DNA of 64,000 nucleotides from Chitinophaga pinensis (GTDB lineage Bacteria; Bacteroidota; Bacteroidia; Chitinophagales; CAMDFR01): positions 2,969-66,968 of the forward strand of contig CAMDFR010000013.1 of NCBI GenBank assembly GCA_945897725.1, in the 5' to 3' direction. The first letter of the stretch is position 1. The number at the start of each line of letters is the position of its first letter. This document shows, piece by piece, positions 1 to 64,000 of this stretch. A model generated the notes under the pieces. That model was given only the letters and a program-made list of their open reading frames with translations. It had not been told where the DNA came from and did not search any database. The translations under genes and the position numbers were made by a program.

Positions 1-1
1 A

Positions 2-130
2 AAGTTATTGGAAAGAGGTCATTATGATGTCGAATACAATTGGGAAACAAATATGATTGCGCCAGGTACTTATTATGCACGTATCTATAGCAATGGACAG
101 ATGATACAAGAAAAAGAAATTATATTGTAA
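2..130 (+). CDS. 3' end of a T9SS-sorted secreted protein; only the C-terminal sorting domain lies in the window
   Basis: The frame ending at TAA 128-130 reads ...APGTYYARIYSNGQMIQEKEIIL*. This is the typical terminal beta-strand signature (G.Y....) of Bacteroidota T9SS C-terminal domains. The ORF is open to the window start. Confidence 0.55.
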   Translation, partial: KLLERGHYDVEYNWETNMIAPGTYYARIYSNGQMIQEKEIIL

Positions 131-223
131 CTCAGTTATTATTGGTTTTGTGCTCTTGGAATGCCTCTACATACAGCATCAATTTCTGCTTTTCCTTCTT
201 TAGCAAATACGAGGGACAATAAG

Positions 224-445
224 ATGAACTCTTTGTATATTGTTTTATATTTTTGGCTGATGCCAAATGAGCCGGAAGTTATCTCTGTAATTTGGGTCAA
301 TGTAGGTGTCGCAAATGGAGATATGCAATTTGATAATATGGAGGTGCTTTGGAAAGATGCCTTTATGGAAGCCAAGCAAACAATTTTGCCTTCAAAAATA
401 GTGACTATTGAATACGATCCCGGATTAACAGTAGGTAAGAATTAG
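224..445 (+). CDS. Hypothetical small protein (73 aa from the internal Met of ORF 161..445); the call is weak
   Basis: Open frame followed at 470-497 by a clean rho-independent terminator on the same strand. No recognisable motif. An antisense ORF (139..375) is equally unconvincing. Confidence 0.2.
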   Translation: MNSLYIVLYFWLMPNEPEVISVIWVNVGVANGDMQFDNMEVLWKDAFMEAKQTILPSKIVTIEYDPGLTVGKN

Positions 446-469
446 TGAATATAATTTTCTTCAATTTTA

Positions 470-497
470 AACACGGTTTGCACCGTGTTTTTTTTAT
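470..497 (+). terminator. Rho-independent terminator
   Basis: Stem AACACGGT (470-477), loop TTGC, stem ACCGTGTT (482-489), followed by a T7 run. Confidence 0.65.
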
Positions 498-552
498 TTC
501 AATTTTTTATCTTACTTGTTATATTTTCTCTTTTCTATAGTAGTTTTACACA

Positions 553-1719
553 ATGATAATGGAAGAAGTAAAAACGGAAGCATCTAAACGATTATTTATC
601 GATATGATCGCTGCTGTTTATGAAGGAAACTCAACTTGGGTTAGGCCTATAGATAAGGATATCGAAAAAGTTTTCGATCCTCTGCAAAATAAATACTTTT
701 CGCACGGTGAATGCACCCGCTGGATTTTATGGAATTCTGATAAATCAAAGGTCATTGGTAGAGTGGCAGCATTTATTGATGATAGAACAAAGAATGCCAC
801 AGAACAACCAACAGGTGGCATGGGTTTTTTTGAATGTATACATGATAAAGAAGCGGCCTTCAAACTAATGGATACTGCTAAAGATTGGCTGAAAGCAAAA
901 GGAATGGAAGCCATGGATGGACCTATCAATTTTGGAGAAAGAAATCAATGGTGGGGATTATTGGTGGATGGCTTCGACGAAAGACCAACCTATCAGATGA
1001 ACTATCAACAACCTTATTATAAGGAGCTTTTTGAAGCTTATGGATTTCAAGTATATTTTTATCAATATTCTTATGGACTCATCGTCAATCAACCTCGTCC
1101 AGAAAAATATATGCGCATTTGGAACATCATGAAAACCAATAAGGACTATGTATTTACCAATGCTAAGAAAAATAATTTAGCAAAATATGCCGAGGATTTT
1201 AGGACGATACTCAATGCAGCATGGGCGAAACACGAGGGTTTTAGAGAAATGACTGCCGAACAATCGCTAAAGATTATGAAGATGATGAAACCAATTATGG
1301 TGGAACATCTCATGCAATTCGCTTATTATAAAGGCAAGCCAATCGCTATGTATATCAACATTCCTGAGCTGAATCAATATTTTCAGCATGTGAATGGCAA
1401 ACTGGATTGGCTAGGGAAACTGAAAACTTTTTATTATCAGAAAACAATGAAATATCAGAAGTTTGTAGGTATTGTATTTGGCGTCATTCCTGAGTTCCAA
1501 GGCAAAGGCTTAGAAGGGATGATGGTGATGAACCTACATGATATTATTCACGACAAAGATTGGTATCGTGATGTAGAGATGTCATGGATTGGCGATTTTA
1601 ATCCAAAAATGATGAATATATGTGTGCAGTTGGGTGCCAAAGTAATTAAGACACATGCTACCTATCGCTATCTTTTTGATAGAAATATAGCGTTTCAAAG
1701 AGCACCCATCATACACTAA
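553..1719 (+). CDS. GNAT-like N-acetyltransferase family protein (long form, 388 aa)
   Basis: C-terminal region has IVFGVIPEFQGKGLEGMMV, matching the GNAT motif A Q/R-x-x-G-x-G/A acetyl-CoA pocket. ATG start sits after an AT-rich leader. Confidence 0.55.
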   Translation: MIMEEVKTEASKRLFIDMIAAVYEGNSTWVRPIDKDIEKVFDPLQNKYFSHGECTRWILWNSDKSKVIGRVAAFIDDRTKNATEQPTGGMGFFECIHDKEAAFKLMDTAKDWLKAKGMEAMDGPINFGERNQWWGLLVDGFDERPTYQMNYQQPYYKELFEAYGFQVYFYQYSYGLIVNQPRPEKYMRIWNIMKTNKDYVFTNAKKNNLAKYAEDFRTILNAAWAKHEGFREMTAEQSLKIMKMMKPIMVEHLMQFAYYKGKPIAMYINIPELNQYFQHVNGKLDWLGKLKTFYYQKTMKYQKFVGIVFGVIPEFQGKGLEGMMVMNLHDIIHDKDWYRDVEMSWIGDFNPKMMNICVQLGAKVIKTHATYRYLFDRNIAFQRAPIIH

Positions 1720-1750
1720 AACTTGTTTCCACGCAACTTAATCTAACACA

Positions 1751-4204
1751 TTGAACAAAGCTACATTTGTTGATATTATTTTACCCCTGGCCTTGCCTCA
1801 ATACTATACCTATGCTGTTCCTTTCGATCAAGTAGATGAATTAGCTATTGGTAAAAGAGTAATTGTGCAGTTTGGAAAACAAAAAATGTACGCCGCAATT
1901 ATTCAAAAAATTCATCGCGAGAAACCCGCTGAGTTTCTACCAAAGTTGATAGAGTCTATCATTGATGAAGAACCTATTCTTTCTATTAGAGAAATAAAAT
2001 TATGGGAATGGATTGCAAGTTATTACATGTGTACGGTTGGTGAAGTGATGAATGCTGCACTTCCTGCTAGCTTAAAGTTGAGCAGCGATAGCACATTAGT
2101 CTGGCATCCTGAGTTTGAAGGAAGTTTTCATCACCTTAAAGACAAGGAATACATTTTAGCAGAAGCTCTCTCGCTTCAAAAAAAAATCTCGTGGTCAGAA
2201 ATACAAAAAATACTAGATAAGAAATATGTATACCCAGAAGTACGTTCGTTGATTAAACAAGGTATAGCATTGATTTTAGAGGAACTCAACGAAAAGTATA
2301 AACCGAAGGTAGAAAGTTTTGTGACCCTGCATGAGTTTTATCAGGACAAAGAAAATCTAAAAGTTTTGTTTAATGAATTGTCTAAGGCTAAAAAGCAAAT
2401 AGATGTTCTAATGCATTATATAAGTTTGGCACATGGAAAACATAAATTGCAAAAATCACTTTTAGTCAAAGCCTCTAGCGACAACAGTTCTGTCAATCGA
2501 TTAATTGATAAAGACATTCTGATTGAAACAAAAGAGGAGGTAAGCCGACTAACAAAAGCTGATATTGAATCTTTGAAAAATGATGCACTCAATGCTGAAC
2601 AGGCCGAAGCTTTGATACAAATTCAAGCCCATTTCAAAAACGATAGAGTCACCTTGCTGCAGGGGGTTACTGGGAGCGGTAAGACACATATTTATTTTAA
2701 ATTGATGGATGAAGCGCTTGCAAAAAATAAGCAGGTCTTGCTTTTGATTCCTGAAATTTCTTTGACAGTACAATTGATACAACGATTGCAAAAAGTATTT
2801 GGCCATAAAGTAGGGGTGTACCATTCTAAATATAATAGTTCTGAAAGAGTGGAGATATGGAACAAAGTATTGCATAGGGAATATGAAATTGTGGTAGGTG
2901 CTCGCTCTGCTCTTTTTCTTCCTTTTCAAGAATTAGGTTTGGTTATTGTCGATGAAGAGCATGATTCTTCATATAAACAAAGCGATCCATCTCCAAGATA
3001 TCAAGCTAGAGATTGCAGCATTGTATTAGCCAGCTTGCATAAGGCAAATGTGTTGTTAGCTAGTGCAACGCCCTCCTTGGATAGTGCTCGAAATGCTGAG
3101 TTAGATAAATTTGCAAAGGTGATGCTACATGAAAGATTCGGTCAAACGCCTTTGCCTTTGGTGCATTTGATTGATATGAAAATCATACATGAAACGAAAC
3201 AATTCGATTCTCATTATTCTTTCGAATTATTAAATCAAATCAAAGCTGTTGTTGCTCAAAAGGAACAGGTTATTTTGTTTCAAAATAGAAGGGGCTTCTC
3301 TCAGTATCTGCTCTGCACCACTTGTGGATGGATTCCAAAATGTCATCAATGTGATGTGAGTTTAACTTATCATAAATACGCCGATTATTTAGCGTGTCAT
3401 TACTGTGGATTTAAAACAAAGAACAAAACAAAGTGTGTAGCATGTGGCAGTCAAACACTTTCCATTAAAGGCTTTGGGACAGAGAAGGTAGAAGATGAGT
3501 TAAATGCATTATTCCCTGGCGTTCGAATAGATCGATTAGATTTAGATGCGATTAAAGGGAAACATGGACATGAAAAAATTATTGATAAATTCGAAAATCA
3601 TGAGGTAGATATTTTGGTAGGAACACAAATGGTGACCAAAGGATTAGACTTCTCTAATGTAACTATGGTGGGTGTTTTGAATGCAGATCAATTACTTTGT
3701 TATCCAGACTATAGAGCTACTGAAAGAGCTTTTCAATTGATGGTACAGGTAAGTGGACGTGCCGGCAGAAAAGCAAAACGTGGTAATGTTTTTATTCAAA
3801 CATCACAAGTATCAAATGCTATTTTCGACTTTGTGAAAACGCATGATTATGCAAGTTTTTATGCCCATGAAATCTTCAATAGAAAACAATTTTATTATCC
3901 CCCTTTCTGTCGATTGATTCATATTCAAGTCAAACATAAAGAGGTTGAAATTGTAAATAGAGCCGCTGCTGATTTAACTCAATTAATTAAGTTGACCACC
4001 AAACATAATATGGTCTTAGGACCTACCCAGCCTTCTGTCTCTAAGATTAAGAATCTTTATATTCGAGACATTCTGTGTAAGATTGAGAAAGGGAATATCG
4101 ATTTAGCAGGTATTAAACTTAAATTAAAAGAAGCGATCGAAACCTTACATTTGATTAAAGAATACAAATCTGTTTTTATCAAGATAGATGTCGATCCGCA
4201 GTAG
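1751..4204 (+). CDS. priA: Primosomal protein N' (replication restart helicase PriA)
   Basis: Walker A GVTGSGKTHIY, DEEH box (VIVDEEHDSSYKQ), and a Cys-rich zinc module CTTCGW..CHQCDVSLTYH...CHYCGF...CVACGS. Length is 817 aa. TTG start. Confidence 0.95.
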   Translation: MNKATFVDIILPLALPQYYTYAVPFDQVDELAIGKRVIVQFGKQKMYAAIIQKIHREKPAEFLPKLIESIIDEEPILSIREIKLWEWIASYYMCTVGEVMNAALPASLKLSSDSTLVWHPEFEGSFHHLKDKEYILAEALSLQKKISWSEIQKILDKKYVYPEVRSLIKQGIALILEELNEKYKPKVESFVTLHEFYQDKENLKVLFNELSKAKKQIDVLMHYISLAHGKHKLQKSLLVKASSDNSSVNRLIDKDILIETKEEVSRLTKADIESLKNDALNAEQAEALIQIQAHFKNDRVTLLQGVTGSGKTHIYFKLMDEALAKNKQVLLLIPEISLTVQLIQRLQKVFGHKVGVYHSKYNSSERVEIWNKVLHREYEIVVGARSALFLPFQELGLVIVDEEHDSSYKQSDPSPRYQARDCSIVLASLHKANVLLASATPSLDSARNAELDKFAKVMLHERFGQTPLPLVHLIDMKIIHETKQFDSHYSFELLNQIKAVVAQKEQVILFQNRRGFSQYLLCTTCGWIPKCHQCDVSLTYHKYADYLACHYCGFKTKNKTKCVACGSQTLSIKGFGTEKVEDELNALFPGVRIDRLDLDAIKGKHGHEKIIDKFENHEVDILVGTQMVTKGLDFSNVTMVGVLNADQLLCYPDYRATERAFQLMVQVSGRAGRKAKRGNVFIQTSQVSNAIFDFVKTHDYASFYAHEIFNRKQFYYPPFCRLIHIQVKHKEVEIVNRAAADLTQLIKLTTKHNMVLGPTQPSVSKIKNLYIRDILCKIEKGNIDLAGIKLKLKEAIETLHLIKEYKSVFIKIDVDPQ

Positions 4205-4228
4205 TTTCTTGGTATGATAAATTGCATG

Positions 4229-4324
4229 AGGGATTGTAGCGATAGCTCCCCTTTGTCTTTGGGGACTATAAGCGAAAAGCCCGGTTGCTGAAGCGTTTGG
4301 CTGCTACGCGAAAGCAACATGCCC
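4229..4324 (+). repeat. GC-rich multi-hairpin intergenic element, copy A
   Basis: GGGATTGTAGCGATAG-C-TCCCC-tttgtcttt-GGGGA-CTATAAGCGAAAAGCCCGG, plus a second hairpin GTTGCT...AGCAAC. Lies between the convergent priA and sugar transferase genes. GC content is far above the flanks. Homologous to copy B in inverse orientation. Confidence 0.7.
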
Positions 4325-4335
4325 AATAAAAGAAA

Positions 4336-5754
4336 TTATTTTCCTCTGCCTTGCAACAAAGTGATCATGGTATAAATCATGATTTTAATATCCATTAGAA
4401 TGGAGATGTTTTCGATATAGATGATGTCGAATTTTAAACGATCTATCATTTGTGAAACATTTTCTGCATAGCCATATTTCACCATGCCCAACGAAGTAAT
4501 ACCGGGCTTTACACGCTGAATATGTCTGTAGTGCGGGGCTTTCTCTATGATCTGATCCACATAAAATTTTCTTTCAGGTCTAGGTCCAACCAAACTCATC
4601 TCACCTTTCAATACATTGAAAAATTGAGGTATCTCGTCCAATCTCCATTTGCGCATCACGCGACCCCAACTAGTAATGCGCGTATCATTTTTTGAAGATA
4701 AGGCCGGACCATTAGTTTCAGCATCTGTACGCATGGAGCGAAATTTGATAATCTGAAATGGTCTTCCAAAAAGTCCGATTCTTTCTTGTGTATAAAAAAT
4801 ATTTCCCTTGGATGATAAAAGTACTCTAATGCCCGTATATAAATAGACTGGTAATAAAAGAATAATGAAAAGAGAGGATAATAGAATATCTAAAATACGT
4901 TTCAAATTCTTTTCCCAACGTGGCATCAAATCTGGATAAATTTCTATCAATGCCGTACCCAACACATTATTCATCTTTGCATAACCAGTCAAAATATCAT
5001 ACATGTCTGGAATAATTTTTAATACCACCTCGCTATTGGCTAATGTATTAATGATAGAATTTATTTGATCATGTTCACTCGTTTCAATGGCGATGATCAC
5101 TTCTTCTATTTCCTTTTCGTCGATGATTTGTTTGATATCATCTACACTACCTAATTGAGGAATATAGGTCTTCAAACCATTGGCAGACTTATTGTTTACT
5201 TCTACAAAACCAAGAAATTTATTTCCAACTGATTTAGATTTTTCTGTCAATTCCTCATACAACATCACTGCTTTATGATTACTTCCCACAATTAGCGTAT
5301 TAAAATAAACGCTTCCTTTTTTTAGTTGCTTCTTAGAAAAATGCAATACCGTATTTCTGAAAAATAAGGTTAATCCAAGATGTACACTGAATAAAAAGGA
5401 AATAGAAATATAATAGCTCCTGTAATCTTTTACAATATCATCCAATATCAAACCAAAGAAAATAACAATGCAACCCACGATAGCGGTGAAGACTGTTTTT
5501 AAATTTTCTTTCAACCTAGATTTTCGATAGATATTGGTATAACTTCCTGTGATAAAATAAATATTCATCCAGAATAAACTCACCAATAATACTCCCAAAA
5601 TATACTTCGAATCTTGAAGCAGATCTCCTAGTTGAAAAGAGACTTGCTCAATAACTTTCTTTCTAAAAATGTATAATAAGGTCCATGCAATAGCAGCAAC
5701 TATATAGTCAAAAAAGGCATATAAATAAAGGACTTTACTATTCTTACTATTCAT
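4336..5754 (-). CDS. Polyprenyl-phosphate sugar phosphotransferase (WbaP/EpsB-like initiating 'bacterial sugar transferase')
   Basis: N-terminal multi-TM region. The C-terminal catalytic domain has the hallmark motifs KRILDILLSS..., IIKFRSMRTDAE, WRLDEIPQFFNVLKGEMSLVGPRPE. Confidence 0.9.
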   Translation of the reverse strand: MNSKNSKVLYLYAFFDYIVAAIAWTLLYIFRKKVIEQVSFQLGDLLQDSKYILGVLLVSLFWMNIYFITGSYTNIYRKSRLKENLKTVFTAIVGCIVIFFGLILDDIVKDYRSYYISISFLFSVHLGLTLFFRNTVLHFSKKQLKKGSVYFNTLIVGSNHKAVMLYEELTEKSKSVGNKFLGFVEVNNKSANGLKTYIPQLGSVDDIKQIIDEKEIEEVIIAIETSEHDQINSIINTLANSEVVLKIIPDMYDILTGYAKMNNVLGTALIEIYPDLMPRWEKNLKRILDILLSSLFIILLLPVYLYTGIRVLLSSKGNIFYTQERIGLFGRPFQIIKFRSMRTDAETNGPALSSKNDTRITSWGRVMRKWRLDEIPQFFNVLKGEMSLVGPRPERKFYVDQIIEKAPHYRHIQRVKPGITSLGMVKYGYAENVSQMIDRLKFDIIYIENISILMDIKIMIYTMITLLQGRGK

Positions 5755-5757
5755 ACA

Positions 5758-6591
5758 CTAATAGTATACCACTTTAAAATTATCAATGTATATCTGACCT
5801 GTAGTGGTGCTGTCCCCGTTATCTGTGTTTATAAAAAAACTAAAGACTTCACTTTGCGAACGACTTAAATCTGGTGTCAACTCTATATACATTTTACTCC
5901 ATGTATCTTTACCATTCACCGTTACTTCTGTTGTTCTTTGAGTAAGACCCGAAACGACAGATTCATAGCCAACCCTGAAAGCAATATTCGATTTATAATC
6001 CAGTTCTATATATGCTACAGAACCTGTAGGAATCAGAACACTATTGGTTTTCGTTTCAACAGCACTTAACGGTGCCACAGTCATCAACCCACTATTGCTT
6101 CCTTCAAAAACATTTACATCACTTATAATCGTCATATTGGAAATAAAACTATTCGAAGTTTCAAATCCTTCTTTGATAATAAATTTAGTGATGTCAAAAT
6201 ATTTGAAGATGGGAGAAAGTTTAATTTCTTGGGTATCTCCTAATGTCACAGCATAATTTTCTGTTTGATAAAAGGGGTATCTATTTCTCTGTCCTGAAAT
6301 ACCTTTATTCTTAATGCCTGCGGTAATACTCACTGTGTAATTACCTGGTTCGGCTAAGACTGGAATTCTGGCAGGTAATTCGTAAACTCCTAAGTTTTGG
6401 CTACCCATCTCTACCCATATTTCGTCAATTTTAGAAGATGAACTTCCTTGTGTAACAGGATCGGCTTGCACCATGGTAGAATCTATCACAATATAAAAGG
6501 GAATTCCATTGTTGGGGAGCTTTTTACCACAAGCACTAGCTACGGTAAGGATAATGGTAAAGAGAAGTGAAAAGTAAATTGCTTTTTTCAT
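5758..6591 (-). CDS. Hypothetical lipoprotein
   Basis: The internal Met at 6591 gives MKKAIYFSLLFTIILTVASAC-GKK, a signal peptide plus lipobox Cys. The longer ORF start at 6663 adds a non-signal extension. Sits 3 nt upstream of the sugar transferase on the same strand. Confidence 0.6.
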   Translation of the reverse strand: MKKAIYFSLLFTIILTVASACGKKLPNNGIPFYIVIDSTMVQADPVTQGSSSSKIDEIWVEMGSQNLGVYELPARIPVLAEPGNYTVSITAGIKNKGISGQRNRYPFYQTENYAVTLGDTQEIKLSPIFKYFDITKFIIKEGFETSNSFISNMTIISDVNVFEGSNSGLMTVAPLSAVETKTNSVLIPTGSVAYIELDYKSNIAFRVGYESVVSGLTQRTTEVTVNGKDTWSKMYIELTPDLSRSQSEVFSFFINTDNGDSTTTGQIYIDNFKVVYY

Positions 6592-6690
6592 ATAATTGAG
6601 AAACAAAGATAACGAAGCTTTTAATTTTTTATTATGCTTATCGTTCATTTGGCTTTTTTGCAAAAAAGCAGATACAGAAAAAGCGCTCCA

Positions 6691-7665
6691 CTAGCCTCTT
6701 TCTCCTGTAATTTTGTATAAAATTTGGTAGGCTACTTTCATAGCATTATGTCCATCAGCTACGGTTACAGGCGTTTCTGTATTTGTTTCTATGGCGTTCA
6801 GGAATAATTCTAGCTCCATCTTAATGGCATTCACTTCACTTACTTCGGGCATTTCAAATTGTACATATTTTGTTTCTCCTTCAGAGGTATTGACTTCCAT
6901 AAAGTTCATATCGCTATCTGGCTTGTCTTTCGACAAACTGATAATCTCCGTTTTCTTTTCCAAAAAGTCGATGCCGATATAGGCATCTGGTTGAAATATC
7001 CTGGTCTTACGCATGTTTTTCATCGATATGCGACTGGCTGTAATATTAGCGACACATCCATTGTCAAATTCTATCCTAGCATTCGCAATGTCTGGCGATC
7101 TAGAGATGATAGGAACACCACTGGCACTTATTTTTTTGACATTTGCTTTCACTAAACTCAATATGATATCTATATCATGTATCATTAAGTCTAATATCAC
7201 AGAAACATCTGTTCCTCTTGGATTGAACTGAGCAAGACGATGGGTCTCAATAAACATTGGATTCATAGGCCTATCTTTCAGCGCAAGAAAAGCCGGATTG
7301 AATCTTTCTACATGGCCCACTTGCGCTTTGATATTACCTTCTGCTATCAGGTTCATCAACTTTTTTGATTCCTCCATGGTGTTGACCAATGGCTTTTCGA
7401 TAAAAATATGCTTACCGGCAGAAACGGCTTTTTTCGCCAATTCAAAATGTGTGATGGTAGGCGTTACGATGTCCACGGCATCGACATTCTCAAACAACTC
7501 ATGTAATTCAAGATAACGCTTCACCCCAAATTTTTCCATTACGAGGTTCGCATTAGTATCATCTGGGTCGAAAAAACCAACTAACTCCCAGCCCTCTATC
7601 TCAAGAAGAAGCTTGATATGTATTTTGCCTAAATGACCAGCACCAAGTACGCCAATTCGTTTCAT
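6691..7665 (-). CDS. Gfo/Idh/MocA-family NAD(P)-dependent sugar oxidoreductase
   Basis: The start at 7665 gives MKRIGVLGAGHLGKIH, a Rossmann GxGxxG at the N-terminus. An EKP motif (IFIEKPL) is typical of the family. The track start at 7731 adds 22 aa upstream of the Rossmann fold. Confidence 0.85.
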   Translation of the reverse strand: MKRIGVLGAGHLGKIHIKLLLEIEGWELVGFFDPDDTNANLVMEKFGVKRYLELHELFENVDAVDIVTPTITHFELAKKAVSAGKHIFIEKPLVNTMEESKKLMNLIAEGNIKAQVGHVERFNPAFLALKDRPMNPMFIETHRLAQFNPRGTDVSVILDLMIHDIDIILSLVKANVKKISASGVPIISRSPDIANARIEFDNGCVANITASRISMKNMRKTRIFQPDAYIGIDFLEKKTEIISLSKDKPDSDMNFMEVNTSEGETKYVQFEMPEVSEVNAIKMELELFLNAIETNTETPVTVADGHNAMKVAYQILYKITGERG

Positions 7666-7834
7666 ACTTTTGTTTTCGAGGTACGAAATTAGGACGGAAT
7701 CTTTGCTGAGGTATGCAGATGTTTCAACCAACTTTTACCAAGTTGTCTATTTATGTAGAAAATCTTATCTGAATATATGAAATTCAATCTGTTGCGAGAA
7801 ATTACAAGGATGCAGTCCTTGCAAGTCGAAGTAG

Positions 7835-7906
7835 TCGTCCCAGCAAGAATCGAACTTGCATCTGGAGTTTAGGAAACTCTTATTCTATCCATTGAACTAT
7901 GGGACG
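7835..7906 (-). tRNA. tRNA-Arg (anticodon CCT)
   Basis: Reverse complement folds as a cloverleaf: acceptor CGTCCCA/TGGGACG, D arm GTTC-AATGGATA-GAAT, anticodon arm AGAGT-TTCCTAA-ACTCC, T arm GCAAG-TTCGATT-CTTGC. Length 72 nt. CCA is not encoded. Confidence 0.9.
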
Positions 7907-7939
7907 TTGGTCGGCAAAGGTAAAATAAATAATTAAATC

Positions 7940-8056
7940 AGGGTATGGATGTTTGTCTTTCCGAGCGAATTCATCCTTTGATTGTACCGAGCGTAGAACA
8001 AGGTCTTTTCTTTAAAATAGTGACCTTTTTCTTTGTTGGTGGCAGCGGCCAAAGCT
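7940..8056. repeat. GC-rich hairpin element, degenerate copy H
   Basis: GGATG-tttgtctttccgagcgaatt-CATCC, then GATTGTACCGAGCGTAG...AAGGTC-(16 nt)-GACCTT...GGCAGCGGCCAAAGC. Shares the GATTGTA.CGA flank and the TTTGTCTTT motif with copies A and G. Confidence 0.45.
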
Positions 8057-8124
8057 TTTAGATTAATATAATTGACATCTAAAAGGTAATCTACTTATTT
8101 TGTTCGTAAAATGTCAATATCTCT

Positions 8125-9719
<1,595 letters not shown>

Positions 9720-9747
9720 TTTAATATTCGCAAAAAAAATAATTGAG

Positions 9748-9999
9748 ATGATAGTAGAAGTTTTAACACCTGAGAAAAAATTATTTAGTGGCGATGCCAA
9801 AGGTGTTCAATGCCCGGGCGTTAGCGGATTATTCGAAGTTCTCGACAATCACGCTCCTATGATTGCAGCACTTGGTATGGGTAAAGTAAATATCAAAACA
9901 AACGAGGGTACCAAAAGCATCAAAATTTCTGGTGGCTTTATGGAATGTTTACAAAACAAAGTAGTTGTTTTGGTAGAAGGCGGTGAGATAGAAAACTAA
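9748..9999 (+). CDS. atpC: F0F1 ATP synthase subunit epsilon (short form)
   Basis: Lies immediately downstream of atpD. The 83-aa beta-sandwich-type sequence (VEVLTPEKKLFSGDAKGVQCPGVSGLFEVLDNHAPMIAAL) is typical of epsilon. Confidence 0.9.
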   Translation: MIVEVLTPEKKLFSGDAKGVQCPGVSGLFEVLDNHAPMIAALGMGKVNIKTNEGTKSIKISGGFMECLQNKVVVLVEGGEIEN

Positions 10000-10020
10000 T
10001 GTCACAACTCAAAATATGAA

Positions 10021-10053
10021 AAAAGCAGTATCTTTTGATACTGCTTTTTTTTT
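10021..10053 (+). terminator. Rho-independent terminator of atpDC
   Basis: AAAAGCAGTATC-tttt-GATACTGCTTTT followed by a T run. Confidence 0.85.
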
Positions 10054-10054
10054 G

Positions 10055-10160
10055 GCGACTGCCCATGCAAAGAAAACCTACATGGGCATCCTGTGTTGCG
10101 CTTATAGTCCTTTGTCAAAGGCCCAAAGGAGCTATCGCTGCACCCAGTGTCGCAGCTTAT
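10055..10160 (-). repeat. GC-rich multi-hairpin intergenic element, copy B (inverted relative to A)
   Basis: Reverse complement reads GCAGCGATAG-C-TCCTTTG-ggcctttga-CAAAGGA-CTATAAGCG. It has the same flanks and bulged C as copy A but a different, still complementary, inner stem. A second hairpin is CCCATG...CATGGG. Confidence 0.7.
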
Positions 10161-10249
10161 TGGTTCAATAAAATACAGCTTCAATAATGATTTCTTTACA
10201 TCACATTGCATTGAAATAGAGTATTTTTGAAAGTAAATAATCGATTGCT

Positions 10250-11878
10250 ATGTTTCAAAAAATAATTTGTTTATTCCTTCTTTTCTTAGTCTCATTTTCT
10301 AATCTATTTGCTCAAAAAACAACTGCGCCCAAACTCGTGATTGGTATTGTTGTCGATCAAATGCGTTGGGATTATTTATATCGTTACCAAGAAAAATATA
10401 CCGCAGATGGTTTGAATAAATTACTGTCGAAAGGTTATGTCTGTCAGAATACTCAAATACCATACGTACCAACTTATACAGCACCAGGTCATACTTGTAT
10501 TTACACAGGCTCCGTTCCTGCCATCACAGGTATCGTTGGCAATAATTGGTATGATAAAAATTTGAATAAAAATGTGTATTGCACAGATGATAACCAAGTA
10601 AAGTCTGTTGGTGATTCAAGTGTTGCAGGAATAATGTCGCCAAAAAAATTATTGGTAACCACCATCACGGACGAACTTCGTTTGGCAACCAATTTTAAAT
10701 CTAAATCCATTGGAATTGCAATCAAAGATAGGGGAGCTATTCTGCCGGCAGGACATAGTGCCAACGGGGCTTACTGGTTTAGTGGCGCTACAGGAAAATG
10801 GATTACCTCTACGTATTATAGAAATGATTTGCCTTCTTGGGTACAAGCAGAAAATACAAAGGTAGCCAGCGATAAAATGATGCAGAAAACTTGGCAAACG
10901 ATTATGGAAATCGAAAAATATCATGAAAGTACAGAAGATAAAGTGTCTTGGGAAGCACCATACAGAGGAGAAACAGAGCCTGTATTCGAACATCAATTAG
11001 AAGCTGAATTAATGAAGAGCCCAGATTTGTTACGTGCCTTGCCTTATGGTAATACAATGACGTTAGAAATGGCTGAAGCGGCCATCAAAGGAGAAGAAAT
11101 GGGCACTGATGCAATAACAGATTTTTTAACGGTAAGTCTTTCAAGTACTGATTATATCGGACATCAATTCGGTACCAATTCAGTCGAAATTGAAGATACT
11201 TATTTGAGATTAGATAAAGATTTAGCTTCCTTCTTTTCATTTTTAGATGCTAGTGTGGGAAAGGGTAATTATGTGTTGTTTCTTACTGCTGATCATGGTG
11301 CAGCGCATAATGCCTCGTTTTTACAAACACATAAAATCCCATCAGGAAATGAGCTCTCAGATTCATTATCAAAAAAAGTATATGACTTTGTCGAGGCGGA
11401 ATTCGGAACCAAAGATCTAATCAGTAGCATCATCAATCAACAAATATATTTGAATGAAAAATTGTTGAAAGGCGATGCTGCAAAGACAAATGCAATCATT
11501 CAAAAACTGAGTCAATATATCAAAACACTAGACGGAGTGGCTGACGTAGTAGATCTTAAGCATGTAAATGATGCTACTTTGGTTCAAGACTATAAGACAG
11601 CTATTACCAATACATACAACGCTCAGCGATCTGGTAATCTATACATTGTATTGCAGGCAGGTTGGATGGATGATTTTACTAAAGGAACCACCCATGGCTC
11701 ATTTTACAAATACGATACACATATTCCTTTGATTTGGTATGGCGCAGGAGTGAAGCCCGGTAAAGATTATGGACAAATATATATGACAGATATTGCTGCA
11801 ACCATTGCAGCTATGCTACATATTCAAGAACCTAATGCTTGTGTCGGAAAGCCTATACAAGGACTTTTTACCAAATAA
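10250..11878 (+). CDS. Alkaline phosphatase / nucleotide pyrophosphatase superfamily enzyme (PafA-like), secreted
   Basis: Signal peptide. Also GIVVDQMRWDYLYRY, the nucleophile region PYVPTYTAPGHTCIYTG (metal-binding D...T), and the distal metal site LTADHGA. Length is about 540 aa, as for PafA-type enzymes. Confidence 0.8.
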   Translation: MFQKIICLFLLFLVSFSNLFAQKTTAPKLVIGIVVDQMRWDYLYRYQEKYTADGLNKLLSKGYVCQNTQIPYVPTYTAPGHTCIYTGSVPAITGIVGNNWYDKNLNKNVYCTDDNQVKSVGDSSVAGIMSPKKLLVTTITDELRLATNFKSKSIGIAIKDRGAILPAGHSANGAYWFSGATGKWITSTYYRNDLPSWVQAENTKVASDKMMQKTWQTIMEIEKYHESTEDKVSWEAPYRGETEPVFEHQLEAELMKSPDLLRALPYGNTMTLEMAEAAIKGEEMGTDAITDFLTVSLSSTDYIGHQFGTNSVEIEDTYLRLDKDLASFFSFLDASVGKGNYVLFLTADHGAAHNASFLQTHKIPSGNELSDSLSKKVYDFVEAEFGTKDLISSIINQQIYLNEKLLKGDAAKTNAIIQKLSQYIKTLDGVADVVDLKHVNDATLVQDYKTAITNTYNAQRSGNLYIVLQAGWMDDFTKGTTHGSFYKYDTHIPLIWYGAGVKPGKDYGQIYMTDIAATIAAMLHIQEPNACVGKPIQGLFTK

Positions 11879-12089
11879 GATTACTTTGCCAAGTCGATCT
11901 TTCAAATAGTTTAGAGAAGTATGTAAGAAAATGAAACAGTATATTGACTGATTTGTATAACCTTAAATCCTTTACAGACCTAATATTTTTACAGAGTAAT
12001 ACAAATGTATAAGTATACAGCGCGGTTTCAATCGCTTGGTAACGATGGTTACGAAAAAGTTAACACCTATATCAGATTGTGCATTTAAT

Positions 12090-13289
12090 CTAGTTCATTA
12101 GTAAAGCAACATTCGCTCTCACTGTTTCAATCAATCTTCCTTTCATGATGTTTGAAGCATCCATCACCATCTGGATATTGCTTGGAAAAGGCAACGGTTT
12201 GCCACCTAATTTTCTTCTGCTTTCCTGAGTTAATGCTCTTTCATCACCAGACAATACAGCAAATATATTGGTGAATACAAGATTTTCATTAAATGCAATA
12301 CTTTGCATCAATTGATTGGGATTGTTCTTTTGAATATCAAATGTACCAACCACTTGTCCTTGTTTATTTTGACTTGTCTCCTTTAGCACACATCGAACTG
12401 TTGTATACTTTTTGACCTTAATATCATTCCCTAATGAATCTTTTTTAACATTACCCTTACTATCTAAGGCATATTGCCAGCCATCTTCAATCGTTTTCTC
12501 TTCAGGATACTCGCGCTCTTTCAGTTGCTCAGGACTAATATTAATGTCACGAATATTCATCACAATTGTATAGTCAAAATCAATATTAACCTTATCAATA
12601 GAGGAGTAATATTTTACCCAATTGCTATTGAATTGTATGGCATTAATTTGTAAAAGATTCGCTTCAAAATCTTTTGGAATCACCATATTGCTATTATTCT
12701 TGTAAGTCACTAAAACATAATTCTGTCCTTTTGTATAACACTCATTCATCAGCGCATCCACATCTTTGTAGGTAGTAAAATAATTTTTTATTTCTCCAAA
12801 CTCTTGGTATGCTTTGCGATAATCTGTCTTTAGCGTATTCTTCATCAACTCACTTGCGTGTGCATATAAGTACTCAGCAGCTTTTTTCTTTGAAGCAATC
12901 AATTCTTCATTTACATCAATAATTGGCAGGTTAGCATTCCTGAACTCTTTCTTAATAAAGATTGGTAACAATGGTTTTACAAGATTTTGATGCTTATCAA
13001 TAAGGGCATATAAATCATATATTTCTAACCAACAGTCAGGATTTCCTCCTTGTTTTAAATACTTGATTCTATCCGTGTTTTTGGAAAAAGATTCATTGTA
13101 AGCTTTTTCTAAGATTAAAGCTTCACGCCAATTTTTTGGATTGCTTCTTAAGCGAGAAACTGCAGTACTGATGGCCGACTCTACATCACCTTGTTGGTAA
13201 TAGTATTTAGAATAAGCACAGGAGCTAAGCCCAATAAGCGCTAGGATAACCAGGAAAGGGAAAAAGCATGATTTTGTAATCTTCTTCAT
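12090..13289 (-). CDS. Hypothetical lipoprotein
   Basis: MKKITKSCFFPFLVILALIGLSSC-AYS is a signal peptide with a lipobox. No other recognisable motif. Confidence 0.6.
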   Translation of the reverse strand: MKKITKSCFFPFLVILALIGLSSCAYSKYYYQQGDVESAISTAVSRLRSNPKNWREALILEKAYNESFSKNTDRIKYLKQGGNPDCWLEIYDLYALIDKHQNLVKPLLPIFIKKEFRNANLPIIDVNEELIASKKKAAEYLYAHASELMKNTLKTDYRKAYQEFGEIKNYFTTYKDVDALMNECYTKGQNYVLVTYKNNSNMVIPKDFEANLLQINAIQFNSNWVKYYSSIDKVNIDFDYTIVMNIRDINISPEQLKEREYPEEKTIEDGWQYALDSKGNVKKDSLGNDIKVKKYTTVRCVLKETSQNKQGQVVGTFDIQKNNPNQLMQSIAFNENLVFTNIFAVLSGDERALTQESRRKLGGKPLPFPSNIQMVMDASNIMKGRLIETVRANVALLMN

Positions 13290-13555
13290 AATCTTTGTAC
13301 GTTTAGTATATCTACATTAAAAACGATGCCAAAGTATATAATCGAGAATTATTTTTACACATTATTTAACTTTTGATGTTGAGATCTTTGATTCTAATTC
13401 TCTGAAAACTTGTATTATCAATCTTTTACAAGAAATAAAAATATATATTTTTTATTTAGATGCTTTATAATTAAGACATCGTTAAATTATTTTAAAAAAA
13501 ATTTAGTTTTTTACTTAACATATTTTTACATTTGCATCGCATATTTTACAATACT

Positions 13556-14863
13556 ATGACAAACTTTCTTAGAAGCATTACGAAACCAACGTTTCACGTC
13601 AATAGGCTCTTATCTCTAGTATCCTTAACCATTCTTTTAAATTTATTTGCGTTTTCAGCTTACTCACAAGCTGCCAATGTTGATATGGTTAAGTGGAAAG
13701 CGGGTAAAGCTGCCTTTAAAAATAATTGTGCCAGTTGCCATAACCCATTAGTGAAAGGTACGGGACCTGCTTTAGCAGGTGCCCTTGATCGATGGACAGC
13801 AGAAGGCAAGCACCAAGGTATCGATGGTAAGACTTGGTTGTATCGTTGGATTAAAAATAACAACGAAGTTAGAGCTGCGGGCAATCCTCGTGGTCTTAAA
13901 ATTTTCGGTGAATACGCAGGCGTGGCAATGAATGTCTTTCCTGCTTTAACTGACGCTGATATTGAGGCAATTCTACTTTATTCAGATAATTCAGCCATGA
14001 ACACAGAAGCAAAGGTTGAACCGACTGCGGGTGCTTCCGGAACTACTGGAACAGAAACAGACAGTGCTTTCCCTACTTGGATTTTAGTCGTAATCCTTGC
14101 ACTGCTTATCTGCATGGTATTTACTTTGAATAGACTATCTGGCTCTCTTTATCGATTAACTAAAGAATCACAAGGTGAATCTGTTCACGCTTTCGTTCCT
14201 TTTTATAAGAACAAACGAATTATCATACTTTTTGGTATCCTTGTTACAGTGTTTTTCTTTTACTTGTTAATTCAAAACGCTACTGCATTAGGACGTCAAC
14301 AAGGCTACCAGCCTGTGCAACCAATTAAGTTCTCACATGCACTTCATGCAGGGAAACATCAGATGGATTGTCAATATTGTCACAGTAGCGCATCTAAATC
14401 TAAGCATGCTAATATTCCTTCTGTTAGTACATGTATGAACTGTCATAAGGTTGTTCAAAAAGGCCCTGTCTATGGCACAGAAGAAATTGCTAAAATTTAT
14501 AAATACGCAGATTATAATATCGATACTAAGACTTATGGTTCTAATCCTAAGGCTATAGAATGGACTCGAATTCACAATTTACCTGACCATGTTTTCTTTA
14601 GTCATGCTCAACACGTTAAAGCTGGTGGTGTGAAATGCCAAACATGTCATGGACCTGTTCAAGAAATGGAAGAGGTGTATCAATATGCGCCACTTTCTAT
14701 GGGATGGTGTATTAATTGCCATCGTCAAACAGAAGTAAACTTTGATGGTAATAAATACTATTCTATATATGAAAAGTATCATAAAGCAAAAGCAGAAGGT
14801 AAAATGAAAGGTGTAACCGTTGAAGATATTGGCGGTACAGAATGTCAAAAATGTCATTACTAA
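13556..14863 (+). CDS. actA: Alternative complex III subunit ActA: N-terminal monoheme cytochrome c domain fused to a pentaheme module
   Basis: Six CxxCH motifs (CASCH, CQYCH, CMNCH, CQTCH, CINCH, CQKCH) with a TM helix between domain 1 and the pentaheme part. ATG 13556 is preferred because a TACATTTG -7-like box (13527-13534) overlaps the track's TTG start at 13532. Confidence 0.85.
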   Translation: MTNFLRSITKPTFHVNRLLSLVSLTILLNLFAFSAYSQAANVDMVKWKAGKAAFKNNCASCHNPLVKGTGPALAGALDRWTAEGKHQGIDGKTWLYRWIKNNNEVRAAGNPRGLKIFGEYAGVAMNVFPALTDADIEAILLYSDNSAMNTEAKVEPTAGASGTTGTETDSAFPTWILVVILALLICMVFTLNRLSGSLYRLTKESQGESVHAFVPFYKNKRIIILFGILVTVFFFYLLIQNATALGRQQGYQPVQPIKFSHALHAGKHQMDCQYCHSSASKSKHANIPSVSTCMNCHKVVQKGPVYGTEEIAKIYKYADYNIDTKTYGSNPKAIEWTRIHNLPDHVFFSHAQHVKAGGVKCQTCHGPVQEMEEVYQYAPLSMGWCINCHRQTEVNFDGNKYYSIYEKYHKAKAEGKMKGVTVEDIGGTECQKCHY

Positions 14864-14897
14864 TTTATTGTAAACGATTAATCTCTCATTGATAGAT

Positions 14898-17800
14898 ATG
14901 AAAGAAACAAAAATATGGAAAGGTCTTCCTGGTTTTGAAAACCAAATAGAAGAACAAGCAAATTCTAGTGAATTTGGTGACATGAATGTTCCTGCCTTAA
15001 GTGGAATTACTGAAAGCATAAGTGCTGATAGTAATACAGGCAGAAGAGATTTCTTAAAAATGTTGGGCTTCAGTCTCTCTGCAGCAGCACTTGCTAGTTG
15101 TAAAATGCCGATCAAAAAATCTATCCCTTATATATTCAAACCTGAAGACATTACTCCCGGAATGGCGAATTATTATGCTTCTTGTTATGTAGAAGGTGGT
15201 GATTACGTAAGTGTTTTGGTAAAAACACGTGAAGGACGACCTATTATGATTGAAGGCAATCAGCAATCATCTCTAACAAATGGTGGAACTAGTTCTCAAG
15301 CGATTGCATCACTTTTGAACTTGTACAATACAGCACGTTTTACTGGTCCTAAAAAAGCCGGAGCAGATGTTTCATGGACCGCGTTAGATGCTGATATTAC
15401 AGGTCAATTAAAGTCCATTTCGGATGCAGCTGGTAAGATTGTTCTTTTAACTGGTACTATTATCAGTCCAACGACCAAAGCAGCTATCGCGAATTTTAAA
15501 TTAAAATATCCTACAGCAGAGCATATTCAATATGATGCCATCTCTTATGATGGTATTCTAAACGCTAATGAAAAATCATTCGGACTTAGAGCCATTCCAA
15601 ATTATAGATTTGATCAAGCTGATTTGATTGTAAGTGTTGCCGCTGATTTCCTTGGTACTTGGATTTCTCCAGGAGAATTCACTTCAGGATACACTTCGAA
15701 AAGAAAAGTCGATTCCAAAAATCCTTCCATGTCTCGACATATTCAGATTGAATCTATGTTCACATTGGCTGGTAGTAATGCAGATAAGCGTATTCCAGTT
15801 TCTGTCGTTGAAGAAAGTTTATCTGTTATCGCATTGTATAATCTTATTGCTGCTAAAGCTGGGGTAGCTTCAGTGGATAATGCTGAATTTTCAAATAAAG
15901 ATATCGAATTAACAGCAAATGAACTATGGAAGGCACGTGGCAAATCATTGTTTGTTTGTGGTATTAATGATGTAAATACTCAGTTATTGGTAAATGGTAT
16001 CAATAATATGTTGGGTAACTATAATAGTACAATTCTTTGGGATAGACCTTCTTATCAAAAACAAGGAAATGACGCTGCAGTAGCAAATATGCTTGCAAAC
16101 TTCGCCAATGTAAAGGCAGTTATCATGGCTGAATGCAATCCTGTTTATAGTTTTGCTAATGGTGCCAAATTCGGTGAATCATTGAAAAACACCTTAAGTA
16201 TTTATTTAGGTGAAAGAAAAAATGAGACTTCAGAAAATTGTAAATACATTGCTCCAACGCATAATTGGTTAGAAAGTTGGAATGATTCTGAACCGAAAGC
16301 AGGTATTATTGGAACCACACAACCTGCCATTTCTCCATTGTTTGATACTAGACAATATGGTGAGACTATTTTGAAATGGGGTGGGGTGAACGACACTTAC
16401 TACGACTACATGCATGCCTACTGGCAAACGACTGTCTTAGCTAGTCAAACAAAATATGCCACAATTACCACACTTTGGGATAATACGATTCAAGATGGGG
16501 AAATTGTTTGTAATGCGCCAGCAATGACCATTACACCTAATTTCACTTTTATGGCTGAAGCAGCTGGAAAAGTAAAATCTGCATCAAGCAAAAAAGGTAA
16601 AACACAGTTAAAACTATACGAAAAAGTTTCTATTGGAAATGGATTGAATGCTGATAACCCTTGGTTACAAGAAGTGCCAGATCCATTAAGTAAAGTTACT
16701 TGGGAGAATTACTTAGTTACAGGAATTTCTGATGAGAAATATTTTCATAATCCAGATCATAAAAAATTCAAAGTAGCAAACGTTAAAGTTGGTGCGAAAA
16801 CATTTAGTTTACCAGTGTATTGTATGCCCGGTATTCCAGCTGGAGTTTTTGCAATGGCCTATGGTTATGGTAGAACTATTACAGCAAATGAAGAATTTCA
16901 AAGAGGTTTTAATGCCTATAGTTTATTAGGAACTGACTTGTCAAACGTTACCGTTACTCTAACAGGTGAAGAGGTTCCTTTGGCTTGTACGCAAATTCAT
17001 CACTTATTGACACACCAAGGATTAGGTGGAATGAAAACGCGTCATATTATTAAAGAAACGACTTTAGAAGATTATAAAAAAAATCAAGCTTCAGGTAATG
17101 TGATTGGTGAGGAAGAGCCTCGTAAAGAATGGATCGCTGAACACTTAACGACACTGTATCCGGGTCATACTTATAATGGTCATCATTGGAAAATGGTGAT
17201 TGACCTCAATAGTTGCACTGGTTGTAATGCTTGTGTCGTGGCTTGTAATGCTGAAAACAATGTACCAGTAGTTGGTAGAGATCAAGTTATTAGAAGTCGT
17301 GAGATGCACTGGTTAAGAATTGACAAATACTATACAGGGGACGAACAGAATCCACAAGTGACATTCCAACCTATGATGTGTCAACATTGTGATAATGCTC
17401 CTTGTGAGAACGTTTGTCCAGTTGCCGCAACAAATCACTCAACGGAAGGAATCAATCAAATGGCCTACAATCGTTGCATTGGAACGCGTTATTGCGCAAA
17501 TAACTGTCCATACAAAGTAAGAAGATTCAACTGGTATGATTATGCTGGGAATGATTCTTTTGATAAGAAATATCATACGAATAACTATACGGATAGTTTA
17601 GGTATGCAAGAACCATTGGTTAGAATGGTCTTAAATCCAGATGTAACAGTTCGTAGTAGAGGTGTTATTGAAAAATGTAGCATGTGTACACAAAGAATTC
17701 AAGCTGGTAAATTAGAAGCTAAGAAAGCAGGTGAGCCATTAAAAGATGGTGCTATTAAAACTGCATGTCAATCAGCTTGTACAGCGAACGCGATTCAGTT

Positions 17801-17972
17801 TGGAGATTATAATAATAAAGAAAGTGTAGTAGCTGACTTGATAAATAATAATGAAAGAATATTTGGGGTGATTGAAGAAATTCATACCATGCCAAACGTC
17901 ATGTATCTAACAAAAATTAGAAACAAAGAAGAAATCGACGAATTTAATTTTACAGAATCCTTATTTGATTAA
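14898..17972 (+). CDS. actB: Alternative complex III subunit ActB (molybdopterin-oxidoreductase-like domain fused to a 4Fe-4S ferredoxin domain)
   Basis: Tat signal RRDFLKMLGFSLSAAALASC. C-terminal Fe-S clusters CTGCNACVVAC, CQHCDNAPCENVCP and CIGTRYCANNCP. Length is about 1020 aa. Confidence 0.9.
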   Translation: MKETKIWKGLPGFENQIEEQANSSEFGDMNVPALSGITESISADSNTGRRDFLKMLGFSLSAAALASCKMPIKKSIPYIFKPEDITPGMANYYASCYVEGGDYVSVLVKTREGRPIMIEGNQQSSLTNGGTSSQAIASLLNLYNTARFTGPKKAGADVSWTALDADITGQLKSISDAAGKIVLLTGTIISPTTKAAIANFKLKYPTAEHIQYDAISYDGILNANEKSFGLRAIPNYRFDQADLIVSVAADFLGTWISPGEFTSGYTSKRKVDSKNPSMSRHIQIESMFTLAGSNADKRIPVSVVEESLSVIALYNLIAAKAGVASVDNAEFSNKDIELTANELWKARGKSLFVCGINDVNTQLLVNGINNMLGNYNSTILWDRPSYQKQGNDAAVANMLANFANVKAVIMAECNPVYSFANGAKFGESLKNTLSIYLGERKNETSENCKYIAPTHNWLESWNDSEPKAGIIGTTQPAISPLFDTRQYGETILKWGGVNDTYYDYMHAYWQTTVLASQTKYATITTLWDNTIQDGEIVCNAPAMTITPNFTFMAEAAGKVKSASSKKGKTQLKLYEKVSIGNGLNADNPWLQEVPDPLSKVTWENYLVTGISDEKYFHNPDHKKFKVANVKVGAKTFSLPVYCMPGIPAGVFAMAYGYGRTITANEEFQRGFNAYSLLGTDLSNVTVTLTGEEVPLACTQIHHLLTHQGLGGMKTRHIIKETTLEDYKKNQASGNVIGEEEPRKEWIAEHLTTLYPGHTYNGHHWKMVIDLNSCTGCNACVVACNAENNVPVVGRDQVIRSREMHWLRIDKYYTGDEQNPQVTFQPMMCQHCDNAPCENVCPVAATNHSTEGINQMAYNRCIGTRYCANNCPYKVRRFNWYDYAGNDSFDKKYHTNNYTDSLGMQEPLVRMVLNPDVTVRSRGVIEKCSMCTQRIQAGKLEAKKAGEPLKDGAIKTACQSACTANAIQFGDYNNKESVVADLINNNERIFGVIEEIHTMPNVMYLTKIRNKEEIDEFNFTESLFD

Positions 17973-17994
17973 TAAACTTATTTAATTTAACAAT

Positions 17995-19476
17995 ATGAGT
18001 GTTTACGAATCACCATTACGAGAAGCATTAATCCTCGGTGACGATAAAAATTATTCAAAAATCACTGATGATATAGTTAGAAATACTGAAGGTAGACCTC
18101 CATTAAGATGGTGGATTGCATTTGTTATCTCTGCAGCAACAGCTTTATTCGGAGTTTTTTGTTTGGCATGGACAGTTTGGTTTGGTATCGGTGTTTGGGG
18201 CTTGAACAAAACAGTAGATTGGGCTTGGGATATTACAAATTTTGTATGGTGGATTGGTATTGGTCACGCAGGTACATTGATTTCTGCCGTACTTTTATTG
18301 TTTCGTCAAAAATGGAGAACTGGTATTAATAGAGCTGCTGAAGCGATGACAATTTTTGCCGTGGTGTGCGCAGGATTATTTCCAATTTTTCACATGGGTC
18401 GAGTTTGGATGGCATTTTTTATTTTTCCATATCCTAATACAAGAGGTCCTCTATGGGTTAACTTTACTTCACCATTATTATGGGATGTTTTCGCGATTTC
18501 TACTTATTTCACGGTTTCACTTCTATTTTGGTATTCAGGTTTAATGCCAGATTTTGCTACCATCAGAGATAGAGCTAAAACTGCAAGACGCAAAATGATT
18601 TACAATGTTTTAAGTTTTGGTTGGATGGGTACTGCAAAACAATGGCAACGATTTGAGTCACTTTCCTTGGTATTGGCAGGTCTTTCAACTCCATTGGTAC
18701 TTTCAGTGCACACTATTGTATCCTTTGACTTCGCCACTTCTGTTATACCAGGATGGCATACAACGATCTTCCCTCCATATTTCGTAGCTGGAGCGATTTT
18801 TTCTGGATTTGCCATGGTACAAACTTTGATGCTTATCACCAGAAAATTATTTAGCTTAGAAGATTATATCACTCCTGCCCACTTGGAGTCCATGAATAAG
18901 GTGATTGTTTTAACCGGTTCTATTGTTGGGGTTGCCTACATTACTGAGTTAGTGATTGCATGGTATTCTGGCTATTTATATGAGCAATATGCGTTTTACA
19001 ATAGAGCGCTTGGACCATACAAATGGGCATATATATCTATGATGACTTGTAACGTTTTATCCCCACAGGTATTTTGGTTTAAAAAGATTCGTACAAGTGT
19101 TTTTTGGTCTTTTGTTTTATCTATTTTCGTAAATGTTGGTATGTGGTTTGAACGATTTGTGATCATCGTTACTTCATTACATCGTGATTTCTTACCTTCA
19201 TCATGGAACTACTTCACACCTACATGGGTAGATATGGGTATATATGTTGGTACGATAGGAATATTTTTTACCCTATTCCTTTTATTTGCGAGAACTTTCC
19301 CTGTAATAGCAATTGCGGAAGTGAAAGCTATTTTTAGATCTTCTTCGGAAGTTTCTAGGGCTCAAATGTCAGCACCTTTAGACTTTTCAGATGTACATCA
19401 TGCAGAAGAACATGGTCATTCCGGTGGGGGTGCACATGCGACTGTTCAGCATAATAAAAATTTTAACGAACAATAG
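17995..19476 (+). CDS. actC: Alternative complex III subunit ActC (NrfD/PsrC-like quinol-interacting membrane subunit)
   Basis: Polytopic membrane protein in the canonical position after ActB. NrfD-like N-terminal region (RWWIAFVISAATALFG...). Has a His-rich C-terminal tail. Confidence 0.88.
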   Translation: MSVYESPLREALILGDDKNYSKITDDIVRNTEGRPPLRWWIAFVISAATALFGVFCLAWTVWFGIGVWGLNKTVDWAWDITNFVWWIGIGHAGTLISAVLLLFRQKWRTGINRAAEAMTIFAVVCAGLFPIFHMGRVWMAFFIFPYPNTRGPLWVNFTSPLLWDVFAISTYFTVSLLFWYSGLMPDFATIRDRAKTARRKMIYNVLSFGWMGTAKQWQRFESLSLVLAGLSTPLVLSVHTIVSFDFATSVIPGWHTTIFPPYFVAGAIFSGFAMVQTLMLITRKLFSLEDYITPAHLESMNKVIVLTGSIVGVAYITELVIAWYSGYLYEQYAFYNRALGPYKWAYISMMTCNVLSPQVFWFKKIRTSVFWSFVLSIFVNVGMWFERFVIIVTSLHRDFLPSSWNYFTPTWVDMGIYVGTIGIFFTLFLLFARTFPVIAIAEVKAIFRSSSEVSRAQMSAPLDFSDVHHAEEHGHSGGGAHATVQHNKNFNEQ

Positions 19477-19489
19477 AATATAATAAACT

Positions 19490-20053
19490 ATGTCAGCATC
19501 ATCATTAGATTATAATAAGTTTGTAGTAGGTCTTTATGACCACGAGGCAACCTTGCTGAAGGCAATTAAGAAAATTCGCTCTAATGGAGTTGAAATTCAT
19601 GATGCCTTATCTCCTTTTCCTGTGCATGGTATCGATCCATTGTTGGGATTAAAGGATACAAGGATTCACACAGCTGGTTTTTTCTTTGGTATGACGGGAA
19701 CTACAGTTGGGCTTAGTTTAATCACATTTATCGCAAAGTTCAATTATCCAATGATTGTCGGCGGTAAACCCCATTGGGCAATACCTTCCTATATCCCTGT
19801 AATTTTTGAGATGACCGTACTTTATGCCGCAGTAGGAATGGTGTTAACCTATTTAATTAGAAATAAACTATGGCCAGGTAGAGTACCTAGAATTTTTGAT
19901 AAAAGAACGACAGATCATTTGTTTGCTTTAACTTTTGCAATTGACGAGAAAAGTGAGGCAGACATCACTAAAATAAAGTCTTTACTAACCGAGACGGGAG
20001 CCATAGAAGTAAATACTAAGGAATTTCACGATACAGACGAACCATTAAGCTAA
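19490..20053 (+). CDS. actD: Alternative complex III subunit ActD (DUF3341-type)
   Basis: 187 aa with two TM helices, in the conserved gene order between ActC and ActE. Confidence 0.8.
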   Translation: MSASSLDYNKFVVGLYDHEATLLKAIKKIRSNGVEIHDALSPFPVHGIDPLLGLKDTRIHTAGFFFGMTGTTVGLSLITFIAKFNYPMIVGGKPHWAIPSYIPVIFEMTVLYAAVGMVLTYLIRNKLWPGRVPRIFDKRTTDHLFALTFAIDEKSEADITKIKSLLTETGAIEVNTKEFHDTDEPLS

Positions 20054-20062
20054 ACTTATAGT

Positions 20063-20803
20063 ATGAAAGAGAAATATTTTTATATAGTAGGAGCCTTTAC
20101 AACAATATTGTTGATAATATTCCTGATTATACCAAGAGACAAAAGAAGTCCGGGTTGGGATTATATGCCGGACATGAGATATTCAAAAGCATATGAAACC
20201 TTTTCAAGCGTTGATTTTTTCTATCAAAAAGAAAATGGTAAGTATGATACTATGTCAGCTAGACTGCCAGTTTTAGGTACTATTCCTAGAGGATATATAC
20301 CTGAAAATATAGAAGATAAGACAGATGAAGGTTTCTTAAGATCTTTTTGTTTTAAAAATGAACATCAAGGTTATAATCAAGATTCAGCATTTCAAAATAA
20401 ATATATGGAAGCTGGTGAGGTATTGAAAAATCCTTTTAAACCTACAGATGATATCCTTGCAGAAGGGAAAGAACTATACTTAATCAACTGTAAAGTTTGC
20501 CATGGAATTAAAGGCGAAGGTAACGGACAGATAGTAGAATTACCAGATGGTTCAGATGGTCCCTATACAGCAAGACCACCAGCATATACCTCAAGACTAC
20601 CGACATTGAAAGATGGGCAAATGTTCTTTTCTGTGTCTTTTGGTAAAAATACGATGGGTGGTTACGCTCCAATGCTTACGCCAGCAGAAAGATGGAAAGT
20701 AATTTTGTATATCAAGGATTTAGCAGGCTTAAAAGAGGGAGTTACCCCAGCCACAGACACTACAGCAAAGAAAGATATTGTTGCTGCTGTTGTAAAACCA
20801 TAA
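20063..20803 (+). CDS. actE: Alternative complex III subunit ActE (monoheme cytochrome c)
   Basis: N-terminal TM anchor, a single CKVCH heme motif, and a distal Met region (FGKNTMGGYAP). Confidence 0.8.
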   Translation: MKEKYFYIVGAFTTILLIIFLIIPRDKRSPGWDYMPDMRYSKAYETFSSVDFFYQKENGKYDTMSARLPVLGTIPRGYIPENIEDKTDEGFLRSFCFKNEHQGYNQDSAFQNKYMEAGEVLKNPFKPTDDILAEGKELYLINCKVCHGIKGEGNGQIVELPDGSDGPYTARPPAYTSRLPTLKDGQMFFSVSFGKNTMGGYAPMLTPAERWKVILYIKDLAGLKEGVTPATDTTAKKDIVAAVVKP

Positions 20804-20830
20804 CATAAATAATATTAATATTTTGTAATA

Positions 20831-22207
20831 ATGACAGAGCATTTTAAATTATCAGATAGAGCCAGAAACGTATTTTTTGGAATGATTGCACTGGGTGTGA
20901 TTGGAATGATATTCACTTTTTTCCTTTACCCTGAGAATCATCATAGTCGTTTTTGGTCAAACCTTTTGTTGAATACATATTTATTTACCGGAATTAGTCT
21001 GGTAGGATTGTTTTTTGTAGCTGGTCATCAGCAAGGCTGGGGAGGTTGGATTACAGCATTAAAAAGAGTGCCAGAAGCCATTGCGTCCTTTATTTATGTT
21101 ATTGCTTTTTTTGGTGTTCTTATTATTATAGGTACCTATCTAGATTGGCATAATCTTTATGCTCACTGGAGTCAACATCAGGATGAGCCAGCAATTAAAG
21201 GTAAATCAGCATTATTGAATAAGAATACATGGTCTGCAATAAATTTAATTTTCTACGGACTATGGGTTTTATTGATTTTCTGGTACAGAAAAACATCACA
21301 GGATGAAGATAATGGAACTGTATATGCTTCTAATTTAGTGAAACTTAGAAAAATAGCTGCAATTTTCCTGGTTGTATTCGGTGTATCTGAGTCAATTTTT
21401 TCATGGACTTTTGTAATGTCAATTGATCCTCATTGGTACTCTACATTGTTTGGATGGTACAATTTTGCAAGTTATACTTGTGCAGGTATCGCGTTTATGG
21501 TTTTGATTGTCCTGTATTTAAAAAGTAGGGGCTACCTTAAATTGGTAAACGAAAATCACTTACATGATTTAGGAACTTTTATGTTCGGCTTTACAGTATT
21601 TTGGATGTACTTGTGGTTCTCACAATTTATGTTACAATGGTATGCTAACGTTCCGGAAGACACTATTTTTTGGACAAAAAGATGGAATGTAGGTTGGTTT
21701 AAATTTTGGTTCTATGCGGTTTTAGTTTTAAACTTCTTAATACCATTTTTGTTCCTATTAGGAAGGGGTGCGAAAAGAAGAAACGGTAGAATGATTTTAA
21801 TGGCATTAGTCATCATTTGCGGTCATTACATGGATTTTTATAATTTGATTATGTATGAGCCCAATGCCATTGAACACGAGCATAAAGCAGAGACAGAAAA
21901 GAAAGAATCTGCTTTAATGAAACAAGGAAATGTATTATACGCTCAGGCGGATCATGGAACAAGTGATTCAAAAATGGACGAAAAAAAGGTTGAAGCGAAA
22001 GGCGACGAAATATCTCACGAGCATAAAAGTGAGGGACATGGCGAAGAGGCAGAAACTCATCATGCTGGATTAGGTTTTCCTGAAATTTCTATCTTTCTTG
22101 GCTTTATTGGAATGTTCTTATTCTGGGTATTTTCAACTTTAAGTAAAGGATCTTTGGTGCCAACAAATGATGCTTATTTAAAGGAAAGTATGAATCACCA
22201 TATTTAA
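20831..22207 (+). CDS. actF: Alternative complex III subunit ActF (second NrfD-like membrane subunit)
   Basis: Polytopic membrane protein in the canonical position. Carries a His/Glu/Lys-rich insertion near the C-terminus (nt 21872-22069). Confidence 0.78.
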   Translation: MTEHFKLSDRARNVFFGMIALGVIGMIFTFFLYPENHHSRFWSNLLLNTYLFTGISLVGLFFVAGHQQGWGGWITALKRVPEAIASFIYVIAFFGVLIIIGTYLDWHNLYAHWSQHQDEPAIKGKSALLNKNTWSAINLIFYGLWVLLIFWYRKTSQDEDNGTVYASNLVKLRKIAAIFLVVFGVSESIFSWTFVMSIDPHWYSTLFGWYNFASYTCAGIAFMVLIVLYLKSRGYLKLVNENHLHDLGTFMFGFTVFWMYLWFSQFMLQWYANVPEDTIFWTKRWNVGWFKFWFYAVLVLNFLIPFLFLLGRGAKRRNGRMILMALVIICGHYMDFYNLIMYEPNAIEHEHKAETEKKESALMKQGNVLYAQADHGTSDSKMDEKKVEAKGDEISHEHKSEGHGEEAETHHAGLGFPEISIFLGFIGMFLFWVFSTLSKGSLVPTNDAYLKESMNHHI

Positions 22208-22222
22208 AAAAAATAGATAACT

Positions 22223-23407
22223 ATGACAACTATATTAGGAATTATTATTATTGTTTGTATTCTGCTGGTTATATTTTATGTAGCAAGGACAGTAGAGCTT
22301 ACAAAGGAATTGAAGGGAGAGGCTGACGATACAGAGTCTACTAGCAATGTTCAAGGATATTTGATGTTGGGTTTCCTGATTGCATTTTTTATTGGTATAA
22401 CATGGAGTTCGATCTATTTTATTCCAAAAATGTTACCTGCTCCATCATCCGTTCATGGGGTTGAAGTAGAGAAATTATTTAACATGACTTTGTTCTTTAC
22501 AGGAATTGTTTTTGTGGTAACACATATTGTTCTTTTCTGGTTTGCATTTAAATATAGAGAGAAAAAAGGAGCAAAAGCATATCATTTTTCTCATAGCAAT
22601 ATGCTTGAGTTATTATGGACGGCTATTCCTGCAGTTGTGATGTTAGTATTGGTGGTGAAGGGTTTGGTTACTTGGTTAAGTATTTTCCCAGATACTAAAA
22701 CACTTACAAAAGATACGATGGTAATTGAAGTTACTGCACAGCAATTTAAGTGGAATATAAGATACCCTGGTGTAGATAAAGATTTCGGTTCAAGAAAAAT
22801 CGACACTGCACATATTGGAATTGCCACGCCAGATGTTTGGTGGAAAAATGAGCTTGGAATTGATTGGACTGATAAAGCTAGTCATGATGATTTTTTTGCC
22901 GATACTTTATATTTGGTAAAGAACAAACCAGTATTGATGAAATTGGGTGCTTTGGACGTATTACATAGTTTTTATCTGCCTCATTTTAGAGTAAAGATGG
23001 ATTGTGTACCCGGTGTTCCTACTACCTTTTATTTTATTCCTAACGAGTCAACAGTTGAGAAAAGAAAGTTATTAAGTAAATTGCCTGAATGGCAAAAAAT
23101 AAATCCTGAAACAGGTTTGCCAAAGTATGCAACTTTTAATTTTGAGCTTGCTTGTGCAGAATTGTGTGGTAGATCTCACTATAATATGCAGAGGTATGTA
23201 ATGGTTGTAGAGCAGGCTGAATATGACGCTTGGGTCTTATCTCATACACCAATATACGCAGCAGTAGAAAAGGCACAAAATGATGCATTAGCTAAATTAA
23301 ATGGTAGTGAAACATCGAATGCTATTCTTTCAGATTCGTTGAAGGTGGCTGTAGATTCTCAACTAGTAGTTGAATTAGCTAGTAACGAAGTAGTTTTAGA
23401 AAAATAA
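22223..23407 (+). CDS. ctaC: Cytochrome c oxidase subunit II (CuA subunit, no fused cytochrome c domain)
   Basis: CuA ligand set H..(DVLHSFYLPHF)...CAELCGRSHYNM. Two N-terminal TM helices. No CxxCH motif anywhere in the protein. Confidence 0.9.
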   Translation: MTTILGIIIIVCILLVIFYVARTVELTKELKGEADDTESTSNVQGYLMLGFLIAFFIGITWSSIYFIPKMLPAPSSVHGVEVEKLFNMTLFFTGIVFVVTHIVLFWFAFKYREKKGAKAYHFSHSNMLELLWTAIPAVVMLVLVVKGLVTWLSIFPDTKTLTKDTMVIEVTAQQFKWNIRYPGVDKDFGSRKIDTAHIGIATPDVWWKNELGIDWTDKASHDDFFADTLYLVKNKPVLMKLGALDVLHSFYLPHFRVKMDCVPGVPTTFYFIPNESTVEKRKLLSKLPEWQKINPETGLPKYATFNFELACAELCGRSHYNMQRYVMVVEQAEYDAWVLSHTPIYAAVEKAQNDALAKLNGSETSNAILSDSLKVAVDSQLVVELASNEVVLEK

Positions 23408-23453
23408 ATCGAAAAAGGTATTTTCCAATATATAAATTAATTCATAGTTAATT

Positions 23454-25250
23454 ATGGCAACAGAAGAAGTAGTAAACCTGCATGCAGAAGCTCATCATGA
23501 TGCGCATGACGAGCATCATCCAGAAACTTTTCTGACAAAATATATTTTTAGTCAGGATCATAAAATGATTGCTAAGCAGTTTCTTTACACAGGCATGTTT
23601 TGGGCAATCGTTGGAGCATTTTTATCCATTCTATTCCGCCTTCAATTAGGTTGGCCTGATACAGCTTTTCCTTTCTTGGAAACAATACTAGGTAAATGGG
23701 CCGAAGGAGGTAAAATTAGTAATGACTTCTATTATGCTTTAGTAACAATGCACGGAACTATTCTAGTATTTTTCGTTTTGACAGCAGGATTAAGTGGTAC
23801 TTTCAGTAATTTACTTATTCCCTATCAAGTTGGAGCAAGAGATATGGCCTCAGGTTTCATGAATATGCTTTCCTACTGGTTTTTCTTTTTATCAGGAGTT
23901 GTAATGTTTTGTTCATTCTTTGTTCACACTGGACCGGCATCAGGTGGATGGACCGCTTATCCTCCTATCAATGGAATGAGAGATGTTGCCATAAACAAAG
24001 GCTCTGGATTGGGATTGGATTTATGGATTATAAGTATGGCCTTATTTATCGTTTCTGTTTTATTAGGTGGTCTAAATTATGTAGCAACAATTCTGAATCT
24101 GCGAACAAAAGGGATGACTATGTGGAGAATGCCACTTACTATTTGGGCTTTTTTATTTACAGCAATATTAGGAATCTTATCTTTCCCGGCCCTATTAGCA
24201 GCTGTTGTTTTAATGAGTTTTGATAGATTGGCTGGTACAAGTTTTTATCTTTCTGATATTGTTGTCAATGGACAATTACTATCTCATCATGGAGGATCGC
24301 CAATTTTGTTTCAACATCTTTTTTGGTTCTTAGGTCATCCAGAGGTATATATTATTATTGTTCCAGCAATGGGTTTGGTGAGTGAGGTATTATCTGTGCA
24401 TGCAAGGAAGCCAATTTTTGGCTACAGAGCAATGGTCTTTTCATTGATGGCAATCACAGTGCTTGCTTTCTTAGTTTGGGCGCATCATATGTTTGTTACT
24501 GGTATGAATCCATTTGCCGGTTCTATCTTTGTATTATTTACATTAATTATTGCTGTTCCTTCTGCAGTGAAGGTTTTTAACTGGATTACGACTATTTGGA
24601 GAGGTAATATTAGACTTAACCCAGCCATGTTGTTTGCAATTGGTTTTGTATCAATGTTTATTTCTGGTGGATTGACAGGAATTTTCTTAGGTAACTCAGC
24701 AATTGACATTCCTCTTCATGACACGTATTTTGTGGTAGCTCACTTCCACATTGTGATGGGCGTTGCAGCATTTTTTGGAATGTTTGCGGGTGTATATCAT
24801 TGGTTTCCTAAAATGTTTGGACGTCATATGAATGATACGATGGGGTATATTCATTTTTATGGAACACTGATTGGTGCTTATGCCATTTTCTTTCCAATGC
24901 ACTTTATGACTGGTATTCCTCGTCGTTATGCAAGATTTGATAGCTTTGAGTTTGCAAATAACTTTGGCGGTTTAAATAAGTTTATCAGTATTGTAGCTAT
25001 GATTGTATTTGTATTGCAATTGATGTTTGTATTGAATGTGGTATATAGTTCGCTAAGAGGAAGAAGAATGAAATCTTTAAACCCTTATGGCGCAACAACA
25101 TTAGAATGGACAACTCCAATTGAACATTTTCATGGAAACTGGGCTGGTGAAATACCTGAGGTACACAGGTGGCCTTATGATTATGCTACAAATGGTCAAG
25201 AGTATATTACACAAACAACGCCTTTATCTGAAGACGAACTTGCTCATTAA
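23454..25250 (+). CDS. ctaD: Cytochrome c oxidase subunit I
   Basis: Heme-copper oxidase signatures WFFGHPEVYI-type (LFWFLGHPEVYIIIVP), HHMF, and VAHFHIVM. 12 or more TM helices. Confidence 0.97.
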   Translation: MATEEVVNLHAEAHHDAHDEHHPETFLTKYIFSQDHKMIAKQFLYTGMFWAIVGAFLSILFRLQLGWPDTAFPFLETILGKWAEGGKISNDFYYALVTMHGTILVFFVLTAGLSGTFSNLLIPYQVGARDMASGFMNMLSYWFFFLSGVVMFCSFFVHTGPASGGWTAYPPINGMRDVAINKGSGLGLDLWIISMALFIVSVLLGGLNYVATILNLRTKGMTMWRMPLTIWAFLFTAILGILSFPALLAAVVLMSFDRLAGTSFYLSDIVVNGQLLSHHGGSPILFQHLFWFLGHPEVYIIIVPAMGLVSEVLSVHARKPIFGYRAMVFSLMAITVLAFLVWAHHMFVTGMNPFAGSIFVLFTLIIAVPSAVKVFNWITTIWRGNIRLNPAMLFAIGFVSMFISGGLTGIFLGNSAIDIPLHDTYFVVAHFHIVMGVAAFFGMFAGVYHWFPKMFGRHMNDTMGYIHFYGTLIGAYAIFFPMHFMTGIPRRYARFDSFEFANNFGGLNKFISIVAMIVFVLQLMFVLNVVYSSLRGRRMKSLNPYGATTLEWTTPIEHFHGNWAGEIPEVHRWPYDYATNGQEYITQTTPLSEDELAH

Positions 25251-25270
25251 TTTATAGAGTCTATTCAAGA

Positions 25271-26170
25271 ATGACAAAAACTAAAAATATACAACTAAGC
25301 CTTCGAGATCTTGTGATAAACAAGGTGAAGGATTATTATATGTTGTTTAAAATTGGATTAAGTAATTTAGTTGTTTTTTCTGCAGTCATTGGATATTTTG
25401 TAGGCTCATCTCATTGGGATTTATTGTCCGTTTTTGTAATTGCACTAAGTGGGTACATGATTACAGGTGCATCTAATGCCATTAATCAAATTATAGAGAA
25501 AGACATAGATAGGCTTATGGACAGAACCTCCAATCGTCCATTGCCTACGGAAAGAATGCAAATGCTAGAGGCTATTTTGGTCACTGGCTTGGTTGCAGTG
25601 GGGGGGCTTGTATTGATTACACTTTACTTCAACTCAACCGCTGGATTATTGTCTGCTATATCATTAATTAGTTATGCTTTTATCTATACACCATTAAAAA
25701 GAATTAATACTATTGCTGTTTTTGTTGGTGCGATTCCAGGTGCTTTACCTCCTATCATTGGTTATGTTGCCGCGAATCATGGTCAAATTAATCAATTTGC
25801 GATTCTAATCTTCATGATTCAGTTTATATGGCAGTTCCCTCATTTTTGGGCGATTGCTTGGGTGAAATTTGAAGATTATAAAAAAGCAGGCATTATGTTG
25901 TTGCCAAGTAAAGAGGGAAAAAATCAATACAGCGCACTTATGAATGTTATCTATGTGATAGCTTTAATTTTTGCAGGATTTTTACCATATGTCTTTGGAT
26001 ACGTAGGAATCAAAGGAACAATTGTATTGACTATAAGTGGTTTGTTTTTTTTAGCTCCTGCTGTTCGATTGTACCTTACACAAGAAGATAAAGATGCAAA
26101 AAAACTTATGTTTGCTTCTTTCTTCTACCTACCAATAAGTTTGTTTGTAGTGTTATTTGATAAAATTTAG
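25271..26170 (+). CDS. cyoE: Protoheme IX farnesyltransferase (heme O synthase)
   Basis: UbiA-family motifs NQIIEKDIDRLMDRTSNRPLP and a polytopic profile. Sits inside the oxidase cluster. Confidence 0.92.
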   Translation: MTKTKNIQLSLRDLVINKVKDYYMLFKIGLSNLVVFSAVIGYFVGSSHWDLLSVFVIALSGYMITGASNAINQIIEKDIDRLMDRTSNRPLPTERMQMLEAILVTGLVAVGGLVLITLYFNSTAGLLSAISLISYAFIYTPLKRINTIAVFVGAIPGALPPIIGYVAANHGQINQFAILIFMIQFIWQFPHFWAIAWVKFEDYKKAGIMLLPSKEGKNQYSALMNVIYVIALIFAGFLPYVFGYVGIKGTIVLTISGLFFLAPAVRLYLTQEDKDAKKLMFASFFYLPISLFVVLFDKI

Positions 26171-26174
26171 ATTA

Positions 26175-26786
26175 ATGGACATATCAGTAAAGAGCAATCA
26201 GCCAATTAAAGCTACCGTAGGGATGCATCCAAAGAAATTTATGATGTTACTAGGTATGGTTTCTATGTGTATGTTATTCGCAGCATTGACAAGTGCTTTG
26301 ATAGTGAAGAAGGCAGATACAGTGTCATGGAAAAATTTTGTATTGCCTTCAAGTTTTTTATATAGTACCATCGTAATACTGATTAGTAGTGTTTTCCTTC
26401 AAATATCTTATAGTCTATATAAAAAGTCAAAGGAGTCTTATAGATTAGCAATGTTGGCCACTTTAGCTTCTGCCATAGTATTTTGTTTGTTGCAATACCA
26501 AGGTTGGATGCAGTTGACAAAAATCGGTGCCCCACTATCTGGTAATGTTTCGGGTTCATTTGTATACTTGGTGACTGGTTTTCACGTTGCACACTTATTA
26601 GGAGGAATGGTGGCGCTCCTTATTACAACGCTGATGCATTTTTTAAGATCCAAACCAAAGAATGAGGTGGAGATGAATGTCGCGTTGGAGTCCACGGTAA
26701 ATTATGAAGTTTTACTCATTTTTTGGCATTTTTTAGGGGCACTATGGGTGTACCTTTATTTATTTTTGTTCATTATTTATAATTAA
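26175..26786 (+). CDS. Heme-copper oxidase subunit III-like protein (first of two)
   Basis: Five-TM protein with the FHVAHLLGG and WHFLGALWVYLY motifs characteristic of subunit III. ATG 26175 avoids an overlap with cyoE. Confidence 0.7.
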   Translation: MDISVKSNQPIKATVGMHPKKFMMLLGMVSMCMLFAALTSALIVKKADTVSWKNFVLPSSFLYSTIVILISSVFLQISYSLYKKSKESYRLAMLATLASAIVFCLLQYQGWMQLTKIGAPLSGNVSGSFVYLVTGFHVAHLLGGMVALLITTLMHFLRSKPKNEVEMNVALESTVNYEVLLIFWHFLGALWVYLYLFLFIIYN

Positions 26787-26795
26787 TATATTCAT

Positions 26796-27491
26796 ATGGA
26801 AACAGCTTCAGTTAAGCAAAGTGAAAAGAGTCTATGGAATGGCGGATATTCACCATTCAAGATAGGTTATGGCAAAATCATGATGTGGTATTTTTTGATC
26901 AATGACACATTCACTTTTGCTTCGTTTTTGTTAGCTTACGGTGCGGTAAGATACACGAATCTTGATATTTGGCCTAATGCCAGTGATGTATTTAAATCTG
27001 TGCCTATCAAAGCTTTTGGATTATCAGAAATGAATCTTCCACTTGTCTTTGTAAGTATTATGACGTTTATTTTGATTTTTTCATCTTGGACGATGGTAAG
27101 AGCTGTTCAAGAAGGTTTTCAAATGAACAAAAAAGGTGTCATTAAATGGTTGATTCCAACTATTATTGGTGGTTTAATGTTTTTAGGATGTCAGTACCTA
27201 GAGTGGACACACTTGATTGAAGAAGGCATGACATTAACCTATTGTCCCTTTGGATTAACGCATAACGGAGATCCCGTAAGTTTTGGTGCATTATTCTTTT
27301 TGATCACAGGCTTCCATGGCTTGCACGTTTTGTTTGGAGCATGTTTGAATATTTGGTTATTGTATGAAACTGCTAAAGGAACATTTGAGAAACGTGGACA
27401 CTATGAAATGGTTGAAAAAGTAGGATTGTTCTGGCACTTTGTAGATTTAGTATGGGTATATGTATTCTTGTTTTTCTACCTTCTTGGATAA
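26796..27491 (+). CDS. ctaE: Cytochrome c oxidase subunit III
   Basis: GFHGLHVLFG and WHFVDLVWVYVF motifs. Confidence 0.85.
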   Translation: METASVKQSEKSLWNGGYSPFKIGYGKIMMWYFLINDTFTFASFLLAYGAVRYTNLDIWPNASDVFKSVPIKAFGLSEMNLPLVFVSIMTFILIFSSWTMVRAVQEGFQMNKKGVIKWLIPTIIGGLMFLGCQYLEWTHLIEEGMTLTYCPFGLTHNGDPVSFGALFFLITGFHGLHVLFGACLNIWLLYETAKGTFEKRGHYEMVEKVGLFWHFVDLVWVYVFLFFYLLG

Positions 27492-27537
27492 AAATATCAA
27501 TAAATAAATAATTAATAAAAAAGTAAATATAAAAGTT

Positions 27538-27888
27538 ATGGCACACGAACACGGTCATCCAATACCAGAAGCAGAATATAAGAAAGATGTGAGTTCAGTA
27601 ATGAAAATGATTATTTTCTTAGGAATTTTAACAGTGGTGGAGGTAATATTTGCCTTGGTGTGGAATCATTTTGGTGGTCCCAAAAGACCATTGAATATTA
27701 TTCTTATCGTTGTAAGTTTGGTGAAGGCGGTTTGTATCATGGGTGTTTTTATGCACGTAATTCATGAGACTAAAGGTTTTAAATACACGATTTTGATTCC
27801 TTTTACCTTTCTAATTTGGGCGATTATTGCATTTTTATGGGAGGGTAACTGTTGGCATAATTATCAGTCTCTAATTAATTTCTTTTAG
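27538..27888 (+). CDS. Cytochrome c oxidase subunit IV family small membrane protein
   Basis: 116 aa with three TM helices, in the last position of the oxidase structural genes and followed by a terminator. Confidence 0.65.
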   Translation: MAHEHGHPIPEAEYKKDVSSVMKMIIFLGILTVVEVIFALVWNHFGGPKRPLNIILIVVSLVKAVCIMGVFMHVIHETKGFKYTILIPFTFLIWAIIAFLWEGNCWHNYQSLINFF

Positions 27889-27904
27889 GCAATTATAAAT
27901 AGAG

Positions 27905-27931
27905 AAAGTCCTGCTTGTCAGGACTTTTTTA
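27905..27931 (+). terminator. Rho-independent terminator after the oxidase structural genes
   Basis: AGTCCTG-cttgt-CAGGACT followed by T6. Confidence 0.75.
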
Positions 27932-27987
27932 TTCTCTTTTGAACATAATACTTAGAAATTGTATTATAGCATATAAATACATGAAAA

Positions 27988-28707
27988 ATGGCGATGAATA
28001 AAAAAATGGCAATTTCATCAGTTGTCGGAGTCATAATTGCAGTATTGATTCCTCTGAGTGCAGTTCTTTTCTTTAAATTTAAGGAACAGGCCCGCAAAAT
28101 CGTTGAGTTTCCACGTACTTATTATCCTATTGGATGGGATACTGCCCATGACGAGTCAGGAAAGATTGAGTTAAATAAAAAGGGGAATATAATGATGGAT
28201 ACATTTTATCATAGTGTGCCTCCTTTTGAATTTATGTCTCAAGATGGTCAGCTGTTTAAAAGCGAATCACTGAAGGGTAATTTATACGTGGCAGAGTTTT
28301 TTTTCTCAAGCTGTCCTGGTATTTGCCCAATCATGAATGGAAACATGCAAAGAGTACAAAAGGAATTTTTGGGTGATGATAATGTTAAAATAGTTTCTTT
28401 TTCTATCGATCCAGAAAGAGACTCAATCAAGGCATTAAAAATCTACGCAGATAAGATGAATGCAATTTCGGGTAAGTGGTATTTTTTAACTGGAGATAAG
28501 CAAAGTATTTTTGATTTAGGTAAGCAAGGATATAAACTAACTACTCAACAAGGCGATGGCGGTTCAAAGGATTTTGAACATAGCGATAAAATGATTTTGA
28601 TAGATGCTGACGGTCATATAAGAGGCTATTATAATGGAACAGATTCTACTTCTGTGAAAGATATGATGGGTGATATGGTGTTAATACTTAGTAGAATGAA
28701 AAAGTAA
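27988..28707 (+). CDS. SCO1/SenC family copper chaperone (thioredoxin fold)
   Basis: N-terminal TM anchor, CPGICP copper-binding motif, and a distal His (DFEHSDKMILID). Confidence 0.9.
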   Translation: MAMNKKMAISSVVGVIIAVLIPLSAVLFFKFKEQARKIVEFPRTYYPIGWDTAHDESGKIELNKKGNIMMDTFYHSVPPFEFMSQDGQLFKSESLKGNLYVAEFFFSSCPGICPIMNGNMQRVQKEFLGDDNVKIVSFSIDPERDSIKALKIYADKMNAISGKWYFLTGDKQSIFDLGKQGYKLTTQQGDGGSKDFEHSDKMILIDADGHIRGYYNGTDSTSVKDMMGDMVLILSRMKK

Positions 28708-28720
28708 AAAAGGATTTAAA

Positions 28721-29275
28721 ATGATAAAACAAGTCATACCAAAAAATGATAAACTAGCCTATTGGCTAATCGGTGTACTTTCTACAGTAGTTTTTGTAGT
28801 AGTCGTAGCATTAGGGAAGTTTAAATTATCCCCAAGCATATTAGGCTTTGACCCACATATTTTTGCTACCATTAATTCTTACCTAAACACTTGTGTAACT
28901 GTTTTACTGATAGCTGGATTGTATTTTGTAAAGCAAAAAGATTATAAAACACACAGAAATGTAATGATGATTGCGATGGTTTATTCAAGCTTGTTTTTGA
29001 TTTCCTACATTTTACATCATCTGTTTACAATGGATACACATTATGGAGGCCAAGGTTTTTTAAAGTATATTTATTATTTTATTCTAATCACACATATTCC
29101 ATTGGCAGCCATCGTACTTCCATTCATACTGTTGTCGACATACAGAGGTTTGACAGGAGACTTTGCTAAACATAAAAAAATAGTCCGCATCACCTATCCC
29201 ATATGGTTGTATGTCTCTATAACAGGTGTATTGGTTTATTTACTTATTTCTCCATACTATGTTTCTCATCTCTAG
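28721..29275 (+). CDS. DUF420 (CtaM-like) membrane protein
   Basis: About 180 aa with four TM helices, in the usual position next to SCO in oxidase clusters. Conserved His-containing helices (HRNVM..., ITHIPLA). Confidence 0.75.
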   Translation: MIKQVIPKNDKLAYWLIGVLSTVVFVVVVALGKFKLSPSILGFDPHIFATINSYLNTCVTVLLIAGLYFVKQKDYKTHRNVMMIAMVYSSLFLISYILHHLFTMDTHYGGQGFLKYIYYFILITHIPLAAIVLPFILLSTYRGLTGDFAKHKKIVRITYPIWLYVSITGVLVYLLISPYYVSHL

Positions 29276-29346
29276 TTTTTTGTTATCTTTCTTAAATACT
29301 ACAAATTTTCTTTTTCGCATTTTTATTACATTAGTTTTGTGTCATA

Positions 29347-30222
29347 ATGGTCAATGCTATGAGTGAAATAAAAGCACAAGAAAGATTGCGTAAGCCTGAA
29401 TGGTTAAAAGTTCCTATTCCTTCTGGGTTGGATTATGTCGGTGTTAAAAAGGCTGTCCATGATAATAAATTGCACACTATTTGTGAAAGCGGTTCCTGTC
29501 CAAATCAAGCAGAATGTTGGAGTGCAGGTACAGCTACGATCATGATACTTGGTAATGTTTGCACTCGCTCATGCCAATTTTGTAATGTTGCTACTGGCAA
29601 GCCAGAAGCAGTTGATATTGCAGAGCCACATAGGGTAGCACAAAGTATCAAAACCATGGGTTTGAAACATGTAGTACTTACTTCTGTAGATAGGGATGAC
29701 TTGATTGATGGCGGTTCAAAGATTTGGGCGGCTACCATCAGAGCCATTCGTAAACATGCGCCGGGAGTGACGATAGAAACTTTGATACCAGATTTTCAGG
29801 GCAAGGAAGAACAATTAGATAGAATTATTGAGGTGGCACCAGAAATTGTTTCGCATAATATCGAAACGGTTAAACGATTGACACGTGAAGTTCGTGTACA
29901 AGCCAGATATGAAAGGAGTCTAGAAGTTCTAACCTATTTAAAAAAAGGAGGAATAGCCAAAACCAAAAGTGGATTGATGTTGGGTATGGGAGAAACAGAT
30001 ATTGAAATTGAAGAAACACTGAAGGATTTAAGAATGGCAGGTGTTGAGATAATTACTATTGGACAATATCTTCAACCGACTAAAAAGCATCTGCTAGTGC
30101 AACGCTACGTACATCCAGATGAATTTGCTAAGTATAAGGAATGGGCTATAAATTTAGGTTTCACTTTCGTTGAAAGTGGTCCTTTGGTTCGTTCTTCCTA
30201 TCATGCAGAGAAGCATATTTAG
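29347..30222 (+). CDS. lipA: Lipoyl synthase
   Basis: N-terminal cluster CESGSCPNQAECW, radical-SAM CTRSCQFCNV, and C-terminal RSSYHA. Confidence 0.95.
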   Translation: MVNAMSEIKAQERLRKPEWLKVPIPSGLDYVGVKKAVHDNKLHTICESGSCPNQAECWSAGTATIMILGNVCTRSCQFCNVATGKPEAVDIAEPHRVAQSIKTMGLKHVVLTSVDRDDLIDGGSKIWAATIRAIRKHAPGVTIETLIPDFQGKEEQLDRIIEVAPEIVSHNIETVKRLTREVRVQARYERSLEVLTYLKKGGIAKTKSGLMLGMGETDIEIEETLKDLRMAGVEIITIGQYLQPTKKHLLVQRYVHPDEFAKYKEWAINLGFTFVESGPLVRSSYHAEKHI

Positions 30223-30400
30223 ATTTCTGGCGTCTTCCAATTTAAGTCTTTACATTTTTTGTTTCTGCTGTGCCTATTTTTATAAATGGCCTTCTCATAA
30301 AACGATGTTAACATATTTCAATGTTATGAATGGTTGACTGATCATTGAATAATACCCGAGATATACGTTTGTTCAGAAAGATTGATGTTGAATTGGTATT

Positions 30401-30503
30401 TCTGCGTGAGGTACTGGGAGCAGTATCGCCGATCCTTCGGCATACTGCAGAAGGACCGACAGCGGCTTGGGCTGTTGAAAGCCGGTGGCACGCCCCTCCT
30501 TTG
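30401..30503. repeat. GC-rich multi-hairpin intergenic element, copy C
   Basis: GCAGTAT-C-GCCGA-tcct-TCGGC-ATACTGC (30420-30448). It has the same stem / bulged-C / stem layout as copies A and B, followed by GGCTT...AAGCC and CGCCCCTCC. This accounts for spurious ORFs 30308..30550 and 30373..30612. Confidence 0.6.
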
Positions 30504-30554
30504 TATTTGACTGGTTGATTATGTTTCCTGTATTTTTTGACATCATGCATTCAA

Positions 30555-30587
30555 TTGAGAAGGGAAAGATTTTTTTTGTTATATTTG
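30555..30587 (+). promoter_or_regulatory. Candidate Bacteroidetes-type promoter for the T9SS adhesin gene
   Basis: TTG at 30555-30557, a 22-nt spacer, then TATATTTG (TAnnTTTG) at 30580-30587. Lies 26 nt upstream of the ATG. Confidence 0.3.
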
Positions 30588-30612
30588 ATACACTTAAACA
30601 AAATATGTTCAA

Positions 30613-33018
30613 ATGAAAAAACTTAACAATTTATTAATCTTCAGCTTCGTGTTCTGCATCAGTTTGATGCTTGCTAAGCCAGCCTCTGCAACAGTTTGCG
30701 GTACAGATACTGTTCGATTTACCATGGAAAAAGCGACGGGATATGGAACCCTTGCCATTAATAATTTAAGCTCTGCAACAGCCCTTGCACAGTTTTATAC
30801 AGCGCCACAAGCCATTACTATTTATGGTTTTGATTTTTATGGTCGTTCAGAAACCCTTCCCACCATGACCCTAATGGCCTATGTGTATAGAGCAGGTGCG
30901 GACTCCTTGCCAACGGGTGCTCCATTAGCAACAGCGAGTATTGTAGTGGATTCAAGTACCGATACGAATCTAAATCAAGTGGTGTTTTCAACGCCACTGA
31001 CGGTAACCTTTCCATATTTATTAGTTGTTTCGAATCCATCGCCAGATAATTTTGCCATTTTCTCTAATGATTGGTTGGTAGGTGATGGTGCTTTTGATAA
31101 TTTATCTTCTGCCTTGATAGGAAGTGTCTGGTATGCAGCAGCTGGATTATCTGTGGGTGGCGCTCCATACAATGCAGATGCGATTTTTAACCCTTATGTC
31201 TCCTATACTATTGTAGCAAATGATAGCATTACACCAGTGCCATATTGTAGTGGTAGTATGGCCAGAGTAACAGATCGATCGTCTGCCATACTTCATGACC
31301 CGATGTATAGCGTCGCTGCTTTTTATAATGTAGATAGTCTTCAGTTTACATATGACATAACTGGTTTCCCTACTATTTATGATGATAATTTTTCATTTAC
31401 AGTACCAGCTGTTGGTACTTATTCGGTGGTGCAGACTGATACGATGTTTGCTTGGACAGATATATGTGTGGCAAGCATCACTAAGAGTATGACTGTTATA
31501 ACAACGCCAGCAACTCCTTCAAGCATTACTGGTCCTCCTACCATGTGTTCAGGAGGAGTAGCCACCTATCATACCACTCCAGTTCCTTATGCTACCTCAT
31601 ATGTTTGGACCTTGCCTTCGGGATGGACAGGTACAAGTACCTATGATTCTATTACCGTGATTGCGGGATCAAGCAGTGGAAATATTACAGTGTATGCGAG
31701 AAATGGTTGTGGCAATAGTGGTACGGCCACATTGGCTCTTGTTTCAACCGGAACGATTGCGATTCCAGGAGTCATTACAGGAGTGACCAATCCTTGTGCA
31801 GGAACCACTGAGATGTATTATGTTGCGCCAGTTTTTGGCGCTAGTTCTTATGCTTGGACCTTACCAGCTGGATGGACAGGAACTAGCACTACAGATACCA
31901 TTTATGCCACTGCAGGTACTGGCTCTGGTAATATAGGTGTTTCTGCGGTAAGTATTGCTTGTGGTCGATCTGCGCCAAGTACTTTATTATTAACGCCTAG
32001 AAACGTTCCTAATGTTAGTGCTGCCACTATTTTTGTTCCGACTCCAGTATGTGCGGGGACTTCTTATTTGATGATTGCTTTAGGCGTAAGTGATGCTGTA
32101 AATTATACTTGGAGTTTACCAAGTGACTGGACAGGTAGCAGTACCAATGATTCGATGTTAACCACTGCAGGTATGATGAGTGGTTATGTGGTGCTTTCTG
32201 CCACCAATCTTTGTGGTGTGAGTTTGCTTGACTCCACGGCAGTAAGTTCTATTTCTGTACCACCAGCACCAGGAGCCATCTCTGGGGATAATACACCTTG
32301 TTTTAATGGAGCTGCTGATTACTCTATTGCAGCGGTATCTACCGCTACTTCATATACTTGGACTTTGCCGCTTGGTTGGTCAGGATCCAGTAGTACCGTC
32401 TTGATGCAAGCCACCAATAATAGTAGTTCAGGAATCATATCTGTTGTAGCGAATAATGTTTGTGGAAGTAGCACTGCCAGTACTTTGGCTGTTACACCAG
32501 CAGCATCAGGGATCACAGCTACTGCTTCACCAATCAATGCTTCTTCTTCTACAGCGGGCGATGGTTCGATTAGCCTTAGTGGTACAACAGGAGGAACTGC
32601 CCCTTATCAATATGCTATAGATAGTGTGACTTTTCAAAGTAATCCATATTATGGTGCCTTGTTACCTGGTACTTATACCATCACCATTAGAGATACCAAT
32701 GGATGTATGAGCAGTTTGTCTGTGGATGTTTCCTTTAATTCAGGTATCCGAAATACAGACCTACTTCAAGCCATCCATATTTTCCCTAATCCAGCTAGCT
32801 CCTTTATTACGTTAGATGCTAAGTTTAGTCATCTGTTAGGCAAACTAGAGCTTTCCATTTTTGATCTTATTGGTAATAAGTTGATCACACATGAATATTC
32901 TAATTTAAATCTAGTGAATAGATCTATTGATGTTTCATCGCTTAGTGCAGGTCAGTATATTCTAAAGATGACGATGGATAATGAAGTGTATAATGAGAGA
33001 TTCACTATTATAAGATAA
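30613..33018 (+). CDS. T9SS-sorted surface/adhesin-like protein with four tandem PKD-like repeats and one SprB-type repeat
   Basis: Signal peptide. Four units of about 80 aa each carry C..G....Y......A.SY.W.LP.GW.G.S........SG.I.V.A.N.CG.S. One unit, GDGSISLSGTTGGTAPYQYAID...LLPGTYTITIRDTNGC, is SprB-repeat-like. C-terminal IHIFPNPASSFITL...LSAGQYILKM is a T9SS sorting domain. Confidence 0.85.
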   Translation: MKKLNNLLIFSFVFCISLMLAKPASATVCGTDTVRFTMEKATGYGTLAINNLSSATALAQFYTAPQAITIYGFDFYGRSETLPTMTLMAYVYRAGADSLPTGAPLATASIVVDSSTDTNLNQVVFSTPLTVTFPYLLVVSNPSPDNFAIFSNDWLVGDGAFDNLSSALIGSVWYAAAGLSVGGAPYNADAIFNPYVSYTIVANDSITPVPYCSGSMARVTDRSSAILHDPMYSVAAFYNVDSLQFTYDITGFPTIYDDNFSFTVPAVGTYSVVQTDTMFAWTDICVASITKSMTVITTPATPSSITGPPTMCSGGVATYHTTPVPYATSYVWTLPSGWTGTSTYDSITVIAGSSSGNITVYARNGCGNSGTATLALVSTGTIAIPGVITGVTNPCAGTTEMYYVAPVFGASSYAWTLPAGWTGTSTTDTIYATAGTGSGNIGVSAVSIACGRSAPSTLLLTPRNVPNVSAATIFVPTPVCAGTSYLMIALGVSDAVNYTWSLPSDWTGSSTNDSMLTTAGMMSGYVVLSATNLCGVSLLDSTAVSSISVPPAPGAISGDNTPCFNGAADYSIAAVSTATSYTWTLPLGWSGSSSTVLMQATNNSSSGIISVVANNVCGSSTASTLAVTPAASGITATASPINASSSTAGDGSISLSGTTGGTAPYQYAIDSVTFQSNPYYGALLPGTYTITIRDTNGCMSSLSVDVSFNSGIRNTDLLQAIHIFPNPASSFITLDAKFSHLLGKLELSIFDLIGNKLITHEYSNLNLVNRSIDVSSLSAGQYILKMTMDNEVYNERFTIIR

Positions 33019-33035
33019 TAGCGAAGATGCTCCAA

Positions 33036-33078
33036 TAAAAAAACGCATTTCATCTTTGGATGAAATGCGTTTTTTTAT
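33036..33078. terminator. Bidirectional rho-independent terminator between convergent genes
   Basis: An A run, AAACGCATTTCATC-tttg-GATGAAATGCGTTT, then a T run. It can serve both the + strand adhesin gene and the - strand kup. Confidence 0.85.
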
Positions 33079-33089
33079 TTAAAATATTT

Positions 33090-35033
33090 TTAATGAATTC
33101 TTTTCAACTCAATTTCCTCATCATGCGAAAGGATAAGAGGCAAGGATTCAACTGTAACGTGTGTCAAATCTAAACCAAATGCTTTCTCTTCGGATAAAGA
33201 GAATTTCTTTAACCAGAAATACATATACATGATGATGCGGTCGAAGAATTCTAATTGATAAGGATCGGACAATAATTTTTCTATCACAATAAATCTGAAA
33301 TCGCCGGAAACATTATGCTTTCGAAGCGAAGGGTGGCGACTAATGATATCGATTTCTTTGTTCTCCACTAATTTTTCAATGACCTCATGAAATAGGAAAT
33401 TAATTCTTGGCTGTTCACGAAAGCCTAATTTAAAATCCATTCTATACAATACGCCAGGGATGAGTACTTCTAATTTATATTCTCGATTGTAAGGTACTTC
33501 AAGTGTGTCTACATGCACCAACCAGTATACATCAGCACGTTTTGGCTTTTGATTTAAAATGCTGTAAATATTTTTTGCTTCAATTTCTGAAGAATAATTT
33601 GCACTGGTGAGATACACAAGATTAGATGCATATTTAGGCACCGTTTCGTCCATGCTTAAATCTTTAAGTACTTCATAGTATTCCTCGATTGGAAGAAATC
33701 GTACATATCTATTTTTTACTTTTCTAGCTCGATGCCAGGTGTACATCACCAAGAATAAGATACTACCGATCATGATGGTGAACCAGCCTCCATCAGCTAT
33801 TTTGTGTACATTGCCGATAAAGAATACCGTTTCGATACCCAAGAAAACAATTGTAAAAAGAGCTACGAAAATTTTGTTTACTTTTCTTGAAACCAAAAAA
33901 ATACTCATCAAAATTGTTGTCATCAACATACAGACTGTGATGGATAATCCATATGCCGCCTCCATTCTGCTAGACTCTTCGAAATGCCATACCACCACGA
34001 TACATCCGAACATCAATAACCAGTTGATGCCTGGTGCATAAATTTGTCCTCTTTGTTCGGAAGGGAATTGAAGTTTGACCTTTGGCCAAAAATTTAAACG
34101 CATGGCTTCACTGATGAGTGTAAATGAACCCGTGATCAATGCTTGACTGGCAATGATTGCAGCCATTGTAGCGATTATAATTCCTGGAATTAAAAACCAT
34201 TTGGGCATAATAGCATAAAAAGGATTCTCTGTAAAAGTGCGTCCTACATAATGTAAAAGAAAGGCACCCTGTCCCATGTAGTTCAATACCAACATTATTT
34301 TTACAAAAATCCAACTGAGTCTGATATTGTTTTTACCACAATGGCCGAGGTCTGAATATAAAGCCTCTGCACCTGTAGTACATAGAAAAACAGCTCCTAA
34401 GATAGCGAACCAAGAAGGATTTGAGATGAGGAGTGTAGCCGCATACATTGGATTCAACGCCTTTAAAACGATAGGATCTTGAATGATTTGAAACAATCCA
34501 AGTACACCAAGCATGCTAAACCAAACAAACATGATAGGACCAAATAATTTACCAATTGTTTTAGTACCAAATTGCTGAATGATAAAAAGCAAAACGATGA
34601 TGGCAATAACGATTGGAATGGTTGGTAGATTCGGAATCTTTATCAGTAAGCCTTCTATGGCAGATGCCACTGAGATAGGGGGGGTGATAATACCATCGGC
34701 CAACAATGCACAACCACCAATCATGGCAGGTAATAAAAGCCATTTGCCTTTTCTTCGCACTAAAGAAAAAAGAGAAAAAATACCACCCTCACCTTTATTA
34801 TCTGCGTTTAAAGTAATCCAAACATACTTGATGGTAGTCTGCAGTGTAAGTGTCCAGAACACGCAAGAAATGGCACCAAGAATTAAATTTTCACTGATGG
34901 TTAAGCCACTGATAATGGCCTTGAAAACGTATAATGGTGAGGTACCAATATCTCCATAAATGATACCTAATGTAATTAATAAACCGGCTACCGTAAGTTT
35001 ATTGAAATGTCCGTGATTTTTCACTTTACCCAT
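33090..35033 (-). CDS. kup: KUP/HAK/KT family potassium transporter
   Basis: N-terminal GDIGTSPLYVFK signature, 12 TM helices, and a cytoplasmic C-terminal domain. Length 647 aa. Confidence 0.95.
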   Translation of the reverse strand: MGKVKNHGHFNKLTVAGLLITLGIIYGDIGTSPLYVFKAIISGLTISENLILGAISCVFWTLTLQTTIKYVWITLNADNKGEGGIFSLFSLVRRKGKWLLLPAMIGGCALLADGIITPPISVASAIEGLLIKIPNLPTIPIVIAIIVLLFIIQQFGTKTIGKLFGPIMFVWFSMLGVLGLFQIIQDPIVLKALNPMYAATLLISNPSWFAILGAVFLCTTGAEALYSDLGHCGKNNIRLSWIFVKIMLVLNYMGQGAFLLHYVGRTFTENPFYAIMPKWFLIPGIIIATMAAIIASQALITGSFTLISEAMRLNFWPKVKLQFPSEQRGQIYAPGINWLLMFGCIVVVWHFEESSRMEAAYGLSITVCMLMTTILMSIFLVSRKVNKIFVALFTIVFLGIETVFFIGNVHKIADGGWFTIMIGSILFLVMYTWHRARKVKNRYVRFLPIEEYYEVLKDLSMDETVPKYASNLVYLTSANYSSEIEAKNIYSILNQKPKRADVYWLVHVDTLEVPYNREYKLEVLIPGVLYRMDFKLGFREQPRINFLFHEVIEKLVENKEIDIISRHPSLRKHNVSGDFRFIVIEKLLSDPYQLEFFDRIIMYMYFWLKKFSLSEEKAFGLDLTHVTVESLPLILSHDEEIELKRIH

Positions 35034-35183
35034 GATGATGTTGTGTTATAAGCGGGTGCAAAATTAGATAATTGTTTGCCTCAGTTTGCTATAATTTAAA
35101 AATAAAAAGAATCAATATCAAAAGTAGAGCATTGGCCAGTTTGAATGCATAATCTTGTACGCAATACTGTGAACATGTAGCCT

Positions 35184-36362
35184 TTATTCTACGTAGAGGA
35201 CTAAGCCCTTTAGATATTCACCTTCTGGATGGTAAATAGAAATGGGATGATCTTCTGGTTGGTGTAACTGATGTAAAATTTTTACTGTTTTTCCACTTTG
35301 TGCTGCCGCTGTGAATACAGCCCTTCTGAAATCATCTTTTGTAACCACCTGCGAACAAGAAAAGGTGAATAGAATGCCACCCTTGTTCAATGCTTCAAAA
35401 CCTTTTTTATTCAGTCTAGCATAGCCTTTCAGCGCATTGTCTAAAGCATTGTTATGTTTCGCATAAGCCGGAGGATCCAAAATAATCACATCATATTTTT
35501 CAGTGTCATTGGTCAGAAATGCGCCAACATCATTTCCTACTGACAGATGTTTTTCTGTTTTGCCAAAATTTAACTCAATGTTTTTATCTACCAAGGCGAT
35601 GGCTTTAGCAGAAGAGTCAACACTTGTAACATGCGTAGCTCCTGCCTCAAGTGCAAAAACAGAGAAGCCACCTGAATAGCAAAAAGTGTTTAAGACTTTT
35701 TTGTCTTTCACGTATTGTTGCAAGAGTTTTCTATTCTCTCTTTGATCAATAAAAAAACCAGTTTTCTGTCCGTCCACTGGCTCGATCAGAAATCTATGGC
35801 CATATTCTATTACTTCGCTATTGTCTGTTTGTCCATATAGAAAGCCATTTTCAGCAGACGTGTCAGCTTTAAACGGAATGGTACCTTCACTTTTATCATA
35901 AATGCTATGCACCTTGTCGCCCAGTATTTTTACCAATGCATCGGCAATGATTTGTCTAGCATTATACATGCCCACGCTATGACATTGCATCACCACAAGA
36001 CCATTGTAATAATCAAGAATCAATCCCGGCAGGCCATCACCTTCGCCATGTACCAGTCTGTATACATTGGTATCGGCTCTTTGTGACAATCCACAAATCT
36101 GTCTAGTATGTATCGCCGCAGACAATTTATGATGCCAAAATGCAGCATCTATTGCCACCTCTTCAAAACTTAAAATGCGCAATGCAAGAGAGCTTTTTTG
36201 ATAATGTCCCATGGCAATAAAGCGCCCTTCATGGTTTTCTAAGCGCACGGTATCACCTTCCTCTGGCTGGCCTTTTATCTGACCTATAGCCCCAGAAAAT
36301 ATCCATGGATGCTTCCTTTCAATCGATTTCTCTTTGCCCTTCTTTAGTTGTAAAATTGTCAT
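35184..36362 (-). CDS. Class I SAM-dependent rRNA (cytosine-C5) methyltransferase, RlmI-like, with a PUA domain
   Basis: N-terminal KHPWIFSGAI (PUA/EEHEE region), and SAM motifs VLNTFCYSGGFSV and IILDPPA. Confidence 0.85.
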   Translation of the reverse strand: MTILQLKKGKEKSIERKHPWIFSGAIGQIKGQPEEGDTVRLENHEGRFIAMGHYQKSSLALRILSFEEVAIDAAFWHHKLSAAIHTRQICGLSQRADTNVYRLVHGEGDGLPGLILDYYNGLVVMQCHSVGMYNARQIIADALVKILGDKVHSIYDKSEGTIPFKADTSAENGFLYGQTDNSEVIEYGHRFLIEPVDGQKTGFFIDQRENRKLLQQYVKDKKVLNTFCYSGGFSVFALEAGATHVTSVDSSAKAIALVDKNIELNFGKTEKHLSVGNDVGAFLTNDTEKYDVIILDPPAYAKHNNALDNALKGYARLNKKGFEALNKGGILFTFSCSQVVTKDDFRRAVFTAAAQSGKTVKILHQLHQPEDHPISIYHPEGEYLKGLVLYVE

Positions 36363-36556
36363 TTATATGAAACGTTTCTTTTGCAAAAGTAGAGGTTTAC
36401 AAACTTAGATTGAGAGGAATCGTGCTTGGACTTTGTCAGTAAGAAGAGAGACTGTTGTCAAAAATATACAATAGTGTATAAGCTGTGTTCGGGCTCCACT
36501 ATAAAATTCTTACTTTTGTAATCCTTTTTATTGCTATAACGAATTATAACACCATT

Positions 36557-37867
36557 ATGACTAAAGTACTATCGCTTTTTATCTGTCTCTTTGTTACTAT
36601 ACAAAATAGTTGGGCCAATGAGTTGCCTTTTCATGATTTGTTCAGTGCACCAAAAGGTGCGGAGAGCAGCGAGACAAATATGCCCTTCTGGATAGGAATC
36701 AATAAAGATTATAATAAGGTAAAGTCACATCAAGCATTTAAGGATGTGTTGAGGAATAGCCATTGCTCCGCAGCGACCATGGAAGCCATTCAAAAAAACT
36801 GTGGTCATACTTTTAACATTGGCAAGATAAGTGCAGGTGCGGAATATTGCGTGTTGAGCCCCAAAGTGAATGATTCCATCTTTCCACCTTCCTTTTTAAT
36901 CTATAATGAAGATAAAATCAATTATGTGGTTTTTGATTTGAATGATGCAACGGGGAAAGCAACGCGCTACGCCCGTCCTGTAGTGATCGAAGATAAAATT
37001 GCGGCAGGTATTGTAGAAGGCTCCATTTGGGAAACTTTCGATAAAAACAATATCAATCCTGATATCGCTTCTCAGTTATCAGATATTTTTGCCTATACCC
37101 TAAACTTTTTTAAAGTGAAGAAAGGAGATAAGTTCAAAATTATGTATACCGAAAAATTAGTGAACGGTGAGAGCATTGAAATCATGGATGTGAAAGCCGT
37201 TCTGTTTAATTATGGTGGTAAAGAATATTATGCTTTTGCCAATAAGAATGGCAATAAAACGGACTATTATGACGAAGAAGGTAAAAGTTTAAAAATGAAA
37301 TTTTTGATGGCACCGGTGAAATATTCACGCATCAGTTCCAAATATAATACACATCGCTTGCATCCTGTAACCGGCGTGGTAAAAGGACATTTCGGAACAG
37401 ACTTCGCAGCTTCTCAGGGAACGCCTATTTTTGCCACAGCATCTGGTGTGGTGGAGGAAGCTAAATTCGGCGTGTACAATGGCAATTATGTAAAAATAAA
37501 GCACGACAAAGTCTATGAAACACAATATCTACATATGTGTCGAATTGCCAAGGGCATGCGACCAGGTAGAAAAGTGTCGCAAGGCGAAGTGATTGGATAT
37601 GTTGGTAGCACAGGCTTAGCGACAGGTCCACATGTTTGTTATCGTTTCTGGAAAAACAAAAAACAAGTCGATCCCTTCAAAGAAATGGGTGCCAAGGCAT
37701 CTTTTATGTCAAAGGCAGAGCAGGATGCATTTATCGCCAACATTCGACCTGTGAAAGCAGAATTGGATGCATTCGATTATACTGCTGCCCATCCAGTGCT
37801 CGATACCTTTATGGTTAAAATGCCTATGGATAAGGATTTGATTGTAGCGGTTGAAAAAGGAAAATAA
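36557..37867 (+). CDS. M23 family metallopeptidase (LytM-type), secreted
   Basis: HFGTDFAA...GTPIFA and STGLATGPHVCYRF (HxxxD / HxH metal ligands). ATG 36557 gives the signal peptide MTKVLSLFICLFVTIQNSWA. The track's GTG start at 36485 adds a 24-aa extension. Confidence 0.85.
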   Translation: MTKVLSLFICLFVTIQNSWANELPFHDLFSAPKGAESSETNMPFWIGINKDYNKVKSHQAFKDVLRNSHCSAATMEAIQKNCGHTFNIGKISAGAEYCVLSPKVNDSIFPPSFLIYNEDKINYVVFDLNDATGKATRYARPVVIEDKIAAGIVEGSIWETFDKNNINPDIASQLSDIFAYTLNFFKVKKGDKFKIMYTEKLVNGESIEIMDVKAVLFNYGGKEYYAFANKNGNKTDYYDEEGKSLKMKFLMAPVKYSRISSKYNTHRLHPVTGVVKGHFGTDFAASQGTPIFATASGVVEEAKFGVYNGNYVKIKHDKVYETQYLHMCRIAKGMRPGRKVSQGEVIGYVGSTGLATGPHVCYRFWKNKKQVDPFKEMGAKASFMSKAEQDAFIANIRPVKAELDAFDYTAAHPVLDTFMVKMPMDKDLIVAVEKGK

Positions 37868-37910
37868 ACCTCTCTCAGCTAACTACACTCTGAATACTTA
37901 ATATTTTTTT

Positions 37911-37993
37911 TGGAGCGTTTTCCTGCTCTTCACTGCTATCTTTTTGCTGAGTGCAAGTGCAAAAAGGAGATTCGTTTCGATCAGGGCTAAGCA
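37911..37993 (-). repeat. GC-rich hairpin intergenic element, copy D (inverted)
   Basis: Reverse complement reads CGAAACGAATCTCC-TTTTTGC-acttgcactca-GCAAAAA-GATAGCAGTGAAGAGCAGG, which parallels copy G. It also shares TTCGTTTCG and AGGGCTAA words with copy E. Confidence 0.5.
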
Positions 37994-38089
37994 TTTGTTT
38001 TCAATAAGTTTCCCATCCTTCCTTCAAAGTTTCCACTTTATCTACTCTATGTGCAGGAATTTTTTCTTGACGAAAATCTACCGTTTCCG

Positions 38090-38130
38090 AAAAATAAAAA
38101 AGCCTTGTATATGATTATATACAAGGCTTT
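38090..38130 (-). terminator. Rho-independent terminator downstream of tRNA-Leu
   Basis: On the minus strand: AAGCCTTGTATA-taatca-TATACAAGGCTT followed by TTTTTATTTT. Confidence 0.75.
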
Positions 38131-38144
38131 CGCTTAATTAATTG

Positions 38145-38224
38145 TGCCCCAAGTGGGAATCGAACCCACACACTTTCGTACACGATTTTGAGTCGTGCGC
38201 GTCTACCAGTTCCGCCATCAGGGC
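38145..38224 (-). tRNA. tRNA-Leu (anticodon CAA), class II with a long variable arm
   Basis: Reverse complement is GCCCTGATGGCGGAACTGGTAGACGCGCACGACTCAAAATCGTGTACGAAAGTGTGTGGGTTCGATTCCCACTTGGGGCA. Anticodon arm CACGA-CTCAAAA-TCGTG, T arm GTGGG-TTCGATT-CCCAC. CCA is not encoded. Confidence 0.9.
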
Positions 38225-38296
38225 ATATTACAAAAGAACAATTTTGGAGTGCGAAGATAATAAAAAATATTCTCTCTACTCACTATTTTTTAGGAA

Positions 38297-39706
38297 TTAA
38301 ATTCCAAACTTTTTTAGGATATCGTTGCCATTGGCAAAGACCATGAGGGCGATGAGTATAGCTGTACCTACCGTCTGCACATATTCTTGAATCTTTTGGC
38401 TGACTGGTCTTCTTAGAATTCCTTCAATAATTAGCATTACCATATGTCCACCATCCAAGGCTGGAATGGGTAAGAAATTCATAAATGCCAATACCATAGA
38501 AATCATCGCCGTCATATGCCAGAAGTGCCCCCAATCCCACACAGGAGTGAACATGCCGCCTATAGATAAAATACCACCGAAGGATTCGCGCGCTGCAATC
38601 TGTCCTTGAAATAATTTTGCCAAGCCCATTACTTGCATCACGATCGTCCCAAAAGCATCTCTGGTGCCGTATTTGAAGGCAGAGGCAAAGGTATAATCGG
38701 TCATGGTATAGAAATCTTTTCTAGTCGTTGCTGGGATAAATCCGATGTTTCCTGCGCTATCTCTTTTAGTCGTTAAGCTCATCAATGTACCTGCTCTATT
38801 CACTTCTATAGATACTGTGGAATCTGCATAATTCATCTTTGGTAAAGTTTCTGGATGCCACATGCTCGTTAACGTAAAAGAAGGCGTTGTATATCTTTCG
38901 AACAATAATCTTTTAAAATGCCAGAAGTTCTGAACCGGCATGCCTTGTATGGAAATGATAGTATCATTTTCTCTGAAACCTGCTGCGTAAGCCATATTGT
39001 TGCGTAGAACAGAATCCATGATTACCTTCTCTTTCAAAGGCGTTAGGAATGGACTTTCTTTGCTTACTTGTTTGAAAAGATTGCCTGGCATATTTAGGAC
39101 ACTTTCTTTACCATCTCTTTCAATCGTAATTTTTCCACCCAAGAGCATCTTATATGAAATCATATCTTCTAGTCTATCTGGCTTTACCCCATTGATAGCA
39201 ACGATTTTATCGCCATCTTTAAATCCAATTTCTTTCGCTAGTTGTGAAGTATAAACGCCATGTTTATTAAAGGCTTCAGCCGATAGATAATCTTTATCAA
39301 AGACGCCTAAATAAAGGGTATAGAACAAAATACCAAAAATCACATTCATCACAATACCACCAATCATCACAATAAAACGTTGCCAAATGGGCTTTTGACT
39401 ATAATCGCTTGGTAAGGGTGCACGATCTTTTTCTTCTGGATCATCACTTTCGTCAACCATACCTGCTATTTGCACATAACCACCTAAAGGAAACCAGCCT
39501 AGGCCATATTCTGTATCGCCTTTTTTAAATTTGAACAAAGCGAAGTTCATGATAGTAGGAATGGGAAACAAAAAGTCGAAGAATAAATAGAACTTCTTCA
39601 CCCTGATGCCAAACATTCTTGCCGCTAAAAAGTGACCCATCTCATGTACAAAAACCAATATGGTTAATGCCAATAATAATTGCCCAGCTTGAATTAATAT
39701 ATTCAT
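38297..39706 (-). CDS. rseP: RIP metalloprotease RseP (site-2 protease, M50 family)
   Basis: HEMGHFLAAR zinc motif in TM1, a central PDZ region, and the C-terminal NFLPIPALDGGH motif. Confidence 0.92.
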   Translation of the reverse strand: MNILIQAGQLLLALTILVFVHEMGHFLAARMFGIRVKKFYLFFDFLFPIPTIMNFALFKFKKGDTEYGLGWFPLGGYVQIAGMVDESDDPEEKDRAPLPSDYSQKPIWQRFIVMIGGIVMNVIFGILFYTLYLGVFDKDYLSAEAFNKHGVYTSQLAKEIGFKDGDKIVAINGVKPDRLEDMISYKMLLGGKITIERDGKESVLNMPGNLFKQVSKESPFLTPLKEKVIMDSVLRNNMAYAAGFRENDTIISIQGMPVQNFWHFKRLLFERYTTPSFTLTSMWHPETLPKMNYADSTVSIEVNRAGTLMSLTTKRDSAGNIGFIPATTRKDFYTMTDYTFASAFKYGTRDAFGTIVMQVMGLAKLFQGQIAARESFGGILSIGGMFTPVWDWGHFWHMTAMISMVLAFMNFLPIPALDGGHMVMLIIEGILRRPVSQKIQEYVQTVGTAILIALMVFANGNDILKKFGI

Positions 39707-39841
39707 GTAATAAGTTTAAAAAATTGACTGCAAATGTAAGACTATTTAAGACTTTTGAGTTGGATTTTACAAGAGGAGGGACGATTTAGCAAATATTAAT
39801 AGAAGGTATTTCTAGTTGAGCCCGAACAGTCTTTAGACATT

Positions 39842-41338
39842 CTATGATTGTAGCGCTAGTAGTAGGTCAACCATCTCTCTATCGTTTCTAACGCGCATCA
39901 CTTTGTTTTGTCCCCCCATTTTGCCTTGCGCTGTTAAATATTTTTCGAAAGTATGTGGGACAAGCAGGTTTATTTTTAGTGATTGGATGACCTGTCCAAC
40001 AATTAAATCTTTGTAATAAGAGTTTTTGGATTGCAATAGCTCATCGATATACGAGGCGATGAGGTCCATATCATGATTCATGCCATCGCATTCAATGAAC
40101 CATTCATGGTAAGGTAGGCCCTCTGATGGATTCACCTGAGGAGCCACTGTAAACTCTGTGACTTGAAGATTGAATTTTTCAATGGCTTTGGTCATGCAAT
40201 ATTCTATTTCTTCGATGATGACATGTTCACCAAATGCAGAAATATATTGACTAATTCGGCCTGTAACTTTGATGCGATACGGCTGCAATGAAGTAAATTT
40301 AATGACATCACCGATGAGGTAGGACCATAGTCCAGCATTCGTAGATAGAGCGATGGCATAATTTTTTTCGAGCGTTACTTCTCCAATATGCAATCGTTTG
40401 GGGTGTATGCTTTGCGTTTCTTTTTCTTCGATAAATTCATAAAATATACCAGCATCTAAATTGAGTAGAAGTCCATCCTGCCGTTGTTTGTCTTGGTAGG
40501 CAATAAAACCTTCGCTAGCAGGATAGGTTTCTATGCTATCGATGTCTTTGCCTATTAAGGCTTTTATCTTTTTTTGATAGGGTTGATAATTTACGCCTCC
40601 ATAGACCAATAGAGAAAGCTTTGGAAAAAGCGCCATCAAATTATTCTTTCCCGATTTCTTTAATAGCTGCTCGAAATACATCACCAACCAAGGAGGAATA
40701 CCGCTGATTAAAGTCATTGGTTCGGCTATTGTTTCTACAACAATAGCATCGACTTTTTGCTCCCAATTTTCAATGCAATTCACTGCATAGGATGGTTTTC
40801 TATTTTTGTGTAGATAGGCAGGTACATGATGATACATGATGCCTGAAAGTCTTCCAGTGGCTATGTTTGATTTGTTATCTAAAATAGGACTGCCTTGTAA
40901 AAAAATCATTTTTCCCTCGATAAAATCTGTGTTTCCTGTTTCATGTATATAAAAAAACAAGGCATTTCTTGCGGCGACTATATGATGATTGATAGACTCT
41001 TTTGTGATGGGAATATATTTTTCACCGCTCGTGGTGCCACTCGTTTTGGCAAAGTAGATTGGTTTGCCTTTCCACAACACATTTTCTTCGCCAGCGAGGA
41101 TTCTTTGAATATAGGGCTCTAATTTTTCGTAGACATGCAAGGGAATAGTATTGCTGTAGTGTTTGTAATCTTTGATTTGTGCAAAACGAAAATCTTTTCC
41201 AAATACAGTTTTCTCAGCACTTTGAAGCAATGTTCGTAGTAGCATCAACTGATTTTTTGCAGCATCTTGATGCAAGCGGTAATTTTTATGTACTGCTTGT
41301 TTTGCCCAAATTTTTGCTATGAAAGATTTTATTGACAT
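39842..41338 (-). CDS. GH3 auxin-responsive-promoter family (acyl-adenylate-forming) protein
   Basis: Motifs FAKTSGTTSGEKYIP (P-loop-like STGTT motif of GH3/ANL enzymes) and YGGVNYQPY...YPASEGFIAYQD. ATG 41338 (MSIKSFIAKIWAK) avoids an overlap with the divergent ribD. Confidence 0.8.
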   Translation of the reverse strand: MSIKSFIAKIWAKQAVHKNYRLHQDAAKNQLMLLRTLLQSAEKTVFGKDFRFAQIKDYKHYSNTIPLHVYEKLEPYIQRILAGEENVLWKGKPIYFAKTSGTTSGEKYIPITKESINHHIVAARNALFFYIHETGNTDFIEGKMIFLQGSPILDNKSNIATGRLSGIMYHHVPAYLHKNRKPSYAVNCIENWEQKVDAIVVETIAEPMTLISGIPPWLVMYFEQLLKKSGKNNLMALFPKLSLLVYGGVNYQPYQKKIKALIGKDIDSIETYPASEGFIAYQDKQRQDGLLLNLDAGIFYEFIEEKETQSIHPKRLHIGEVTLEKNYAIALSTNAGLWSYLIGDVIKFTSLQPYRIKVTGRISQYISAFGEHVIIEEIEYCMTKAIEKFNLQVTEFTVAPQVNPSEGLPYHEWFIECDGMNHDMDLIASYIDELLQSKNSYYKDLIVGQVIQSLKINLLVPHTFEKYLTAQGKMGGQNKVMRVRNDREMVDLLLALQS

Positions 41339-41401
41339 CTTAGAATAATCACAAAGGTAGGAATATTCAAAATGTATAGTTGAATAGCTTATTTTTGTTG
41401 A

Positions 41402-42442
41402 ATGAAGATGCATGAAAAATATATGCAACAATGCCTTGACCTAGCCTTAAAAGGATTGGGAGCTGTTTCGCCAAATCCCATGGTAGGAGCTGTTTTGGTG
41501 TATGAAGATAGGGTGATTGGCACGGGCTATCATAAGCGATATGGCGAAGCACATGCAGAAGTAAATTGTATAAATAGTGTGCAAGAAGCGGATAAGCCTT
41601 TCATTGCAGCCTCCACGCTTTATGTGAGTTTAGAACCCTGTTCCCATTTTGGGAAAACGCCACCTTGCGCTGATTTAATCATTGCCAATAAAATCAAAAA
41701 GGTAATTGTAGCTTGTTTAGATCCTAATCCCTTGGTGGCAGGTAGAGGTGTTGAAAGGCTGGAAGCAGCTGGAATACAAGTGGTAACGCATGTGTTGGAA
41801 CAGGAGAGTAGAAAAATAAACAAACGATTTATTGTTTTTCATGAACAAAAAAGACCCTATATCATTTTGAAATGGGCCGTTTCTGTGGAAGGGAATTTTT
41901 GTCCCAGCGATAAGTCAAGTTTTTGGTTGAGCAATGACGAAAGTAAAAAAATGGTGCATCAATGGAGAAGTGAAGAAGATGCAATTTTGGTTGGCAGTGG
42001 TACAGCCTTAGCCGATAATCCTTCCTTGACGGTTAGAGAATGGCAGGGGAGAAATCCAGTAAGAGTAATGCTGGATAGAGATTTGAAGACACCTATCCAT
42101 TTTAACATTTACAATGAAGAAGCAAATACCATTGTTTTTAATCTACATAAGAATGAGGAAAGAGGTCATGTTCAATGGATACAATTGCCATTAAAAAATT
42201 TTATAGAAGCGGCCATGAAAAAAATGTATGACCTACATATTCAATCGGTGATTATTGAAGGAGGATTGGATATTTTAAATCAATGTATGTCGCTCCGTTA
42301 TTGGGACGAAATACGCGTGATTCAAAGCAATACTTCTTTGATAGATGGCTTGAAAGCACCAAAAATACAAGAGAAATCACTGCATCAGCAACAGCTCAAG
42401 CAGGATCTTATTTACTATTATCATAACGAACAAAATCTATGA
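41402..42442 (+). CDS. ribD: Bifunctional riboflavin biosynthesis deaminase/reductase RibD
   Basis: CMP/dCMP deaminase zinc motifs HAEVNCI and PCSHFGKTPPC, plus a C-terminal RibD reductase domain. Confidence 0.93.
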   Translation: MKMHEKYMQQCLDLALKGLGAVSPNPMVGAVLVYEDRVIGTGYHKRYGEAHAEVNCINSVQEADKPFIAASTLYVSLEPCSHFGKTPPCADLIIANKIKKVIVACLDPNPLVAGRGVERLEAAGIQVVTHVLEQESRKINKRFIVFHEQKRPYIILKWAVSVEGNFCPSDKSSFWLSNDESKKMVHQWRSEEDAILVGSGTALADNPSLTVREWQGRNPVRVMLDRDLKTPIHFNIYNEEANTIVFNLHKNEERGHVQWIQLPLKNFIEAAMKKMYDLHIQSVIIEGGLDILNQCMSLRYWDEIRVIQSNTSLIDGLKAPKIQEKSLHQQQLKQDLIYYYHNEQNL

Positions 42443-43326
42443 TTTATTTAATAGCGAGTGTTTGCTGCTCCACCTTATTGGTCATTATTCTTAAACTGTT
42501 TCCTAAGTATGGAGTCAATACCCTGCATGGAATAGTGGTGAATTATTTTACCTGTGTTCTTTTTGGTGCTTTGCTTCATCATGTGAGCATCCAGCAAATG
42601 CAAGCAGCCTTTACTCAAGATTGGATATTCCCAACTATTATTTTGGGATTTTTATTTATCGTTATTTTTAATTTGAGCGGCATTTCTAGTCAGAAGATTG
42701 GGATTTCTGTTACTTCTATGTCTATGAAGTTGGCTTTGGTTTTCCCGATTTTATTTGGCTTTATTTTTTATCACGAAAAAGTGATTTTGATAAAGATGGT
42801 GGGTATAGTATTAGCGATTGTTGCCGTGGTATTGAGTTCGCTGAGTGCACCGAAACGCGAACAAAAACATGACAATAATAAATGGTTGTTTTTGCTTCCG
42901 ATCATCGTTTTTATTGGCAGTGGTGCTTGCGATTCTTTGGTTCAGTTTACCCAAAAAAAGTATTTTACAAATGGTGGTTTTGAAAGCTTTTCTATTATGT
43001 TGTTTCTGATTGCTTCTCTTGCTGGACTTGTTTTTGCTGTACTTATGTATGTTAGAAATAGAGAAAAGTTAAGCATGCGAAGTATGATTGGTGGATTGCT
43101 TTTGGGAGTGCCTAATTATTTGAGTTTATATTTTCTTTTAAAAGTTTTGGTGACGACGGGATGGGAGAGCACTATTGTTTTTCCATTGGCAAATATTGGT
43201 GTGGTGGTTACTTCAGCGATTGTGGGTATTTTGGTTTTCAAAGAAAAACTATCCAAAATAAATATTGTTGGTATTGTCGTTGCTGTGCTTGCTATTGGAT
43301 TGATTATTGCTGCAACAAAGGGCTAG
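42439..43326 (+). CDS. DMT/EamA-like 10-TM membrane transporter
   Basis: Two similar five-TM halves. ATGA overlap with the ribD stop. Confidence 0.65.
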   Translation: MIYLIASVCCSTLLVIILKLFPKYGVNTLHGIVVNYFTCVLFGALLHHVSIQQMQAAFTQDWIFPTIILGFLFIVIFNLSGISSQKIGISVTSMSMKLALVFPILFGFIFYHEKVILIKMVGIVLAIVAVVLSSLSAPKREQKHDNNKWLFLLPIIVFIGSGACDSLVQFTQKKYFTNGGFESFSIMLFLIASLAGLVFAVLMYVRNREKLSMRSMIGGLLLGVPNYLSLYFLLKVLVTTGWESTIVFPLANIGVVVTSAIVGILVFKEKLSKINIVGIVVAVLAIGLIIAATKG

Positions 43327-43499
43327 GCTTTTGAAATATTGAAATTGTTACACAAATAATATGTACATCAACCTAAGAATTAATATCTAGAGTTAATCTT
43401 GTTTGAAATTGTTTATGTACATTACTTTTTTTACTATAATGTTGGCTTTTCACTTTCCAATTTGGCTTTAACAGTGATGGTTGCTTGTGCTTGTCATGT

Positions 43500-43685
43500 T
43501 TACGTCACTTTTTCCTTGATGAAAAAGTAACCAAAAAATCAAGGCCTGCACCGGCTAGGGCTAAAACTGACATTTCGTTTCGCGGCACAAAAAAAACTCG
43601 CTTCGCTCAAACAGTTTTTTGTGCTTATCGCTCCACTTCATTTAGTTTTTAGCACCTACTCACTGAGGGCCATCCCTTCGTTCCA
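43500..43685. repeat. GC-rich multi-hairpin intergenic element(s), copy E (compound)
   Basis: Hairpins CCTTGAT-(17 nt)-ATCAAGG (43514-43544) and GCACAAAAAAAACT-...-AGTTTTTTGTGC (43585-43624). The GC-rich connectors contain AGGGCTAA, TTCGTTTCG and GAGGGCCATCCCTTCG. Confidence 0.6.
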
Positions 43686-44061
43686 TATCATAATTCCATA
43701 TAAGTAGATGCATGTTCTCAAAAAACTAGCATTTGCATGCGCATCAATTTAAGTGCAACAGGGGCTGCAGCAAGTATCGCGTACTGCATTATACCAAAAC
43801 GATCTACAAATCAGTCCAATCTACTGGTTCTTTTTCTTCTATACTGCTTTAAAAAATAATTCCATACTCATTGCTATGAAATGATTTTTTGCATTGTCTC
43901 GAATAAAAATAACTACGCATCTTTAGACTGCTTTATAAATCCATTTGGTATAAGACCCGATCGCTTTGCTTTTTTGATTTGGCAAAGCGAGTTGCCCTCC
44001 AAACAATTAGTCCATAGAAGCTGCATTTGATGTTGTATTTTTATATTCTAATTATATTGAT

Positions 44062-44667
44062 TTGTTTGAGTATCTGACCATAGCTTCGGCGCAGCAAATT
44101 GAGTACAAGGAAAAGGCTTCAAAATTTATTGCTTATGCCTATCCGGTGTTTGATGAGTCAGCGATTAAAGAAGCCTTAGAAACACTGTGGGGATTGCATC
44201 CTAAGGCGACGCATATTTGTTATGCCTATCGATTGGGAGTGGATAAAACAAATTATAGAGCCAATGATGATGGGGAGCCGGGAGGTAGTGCGGGCAAACC
44301 AATTCTAGGGCAAATTGATTCCAAAGAATTGACTTTTGTTTTGGTAGCGGTGGTTCGTTATTTTGGTGGTACTAAGCTGGGCATACCAGGCTTGATAGAG
44401 TCTTATAAAGAATCTGCAAAGGAGGTTTTATCCCTTTGCACTATTGTTACGGAGAAGCTGAAGGTACTGTACAGCCTAGGTTTTAGCATGGAGTTTTATA
44501 ATGATGTGATGCATCATCTCAAAAAAAATAAAGTAGCCTTGATGCAACAAAACTTTACGGAACAATGTCTTCTAGTGATAGAAGTTGAAAAGCAGAGAGA
44601 AAATGCTGTGATAGAAAGTTTGGAAGCCCTTTATCACGTAAATTTGTTGATAGAAAAAACATCATGA
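44062..44667 (+). CDS. IMPACT/YigZ family protein (UPF0029)
   Basis: KASKFIAYAYPV...HICYAYRLG...ANDDGEPGGSAGKPIL matches the YigZ N-terminal domain signature. TTG start. Confidence 0.85.
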   Translation: MFEYLTIASAQQIEYKEKASKFIAYAYPVFDESAIKEALETLWGLHPKATHICYAYRLGVDKTNYRANDDGEPGGSAGKPILGQIDSKELTFVLVAVVRYFGGTKLGIPGLIESYKESAKEVLSLCTIVTEKLKVLYSLGFSMEFYNDVMHHLKKNKVALMQQNFTEQCLLVIEVEKQRENAVIESLEALYHVNLLIEKTS

Positions 44668-46508
44668 AAAAATCTGTAATCCTCCTTTTTTTTTATTTGT
44701 TGCTTGTCATGCAAAGCAAAGGTCAAGATAAGCGTATAAACATCGCTTTTTCTGAAAACCCTTATATACAAATACCTAGCATCGACAATGTACATGCGCG
44801 TATTGATTTAGCATTGAATGAAAAGTCTGTTCTAGAATGGCTTAATATTTCATATCCCTCGCTTTTTTTATCTGGTTCTTCCATACAAATCCAAGCAATT
44901 ACAGAAAGTCCATATACCAAACATTATTTATTTCAGCAATTGTTTGAGGGCATTCAGATTTATGGTCATTATATAAAAGTAAATGTAGAAAAGAACGGTT
45001 CTATTATCAATGTGGTCAATAATACAAGTCATACAGAACAATGGAATATGGACCTTATTTTGTCAGGTGCGTTTGAAGGCAGAGGCATGTTTTCTTACGC
45101 AGATGCAAACGAACAGCAGGTGATTTATCTAGCCAATGATGGTCCCCATTATGGTAAATTGATTCTTTTAAATACCAATGATAAAAGCAGTGATACCAAA
45201 GATTATTCAACCTCAATTTTAATCAATAAAGATAAAGTGCTTTGGACGACAGATTTGCATGCTTATTTTGCGCATGATACGATTGCCAAGGCCTATGTGT
45301 TTCGTCCCGATCCTCTTAGTTCTGCAGGCGTTGAGTATGGTGGTGCCTATGTAGATAATAATGATTCCACAAATGCCTCACTAAACAATCAGCGTGTATT
45401 GGTGAACTTACCTGTGATGGATACTTTAGATACTTTTTATGTAAGAAATAATTATTGTGCGATCATTGATTTTGCGCCACCTTTTAAGTCAGTCATCACA
45501 GCTATGAATGACTCTTTTCTTTTTACTAGATATGATGATGCCTTTGAGGATGTGAATGCCTTTTACCATATCAATACCATACATGACTATGTGAATGATT
45601 CTTTGGGTTTCTTGTTGGTTAATTATCCCATCATGGTAGATCCTCATGCGGCGGGTGGTGCAGATAATTCTTTTTTTAGTTATTCTACCACTCCACCCTC
45701 TTTGCAGTTTGGCGAAGGAGGCGTGGATGATGCAGAAGATGCAGATGTAGTGGTTCATGAATATGGTCATGCTATATCTTATGCTGCCGCTCCATTGACG
45801 AATCTGGGAAGAGAGCGACAAGCCATTGATGAAGGCTACTGCGATTATTTGGCGACCTCTTATAGCAAGGCATTGTTTAGCTATCATTCTGATAGTATGT
45901 TTACATGGGATGGGCATAATGTTTTTTGGCCTGGACGAGTAGCGAATACCACGCGAGCATATAATCCATTCGATAGTACTGGAACCTATGTGAATGGAAG
46001 TATTTGGTGCAGTGCCTTGGTAGAAATTGAAGGCAAACTTGGAAGGGAAAAGACAAATAAATTGGCCATTCAAACCATGTATTTAGAGGCCGCGAATACC
46101 AAGATGCCATATGCAGGACTCATGCTTTTAAAGGCCGATACGATTTTATATGGTGGGGTAGATTATTGTTTTATTGTACATTCTCTATACACTCGAAACC
46201 TAATCGATAATAGCTATGCAATGCTTTGCGATTTTACGGGCGTTGAAACCCCGAGTACGAATCAAGATGCTTTTCATGTTTTGAATGAAGCTGGTTTTGC
46301 GAGTGGAAAAGAACCACTGATTGTATGGAATCGTCAAGCGCAACATGCGGAAATTAATTTGTACAGTATCAATGGAGAATTGATTTCGAGTATGCATTCC
46401 AACGCTATGATGAATGAGGTATCACCTTCTTTATTGAGCAGTGGTTTTTATGTTTTGCAAATTAGAGCAGCGCATCAAGTATTGAATCAAAAACTGATAA
46501 AGTATTAG
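44664..46508 (+). CDS. Secreted zinc metalloprotease (thermolysin/fungalysin-like clan MA) with a T9SS-type C-terminal domain
   Basis: Signal peptide. HExxH (VVVHEYGHAIS) and a downstream Glu motif (IDEGYCDYLATSY). The C-terminus NLYSINGELI...LSSGFYVLQIRA...KLIKY resembles a T9SS sorting domain. ATGA overlap with the yigZ-like stop. Confidence 0.7.
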   Translation: MKKSVILLFFYLLLVMQSKGQDKRINIAFSENPYIQIPSIDNVHARIDLALNEKSVLEWLNISYPSLFLSGSSIQIQAITESPYTKHYLFQQLFEGIQIYGHYIKVNVEKNGSIINVVNNTSHTEQWNMDLILSGAFEGRGMFSYADANEQQVIYLANDGPHYGKLILLNTNDKSSDTKDYSTSILINKDKVLWTTDLHAYFAHDTIAKAYVFRPDPLSSAGVEYGGAYVDNNDSTNASLNNQRVLVNLPVMDTLDTFYVRNNYCAIIDFAPPFKSVITAMNDSFLFTRYDDAFEDVNAFYHINTIHDYVNDSLGFLLVNYPIMVDPHAAGGADNSFFSYSTTPPSLQFGEGGVDDAEDADVVVHEYGHAISYAAAPLTNLGRERQAIDEGYCDYLATSYSKALFSYHSDSMFTWDGHNVFWPGRVANTTRAYNPFDSTGTYVNGSIWCSALVEIEGKLGREKTNKLAIQTMYLEAANTKMPYAGLMLLKADTILYGGVDYCFIVHSLYTRNLIDNSYAMLCDFTGVETPSTNQDAFHVLNEAGFASGKEPLIVWNRQAQHAEINLYSINGELISSMHSNAMMNEVSPSLLSSGFYVLQIRAAHQVLNQKLIKY

Positions 46509-46533
46509 CAGCGCTTGGCACAGCGTCCAAGTA

Positions 46534-48120
46534 CTATGACACCATTGTCATCTCTTGCTCGAAGACATTGAAATGGCTAATCAAAGTATCGATCAATGCT
46601 GGTCCATATTTTATGTAATACATCAGGAAGCTATCATGTCTTTCTTGTAAGATGCCCTCTGGAAAAATTTTATCTTTGGTGTTTTTTATTGCCAGCAAAT
46701 CTTCATCATACTTTCTTTTGTATGCTTTTAGCAGCTTGGCTTCTAGCATGTCGATTCCATTTTTTATTTTTTGTTTCTCTGCTTCTGCTGATTGCAATAA
46801 AGTTTTGTCAATATCTGTAATGGCGATAGATAGATGTTCGTAGGCGGCAATAATATCTTCTTTATACTTGTCAAGAGAAATCGATTGCTCCGCGTGTGTC
46901 TCAATATATTGTTTTTCTAATTCATGTACTGGTCGAAAAATATCTTTGTTCCCGAAACCTTGTTGAAGAAATTTCTGTTTACTTTTTTCATCCCATACCA
47001 TTGCTGTGTCACGCATCAGCAGCATTGGGTAATTTATATTATAGTGTTCAAAGAGCGGCTTTAACTGTAGCCAATAGGATAGTTCACCGGCACCGCCAAC
47101 GAATGCGAGATTAGGTAACATCATTTCCTGAAACAAGGGACGCAGAATAACATTGGGGCTAAAACGTTCTGGCGACTCATCAGCTAACTTCAATATCTCT
47201 TCTTGCGTAAATTCAAGCGTGCTATTATTTATTTTATATTTTCCTTCTTCGAAAATAATTCTTTCGCGACTGGTGTCGGTAAGGTAGAACAGATTGATGT
47301 TGCGAGGAGTGGCTTGTATTTTGTAATGGCTGGAAAGGAATGTAAGTGTTTCTTGAATGAGTTGAATGGAGTTTCTTTCAATTAATTCTTCTTTGATCAC
47401 CTTTTTGAATGCCTGTTTCAGTTGTGCGTCATCCTGATTCAAAATCACTAATCCATATGCGGAAAAGAGGGCATTTACAAATTTTTGTACGCCATCTGCC
47501 AAAGTATTTTCTGGTTGGAAAGAATCCTTTAAAATATTTTTAAGTTCTATTGCATTGCTTGATTCACCAAGCACTTCAGCCACTTTTTGGAATACAGTTT
47601 CTATGCTCTCGTCCAATATCAATCGACCTACGGGACCTGTACTTTCTCTTTCCCAACTATATTTTTTATTGAAAAGAAAAAGATGATTGACTTCTTCAAA
47701 ATCATGATCCTCACTACCCATCCAATAGACTGGTACAAAGGTATAGCTTGGATATTGTGCTTTTAATAAGCGGCAGGTCTTGATGGTGGAAGCTATTTTA
47801 TAAATAAAGTACGCAGGACCGCCAAATAATAGTGGTTGATGCGCCGTAGTAATAGTGAATGTTTTTTCATCCAACAAAGCTTTTATATTGGATTTTGTTG
47901 CATCACTTGTGTTGACGTTTTTATATTGATTTTTCAAAGTTTCCACCAAATTGATTCTAGACGGCGCATCAAAGTTTTTATCTTTGATGATTGACTCGAA
48001 GGATGCTATGTTTGGTTGATATTTATAGAGGGCTTGCAAGTTGTTGTTGGGCGATAAATAATCTAGCAACAAGGCTGGTAAGATGGCGGTATCTACTAAT
48101 GGAATTTTTTCAATCGTCAT
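46534..48120 (-). CDS. bshC: Bacillithiol biosynthesis cysteine-adding enzyme BshC
   Basis: 528 aa. N-terminal (TAHQPLLFGGPAYFIYKIASTIK) and mid-protein (AFVGGAGELSYWLQLK) signatures are typical of BshC. Confidence 0.82.
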   Translation of the reverse strand: MTIEKIPLVDTAILPALLLDYLSPNNNLQALYKYQPNIASFESIIKDKNFDAPSRINLVETLKNQYKNVNTSDATKSNIKALLDEKTFTITTAHQPLLFGGPAYFIYKIASTIKTCRLLKAQYPSYTFVPVYWMGSEDHDFEEVNHLFLFNKKYSWERESTGPVGRLILDESIETVFQKVAEVLGESSNAIELKNILKDSFQPENTLADGVQKFVNALFSAYGLVILNQDDAQLKQAFKKVIKEELIERNSIQLIQETLTFLSSHYKIQATPRNINLFYLTDTSRERIIFEEGKYKINNSTLEFTQEEILKLADESPERFSPNVILRPLFQEMMLPNLAFVGGAGELSYWLQLKPLFEHYNINYPMLLMRDTAMVWDEKSKQKFLQQGFGNKDIFRPVHELEKQYIETHAEQSISLDKYKEDIIAAYEHLSIAITDIDKTLLQSAEAEKQKIKNGIDMLEAKLLKAYKRKYDEDLLAIKNTKDKIFPEGILQERHDSFLMYYIKYGPALIDTLISHFNVFEQEMTMVS

Positions 48121-48149
48121 AAAACAAAGTTATAGATAAATAGGTGATT

Positions 48150-48788
48150 ATGTTACAAAACCAAATACCTTATAAAATAGTTTCAGATCGACTCATCATT
48201 CGTTGTTATGAGCCAGCAGATGTATGGATGCTCAATGAGTCTGTCAACAGAAGTCAAGCGCATCTACTTCCTTATATGTCTTGGGCGGTTGATGGGCCAT
48301 TTGACTTGCAACATCATGTCAATTATATTCGTACTACCCGTTCTAGATTTGATAGGGATGAGGATTATACCATGGGGATTTTTCTCAAAGACAGTGGGCT
48401 GTTTATTGGTGGGGGTGGATTGCATAAAAGAGTAGGTCCCAATGCCATAGAAATCGGTTATTGGATTGATGTAAACCATATTAAAAATGCTTATGCAACT
48501 GAACTTACAAAAGCTTTGGCAAAAGTTGCATTTGATATCTTAGGCATACAAAGGGTGGTGATTACTATTCATGAGAAAAATGAATGGAGCAAAAAAATAC
48601 CCATCAATTTGGGTTGGAAATATGAAGGGACTGAGAGAAGAAAATTTACAGACTATCTAGGAATGGTGCATGATATTGAAAGCTATTCTATGTTTGCGGA
48701 TGAGTATAGACAAGGTGATTTGCCGAATACCTTTATTCAAGCAACAGATTTTTTGAATAGAGAGATTATCCTAGCAACTAACTTTTAA
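48150..48788 (+). CDS. GNAT family N-acetyltransferase (RimJ/RimL-like)
   Basis: RLIIRCYEP...IEIGYWID...Q/RxxGxA-like (NAYATELTKAL) layout typical of RimJ/L-type GNATs. Confidence 0.75.
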   Translation: MLQNQIPYKIVSDRLIIRCYEPADVWMLNESVNRSQAHLLPYMSWAVDGPFDLQHHVNYIRTTRSRFDRDEDYTMGIFLKDSGLFIGGGGLHKRVGPNAIEIGYWIDVNHIKNAYATELTKALAKVAFDILGIQRVVITIHEKNEWSKKIPINLGWKYEGTERRKFTDYLGMVHDIESYSMFADEYRQGDLPNTFIQATDFLNREIILATNF

Positions 48789-48792
48789 TCCT

Positions 48793-49815
48793 TTACTTAT
48801 CTTCTAATGCTTTCAATCTTTTTTCAAAGTCAGGCATTCTTTTCATCATCGCCAACATCTTATATGCTTCTCTAAAATCCATAGCTGGAGAGCCAGTCAA
48901 TGATTGCCCTGTTTTTTCAGTGCCTTTTGATACGCCACTTTGTGCATTTATTTTGGTGCCATCGGCAATTTTGATATGCCCTACAAATCCGGCTTGTCCG
49001 CCCACCATTACATTTTTACCCAATTTGGTGCTACCAGAAATGCCTGCTTGTGCAGCTACCACGGTGTTTTCACCAATCTCCACATTATGTGCAATCTGAA
49101 TGAGGTTATCTAATTTTGCTCCTTTCTTGATGATCGTTGCTCCAAGGGTAGCCCTGTCAATCACTGTATTGGCACCAATTTCAACATGATCTTCAATGAT
49201 TACATGACCTGTTTGTGGTACTTTCTTATAGCTGCCATCTTTTTGTGGAGCAAAGCCAAAGCCATCACTGCCAATCACCGTGCCTGCATGAATCACGACA
49301 TGACTACCGATGATACAGTGATGATATATTTTTACACCTGCATGAATCACTGTATTATCAGCTATTTGACAATGATCGCCAATAAAAACATGGGGAAATA
49401 TTTTTACATTTTTTCCAATCACACAGTTTTCTCCGATGTAGGAAAAAGCAGCTAGGTAAAGGTTTTCACCATGGGTGCTATTGGCTGCTATAAAAGAATT
49501 TGCTTCGATCCCTGTCTTTTCTTTTTCTGTCATTTTTTGCATCATCTCTAACAAAAAAGCTAAAGCGGAATAGGGCTCATCCACTTTAATCAGTGTAATG
49601 CTTTCCTTTACAGGAATATTGAAAGCACGTGAAACCAATAAAACAGAAGCATTGGTAGTGGCTGCAAAATGCTCATATTTAGGATTGGCAATAAAGCTAA
49701 GCATACCTTCGTTTGCCTCTTCAATCTTTGCAAAATTTGTAACTTTAGTTGCTGGATTGCCAATCAATTCGCCATTTAACAAATGGCATAATTCTTTTGC
49801 TGTTATGGATATCAC
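48793..49815 (-). CDS. lpxD: UDP-3-O-acylglucosamine N-acyltransferase
   Basis: N-terminal LpxD domain ([17 protein letters not shown]), a long run of hexapeptide (LbH) repeats, and a C-terminal helical tail. Confidence 0.93.
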
Positions 49816-50038
49816 GATGACTTATTTTATCTTTCAAAGATATTAAATTTGGATGGAAGAACCTGTCAAAATCTGATAGCCTAGCAATCACAGGCAGTAT
49901 TCTTTTATGGTGTCAAGAAATCAAATAAGGTGATTAGATTCCTTTGGACTGCTTGACTGCAAAGATTCGCAAGACTATAATCAAACTATATCTTTTGCAT
50001 TAAAAAACGTATTTTTGTTAGATACTCAAATTAGAAAG

Positions 50039-50854
50039 ATGTCAGTAAATAAAGAAGTAAAGAGAGTTACCACACATACCTTACAATCGATGAAGGATAA
50101 TGGAGAAAAAATTTCCATGCTCACTTCCTATGATTATTCGCTAGCAACTATTGTGGACGATGCAGGTATCGATGTGATATTGGTGGGAGACAGTGCCAGC
50201 AATGTAATGGCAGGGCACGAAACCACCTTGCCAATCACTTTAGATCAGATGATTTATCATGCGCAATCTGTGGTACGTGCCGCCAAAAGATGTCTTGTTG
50301 TTGTAGATATTCCCTTTGGCTCCTATCAAGGAAACTCAAGAGTGGCATTAGATTCAGCCATTCGAATCATGAAAGAAAGTGGCGCCCATGCAGTAAAAGT
50401 AGAAGGAGGTGAAGAAATCAAAGATTCTGTGATTCGTATTTTAAGCGCCGGCATTCCAGTGATGGGTCATTTAGGATTGACGCCTCAATCGATATATAAA
50501 TTTGGTACTTATACAGTGAGAGCAAAGGAAAATGCAGAAGCAGAAAAACTAAAAGAAGATGCTAAACTGCTAGAACAAATAGGATGTTTTGCGATTGTAT
50601 TAGAAAAAATCCCTGCTACCCTTGCCAAGGAGGTGGCGGCGTCTGTAAGTATCCCTGTTATTGGTATTGGCGCTGGTGGTGATGTAGATGGACAAGTGCT
50701 TGTGTTGCACGATATGTTGGGTATTAACAATGAATTTTCTCCACGTTTTTTGCGAAAATACCTCAACTTGTACGAGATGATAAATGGTGCCGTGAAGCAA
50801 TACATTAACGATGTTAAATCCAACGATTTTCCCAATGATAAAGAACAATATTAA
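50039..50854 (+). CDS. panB: 3-methyl-2-oxobutanoate hydroxymethyltransferase
   Basis: LTSYDYSLA..., [24 protein letters not shown] and VKVEGG motifs. The start is set at ATG 50039. Confidence 0.95.
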
Positions 50855-53264
50855 AATACTTTTGGCTTGTTTCCTTCTTTGTCTCAGCACTGTGATACAT
50901 GCCGAAAGACCAGCTGCATCAGGCATTTCAGGACTTCCTTATGATAATCGTTCGGATAGTATCGATATTATTCATAGCACTTTACGTGTGTCGATGCCTC
51001 GTTTTTCTTCTCATGTGATTCAAGCCCATAGCACCTTGGAATGTAAGTCTAAGACCAATGGCTTATCAAAAATGCGCATCGATTTAACTGGTCTAACAGT
51101 AGATTCTATCAAAACAAATCATCTATCTACTTCTTTTGTCGTGGAAGGACAAAGTCTTGCATTGACTTTGCCAAGTGTCTATAACAACAACGATAGTTTG
51201 TATTTGGATTTTTACTATCATGGCACACCTATCCAGAATGCAGGCGATTGGGGAGGATTTTATTGGGATGCCACTTATGCTTACAATATTGGTGTCAGCT
51301 TTTTAGAAACGCAACATAGCTATGGTAGGACTTGGTTTCCTTGCCTTGATAACTTTGTCGAGAAAGGCACTTATGAATATTTTATTACCACAGATACACT
51401 TAAAAAAGCTTTTTGTGGCGGACTATTAATGGGCAGTACGCGTCAAGATAGCACTGTGACATGGCATTGGAAAGATAATACTCCAGTGTCCTCTTATCTC
51501 GCTTCTATGACAGTTTCAGACTATGCCACACTTAGCTCAACTTATGCGGGTCTCACTCGAAGCATTCCCATTCAATTAGCCGCAAGGGCAGTAGATACCA
51601 GTAATTTGAAAGCTTCTTTTATTCATCTGCCTGATGCTATTGGTGCCTTCGAATCGAGTTATGGTCCTTATCAATTTGATAGAGTAGGATATTGTTTAAC
51701 GCCCTTTAGCGCTGGTGCTATGGAACATGATTGTAATATCACTTATATGAAAGCATTGGTAGACGGAAGTATCAACTATGAGACGACAATGGCTCATGAA
51801 CTTTCGCATCATTGGTTTGGCGATTTGGTGACTTGCGATAATGCTGGAGATATGTGGTTGAATGAGGGCTGGGCTTCCTACAGCGAAAATATTTTTTTAG
51901 AACATTTGTATGGTAAAACGTCCTATCAAAATAGTGTCAGAACAAACCATGATGCAGTATTGCATTTAGTGCATGTAAAAGACAGCAGTTATTATGCCTT
52001 ATCCAATATACCCACTGAGTATACGTACGGCAGAACCGTCTATCAAAAAGGTGCGGATGTGGCTCATACTTTGCGTGGCTATATGGGTGATACCATGTTT
52101 TTTAGAGTACTGAAAGACTATATGAATGATATGAAATACAAAAATGTGAGTAGCGCCATGTTTAGAGATTATATTAAAGCACATAGCAGTTTCAATCCAG
52201 ATGCTTTCTTTGATAATTGGGTCTTTGCACCTGGCTTTCCTCATTTTTCTATGGATGTCACTAAAACATCAGCGAATGCTGGTGGCTATCAGACTGAGAT
52301 TTGGATACGTCAAAAATTAAAGCATGCGCCTGCTTACTATACGAATGTACCGCTTGAAATAGCAGCATTTGATGCCAACTTTAATAAACAAGTTTTTAAA
52401 ACAGAAGTAAATGGATTATGCAATACAGCTACGATTCAAACATCTTTTGTTCCTGTCTATATCGCCCTAGATTTTGATGAAAAATTAAGTGATGCCATCA
52501 CAGATGAATACAAAATTATGAAACTTACTGGTGTCTATAATTTTACGACTCTAAAAGCAAGTGTGGATGTGAAAGCAGTGAGTGACTCTGTCTTGTTTCG
52601 TATAGAACACAATTGGGTAGCGCCCGATCCAATGAAAAACAAAGTGGATGGAATTATCTTATCAAACGAACGTTATTGGACCTTTGATGGTATTTTCGAT
52701 TCTACCTTTAGAGCAAACGTTACCGTCAACTATAATGGCAGCAATGATCCTAATCAAGGCTATTATGATAATAGTTTCATCAATGTACGTGAAGATAGCC
52801 TTTTGATGGTGTATAGAAAAGATGCCACAGAGGATTGGAGATTCTGCGATTCTTGTTACCTCAATATTTTAGGAAACGTGAACGATAAGATTGGCAAGTT
52901 CGTTATTCGATCTGTACAAAAAGGTCAGTACGCTTTGGCGAAGCACGATTTTATACATCCAGATACTAGCTATAGCACAAAAAATTGTAATGAATTAGGC
53001 ATAGAAGATGTAAAAAAAAATGACCTTTTTATCATTTACCCTAATCCAACAAAAGATTATTTTGTGATAGAAAGCAAGTCTATCAATGGTTCTGTCGATT
53101 GCAGCATCTTCAATGAGAATGGTCAGTTGATACTAAATAAAAGCTTTACATCAAGCAGTGCAATCACTATCAATTGCGAAAAGTGGTCAGCAGGTACTTA
53201 TTTTATTCAGTTGAAAGATAAGAAGGGCAATGGTTTGGGCGTCTCTAAATTAGTGATTCACTAA
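50835..53264 (+). CDS. M1 family aminopeptidase with a T9SS C-terminal sorting domain
   Basis: GAMEH exopeptidase motif, [10 protein letters not shown]-(18)-E (WLNEGWASY) zincin motif, and signal peptide [24 protein letters not shown]-terminal [15 protein letters not shown]...[10 protein letters not shown] is a T9SS domain. Overlaps the panB 3' end by 20 nt. Confidence 0.9.
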
Positions 53265-53269
53265 TCAGA

Positions 53270-53833
53270 TTAGCGTTTATATTTTAAGGGGTCAGGGGGT
53301 AGCTCATATTTTAAATCGTTCCAATGGTCGTCTGACCAAAAGAATTGGATAGACTTGCCACCTTCTGTCTCATAAAAAGTATAAAATGCTTTCTTCTCTA
53401 CCTCACTATAATAGGTACTTACCATCACATCTCCCTTCGGATTTTCAATGGGCTGCTCTGGTAAGTTTATTTTAAGATCTGTCCAGCTACCATCCTCCCA
53501 AACGTATTGTATACTTCTTCCCGTTTTGGTGTCCCAAACAATGTAGAAAGCACGTTTCATCATGGTGTCAAAGTATACGTCAAACATCACTTTCCCTTCA
53601 AGTACCCCAGGCAATGGAGGCGATGGAATGTTAAAGGCCATCGTATCCCAACGAAGACTATCGCTCCAATAATATTGTAGATTGGCTCCAGTGCGCGTAT
53701 CCCAAACTAGATAATAGGCTTGTCTGTATGCAGGATCATAATAAGTAATCATTTTTATATTATCACTTTGTGCATGGCTAGACTTTGTCATAAAAGTGAA
53801 AGCAATCAGAAGGAAGAAAATTATTTTTTTCAT
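53270..53833 (-). CDS. Small secreted protein made of three tandem repeats of about 48 aa each (function unknown)
   Basis: Signal peptide MKKIIFFLLIAFTFMTKSSHA from ATG 53833. Three units match Y(Y/F)......A(F/Y)Y.V(W/Y)(D/E)T..G.(S/N)(I/L)Q(Y/F).W.D..W.D(L/M)...(L/I)P..P. Confidence 0.65.
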   Translation of the reverse strand: MKKIIFFLLIAFTFMTKSSHAQSDNIKMITYYDPAYRQAYYLVWDTRTGANLQYYWSDSLRWDTMAFNIPSPPLPGVLEGKVMFDVYFDTMMKRAFYIVWDTKTGRSIQYVWEDGSWTDLKINLPEQPIENPKGDVMVSTYYSEVEKKAFYTFYETEGGKSIQFFWSDDHWNDLKYELPPDPLKYKR

Positions 53834-53943
53834 ATCAAAAATTGAAACCATTAAAGTGATTATGTCAACGAATTTAGAACTTTAAATTGACTTCATTCAA
53901 AATAAATCGACTCTTTATCTAGAGATGCCTCTTAAAATACAAA

Positions 53944-54078
53944 TGGGCAGCTCTCTTTGCATTCTGTTTTTAGCATGGATGCATAAAGCTCCAAGCAAAG
54001 AGACCAGGTGTTCTGCAGTAGCCCGGAAAAGCAGCGGGGCTAATGCTGCCACCCCTTGCTGCGAATACATTGTGCGCA
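53944..54078. repeat. GC-rich multi-hairpin intergenic element, copy F
   Basis: TCTCTTTGC-(34 nt containing TGCAT...ATGCA)-GCAAAGAGA (53952-54003), then CTGCAGTAGCCCGGAAAAGC, then GCAGCGGGG-...-CCCCTTGCTGC (54031-54061). This explains spurious ORF 53925..54116. Confidence 0.6.
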
Positions 54079-54136
54079 TAATTGAGTTACATTTGTTATG
54101 TAAGATTGTAAAGTAATATCTACCTTGAAATAAAAA

Positions 54137-54727
54137 ATGAATTCAGAAATGATCCAAGAAGCAAGCCTTCATGAGGACAAAAAATTTGAACATCTAGATT
54201 TTAGTGAACAAAAGCTAATCAATAAAGAATTTGTGGCTTGCGATTTTGAGGATTGTAATTTTTCTAAAAGTGATTTTTCTTCTTCTGAGTTTATGGATTG
54301 TAATTTTTCGAATTGCAATTTGTCTCTCGCAGTATTCAATCATGTGGGATTAAAAAATGTACATTTTACAACCTGTAAGTTGATGGGGATTGATTTCAGT
54401 AAATGCAATGCTTTTTTATTTTCGATAGGATGCATCAATTGTCAACTCGACTATTCTATATTCTTTCAAAAGAAGATGAAGAAGACAATCTTTAAAGACT
54501 GTTCGCTAAAGGAGGTGGACTTTTCAGAAGTAGATTTGTCGGGTGCTGGTTTTCAAAATTGTGATTTATCTGGTACTGCCTTTAATAGGAGTATATTGGA
54601 AAAGGCTGATTTTAGAACAGCCTATCAATATAATATCGATCCTTCTTTAAATAAAATGAAACAAGCAAAGTTTGCAGCGACTGGTTTAGAAGGGCTCTTG
54701 TCGAAATTCCAACTCGATATCGATTAA
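54137..54727 (+). CDS. Pentapeptide repeat protein (Qnr/MfpA-sized, 196 aa)
   Basis: Continuous A(D/N)LxF-type pentads: CDFEDCNFSKSDFSSSEFMDCNFSNCNLSLAVFNHVGLKNVHFTTCKLMGIDFSKCN..., then a second block after a short break. This matches the two-domain quadrilateral beta-helix layout. Confidence 0.85.
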   Translation: MNSEMIQEASLHEDKKFEHLDFSEQKLINKEFVACDFEDCNFSKSDFSSSEFMDCNFSNCNLSLAVFNHVGLKNVHFTTCKLMGIDFSKCNAFLFSIGCINCQLDYSIFFQKKMKKTIFKDCSLKEVDFSEVDLSGAGFQNCDLSGTAFNRSILEKADFRTAYQYNIDPSLNKMKQAKFAATGLEGLLSKFQLDID

Positions 54728-54827
54728 AAAGTTGCAACAAGCTACGATATTCATCATGCTTCGTATAAATCAAGAATGACAGAAAAAGCTATCTTTGTTC
54801 AGCTCTAAATAGGCATTCAATCATATT

Positions 54828-56030
54828 ATGTTATTCAGTAATTATTTACTCTTTATCTATATTGTTAGTTTCGTTGTTATCTACACGATGGCAAGGGCAT
54901 GTACAAAAAGTGTCCTGATTAGAAATGGATTGATTGCTATTGCCAATGTCTTATTATTGCTGAATCTGGTAAAGGAGCATAGCATTATCGTATTGGCTAT
55001 ATTGAGTTTGATTGTATATGTATTGGGTAGATTATTGCAGACAAAAAATTCAAAAGCATTATTGTCGTTCTCGCTCAGTTTGATTATTTTTTTGTTCATT
55101 GTACGCAATTATAGCGCTGTACAATCCTTGCTCTCGCATACCTTTCTATCCTTTGTAAATGCACCAATTTTATCTGTTCAGAAACTTGGACTATCCTATA
55201 TTTTATTTCGTTTTGTTCATTGGTTGATTGAATCATTCAAGCAAAAAATACAGAAGCCTAATTTCCTCACTTTTGTCAACTATATTTTATTCTTCCCTTC
55301 CATTTTAGCAGGTCCAATTGATACCTACAATAATTTTCAATATTGGATCGGAAAGTCAAATGCTTCCTATAGCAGATCGCTTTTCTTTGCGGGGATTTCC
55401 CGTATTTTTATCGGAGCACTTAAAACATTAGGATTGGTGCCATTGATCATTCATTATGCAACGGACTATAGTGTTTTTCCTGCGTCTATTCAGCCCTTGA
55501 TGGCCCTGTTTATGAGTTTGATTTGTTACTCTTTTTATATCTATCTAGATTTTTCTGGCTATAGTGATATTGCTATTGGTACGGCCTATTTGATCGGGAT
55601 TAAAACGCCAGAAAATTTTAATAATCCTTATCGTTCACAAAATTTATCTGAGTTTTGGAAGCGTTGGCATATCACCTTCTCAAGCTTTTTGCAGCGCTAT
55701 GTTTTTAAGCCCTTCATTCAATTGTTTAATATACTATTGCCATCCAAACATCGTTTGCTCATCACTATCTTAAGCTATCTAGCCACCTTCGTTATTTGCG
55801 GACTTTGGCATGGAGCCACTATCAATTTTGTGTATTGGGGTTTATGGCATGGCGTTGGTCTTTCTATCAATAAAATTTGGTTGATAAAAATGAAGCCACA
55901 TGTCGCCTTTAGTGCAAGCAAAACATATCACATCCTAAGTATTGTGCTAACCTTTTTGTATATAAGCATGGGATGGTTGTTTTTTCATTATTCATCAGCA
56001 CAACTCGTAAACATCTTTAAATTATTTTAA
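54828..56030 (+). CDS. MBOAT family membrane-bound O-acyltransferase, DltB-sized (400 aa)
   Basis: Polytopic protein with the MBOAT core NLSEFWKRWHITFSSFLQRYVF and the catalytic-His region CGLWHGATINFVYWGLWHG. Its stop overlaps the next gene's start (TAATG). Confidence 0.85.
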   Translation: MLFSNYLLFIYIVSFVVIYTMARACTKSVLIRNGLIAIANVLLLLNLVKEHSIIVLAILSLIVYVLGRLLQTKNSKALLSFSLSLIIFLFIVRNYSAVQSLLSHTFLSFVNAPILSVQKLGLSYILFRFVHWLIESFKQKIQKPNFLTFVNYILFFPSILAGPIDTYNNFQYWIGKSNASYSRSLFFAGISRIFIGALKTLGLVPLIIHYATDYSVFPASIQPLMALFMSLICYSFYIYLDFSGYSDIAIGTAYLIGIKTPENFNNPYRSQNLSEFWKRWHITFSSFLQRYVFKPFIQLFNILLPSKHRLLITILSYLATFVICGLWHGATINFVYWGLWHGVGLSINKIWLIKMKPHVAFSASKTYHILSIVLTFLYISMGWLFFHYSSAQLVNIFKLF

Positions 56031-57163
56031 TGAAGATTTTGCAATACATCTATAAAACAAGCACCCTAGCAAGCAATGGCATCTTTCTGTTGTTGATGGC
56101 GCTAATATTGATGTTGATAGGTCCTTTTCTTATTCCTGCTTATAAAGCGCAACATTTTAAGCAGCAGATTTTTACACTCAATGGTCTAGCCATTAAGTAT
56201 GATGATGATCCAGCAGTGTCAGATTTTATTTATTCCATAAAAAGCAATCATGGTTATTTATGTATGGGTACCTCAGAATCGAGTGATCTGGAGGGCGGCA
56301 ATTATTATAATTTTCTAAATGCTGATACCATGCTCCATAGTCGTTTCTCAATTTTGGCAGGGGCTGGAAGGACTTGTGGCATCTATATTCCATTGTTGTT
56401 GCAACATAGAGATGAAGTAGATTCAATGCAAATTATTTATCTCATCAATCCTGCCTATTGGCGGACAGATTTATGTGAAGTAAATATGGAGTATTGGAAT
56501 CGTTATACGAATAATGCGATGATTCATCATTTGAAATTAACTGAGAATGAAAATCAAGAATATTTCAAACCTGTGCAGGCCTATTTAACAAAACTGAATC
56601 TATTTCAACGAACAGTATTTAGCATAGACTATGAATTGCGAAGCCTTAGAAAATCCTATTTTCAAGATTTTAGGTATTTGCTGAATGATAAAGATTATAA
56701 AAAGAATTTAAGTTTTATACCTACACAAAAAGCACCTCTTTCTACTTATCCTAGCTTCGGACAAATAGATGCTGTGGCCATTGACACGAGTTGGAATTTG
56801 CTTCGTACTTTTCACAATCAAGCATGGTTTAAACCCATTCAAAAAGATAGTAAATATCGGTATGAAGAATTGAGTTCCTTTATTGAATTATGCAAGCATC
56901 TTGGTATCAAAGCCACCTTTGTAGTTGGTCCTTACAATGGACGTTTTATAACAAAGTATGATAAAAAATCTTTGGCAGCTTATGAAGAAACTTGTCAGCG
57001 AATTAAAACATTATTGATTAACAAGAAAGCTGATTTTATAGATGCCACCGATATTTCCTTTGTGGCTGGGGCATTCAACGATCATCAACATCATTCTAGT
57101 TATGGTGCTTATCTTCTTTATCTAAAAATAAAATCTCATATCAATGAAAGTCATGCTGATTAA
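56030..57163 (+). CDS. DltD-like (SGNH/GDSL-type) extracytoplasmic acyl transferase partner of the MBOAT
   Basis: N-terminal TM anchor (GIFLLLMALILMLIGPFLIP). Candidate nucleophile block CMGTSESSDL (compare GSSE in DltD). C-terminal Asp/His block AFNDHQHHSSYGAY. The 377-aa length and the gene order match DltB-DltD. Homology is inferred from motifs only. Confidence 0.5.
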   Translation: MKILQYIYKTSTLASNGIFLLLMALILMLIGPFLIPAYKAQHFKQQIFTLNGLAIKYDDDPAVSDFIYSIKSNHGYLCMGTSESSDLEGGNYYNFLNADTMLHSRFSILAGAGRTCGIYIPLLLQHRDEVDSMQIIYLINPAYWRTDLCEVNMEYWNRYTNNAMIHHLKLTENENQEYFKPVQAYLTKLNLFQRTVFSIDYELRSLRKSYFQDFRYLLNDKDYKKNLSFIPTQKAPLSTYPSFGQIDAVAIDTSWNLLRTFHNQAWFKPIQKDSKYRYEELSSFIELCKHLGIKATFVVGPYNGRFITKYDKKSLAAYEETCQRIKTLLINKKADFIDATDISFVAGAFNDHQHHSSYGAYLLYLKIKSHINESHAD

Positions 57164-57164
57164 A

Positions 57165-57257
57165 ATGCTTGGTAAAATTATGTTGATTGTCTTGCTAGTT
57201 TTCTTGCTGATGTATGTGAGTACAGAGGATATTCCTTATTTGTATGCAGGATTCTAG
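57165..57257 (+). CDS. 30-aa transmembrane microprotein with a DltX-like C-terminal Tyr hexapeptide (candidate acyl shuttle)
   Basis: The ATG lies 1 nt after the stop of 56030..57163. It encodes MLGKIMLIVLLVFLLMYVSTEDIPYLYAGF*, one hydrophobic helix followed by a short acidic tail ending Y-L-Y-A-G-F at the extreme C-terminus. It is below the 60-aa cutoff of the ORF track. Confidence 0.4.
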   Translation: MLGKIMLIVLLVFLLMYVSTEDIPYLYAGF

Positions 57258-57362
57258 CGAGGAGGCTTATAGCCTGAGCAATAGTAGCGACATCCTTTTT
57301 TGATTGTCTTTTTCAAAAAAGATATAGCGAATAGTGCGACCACGCCTAGCGTGGGCAGGCCA
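57256..57362 (+). repeat. GC-rich multi-hairpin intergenic element, copy G
   Basis: AGGCT-tat-AGCCT, then GTAGCGAC-ATC-C-TTTTTTGA-ttgtcttt-TCAAAAAA-GAT-ATAGCGAATAG, then CCACGC-cta-GCGTGG. Fills the gap between the convergent micro-ORF and MBL-fold genes. Confidence 0.65.
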
Positions 57363-57373
57363 TCATCAAAAAA

Positions 57374-58129
57374 TCAAAGTGCATGAGGTTGGTAATCGTT
57401 CATGAGAACAAATCGTGGATCATTTATAGCATGCGTTTCTTGATACTTTGTCTTGGCAATTTTTAATACCAATCCTTTACCAGGTTTTTGCTCATCATGT
57501 GTATTCATTATTTTTTTTGCTTCTAGTTGATGAGCCAATTTGAGTGCGGCCTCGTAGCCTGGATTCACCAGTCCGCCTAGAAAAAATGGAAGTTTAAAAT
57601 ACGTGAACGTGGTGATGAGCAAGCGAATATTGAATTCTTTGAGCATCGTCAATTGTGTCACTGAAGGTTTAAAACCATGTGCCGCATAAAAGATGGCCTC
57701 TTTATCATGGGCAATAATAATGGCATCATAAAAAGAATGTATCCATTTTTCGGATTTCAAACTCATGATTTTGAAATCTCTGAAAGTATTCCATTTGTTG
57801 GCTTCTAGCAAGTTTAACTCTGCTGCATTCCATTCTTTTTTAATGCGCTTTGACGTGTTAGATGCGGCGAAAATAGGCGTGGAGTGCTGCAGTTTTTTTA
57901 AAGTTTCGGTATGACAATGATCGCTGTAGGGTTGGGATACAATGACGGCATCGAAGCTGCTTAAGTCCTCTACGGGCATTGGTTTGGTGGCATGCCATTG
58001 CTCATTGAACCATCGAAATCCATCTATCTCTGTGCCCACTAACCAAGGATCCAAAACGAATGTTGTGTCATTCCAATGAAGCATCCACGAATTGTCCATA
58101 TTGAGTCTTTGAATAGATAGATTTGTCAT
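57374..58129 (-). CDS. MBL-fold metallo-hydrolase family protein
   Basis: N-terminal beta-strand pattern and a degenerate metal motif VIVSQPYSDHCH, plus a later HG/HD (AAHGF..., NTHDEQ). This is a weak family-level call. Confidence 0.6.
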   Translation of the reverse strand: MTNLSIQRLNMDNSWMLHWNDTTFVLDPWLVGTEIDGFRWFNEQWHATKPMPVEDLSSFDAVIVSQPYSDHCHTETLKKLQHSTPIFAASNTSKRIKKEWNAAELNLLEANKWNTFRDFKIMSLKSEKWIHSFYDAIIIAHDKEAIFYAAHGFKPSVTQLTMLKEFNIRLLITTFTYFKLPFFLGGLVNPGYEAALKLAHQLEAKKIMNTHDEQKPGKGLVLKIAKTKYQETHAINDPRFVLMNDYQPHAL

Positions 58130-58201
58130 GATGTATTGTTGTTGGAAGCAAAGATATCATTTATTTTGATGTAGATTCTCACTTCTGGGAGAGCACGTTC
58201 T

Positions 58202-58232
58202 CAAAAAAAAGCCTAGTAATGATCACTAGGCT
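58202..58232 (-). terminator. Rho-independent terminator of the 58254..59624 gene
   Basis: Minus strand: GCCTAGT-gatcatt-ACTAGGC followed by T8. Confidence 0.75.
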
Positions 58233-58253
58233 TCTTTGAAAATTTATTTTAAT

Positions 58254-59624
58254 TTACTTGACAAAAAGCTTTTGACGCATGACTCCATTTATCGTCACAA
58301 GATAAATTCCAGAAGCATAATTCGATACGCTAAGTGTTGTTTCTGTTCTAGTATCTATATATTTTTCACTCTTCATCAATCTGCCTGAAACATCTGTAAT
58401 ACTTATGTTTTGAATCGGTACCTCACTATGGATTTTAAACTGATTTGAGGTTGGATTCGGATACATTTCAAATGCAGGATTTATTGTAGTAGTTGCTATA
58501 CCAGTACTTTCATCTTTTAATCTACTAGCTACCGCTGTCATACAGTTTTGGAAGTTTCTCATTAAATCAAAATATTGTCCAGCTTCAAAATCATAGGCAA
58601 TCTCACTTACTTTGTTTCCAGTGATTAATGAAACCCCCACAATAGCATTGCCTGTACTAAAGTAGTATGTCATTGTATTTGGATCCACAGCTGCACCACC
58701 ATTTAAGGAGTAACCACCATAGCATACAGTAGAAGGAGACACAGTGGTTACGAAACCTGTGTTCGGATTTATTTTTCCTAAGCGAACAGTAGCAGAGTCA
58801 AATACTTGAAATGAATCACCCGGAAAGGTTGGATCGTAGGTCCATGAGAAATAATTCTTACGCACTAGACCGTAAATGCCTGTATCTGCACAACTGTATG
58901 CAAAATTATCGAAGATGTCGCCATCGTAATTGACGATGTGCGCATCGCTGTATACACTGCCGTCGTATATGTCTACACCAATCAATCTATAACCATTCGA
59001 ATAATAATATACCATCTGAAATGGGTCAATGGTAGAACCTGCCAAGGCAAAGCCTTCACCAATCGAAGAAGCAGAAATGATGGAGATCAATCCTGTACTC
59101 GTATTTAGTGTAGCGAGGCGTAAGGAAGTGGAGTCAAGCACATCAATGGAATCAAGCGGGAAGGTAGGATCTAAAATCCGTGAAATATAATTTGTTCTTG
59201 CTAGACCATAGAGACTACTATCGGCATTACAAAATCTAAAATTATCAAAGTAACTATCTTCGACAGCGCTGTACATGAGCTCCCTATTTGTAGTATTTCC
59301 AGTTCTAAGATCTAAGGAAATCACATCTCTGTAACCCAAAAAAATAAATGTGCTATCATAAGGGTTTAATGCCGCACCGGTAAGGTTAACAGCTCCATTA
59401 ATTCTATTCGATCCGATGTTGCTCACAAAGCCTATTGAAGGATCTAAACTACCTAATTGTATGGTCGCAGAATCGAATACTTCAAAGGAGTCGCCAAGCA
59501 TAATGGGATCTGTAACCCATGAGAAGTAATTTTGACGAACAATTCCATAGAGATTATTGGATGATTGTGCCTTTAAAAACGGCGCAAAGAGTAAAAGAAA
59601 GAAGAGGCATTTTAATGTTTTCAT
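58254..59624 (-). CDS. T9SS-sorted secreted protein with three internal repeats of about 140 aa each
   Basis: Signal peptide MKTLKCLFFLLLFAPFLKA. A recurring block is (L/I)YG(I/L)(V/A)R.NY(F/I)S...DP.(F/M)P.DS(F/I).V(F/L)DS(A/T)...L(G/A).(L/I)(D/N)..(T/I)G(F/L)(V/I). The C-terminus FEMYPNPTSNQFKI...YASGIYLVTINGVMRQKLFVK is a T9SS domain. Confidence 0.8.
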   Translation of the reverse strand: MKTLKCLFFLLLFAPFLKAQSSNNLYGIVRQNYFSWVTDPIMLGDSFEVFDSATIQLGSLDPSIGFVSNIGSNRINGAVNLTGAALNPYDSTFIFLGYRDVISLDLRTGNTTNRELMYSAVEDSYFDNFRFCNADSSLYGLARTNYISRILDPTFPLDSIDVLDSTSLRLATLNTSTGLISIISASSIGEGFALAGSTIDPFQMVYYYSNGYRLIGVDIYDGSVYSDAHIVNYDGDIFDNFAYSCADTGIYGLVRKNYFSWTYDPTFPGDSFQVFDSATVRLGKINPNTGFVTTVSPSTVCYGGYSLNGGAAVDPNTMTYYFSTGNAIVGVSLITGNKVSEIAYDFEAGQYFDLMRNFQNCMTAVASRLKDESTGIATTTINPAFEMYPNPTSNQFKIHSEVPIQNISITDVSGRLMKSEKYIDTRTETTLSVSNYASGIYLVTINGVMRQKLFVK

Positions 59625-60092
59625 TGACTTTAAATGTTGTTTTTAATGGCTATCACAAACAACATAAAGATAAGACGGAATGTTTATTTCTTCTCCTGAA
59701 GGCAACAATAGGATACCTGTTGGTGAGGTTATCGTTTAGTTAACCAATTAGTTAGCGATTTTAAGTGTCAATAAAAAAATAGACGAAATATCGGAGTTGT
59801 ACGCCACTGACTTGAAATTTTTGTTTTGATGTTTCATTCAACTGAATAAAGTGATGCTCGGAATGGCCTGCCAACAAGCCATCCATTGGTCTATCTATCC
59901 ACCGCTCAGCATCAGAAGTCTTAGAACGCGTATTTTTTTGTTTCATTTAGTATTGAACTACAATCGGCCAGTGTCTACTGACTATTATGTAAAATTATGA
60001 TATCTATCATATGAATAGAATGTAAATATTTTGATTAAAATGAATTTGTCTCGCTAATACTTATTAAGTTTACAAGAATAAATTCTATTGTT

Positions 60093-60902
60093 ATGAAAAA
60101 TATATTAGTTCCTGTGGACTTTTCCGATGCTTCGTTGAATGCACTAAATTTCGCCATTGAAGTAGCGAAAAAAAATACGGCAGCAATAAAGTTATTGCAT
60201 GTTTGTAGCCCACCCTATGCGGATCCTTCTATTGACGCTATTTCTACCTCCCAATTTATTCAGAGCATCCTTGAGAATGCCAATGAACAAATCGATACAT
60301 TGATCGCTACTTTTTCTAACAATGGTGTTTCGATGAGTAAATTAGTGGTTGTTGGATCTTTGAATAGTTTTGTGAATAGCGAATCAGATGTCGATTTGAT
60401 TGTAATGGGCACTACTGGTGCTTCTGATGCCATTAATAAATATTTAGGATCGAATACCCTTAGCGTGATCAACAATACTAAAGTGCCATTGCTTGTGGTG
60501 CCTAAGGATTTGAGTTTCCAAGTGAAAAGGGCTTTATATGCCACCCAATTAGATTTTGAGGAATATGCTGCGATTGACCAGGCTTTGTTGTTCTGTAATC
60601 AATTATCGGTGGATATGGATTTTGTGCATATACAAACGGAAGAAGAAATGAATATCGTGAGAGATGATTTGATTATTTCTAAAATGAAAGAAAAATATGG
60701 GCATGATGTTCAGATTCATTTTCACAACAATAGTTCTGTGGTAAAGGGTTTAAACGAATACATGGATGAGCATCACTACGATTTATTGATGGTGGCGCAT
60801 CGAGATAGAAATTTTATTACTCGATTTATAGATCCAGGTACCACTAAGAGCATTGCGCTATATAGCCATGCACCTGTACTTTTCTATCATATCAATTACT
60901 AA
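60093..60902 (+). CDS. Universal stress protein (tandem UspA domains)
   Basis: MKNILVPVDFSDAS...DLIVMGTTGAS in the first domain. The second domain ends in PVLFYH. Confidence 0.88.
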   Translation: MKNILVPVDFSDASLNALNFAIEVAKKNTAAIKLLHVCSPPYADPSIDAISTSQFIQSILENANEQIDTLIATFSNNGVSMSKLVVVGSLNSFVNSESDVDLIVMGTTGASDAINKYLGSNTLSVINNTKVPLLVVPKDLSFQVKRALYATQLDFEEYAAIDQALLFCNQLSVDMDFVHIQTEEEMNIVRDDLIISKMKEKYGHDVQIHFHNNSSVVKGLNEYMDEHHYDLLMVAHRDRNFITRFIDPGTTKSIALYSHAPVLFYHINY

Positions 60903-62610
60903 ACTCGTGTTGAGTAGCGATTAGTTGGTCTGTGATTTGGTCCATTTCTTTCGCTAAGAAAATGCTTATTTCCTGAATATTTTCTTCTATAAATGGCGAA
61001 GGAATATTCAGCTCCTTAATTACGTCACCATAACAAAGTGTGTGACTTTTGTTGCATAATGCTAAATACAATTGCCAGCCTTTATCAAAATCTTCTTTGA
61101 TAATTTTCCATATATAAATGGAGACGTAGGTTGCTAATGCATAGTCAATATAATAAAATGGAATTGTGATGATATGTGCGTTGCTTTTCCATTCGTTGCC
61201 GAGCGCAGCAAATTCATTGTCATCATAGTCTTTACGCGCATTATATTTTTCACACAGCGAGAGATAAATGGCATTCCTTTCTTCATCTGTGAGCTTTTCA
61301 TTTTTGTAAATGATTTCTTGAAATTCATCTCCAATGCACTGTTTATTCAACATCGAAAAAGCCCTGTTGATATTAAATAACTTATATTTTGTTCCGTCTT
61401 TTTCAAAAAATAAATCCACCCAATTCAATGTCAAAAATTCCATGGTATGTGAAAAAATCTCAGCAACATCAATGGTTGGCAATGGACTTGAGGTAGCACC
61501 ATGTCTAAAGGCAGCATCCATTTGAAAGGAATGTCCTAGCTCATGTGTCATCACTACAAAATCAAAAGTAGAATGTGTTAAACTCGTGAGAATAGGTGTG
61601 AACTTATATTTGGGAAGCATGGTCGCAAATCCACCTTGTATCTTGTTTGCCTTATTTTCTATCAACAATAATTCTTGATCAATCATTCTATGAATAAAGG
61701 AACCAGTCTCTTTAGAGAGCTCTTCATACATCCTTACCACCTGTTTCATAAATGTTTGATGATCGCCTTTTGGCACTGGATTGCCACTTGAAAATAAAAT
61801 GGCTTCGTCATAATATTTAATGCTGTCTAGGTGTAAGTCAGCCAACTTATGCTTCTTTATCTTATGATAGAGAGGCGAAAGATATTTCGAAGCATGGGTT
61901 CTATACTGCGCTATATCATCCGTATTATAGCCAATACGATTCATGGCGATATTCGAAAAGTCAGCATAGTCTTTGAATCCTAACAATCTTGCTTTCTCAT
62001 TTCTTAATTTCACTAATTGATCAAAGATATTGGCAATGGTTTCTTTATTTGTTTGAAGAAAGTCAGCATCTGCTTCGTAAGCTTTTTTCCTTATCTCACG
62101 ATCAGGGTCTGTCATTAATTTCATTAAGGACATCTGGTTATAAGGCTTTCCATCTACCAGATAGCTTGCTTGAGAGGTTAGTGTTTGGTACTTTTGGGTA
62201 AGCTCGTTTATTTGTTGATCAATGGCTGTGGTACTTTCATTGGATGTTAAAGCAACATTTTCTAGTATTTTAAACCGAGTATGACCAATTTGTACCATCA
62301 ATTGCTCTTTAAACTTGCTCTTCACAAAAGCGCTGTAATATTGATTCAGCCTGCTTTCTATGATGGGTGATTGTTGTGTTAGAAAAATATATTCACCCTT
62401 AAAAAACTCATTCGCGGTATTATCAGAATAGCGTAAGCTTACATAACTTGCAAAACTGATTGCTTCAATTTCAATGGTATCAATGTTTCTATAACTAGAC
62501 ATTACTGATTCAAAGCTTTCATCCTTTGCGCACTCAAGGATAGCTTCATCGATTTGATGTATGAATAGATCGAAATCTAATCTTTTGTATATAATATCAG
62601 AAAATTTCAT
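60892..62610 (-). CDS. M3 family oligoendopeptidase (PepF-like)
   Basis: HELGHSF zinc motif with a downstream Glu (EIFSHTMEF). Length 572 aa. Its 3' end overlaps the convergent USP gene by 11 nt. Confidence 0.88.
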   Translation of the reverse strand: MKFSDIIYKRLDFDLFIHQIDEAILECAKDESFESVMSSYRNIDTIEIEAISFASYVSLRYSDNTANEFFKGEYIFLTQQSPIIESRLNQYYSAFVKSKFKEQLMVQIGHTRFKILENVALTSNESTTAIDQQINELTQKYQTLTSQASYLVDGKPYNQMSLMKLMTDPDREIRKKAYEADADFLQTNKETIANIFDQLVKLRNEKARLLGFKDYADFSNIAMNRIGYNTDDIAQYRTHASKYLSPLYHKIKKHKLADLHLDSIKYYDEAILFSSGNPVPKGDHQTFMKQVVRMYEELSKETGSFIHRMIDQELLLIENKANKIQGGFATMLPKYKFTPILTSLTHSTFDFVVMTHELGHSFQMDAAFRHGATSSPLPTIDVAEIFSHTMEFLTLNWVDLFFEKDGTKYKLFNINRAFSMLNKQCIGDEFQEIIYKNEKLTDEERNAIYLSLCEKYNARKDYDDNEFAALGNEWKSNAHIITIPFYYIDYALATYVSIYIWKIIKEDFDKGWQLYLALCNKSHTLCYGDVIKELNIPSPFIEENIQEISIFLAKEMDQITDQLIATQHEFSN

Positions 62611-62642
62611 GGACTTTTTTTTTCAAATGTAAAGGAAATAAT

Positions 62643-62675
62643 CAAAAAAAACACTGACCAAGATTGATCAGTGTT
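62643..62675 (-). terminator. Rho-independent terminator of the DUF4139-like gene
   Basis: Minus strand: ACACTGA-tcaatcttgg-TCAGTGT followed by T8. Confidence 0.65.
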
Positions 62676-62726
62676 GTAAAATTTCATGATAGTTGTTTGA
62701 GCACCTATTCAAGCATAGATCTTCTA

Positions 62727-64000
62727 CTAATTTGTTTCTTCAATCATTTTATCCTTTGGATACTTAATGGTATACATCAATCTGATTTTTTTTGAACTAT
62801 TGGCAGGAATATGTATTTTCCAACTTAATTTACCATAGTCTGCCAAGTATTCTGCACCGCTCATGTCATCTATTTCTACTTTGATATCATCACTTTTTGA
62901 AATGGGAACTTGATCTAAAATCTCTATATCGATATCACTGCTTTTATTGTTTTTAATGCTTGTTTCATAAGCATAGGTCTCAGATTTATTACTGGCAATG
63001 ACTTTTATTTTTGAAAAATCTACGAGTTTGGTTCGATTTACTATAATCTGCTCATCTTTTCCTAATGACAATAACATGGTATCACTAGCAATATTTGGAT
63101 CGAGCATCGATTGTCCAACATAGGCACCTTCGAAGAAAATATTTGCTGTACCAGGCAGTAAATTGTACTTGCCATAATCAGTGACCTTAGCCAATAAAAA
63201 GGCTGCTGGGTCTAGCTTTGGAACCGCATGATACTGATAGGTAGCGGGCAAATCAAATTGATCAATAGCAACCATATGTTCTTTACCATCACTAGCAATA
63301 TCATGATTGATTTTTAATTTGTATTCAACATTCATAAAATTACTATTGATTGTCGATGCTACTTGTTCCTGTTCCTTGAATTCATCATCTCTATTCTTAT
63401 CACCTTCGCTCTTTTCCATAGAGAGATAGGCCATATTGCCTCCTGAAACTGGCGCCATGGATCTGGTCGTTGTCACGTCATTATATGCCACTCTATAGTT
63501 CACGTAGCTTGGGTTCATGATGGGTCTATCGTTGTTTTTTGCTGGATTGCCAGTGGAAATGGTCAGGTTTACATCAGTCCAATCGAAACCACTATTCTGA
63601 TAAACATTTGCTTTATACCCTAATTGAATAGCTTTGTTCCAGCCTTCGCTGCGCATGTCATATTGTGGTGTCCAACCAGCATTACTCACAATATAAGAAC
63701 AACGAATGGCCCCTGAGATCGCTTCATCCGCACTGACGGTTAATACAATCTGTCCATTGGCTTTGTTTAAATTAGCGCTCCATTCTGCTAATTGGTTTTC
63801 AAGATTTATTTTGACCAATGCTAATTTTCTTTGTTGTTTGCTCAGTTCTAATAATTTTTCTTTGATCTCCATCATCCTTGTTCTATATAGGTTGGCAAGA
63901 TTGCTTACCTCTAAGGCTGTGAAGTTATTCTTTTCATTCACCAATGATTTATTCGACTCAATCAATGCCATCTCTCCACCATATACATTTCTTTGCTCTT
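62727..64000 (-). CDS. DUF4139-type (mucoidy inhibitor MuiA-like) protein, N-terminus outside the window
   Basis: The frame stays open upstream of the Met at 63971 (…EQRNVYGGE-MALIES…) to the window edge. The coiled-coil segment followed by a long beta-rich C-terminal domain is typical of DUF4140/DUF4139 proteins. Family assignment is from memory of the architecture. Confidence 0.6.
   Translation of the reverse strand, partial: EQRNVYGGEMALIESNKSLVNEKNNFTALEVSNLANLYRTRMMEIKEKLLELSKQQRKLALVKINLENQLAEWSANLNKANGQIVLTVSADEAISGAIRCSYIVSNAGWTPQYDMRSEGWNKAIQLGYKANVYQNSGFDWTDVNLTISTGNPAKNNDRPIMNPSYVNYRVAYNDVTTTRSMAPVSGGNMAYLSMEKSEGDKNRDDEFKEQEQVASTINSNFMNVEYKLKINHDIASDGKEHMVAIDQFDLPATYQYHAVPKLDPAAFLLAKVTDYGKYNLLPGTANIFFEGAYVGQSMLDPNIASDTMLLSLGKDEQIIVNRTKLVDFSKIKVIASNKSETYAYETSIKNNKSSDIDIEILDQVPISKSDDIKVEIDDMSGAEYLADYGKLSWKIHIPANSSKKIRLMYTIKYPKDKMIEETN

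Follow-up and report, generated by a model that had tools for sequence, protein, structure and literature searches.

The locus lies within a 64,000-nt stretch of contig CAMDFR010000013.1 (C13) from a Chitinophaga pinensis assembly (GCA_945897725.1), hereinafter the window. ORF reading of the window identified a gene for a 400-aa MBOAT acyltransferase (54828..56030, + strand), followed by a gene for a 377-aa, transmembrane (TM)-anchored DltD-like protein (56030..57163, +). The two genes share a single base, such that the MBOAT stop codon TAA (56028-56030) and the ATG of the DltD-like gene (56030-56032) form TAATG. The original prediction agrees with these ORFs and coordinates, and all motifs that it quoted for both proteins are present, at the residues given below. 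It described the span 54828-57257 as a two-gene module; the pair stands, but the same span also holds a third gene, a 37-codon ORF (57144..57257, +) that starts inside the 3' end of the DltD-like gene. The module is a trio, consisting of the MBOAT, the DltD-like protein, and a 37-aa microprotein, rather than a pair.

The sequence TATCTTTG (54790..54797, +), located 31 nt 5' of the MBOAT start, fits TAnnTTTG, which we take to be the Bacteroidota -7 promoter consensus, and is a possible, weakly indicated promoter of the trio. A -33 element was not seen by eye upstream of the MBOAT gene, and a scan for sigma-70 promoters and terminators, which yielded fewer matches than shuffled sequences, was uninformative. 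On the other side, the predicted hairpin element 3' of the module proved real: a structured intergenic element (57258..57373; minimum free energy -29.4 kcal/mol) separates the trio from a convergent MBL-fold gene. Partial copies of this element (46-55 nt, 87-93% identity) are present on contigs C11 and C3 of this genome, but its conservation does not extend to the syntenic congener, in which the match has a gap at this point. The element is outside the module. The pentapeptide-repeat gene reported upstream of the trio was confirmed, but clustering of the neighbors of related loci showed no recurrence of it outside the syntenic congener.

The 400-aa protein matches the Pfam MBOAT family (E = 2.8e-30) and contains WKRWHITFSSFL at residues 277-288 and two WHG motifs (residues 327-329 and 340-342). 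The DltB profile TIGR04091 matched it over its full length with 205.9 bits, below the equivalog cut-off of 375, and matched two fused-type MBOATs from the same genome with 149.5 and 160.3 bits, so that the excess of the window protein over generic MBOATs is modest. In pairwise comparisons, it scored 135-149 bits against canonical DltB vs about 120 bits against the fused-type MBOATs and thus appears marginally closer to the former. A sequence search of the PDB returned DltB (6bug and 8jem, E = 1e-29) as the only matches, and DltB structures were the top fold matches (TM 0.74-0.77) of the AF2 model (pLDDT 83.8). His328 in the first WHG and His281 in WKRWH align with His336 and His289 of DltB (S. 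thermophilus numbering), and both are invariant among 25 family members; His328 is the predicted catalytic residue, together with His281. The protein ends in ...LVNIFKLF, with no fused shuttle motif, and does not carry the two extra C-terminal TM helices with FxYxxF typical of PatA, AlgI, and WssH. The other MBOATs of this genome (482 and 476 aa) end in FIYFQF and FFYFQF, that is, have the motif fused to their own C-terminus; the genome holds two such ordinary fused-type MBOAT-SGNH pairs.

In the DltD-like protein, the GTSES block occupies residues 80-84 and the D-H-Q-H-H block residues 351-355. Pfam DltD (PF04914) matched this protein with 27.5 bits (cut-off 22.7), the match covering residues 269-359 only, and TIGR04092 (DltD) gave 19.3 bits, with a cut-off of 150. 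The hhalign comparison with two canonical DltDs yielded a probability of 95% (E = 3.7e-8, 298 columns), with Ser82, Asp351, and His354 falling in the aligned blocks I and V of canonical DltD. For the AF2 model (pLDDT 89.4, helix 2-34), the top 12 Foldseek matches were DltD structures, aligned over the full length (~360 columns) with E-values from 5e-10 to 3e-7, whereas non-DltD SGNH proteins appeared at E = 2e-4 or worse, with PatB at 2e-3. Among 25 homologues, there is no variation at G80-T81-S82-E83, G111-T115, N140-P141, D351, Q353, or H354, and the predicted catalytic triad consists of Ser82 (GTSE), Asp351, and His354 (D-x-Q-H). The protein has the features of the DltD fold, namely, an SGNH core with a helical insertion, an N-terminal TM anchor, and a Ser/Asp/His triad. 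The view that the pair is DltB/DltD-like and not AlgI/AlgJ-like was borne out, DltB being the sole PDB sequence relative and best fold match of the MBOAT, and DltD filling the top 12 fold matches of its partner; none of the outcomes that the original prediction had named as refuting it was observed.

The microprotein (MKVMLIKMLGKIMLIVLLVFLLMYVSTEDIPYLYAGF) has no annotation. It consists of a basic N-terminus, one TM helix, an acidic linker, and a C-terminal YLYAGF. We favor a start at 57144 over one at 57165, since position 1 is the only Met in L013, the closest orthologue. An equivalent micro-ORF, overlapping the stop codon of the DltD-like gene or located shortly past it, was found in all 66 evaluable related loci, also in L009, L011, and L012. 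Existing gene calls omit the micro-ORF in L010, L011, and L080. Across 66 unique microproteins, Tyr(-4), Phe(-1), I/V(-8), and L/I/V(-5) are present in every sequence, and D/E(-9) in 65. The motif FxYxxF has been described as the acyl-shuttle motif, with a role in the acyl-Tyr relay (PMC12148441). The window protein is single-pass, is encoded with the MBOAT and the DltD-like protein, and ends in a motif of this type with an invariant Tyr, as DltX-type proteins do, except for position -6, which is Y, C, T, or F vs the F of FxYxxF. The Pfam DltX profile (PF12459) did not match any of four trio microproteins at E <= 10; as a positive control, it recognized the canonical DltX of another Bacteroidota MAG, G045 (53.3 bits), and it gave 18.1 bits for the DltX of a further one, G006. 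From motif and conservation, we predict that the microprotein serves as an acyl shuttle in the manner of DltX, with Tyr34 as the acyl carrier.

The predicted co-occurrence of the two larger genes held: the MBOAT gene is directly 5' of the DltD-like gene in all 67 related loci, and the trio is kept at identities of the DltD-like protein from 77% down to 27%. It was detected in none of 400 sampled genomes of the phylum and in one of four congeners. Comparison within the genus identified one syntenic congener; the three congeners without the trio are rearranged, such that no insertion boundaries could be drawn. When neighboring ORFs (100 aa or longer, up to 10 kb away) were clustered across the 67 loci, recurrence beyond the trio itself was seen only among close relatives, and no glycan or LPS genes were found linked to the trio. 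In L070 and L072-L076, a gap of 700 bp separates the MBOAT gene from the DltD-like gene; considered as a possible carrier gene, it proved to be a ~240-aa C-terminal extension of the MBOAT. Current automatic labels on such genes are "DltD" and "AlgI." The trio is a rare, patchily distributed accessory module of some Bacteroidota, and the MAGs that carry it derive from lake and rumen samples.

The Dlt system (DltX, DltA, DltB, DltC, and DltD) is responsible for D-alanylation of teichoic acids in Gram-positive bacteria, whereas PatA/PatB O-acetylate peptidoglycan in Gram-negative bacteria. To our knowledge, the only characterized short DltB-type MBOAT takes its acyl group from a carrier protein, not from CoA. 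In the Dlt pathway, and in that pathway alone, the acyl-shuttle tyrosine resides on a separate microprotein and a carrier protein is used (PMC12148441, where the mechanism involving DltX, DltB, and DltD is laid out). The other MBOAT/SGNH systems use an acyl-CoA donor and no carrier protein; in PatA/PatB and AlgI-type systems, the MBOAT itself bears the motif, on two additional TM helices, and a DltX-like microprotein is lacking (PMC12148441). The trio resembles Dlt in having a short, ~400-aa MBOAT with two conserved His residues, a TM-anchored SGNH partner of the DltD fold, and a free-standing one-helix microprotein with a C-terminal xYxxF. It differs from Dlt in that the operon has no DltA or DltC, which are often missing from the entire genome, neither enzyme comes near the equivalog cut-off for DltB or DltD (205.9 vs 375 and 19.3 vs 150, respectively), the microprotein is not matched by Pfam DltX, the gene order is B-D-X vs X-A-B-C-D, and the hosts are mostly diderm Bacteroidota. 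With PatA/PatB and AlgI/AlgJ/AlgF/AlgX, it shares the combination of an MBOAT with a periplasmic SGNH transferase and the predicted relay via an acyl-Tyr in FxYxxF, but the trio MBOAT is short, with the motif on a separate peptide, and the fold match between its DltD-like protein and PatB is weak (E = 2e-3). The analogy to Dlt originally drawn from gene sizes and order is sound for the pair; what it missed is the DltX-like microprotein, which makes the analogy mechanistic.

We consider it likely, by analogy, that the trio is a self-contained split MBOAT-microprotein-SGNH relay of the Dlt type with acyl-CoA as the most probable donor, and it probably puts an acyl group on an envelope molecule. 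We infer each chemical step, as well as donor and acceptor, modeling the steps on DltB/DltX/DltD and PatA/PatB. The MBOAT would accept the acyl group from a phosphopantetheine thioester in the cytoplasm and transfer it, via His328 and the tunnel, onto Tyr34 of the microprotein, whose C-terminal YLYAGF would be placed at the periplasmic face. The acyl-Tyr peptide would then swing to the DltD-like enzyme and acylate Ser82, and this enzyme, working on the outer side of the inner membrane, would esterify a hydroxyl of the envelope molecule. Acetyl-CoA would be the simplest case of an acyl-CoA donor. The absence of a Pfam DltX match for the microprotein speaks against such a relay.

The choice of donor depends on the genes present around the trio and elsewhere in the genomes. 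Profile search and tblastn detected no AMP-binding or PP-binding genes on C13, no adenylase or carrier was found nearby in 63 of the 67 related loci, and in 26 of 50 trio genomes, there was no match to the DltA HMM at E <= 1e-30, a count that is inflated by MAG incompleteness. Given that no ligase or carrier accompanies the module and that half of the trio genomes encode no amino-acid adenylase, the donor is most likely acyl-CoA. The same observations weigh against the alternative, which we regard as distinctly less probable, that the same relay draws on a carrier protein, loaded with an acyl or aminoacyl group and encoded at another site, and performs a Dlt-like aminoacylation of a diderm envelope component. 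Candidate carriers for such a reaction are the C20 pair described below, the housekeeping AcpP, and an A-PCP protein. This alternative has in its favor that the carrier-dependent Dlt system has exactly this design, in which a short DltB-type MBOAT works with a microprotein encoded by its own gene, and we counted the use of a carrier by the characterized enzyme against an acyl-CoA relay. The three sets of adenylase and carrier genes that follow likewise count against an acyl-CoA relay and in favor of the carrier-fed alternative. The original prediction noted no DltA or DltC, which is correct for C13 but not genome-wide: contig C20 of the same genome, found by genome-wide search, encodes a DltA-like adenylase (TIGR01734, 274 bits) and a DltC-like carrier. 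The C20 pair, however, adjoins a gene whose 848-aa product combines SGNH-like motifs with a divergent MBOAT-like segment and is plausibly the partner of this pair. In three related loci (L023, L030, and L037), an A-PCP didomain gene and an LpxL-family acyltransferase gene (PF03279) directly follow the micro-ORF. These genes recall the AlmE/AlmF/AlmG system of Vibrio cholerae, in which a DltA-like adenylase, a carrier, and an LpxL-family acyltransferase attach glycine to lipid A; that system operates at the cytoplasmic face and requires no MBOAT, SGNH enzyme, or microprotein, and neither the window nor the majority of trio loci contain the A-PCP and PF03279 pair. Finally, the trio genomes G006 and G045 also carry complete dlt-like operons, but these possess their own DltB, DltD, and DltX. 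Bacteroidota are diderms without teichoic acids, but to conclude from this that they have no Dlt chemistry is too simple in view of the complete operons in these two MAGs. A suspected linkage of L019 with the DltA-like gene of G006 was rejected: the two are on separate contigs, which differ in length, and tblastn was negative.

Two further readings concern function itself. The trio consists of genes that dlt also contains, the D-then-X order is common to the trio and the complete operons of G006 and G045, and the distribution is patchy, all as expected of a decaying dlt operon, now functionless, from which dltA and dltC have disappeared. We give this reading hardly any credence: dozens of species, with protein identities as low as 27%, have kept the three frames intact, and the His/His pair, the Ser/Asp/His triad, and the shuttle Tyr and Phe are invariant, which is the signature of purifying selection rather than decay. 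It is very unlikely, although slightly less so than decay, that the DltD-like protein is an esterase or editing hydrolase, or that the acceptor is a small molecule or lipid instead of an envelope polymer. SGNH enzymes are often hydrolases, generic SGNH esterases are the secondary fold matches, the neighborhoods offer no linked glycan or LPS genes, and the LpxL-family lipid acyltransferase adjoins the trio in three loci. The DltD match, however, extends over the full length at E-values of 5e-10 to 3e-7 vs 2e-4 or worse for other SGNH proteins, and the fact that this protein invariably comes with an MBOAT and a shuttle peptide favors transfer over hydrolysis.

Returning to the acyl-CoA-fed relay, we tentatively suggest, with rather less than even confidence, that the split relay can operate apart from D-alanine and teichoic acids, with a carrier-independent version of it decorating a Bacteroidota-specific envelope molecule, and that the trio would spread as a three-gene cassette altering surface properties. 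Candidate acceptors under this reading are lipid A/LOS, capsule, an O-glycan, or a membrane lipid. If so, the cassette may change susceptibility, for example, to cationic peptides, lysozyme, or phage. The trio breaks the pairing described in PMC12148441 because it combines the Dlt design, with its short MBOAT, DltD fold, and separate shuttle peptide, with the lack of DltA and DltC, mostly in diderms devoid of teichoic acid. If confirmed, this would imply that some gene callers overlook a 37-aa gene and that the automatic labels "DltD" and "AlgI" are misleading for trio genes. The trio offers a compact three-gene system for studying donor choice in bacterial MBOATs, and the split relay, if confirmed, would be a general, portable design.

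The MBOAT gene of the window (54828..56030, + strand, 400 aa) shares one base with the start of the gene downstream (TAATG, 56028-56032), which encodes a DltD-like protein (gene 2; 56030..57163, +, 377 aa). A micro-ORF (57144..57257, +), encoding MKVMLIKMLGKIMLIVLLVFLLMYVSTEDIPYLYAGF, overlaps the gene 2 stop by 20 nt and completes what we denote the trio. In the MBOAT, WKRWHITFSSFL spans residues 277-288 and the WHG motif occurs twice, at 327 and 340; the gene 2 product contains GTSES (residues 80-84) and DHQHH (residues 351-355). The ORF listing and direct reading recovered both genes, the overlap and the motifs of the original prediction; its end coordinate, 57257, is the stop of the third ORF, which had been left undescribed. 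The sole Met in the microprotein of the closest orthologous locus (L013) is at position 1, which favors the 37-codon start at 57144. At one related locus (L066:10001-11200), a single ORF spans both the DltD-like and the microprotein frame, while the MBOAT falls into two pieces; an assembly or frameshift error in the MAG is a more probable cause than a natural fusion.

The MBOAT matched the Pfam MBOAT profile (E 2.8e-30) and, over its full length, the NCBIfam DltB equivalog, with 205.9 bits, under the cut-off of 375. Given that the two other MBOATs of the same genome reach 149.5 and 160.3 bits on this model, the DltB affinity suggested by these scores is genuine though modest. DltB was the sole relative found in a PDB sequence search (E 1e-29). 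The S. thermophilus pair His336/His289 aligns with His328/His281 of the MBOAT, and both residues are unchanged across 25 family members. The AF2 model (pLDDT 83.8) had DltB as its top fold match (E 1e-12, TM 0.74-0.77), with eukaryotic MBOATs ranking after it (E 1e-6 or weaker). In six distant members (L070, L072-L076), the trio MBOAT carries a C-terminal extension of ~240 aa resembling two repeated domains.

Gene 2 scored barely over the cut-off of Pfam DltD, with the C-terminal part alone matching, and 19.3 bits against TIGR04092. Its AF2 model (pLDDT 89.4, N-terminal helix 2-34) retrieved DltD crystal structures as the best 12 fold matches, all full-length (E 5e-10 to 3e-7), followed among non-DltD folds by generic SGNH esterases from E 2e-4 and PatB at 2e-3. 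Profile-profile comparison with two canonical DltDs gave 95% probability and placed GTSE on DltD block I and D-x-Q-H on block V. Invariant among 25 homologs are G80-T81-S82-E83, G111-A-G-R-T115, N140-P141, D351, Q353, and H354. The DltB-like and DltD-like assignments made originally are thus both borne out by the structure and profile comparisons.

Scanning one genome per species, we identified 67 loci with a gene 2 relative. The MBOAT gene lies immediately upstream in 67/67, so that the co-occurrence on which the two-gene reading depended holds throughout, and every locus with a readable 3' end (66 in all) has a small ORF that either overlaps the DltD-like stop or comes after it. Three more metagenome loci have the same arrangement. 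Counted from the C-terminus, the 66 unique microproteins all have Tyr at -4, a terminal Phe, I/V at -8, and L/I/V at -5; 65 of them have an acidic residue at -9, and the residue at -6 varies among Y, C, T, and F. In the DltX "acyl shuttle" motif FxYxxF, it is the Tyr that takes up the acyl group at the MBOAT and delivers it to the serine of the SGNH enzyme (PMC12148441). Judged from its residues, the C-terminus of the trio microprotein is this motif. The two long MBOATs of the same genome (482 and 476 aa) terminate in FIYFQF and FFYFQF, whereas the window MBOAT terminates in NIFKLF and the motif sits on a separate peptide; this within-genome contrast supports the acyl-shuttle reading of the microprotein. 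The Pfam DltX profile did not detect the trio peptides but found the canonical DltX of one trio genome (G045) at 53 bits; the trio peptides therefore appear to be functional analogs of DltX and very remote homologs at most. The two long MBOATs, of the ordinary fused-motif kind and encoded outside the window at C2:5448-7900 and C18:32612-35010, are each followed by a gene for a TM-anchored SGNH-like protein, and the C2 pair adjoins nucleotide-sugar genes.

The best-supported interpretation is that the trio would constitute a three-component acyl relay, with only the parts list and its conservation observed and every chemical step inferred from DltBXD and PatAB. A cytoplasmic Ppant-thioester donor would supply the acyl group, which the MBOAT (His328) would accept; on the periplasmic side, Tyr34 of the microprotein would receive it and transfer it to Ser82 of the DltD-like enzyme, which would esterify a hydroxyl on an envelope acceptor. 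Most parsimoniously, the donor would be an acyl-CoA.

Alternatively, the donor may be borne by a carrier protein. In three Bacteroidales MAGs, an A-PCP didomain protein (598 aa) and an LpxL-family acyltransferase (PF03279) are encoded directly after the micro-ORF, on the same strand (L037:5959-8696; L023:2007-4723; L030:8230-10937), a pairing reminiscent of AlmE/F/G. The genes after these are of HlyD/RND efflux type in L037 and, according to ORF clustering, also in L023. Furthermore, two genomes encode, besides the trio, a complete dltC-D-X-(A/B) operon with carrier, DltD, DltX-like micro-ORF, DltB, and DltA: G006, a Bacteroidota MAG (L090:3125-7376), and G045, labeled Bacillota (L089:6468-10845). 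Their DltX peptides end in EFVYQQF (G006; 49 aa, between dltD and dltB) and GFIYNDF (G045). Complete Dlt-type operons thus exist in Bacteroidota MAGs, and the coexistence of operon and trio implies that the trio is a distinct, paralogous system. On the other hand, as originally noted for the surroundings of the module, adenylating enzymes and carriers are missing nearby: no AMP-binding or PP-binding gene was found anywhere on the window's contig, and tblastn detected no DltA/DltC within 10 kb at 63/67 loci. The DltA model (E<=1e-30) had no match in 26/50 trio genomes, a count affected by MAG incompleteness, and many matches in the remainder are NRPS modules.

The search for an orphan carrier suggested by the original prediction came out negative, with 0 orphans among the five carrier domains of the genome (2.59 Mb, 50 contigs, 84.7% complete). 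These are AcpP, one in NRPS/PKS, two ACPs among beta-ketoacyl-synthase-like ORFs (from a reading of the ORF list only), and a DltC-like carrier on contig C20 that adjoins a DltA-like adenylase (TIGR01734, 274 bits). The C20 cluster (C20:2936-11141, - strand) holds the parts of a carrier-dependent acylation system and looks self-sufficient. It encodes an 848-aa membrane protein that matched nothing in Pfam or NCBIfam. One segment of this protein is MBOAT-like but divergent (pairwise E 8e-5 across ~60 residues), with WRRTN replacing WxRWH, and its C-terminal half has, read by eye, GGSYESG / DFHPN SGNH-like motifs. The carrier (82 aa), the adenylase (501 aa), and further an acyl-CoA dehydrogenase, a Trp-halogenase-like flavoenzyme, and a second ANL enzyme follow, and two ORFs resembling an ABC transporter (from appearance, unscanned) lie alongside.

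All 67 matches in the species-representative scan are labeled as MAGs or uncultured isolates, and the names of the organisms from which the protein matches derive included no cultured strain that was seen. The hosts are mainly Flavobacteriales, rumen and other Bacteroidales, Crocinitomicaceae, Cryomorphaceae, and Saprospiraceae; five are labeled Bacillota. The trio was present in 1/4 congeners and 0/400 sampled genomes of the phylum (0/397 high-quality), absence counts that MAG incompleteness affects. No conserved neighboring gene was found among the related loci, and the pattern of the trio is that of a rare and self-contained accessory cassette. Downstream lies a structured intergenic element (57258-57373), of which contigs C11 and C3 hold partial copies; it is probably one of the small hairpin repeats originally noted elsewhere in the window.

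The described non-Dlt MBOAT/SGNH pathways have neither a carrier protein nor a DltX-like microprotein (PMC12148441). Unlike those pathways, the trio family has the microprotein, yet it lacks the carrier and the ligase.

Follow-up and report, generated by a model that had tools for sequence, protein, structure and literature searches.

This study addresses a question raised by one locus in a 64,000-nucleotide stretch of DNA (the window): does the very short reading frame that follows the genes for an MBOAT and a DltD-like protein encode a third working part of this pair, and if so, what would it contribute? The question arises by comparison with DltX, the acyl-shuttle microprotein of the DltB/DltX/DltD relay (Schultz, Snow and Walker 2023, as presented in PMC12148441; also PMC13653941). 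An earlier note on this DNA had proposed a three-part DltB/DltD/DltX-type acylation machine with the micro-ORF as its only candidate shuttle. The cassette is made up of three genes on the + strand, at 54828..57257, with the following features.

54828..56030, + strand: gene of a DltB-type MBOAT, 400 aa (Pfam MBOAT, TIGR04091 and PDB DltB matches)
56030..57163, + strand: gene of a DltD-fold SGNH protein, 377 aa (Pfam DltD, AF2 fold search, conserved triad)
57144..57257, + strand: microprotein gene, 37 aa, MKVMLIKMLGKIMLIVLLVFLLMYVSTEDIPYLYAGF (conserved as a 36-39 aa ORF in 61/61 orthologous loci)
57237..57254, + strand: C-terminal hexapeptide Y32-L-Y34-A-G-F37, then TAG; Tyr34 is the candidate acyl acceptor
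57243-57245, + strand: codon of Tyr34 (position -4 from the C-terminus, invariant in the family)
57252-57254, + strand: codon of the terminal Phe37 (position -1, invariant), with the TAG at 57255-57257 next

The micro-ORF and its conservation

The DltD-like gene ends with a TAA at 57161-57163. After a single A, 30 codons, MLGKIMLIVLLVFLLMYVSTEDIPYLYAGF, run from an ATG at 57165 to the TAG at 57255-57257. The earlier note had described this frame one nucleotide past the DltD-like stop, and it is there in the sequence. The frame stands, but the start given to it probably does not. Further upstream in the same open frame lies an ATG at 57144, and from there the product has 37 aa and begins MKVMLIKMLGK. 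This ATG is kept across the orthologous loci, where the products have 36-39 aa, and the ATG of the 30-codon version is not conserved. Judged by this pattern, 57144 is most likely the true start.

With this start, the microprotein gene shares the last 20 nt of the DltD-like gene and is read there in a different frame. Across loci, the overlap of the conserved ATG with the DltD-like gene is 4 nt (ATGA) or 20-26 nt in most cases. The stop of the MBOAT gene likewise overlaps the start of the DltD-like gene, with one shared base (TAATG) in the window and an overlap of 1 or 4 nt in most loci. These overlapping starts and stops suggest that the cassette is a translationally coupled operon. The next gene on the 3' side (57374..58129, metallo-beta-lactamase fold) is convergent, and so the transcription unit ends with the micro-ORF. 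The other genes around the cassette in the window are housekeeping and T9SS-cargo genes and are unrelated to it. A scan of the region 3' of the micro-ORF with terminator and promoter consensus sequences found nothing specific.

A search for homologues of the DltD-like protein gave 157 detectable sequences, every one from Bacteroidota MAGs or metagenomes. A pattern scan, limited to one genome per species, then gave 61 loci with a DltD-like identity of 31-77%; the labels of the MAGs include Flavobacteriales, Bacteroidales and Saprospiraceae. Counted as species-level genomes, at least 61 Bacteroidota thus carry the cassette. They come from lakes, oceans and rumen, and all of these examples are derived from MAGs or metagenomes. 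In 60/61 loci, a frame that ends in [LIV]YxxF and a stop lies just beyond the DltD-like stop, mostly at exactly 94 nt, like in the window. The apparent exception (L057) has an intact micro-ORF, since its frameshift sits in the DltD-like gene, so that the count for the micro-ORF is 61/61. The product that starts with ATG has 36-39 aa in 60/60 tabulated loci and in the window.

Could such a frame be due to chance, or be an untranslated by-product of conserved non-coding sequence, for instance a terminator or the DltD-like gene's 3' end? Among the 985 stop-to-stop frames with 30 or more codons in the window, 3 have [LIV]YxxF at their end, and because of this chance level the hexapeptide is by itself weak evidence. 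Two small hairpins also lie 3' of the micro-ORF, as a single occurrence within the window. However, the folding of this downstream region is no better than that of shuffled sequence (z = -1.1), and the conservation is of the kind expected for a peptide. The frame is open in all 61 loci, and its start position and length are conserved with it. Among the 61 aligned peptides (60 loci and the window) there are 58 distinct sequences. Pairwise nucleotide differences average 0.51, 0.35 and 0.66 at codon positions 1, 2 and 3, and the median dN/dS is 0.39 at a median dS of about 1.6. Synonymous codons alternate where the residues are held: Tyr(-4), present in 61/61, is written TAC in 37 and TAT in 24, and Phe(-1), also in 61/61, is TTT in 42 and TTC in 19. 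Further upstream, position -8 is Ile or Val in 61/61, with ATT, ATC and ATA alternating for Ile, and position -9 is Asp or Glu in 60/61, with GAC and GAT alternating for Asp.

By this measure of the sequences, the micro-ORF bears the signature of a translated gene under purifying selection. Its conservation in 61/61 loci, with a coding-type substitution pattern, places it beyond chance. As the loci are not near-identical (58 distinct peptides; median dS ~1.6), the idea of a chance frame is effectively refuted, and we give it next to no probability. The MBOAT gene (58 loci) and the DltD-like gene are also the sole neighbours that are kept beside the micro-ORF, and all others vary. We are therefore nearly certain that the microprotein gene is real and functionally linked to the enzyme pair.

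The earlier note had supposed that a gene this short would be easily missed by gene callers, which turns out not to be the case. Exact sequences of 37-39 aa are present in a public collection of 15 billion proteins, from which the 30-aa form is absent. In the MAG GCA_947479265.1, which has a copy of the locus (L062) in the same gene order, the gene call has 37 aa and includes the overlap of 20 nt. Because public gene calls already include the 37-aa form, the gene is unnamed rather than unseen: its entries in the collection are essentially without names, and one reads 'uncharacterized integral membrane protein'. A phmmer search with the 37-aa product as query gave three matches among 1.84 billion representatives. 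The query is too short for power in such a search, and these matches are therefore uninformative on the size of the family.

The single hydrophobic helix and 12-residue tail described in the earlier note are borne out in the window, where the microprotein has a basic N-terminus, a single transmembrane helix and an acidic tail of that length. All 62 copies share this layout, i.e., one strongly hydrophobic stretch followed by an acidic C-side of about 12-16 residues. The mean Kyte-Doolittle hydropathy of the best 17-residue window is from 1.86 upward, with a median of 2.84. In every copy the N-side is basic (net +2 to +5) and the C-side acidic (net -1 to -4). The positive-inside rule predicts an N-in/C-out topology from this charge asymmetry, and so the tail is expected on the periplasmic face.

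The two enzymes of the cassette

The first protein, of 400 aa, is by its sequence an MBOAT of the DltB type. It matches Pfam MBOAT (PF03062) at 2.8e-30 and the NCBIfam DltB model TIGR04091 at 206 bits (1e-60), with residues 3-386 aligned to positions 3-376 of 380 in the model. Since the equivalog cutoff of TIGR04091 is 375 bits and the protein falls short of it, we call it DltB-like and not an equivalog. The solved structures that match it by sequence are DltB only (6BUG/8JEM, 1e-29). The histidine of its WHG motif aligns to the His336 region of DltB, and RWH is aligned likewise to the active-site region, for which the DltB residues are named in PMC11035591. The putative catalytic His328 is encoded at 55809-55811, and His281 lies within RWHITFS. 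Both histidines are invariant in 18 orthologues.

The likeness of the second protein to DltD is faint in sequence and clear in fold. Its match to Pfam DltD (PF04914) has 27.5 bits against a cutoff of 22.7 and covers only the C-terminal quarter. TIGR04092 gives 19 bits against an equivalog cutoff of 150, and a profile of the protein finds DltD 6O93 in the PDB at E 0.024, which is weak by sequence. In contrast, the AF2 model (pLDDT 92.7) has as its best 12 PDB fold matches DltD structures throughout (7DXM, 3BMA, 6PFX, 6O93), at E 6e-10 to 9e-8 and TM 0.53-0.58. Generic SGNH esterases score E 1e-4 or worse in this search, and PatB has E 8e-4. The model places an N-terminal membrane anchor in a helix at residues 2-34. 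The protein contains GTSESS, with Ser82 (codon 56273-56275) in GTSES, and the partners of this serine in the triad are Asp351 (57080-57082) and His354 (57089-57091). G80-T81-S82-E83, D351 and H354 are invariant in an alignment of 31 sequences, from which we take the SGNH triad to be intact. As modelled, then, the 377-aa protein has a DltD fold, an anchor helix and an intact Ser/Asp/His triad. A natural fusion of DltD and the microprotein was sought among the longer homologues of the DltD-like protein and was not found.

These results agree with the earlier note in its reading of the two genes as a DltB/DltD-like pair: the first matches TIGR04091 over its full length, and the second has the fold and the triad.

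A terminal tyrosine in trans or in cis

The micro-ORF of the window ends, as had been noted, in YLYAGF, and its tail is ...EDIPYLYAGF. Across the 58 distinct peptides, Tyr(-4) and Phe(-1) are the sole invariant residues. Position -5 is Leu, Ile or Val in 61/61. Position -6 is Tyr in 27, Cys in 25, Thr in 6 and Phe in 3, so that half of the family has a non-aromatic residue, Cys or Thr, at this place. The motif was previously given as aromatic-x-Y-x-x-F, to be conserved as [FY]xYxxF in orthologous loci while the DNA varies synonymously. The Tyr, the Phe, the frame and the synonymous wobble are indeed conserved in 61/61, but an aromatic residue at the first position is not.

The partner MBOATs bear directly on the role of this tail. 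The MBOAT in the window ends ...VNIFKLF, with no Tyr motif, as stated in the earlier note. The same holds for all partner MBOATs, which have about 400 aa where complete: 0/57, including that of the window, carry a terminal Tyr motif. Longer MBOATs, of 460-506 aa, end in F[IL]YxxF in 6/6 examined:

Second MBOAT of locus L014, 472 aa: ...QFIYFQF
Proteus fused MBOAT, 472 aa: ...GFIYASF
Deinococcus fused MBOAT, 472 aa: ...PFLYFQF
Bartonella fused MBOAT, 460 aa: ...PFIYFNF
Parabacteroides distasonis fused MBOAT, 506 aa: ...QPFIYFQF
Bacteroides finegoldii fused MBOAT, 495 aa: ...QPFIYFQF

A comparable separate small ORF with the Tyr motif was looked for beside five of these six (including Proteus, Deinococcus, Bartonella and L014), and none was found. 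In Proteus, Deinococcus and Bartonella, the scan matched a few short frames; these run on the opposite strand or lie inside the MBOAT gene, and they contain no hydrophobic helix. The alignment of the window MBOAT to the fused protein of L014 stops at residue 390 of 472 in the latter. By this alignment, the roughly 80 residues that are missing are the two helices and motif described for PatA, which has two extra helices and the motif at the C-terminus of its MBOAT (PMC12148441). The motif is likewise absent from the end of genuine DltB proteins, of 404 aa in S. aureus and 399 aa in E. casseliflavus, for which DltX is present in trans. A similar small ORF was also sought by the orphan dltB on Bacillus mycoides plasmids, and none was found. 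When anchored at their C-termini, the microprotein, DltX and the fused MBOATs share one layout, i.e., the end of a helix, 7-8 residues and the hexapeptide. On the sequences compared, the split and fused architectures are complementary, with the shuttle motif supplied in trans or in cis. Because the partner MBOATs lack the motif that is present in the longer MBOATs examined, the tail appears to replace a catalytic element.

A different role for the microprotein has to be weighed here. It could be a subunit whose helix serves only in structure or assembly, or one that regulates the funnel, with the MBOAT handing the acyl group on directly and the Tyr/Phe tail serving as a docking plug. Conservation and linkage speak for a function and not for a particular chemistry, the first position of the motif is variable, and a regulatory role of the DltD and DltX helices on DltB has been raised (PMC11035591). 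However, the transmembrane helix is itself poorly conserved in sequence, and the invariant residues are just the Tyr and the terminal Phe that are required for shuttling in DltX and PatA (PMC12148441). The absence from the partner MBOATs of the motif seen in the longer ones also argues against it. We regard a purely structural or regulatory helix as quite unlikely.

We suggest instead that the microprotein probably acts as an acyl-Tyr shuttle. The FxYxxF motif and the role of acyl-Tyr are treated in PMC12148441, where acyl-Tyr is shown for PatA and the DltX model is given. Such a relay is established for DltB/DltX/DltD and PatA/PatB (PMC12148441; PMC13653941). By analogy, the three genes are likely to be a self-contained envelope acylation cassette that is run as a relay. 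The donor would be cytoplasmic, either acyl-CoA or a carrier protein. The MBOAT would accept its acyl or aminoacyl group, which His328 would pass, via the membrane funnel of the MBOAT, to the hydroxyl of Tyr34 in the microprotein. The helix of the microprotein would lie N-in/C-out in the inner membrane, with its acidic 12-residue tail in the periplasm. The acyl-Tyr tail would then swing to the periplasmic SGNH domain of the anchored DltD-fold protein, where Ser82, with Asp351 and His354, would take the group and transfer it to an acceptor in the envelope. The acylation of Tyr34, the direction of transfer and the formation of a complex are what we infer from the known systems. In the proposed relay, the microprotein would supply in trans what longer MBOATs of the PatA/AlgI type carry in cis. 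The three-part machine put forward in the earlier note, where no candidate shuttle but the micro-ORF was seen, is supported by the identities of the two enzymes, the absence of the motif from the partner MBOATs, the 61/61 loci, the invariant Tyr and Phe and the predicted topology.

Relation to DltX and to other acyl-tyrosine systems

How close is the microprotein to DltX itself? The earlier note had looked to a relaxed search with the Pfam DltX profile for recognition, and this does not deliver it. The window copy has no match in Pfam or NCBIfam at E up to 10, and among 33 family members PF12459 matches 7, at 10-15 bits (best E 0.0018), below its threshold of 25 bits. DltX is the most frequent weak Pfam match among the family members, and these matches are in perfect C-terminal register (residues 13-37 of the microprotein to positions 19-43 of 43 in the profile). 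In the reverse direction, an HMM of the family gives two genuine DltX sequences (S. aureus and E. casseliflavus) 0-2 bits. Its best score, a weak 9 bits, falls on the C-terminal helix of a fused MBOAT from Bacteroides. A profile of the microprotein compared with PDB chains gave chance matches to transmembrane helices and no DltX chain. As the family HMM gives genuine DltX no significant score, we do not claim homology to DltX.

These results bear on whether the cassette is a genuine Dlt D-alanylation system, with DltA and DltC encoded elsewhere and the microprotein a diverged DltX orthologue acquired with dltB and dltD from Gram-positives. The MBOAT matches the DltB model and DltB structures only, the second protein matches DltD above other SGNH folds, some sources name its homologues DltD, and the sub-threshold DltX matches are in register. 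However, both enzymes are far under the NCBIfam equivalog cutoffs, and the family HMM does not recognise genuine DltX. In addition, a low-sensitivity screen at the regex level with PROSITE-style signatures found no recurrent DltA- or DltC-type gene near the cassette, with DltA/DltC linked in 0/61 loci. In this same low-sensitivity screen, the AMP-binding signature occurs in 1/61 loci and not in the 64-kb window, and PP-binding signatures are neither recurrent in the 61 loci nor present in the window. Because no DltA or DltC is linked, the cassette is Dlt-like machinery and not a demonstrated D-alanylation pathway. Bacteroidota are not known as makers of teichoic acids, which also counts against a genuine Dlt system. 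Taken together, we consider such a system unlikely. It would have the same shuttle mechanism as the relay that we prefer, and would differ in donor, acceptor and ancestry only.

A further possibility concerns origin and substrate. The cassette could be a hitherto undescribed three-gene relay of uncultured Bacteroidota, independent of a carrier protein, that esterifies a non-teichoic envelope component in the Gram-negative periplasm. Its microprotein would then have an origin separate from that of the Firmicute DltX; the terminal helix of a fused MBOAT could, for instance, have been split off as a gene of its own. Such fission is hinted at by the family HMM, which scores best against the C-terminal helix of the Bacteroides fused MBOAT. 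We hold this combination to be a minority possibility, worth stating in tentative form. If the independent origin is true, the split design with the shuttle in trans has evolved more than once.

In the full-text literature that we searched, no link of DltX or of an MBOAT/SGNH microprotein to Bacteroidota was found; the 2023 DltX paper lies outside this search and could mention one. According to work from 2025, a DltX-like microprotein is peculiar to Dlt, and other MBOAT/SGNH pathways carry the motif fused to the MBOAT (PMC12148441). An arrangement with a separate shuttle microprotein is so far on record only for the D-alanylation of teichoic acids in Gram-positives. Set beside this, the cassette would be new in that it brings the relay logic to a new phylum, in a new gene order, with no linked dedicated donor system and with a relaxed motif. 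It would extend the split, microprotein-based design beyond Gram-positives, without linked DltA or DltC, and it points to an ester modification of the Bacteroidota envelope. An unnamed gene of 37 aa, which naming models do not recognise, gains a name and a testable role. For annotation, a rule can be proposed: where an MBOAT has about 400 aa and no terminal xYxxF, a microprotein partner is to be expected close by.

Among the known systems, DltX resembles the microprotein: each is a membrane protein of less than 50 aa in which a basic N-terminus is followed by a single transmembrane helix, a 7-8-residue tail and the hexapeptide that has Tyr(-4) and Phe(-1). Both are coupled genetically to a motif-less DltB-type MBOAT of about 400 aa and a membrane-anchored DltD-fold SGNH protein. 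The tails can be compared directly: DltX ends ...NNFIYNEF in S. aureus, ...GAFIYNEF in E. casseliflavus and FLYFGF in S. thermophilus, and the window copy ends ...IPYLYAGF. The differences are also clear. DltX has 45-50 aa, whereas the microprotein has 36-39. DltX comes first in its operon (X-A-B-C-D), together with dltA and dltC, whereas the microprotein comes last (B-D-X), overlaps the DltD-like gene and has neither linked to it. The first residue of the motif is a conserved F in DltX and PatA and is Y, C, T or F in the microprotein, which also has a family-specific D-I at -9/-8, unlike DltX. The hosts of DltX are Gram-positive, and those of the microprotein belong to a Gram-negative phylum. 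By comparison, everything observed fits a microprotein that works in the manner of DltX, yet it cannot be assigned to the DltX family. We do not file it there because of the sub-threshold PF12459 matches, the HMM result, the Phe that is not fixed in the motif, the B-D-X order and the absence of dltA and dltC.

The PatA/PatB and AlgI/WssH-type systems share the proposed chemistry, in which the group would go from the MBOAT His to a C-terminal acyl-Tyr, to the SGNH Ser and to a polymer. PatA/PatB further has in common with the cassette the Gram-negative periplasm and a locus with no dedicated carrier protein, and the tail of N. gonorrhoeae PatA, FIYANF, is nearly the same as the YIYANF of many members of the microprotein family. 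However, PatA/AlgI/WssH-type proteins have the motif fused, on two extra helices, to an MBOAT of 460-506 aa, whereas in the window it is on a separate gene. The SGNH partner in the cassette has the DltD fold (E 6e-10), from which PatB is much further (E 8e-4). AT3-SGNH proteins of the OatA type share with the proposed relay an acyl-Tyr on an extracytoplasmic peptide, from which the group is passed to an SGNH serine (PMC12148441). They differ from the cassette in having an AT3 membrane domain, which is unrelated to MBOAT, a Tyr on an internal loop and all of these parts in a single polypeptide.

Flanks of the window cassette

Around the split cassette of the window, in which a DltB-type MBOAT gene and a DltD-like gene are followed by a micro-ORF ending in a Tyr motif, we list the following features.

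53270-53851, minus strand: 193-aa ORF with a signal-peptide-like start
54137-54727, plus strand: pentapeptide-repeat protein (Pfam Pentapeptide_4, 1.9e-27)
57258-57373: 116-nt spacer between the micro-ORF and a convergent MBL-fold gene

The pentapeptide-repeat gene lies immediately upstream of the MBOAT gene on the same strand. Since this neighbourhood is not kept in the other loci, the gene is probably unrelated to the cassette. Within the 193-aa ORF, a repeat unit of about 55 aa occurs three times (…AYYLVWDTRTGANLQYYWSD…, …AFYIVWDTKTGRSIQYVWED…, …AFYTFYETEGGKSIQFFWSD…), and no Pfam family is recorded for this ORF in the public gene call. The spacer contains two small hairpins, one being CUUUUUUGA…UCAAAAAAG and the other CCACGC-cua-GCGUGG; the GC hairpin occurs only once in the window. 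The fold scores no better than that of shuffled sequence (z = -1.1). These hairpins may be bidirectional terminators.

Atypical loci and labels

In a reindeer-rumen Bacteroidales genome (L057, 4700-5200), the DltD-like gene carries a frameshift, so that it is either a pseudogene or affected by an assembly error. The micro-ORF (…SEGDISCLYTTF) is still intact. Two other records (L024 and L059) hold a Bacteroidota-type cassette; one bears the label Lentimonas sp. (Verrucomicrobiota) and the other that of Comamonadaceae, which suggests either mis-binned contigs or horizontal transfer.

A dltB gene is also annotated on a Bacillus mycoides plasmid.

L066, 3665-4831: orphan dltB, 388 aa, plasmid NZ_CP036103.1

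Such an orphan is also found on about 40 similar large Bacillus cereus-group plasmids and is adjoined by a TetR regulator. Among the genes listed in the plasmid gene table, which is incomplete, none of dltA, dltC, dltD or dltX is near it, and there is no small ORF with a terminal Tyr motif within 500 nt of the L066 gene.

Split and fused architectures

The 61 split-cassette loci of the one-genome-per-species scan all belong to uncultured lineages, their sources being either MAGs or records marked 'uncultured'. The fused design, in which the MBOAT bears the motif at its own C-terminus, is found in cultured gut Bacteroidales, and both architectures are present in one Flavobacteriales MAG.

L073, 2210-5071: fused-design locus, Parabacteroides distasonis
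L074, 1296-5065: fused-design locus, Bacteroides finegoldii
L014, 2796-7637: cassette region, Flavobacteriales MAG

In the two cultured species, one or two GDSL/SGNH genes lie immediately upstream of an MBOAT of 495-506 aa with the C-terminus QPFIYFQF. The MAG encodes a split cassette (402-aa MBOAT, DltD-like gene and a micro-ORF ending at 5228). A 326-aa ORF, which comes after a second MBOAT, has no Pfam match. This second MBOAT (5288..6706, 472 aa, C-terminus ...QFIYFQF) is of the fused type and begins 60 nt past the micro-ORF; thus, two acylation systems, one of each architecture, adjoin here.
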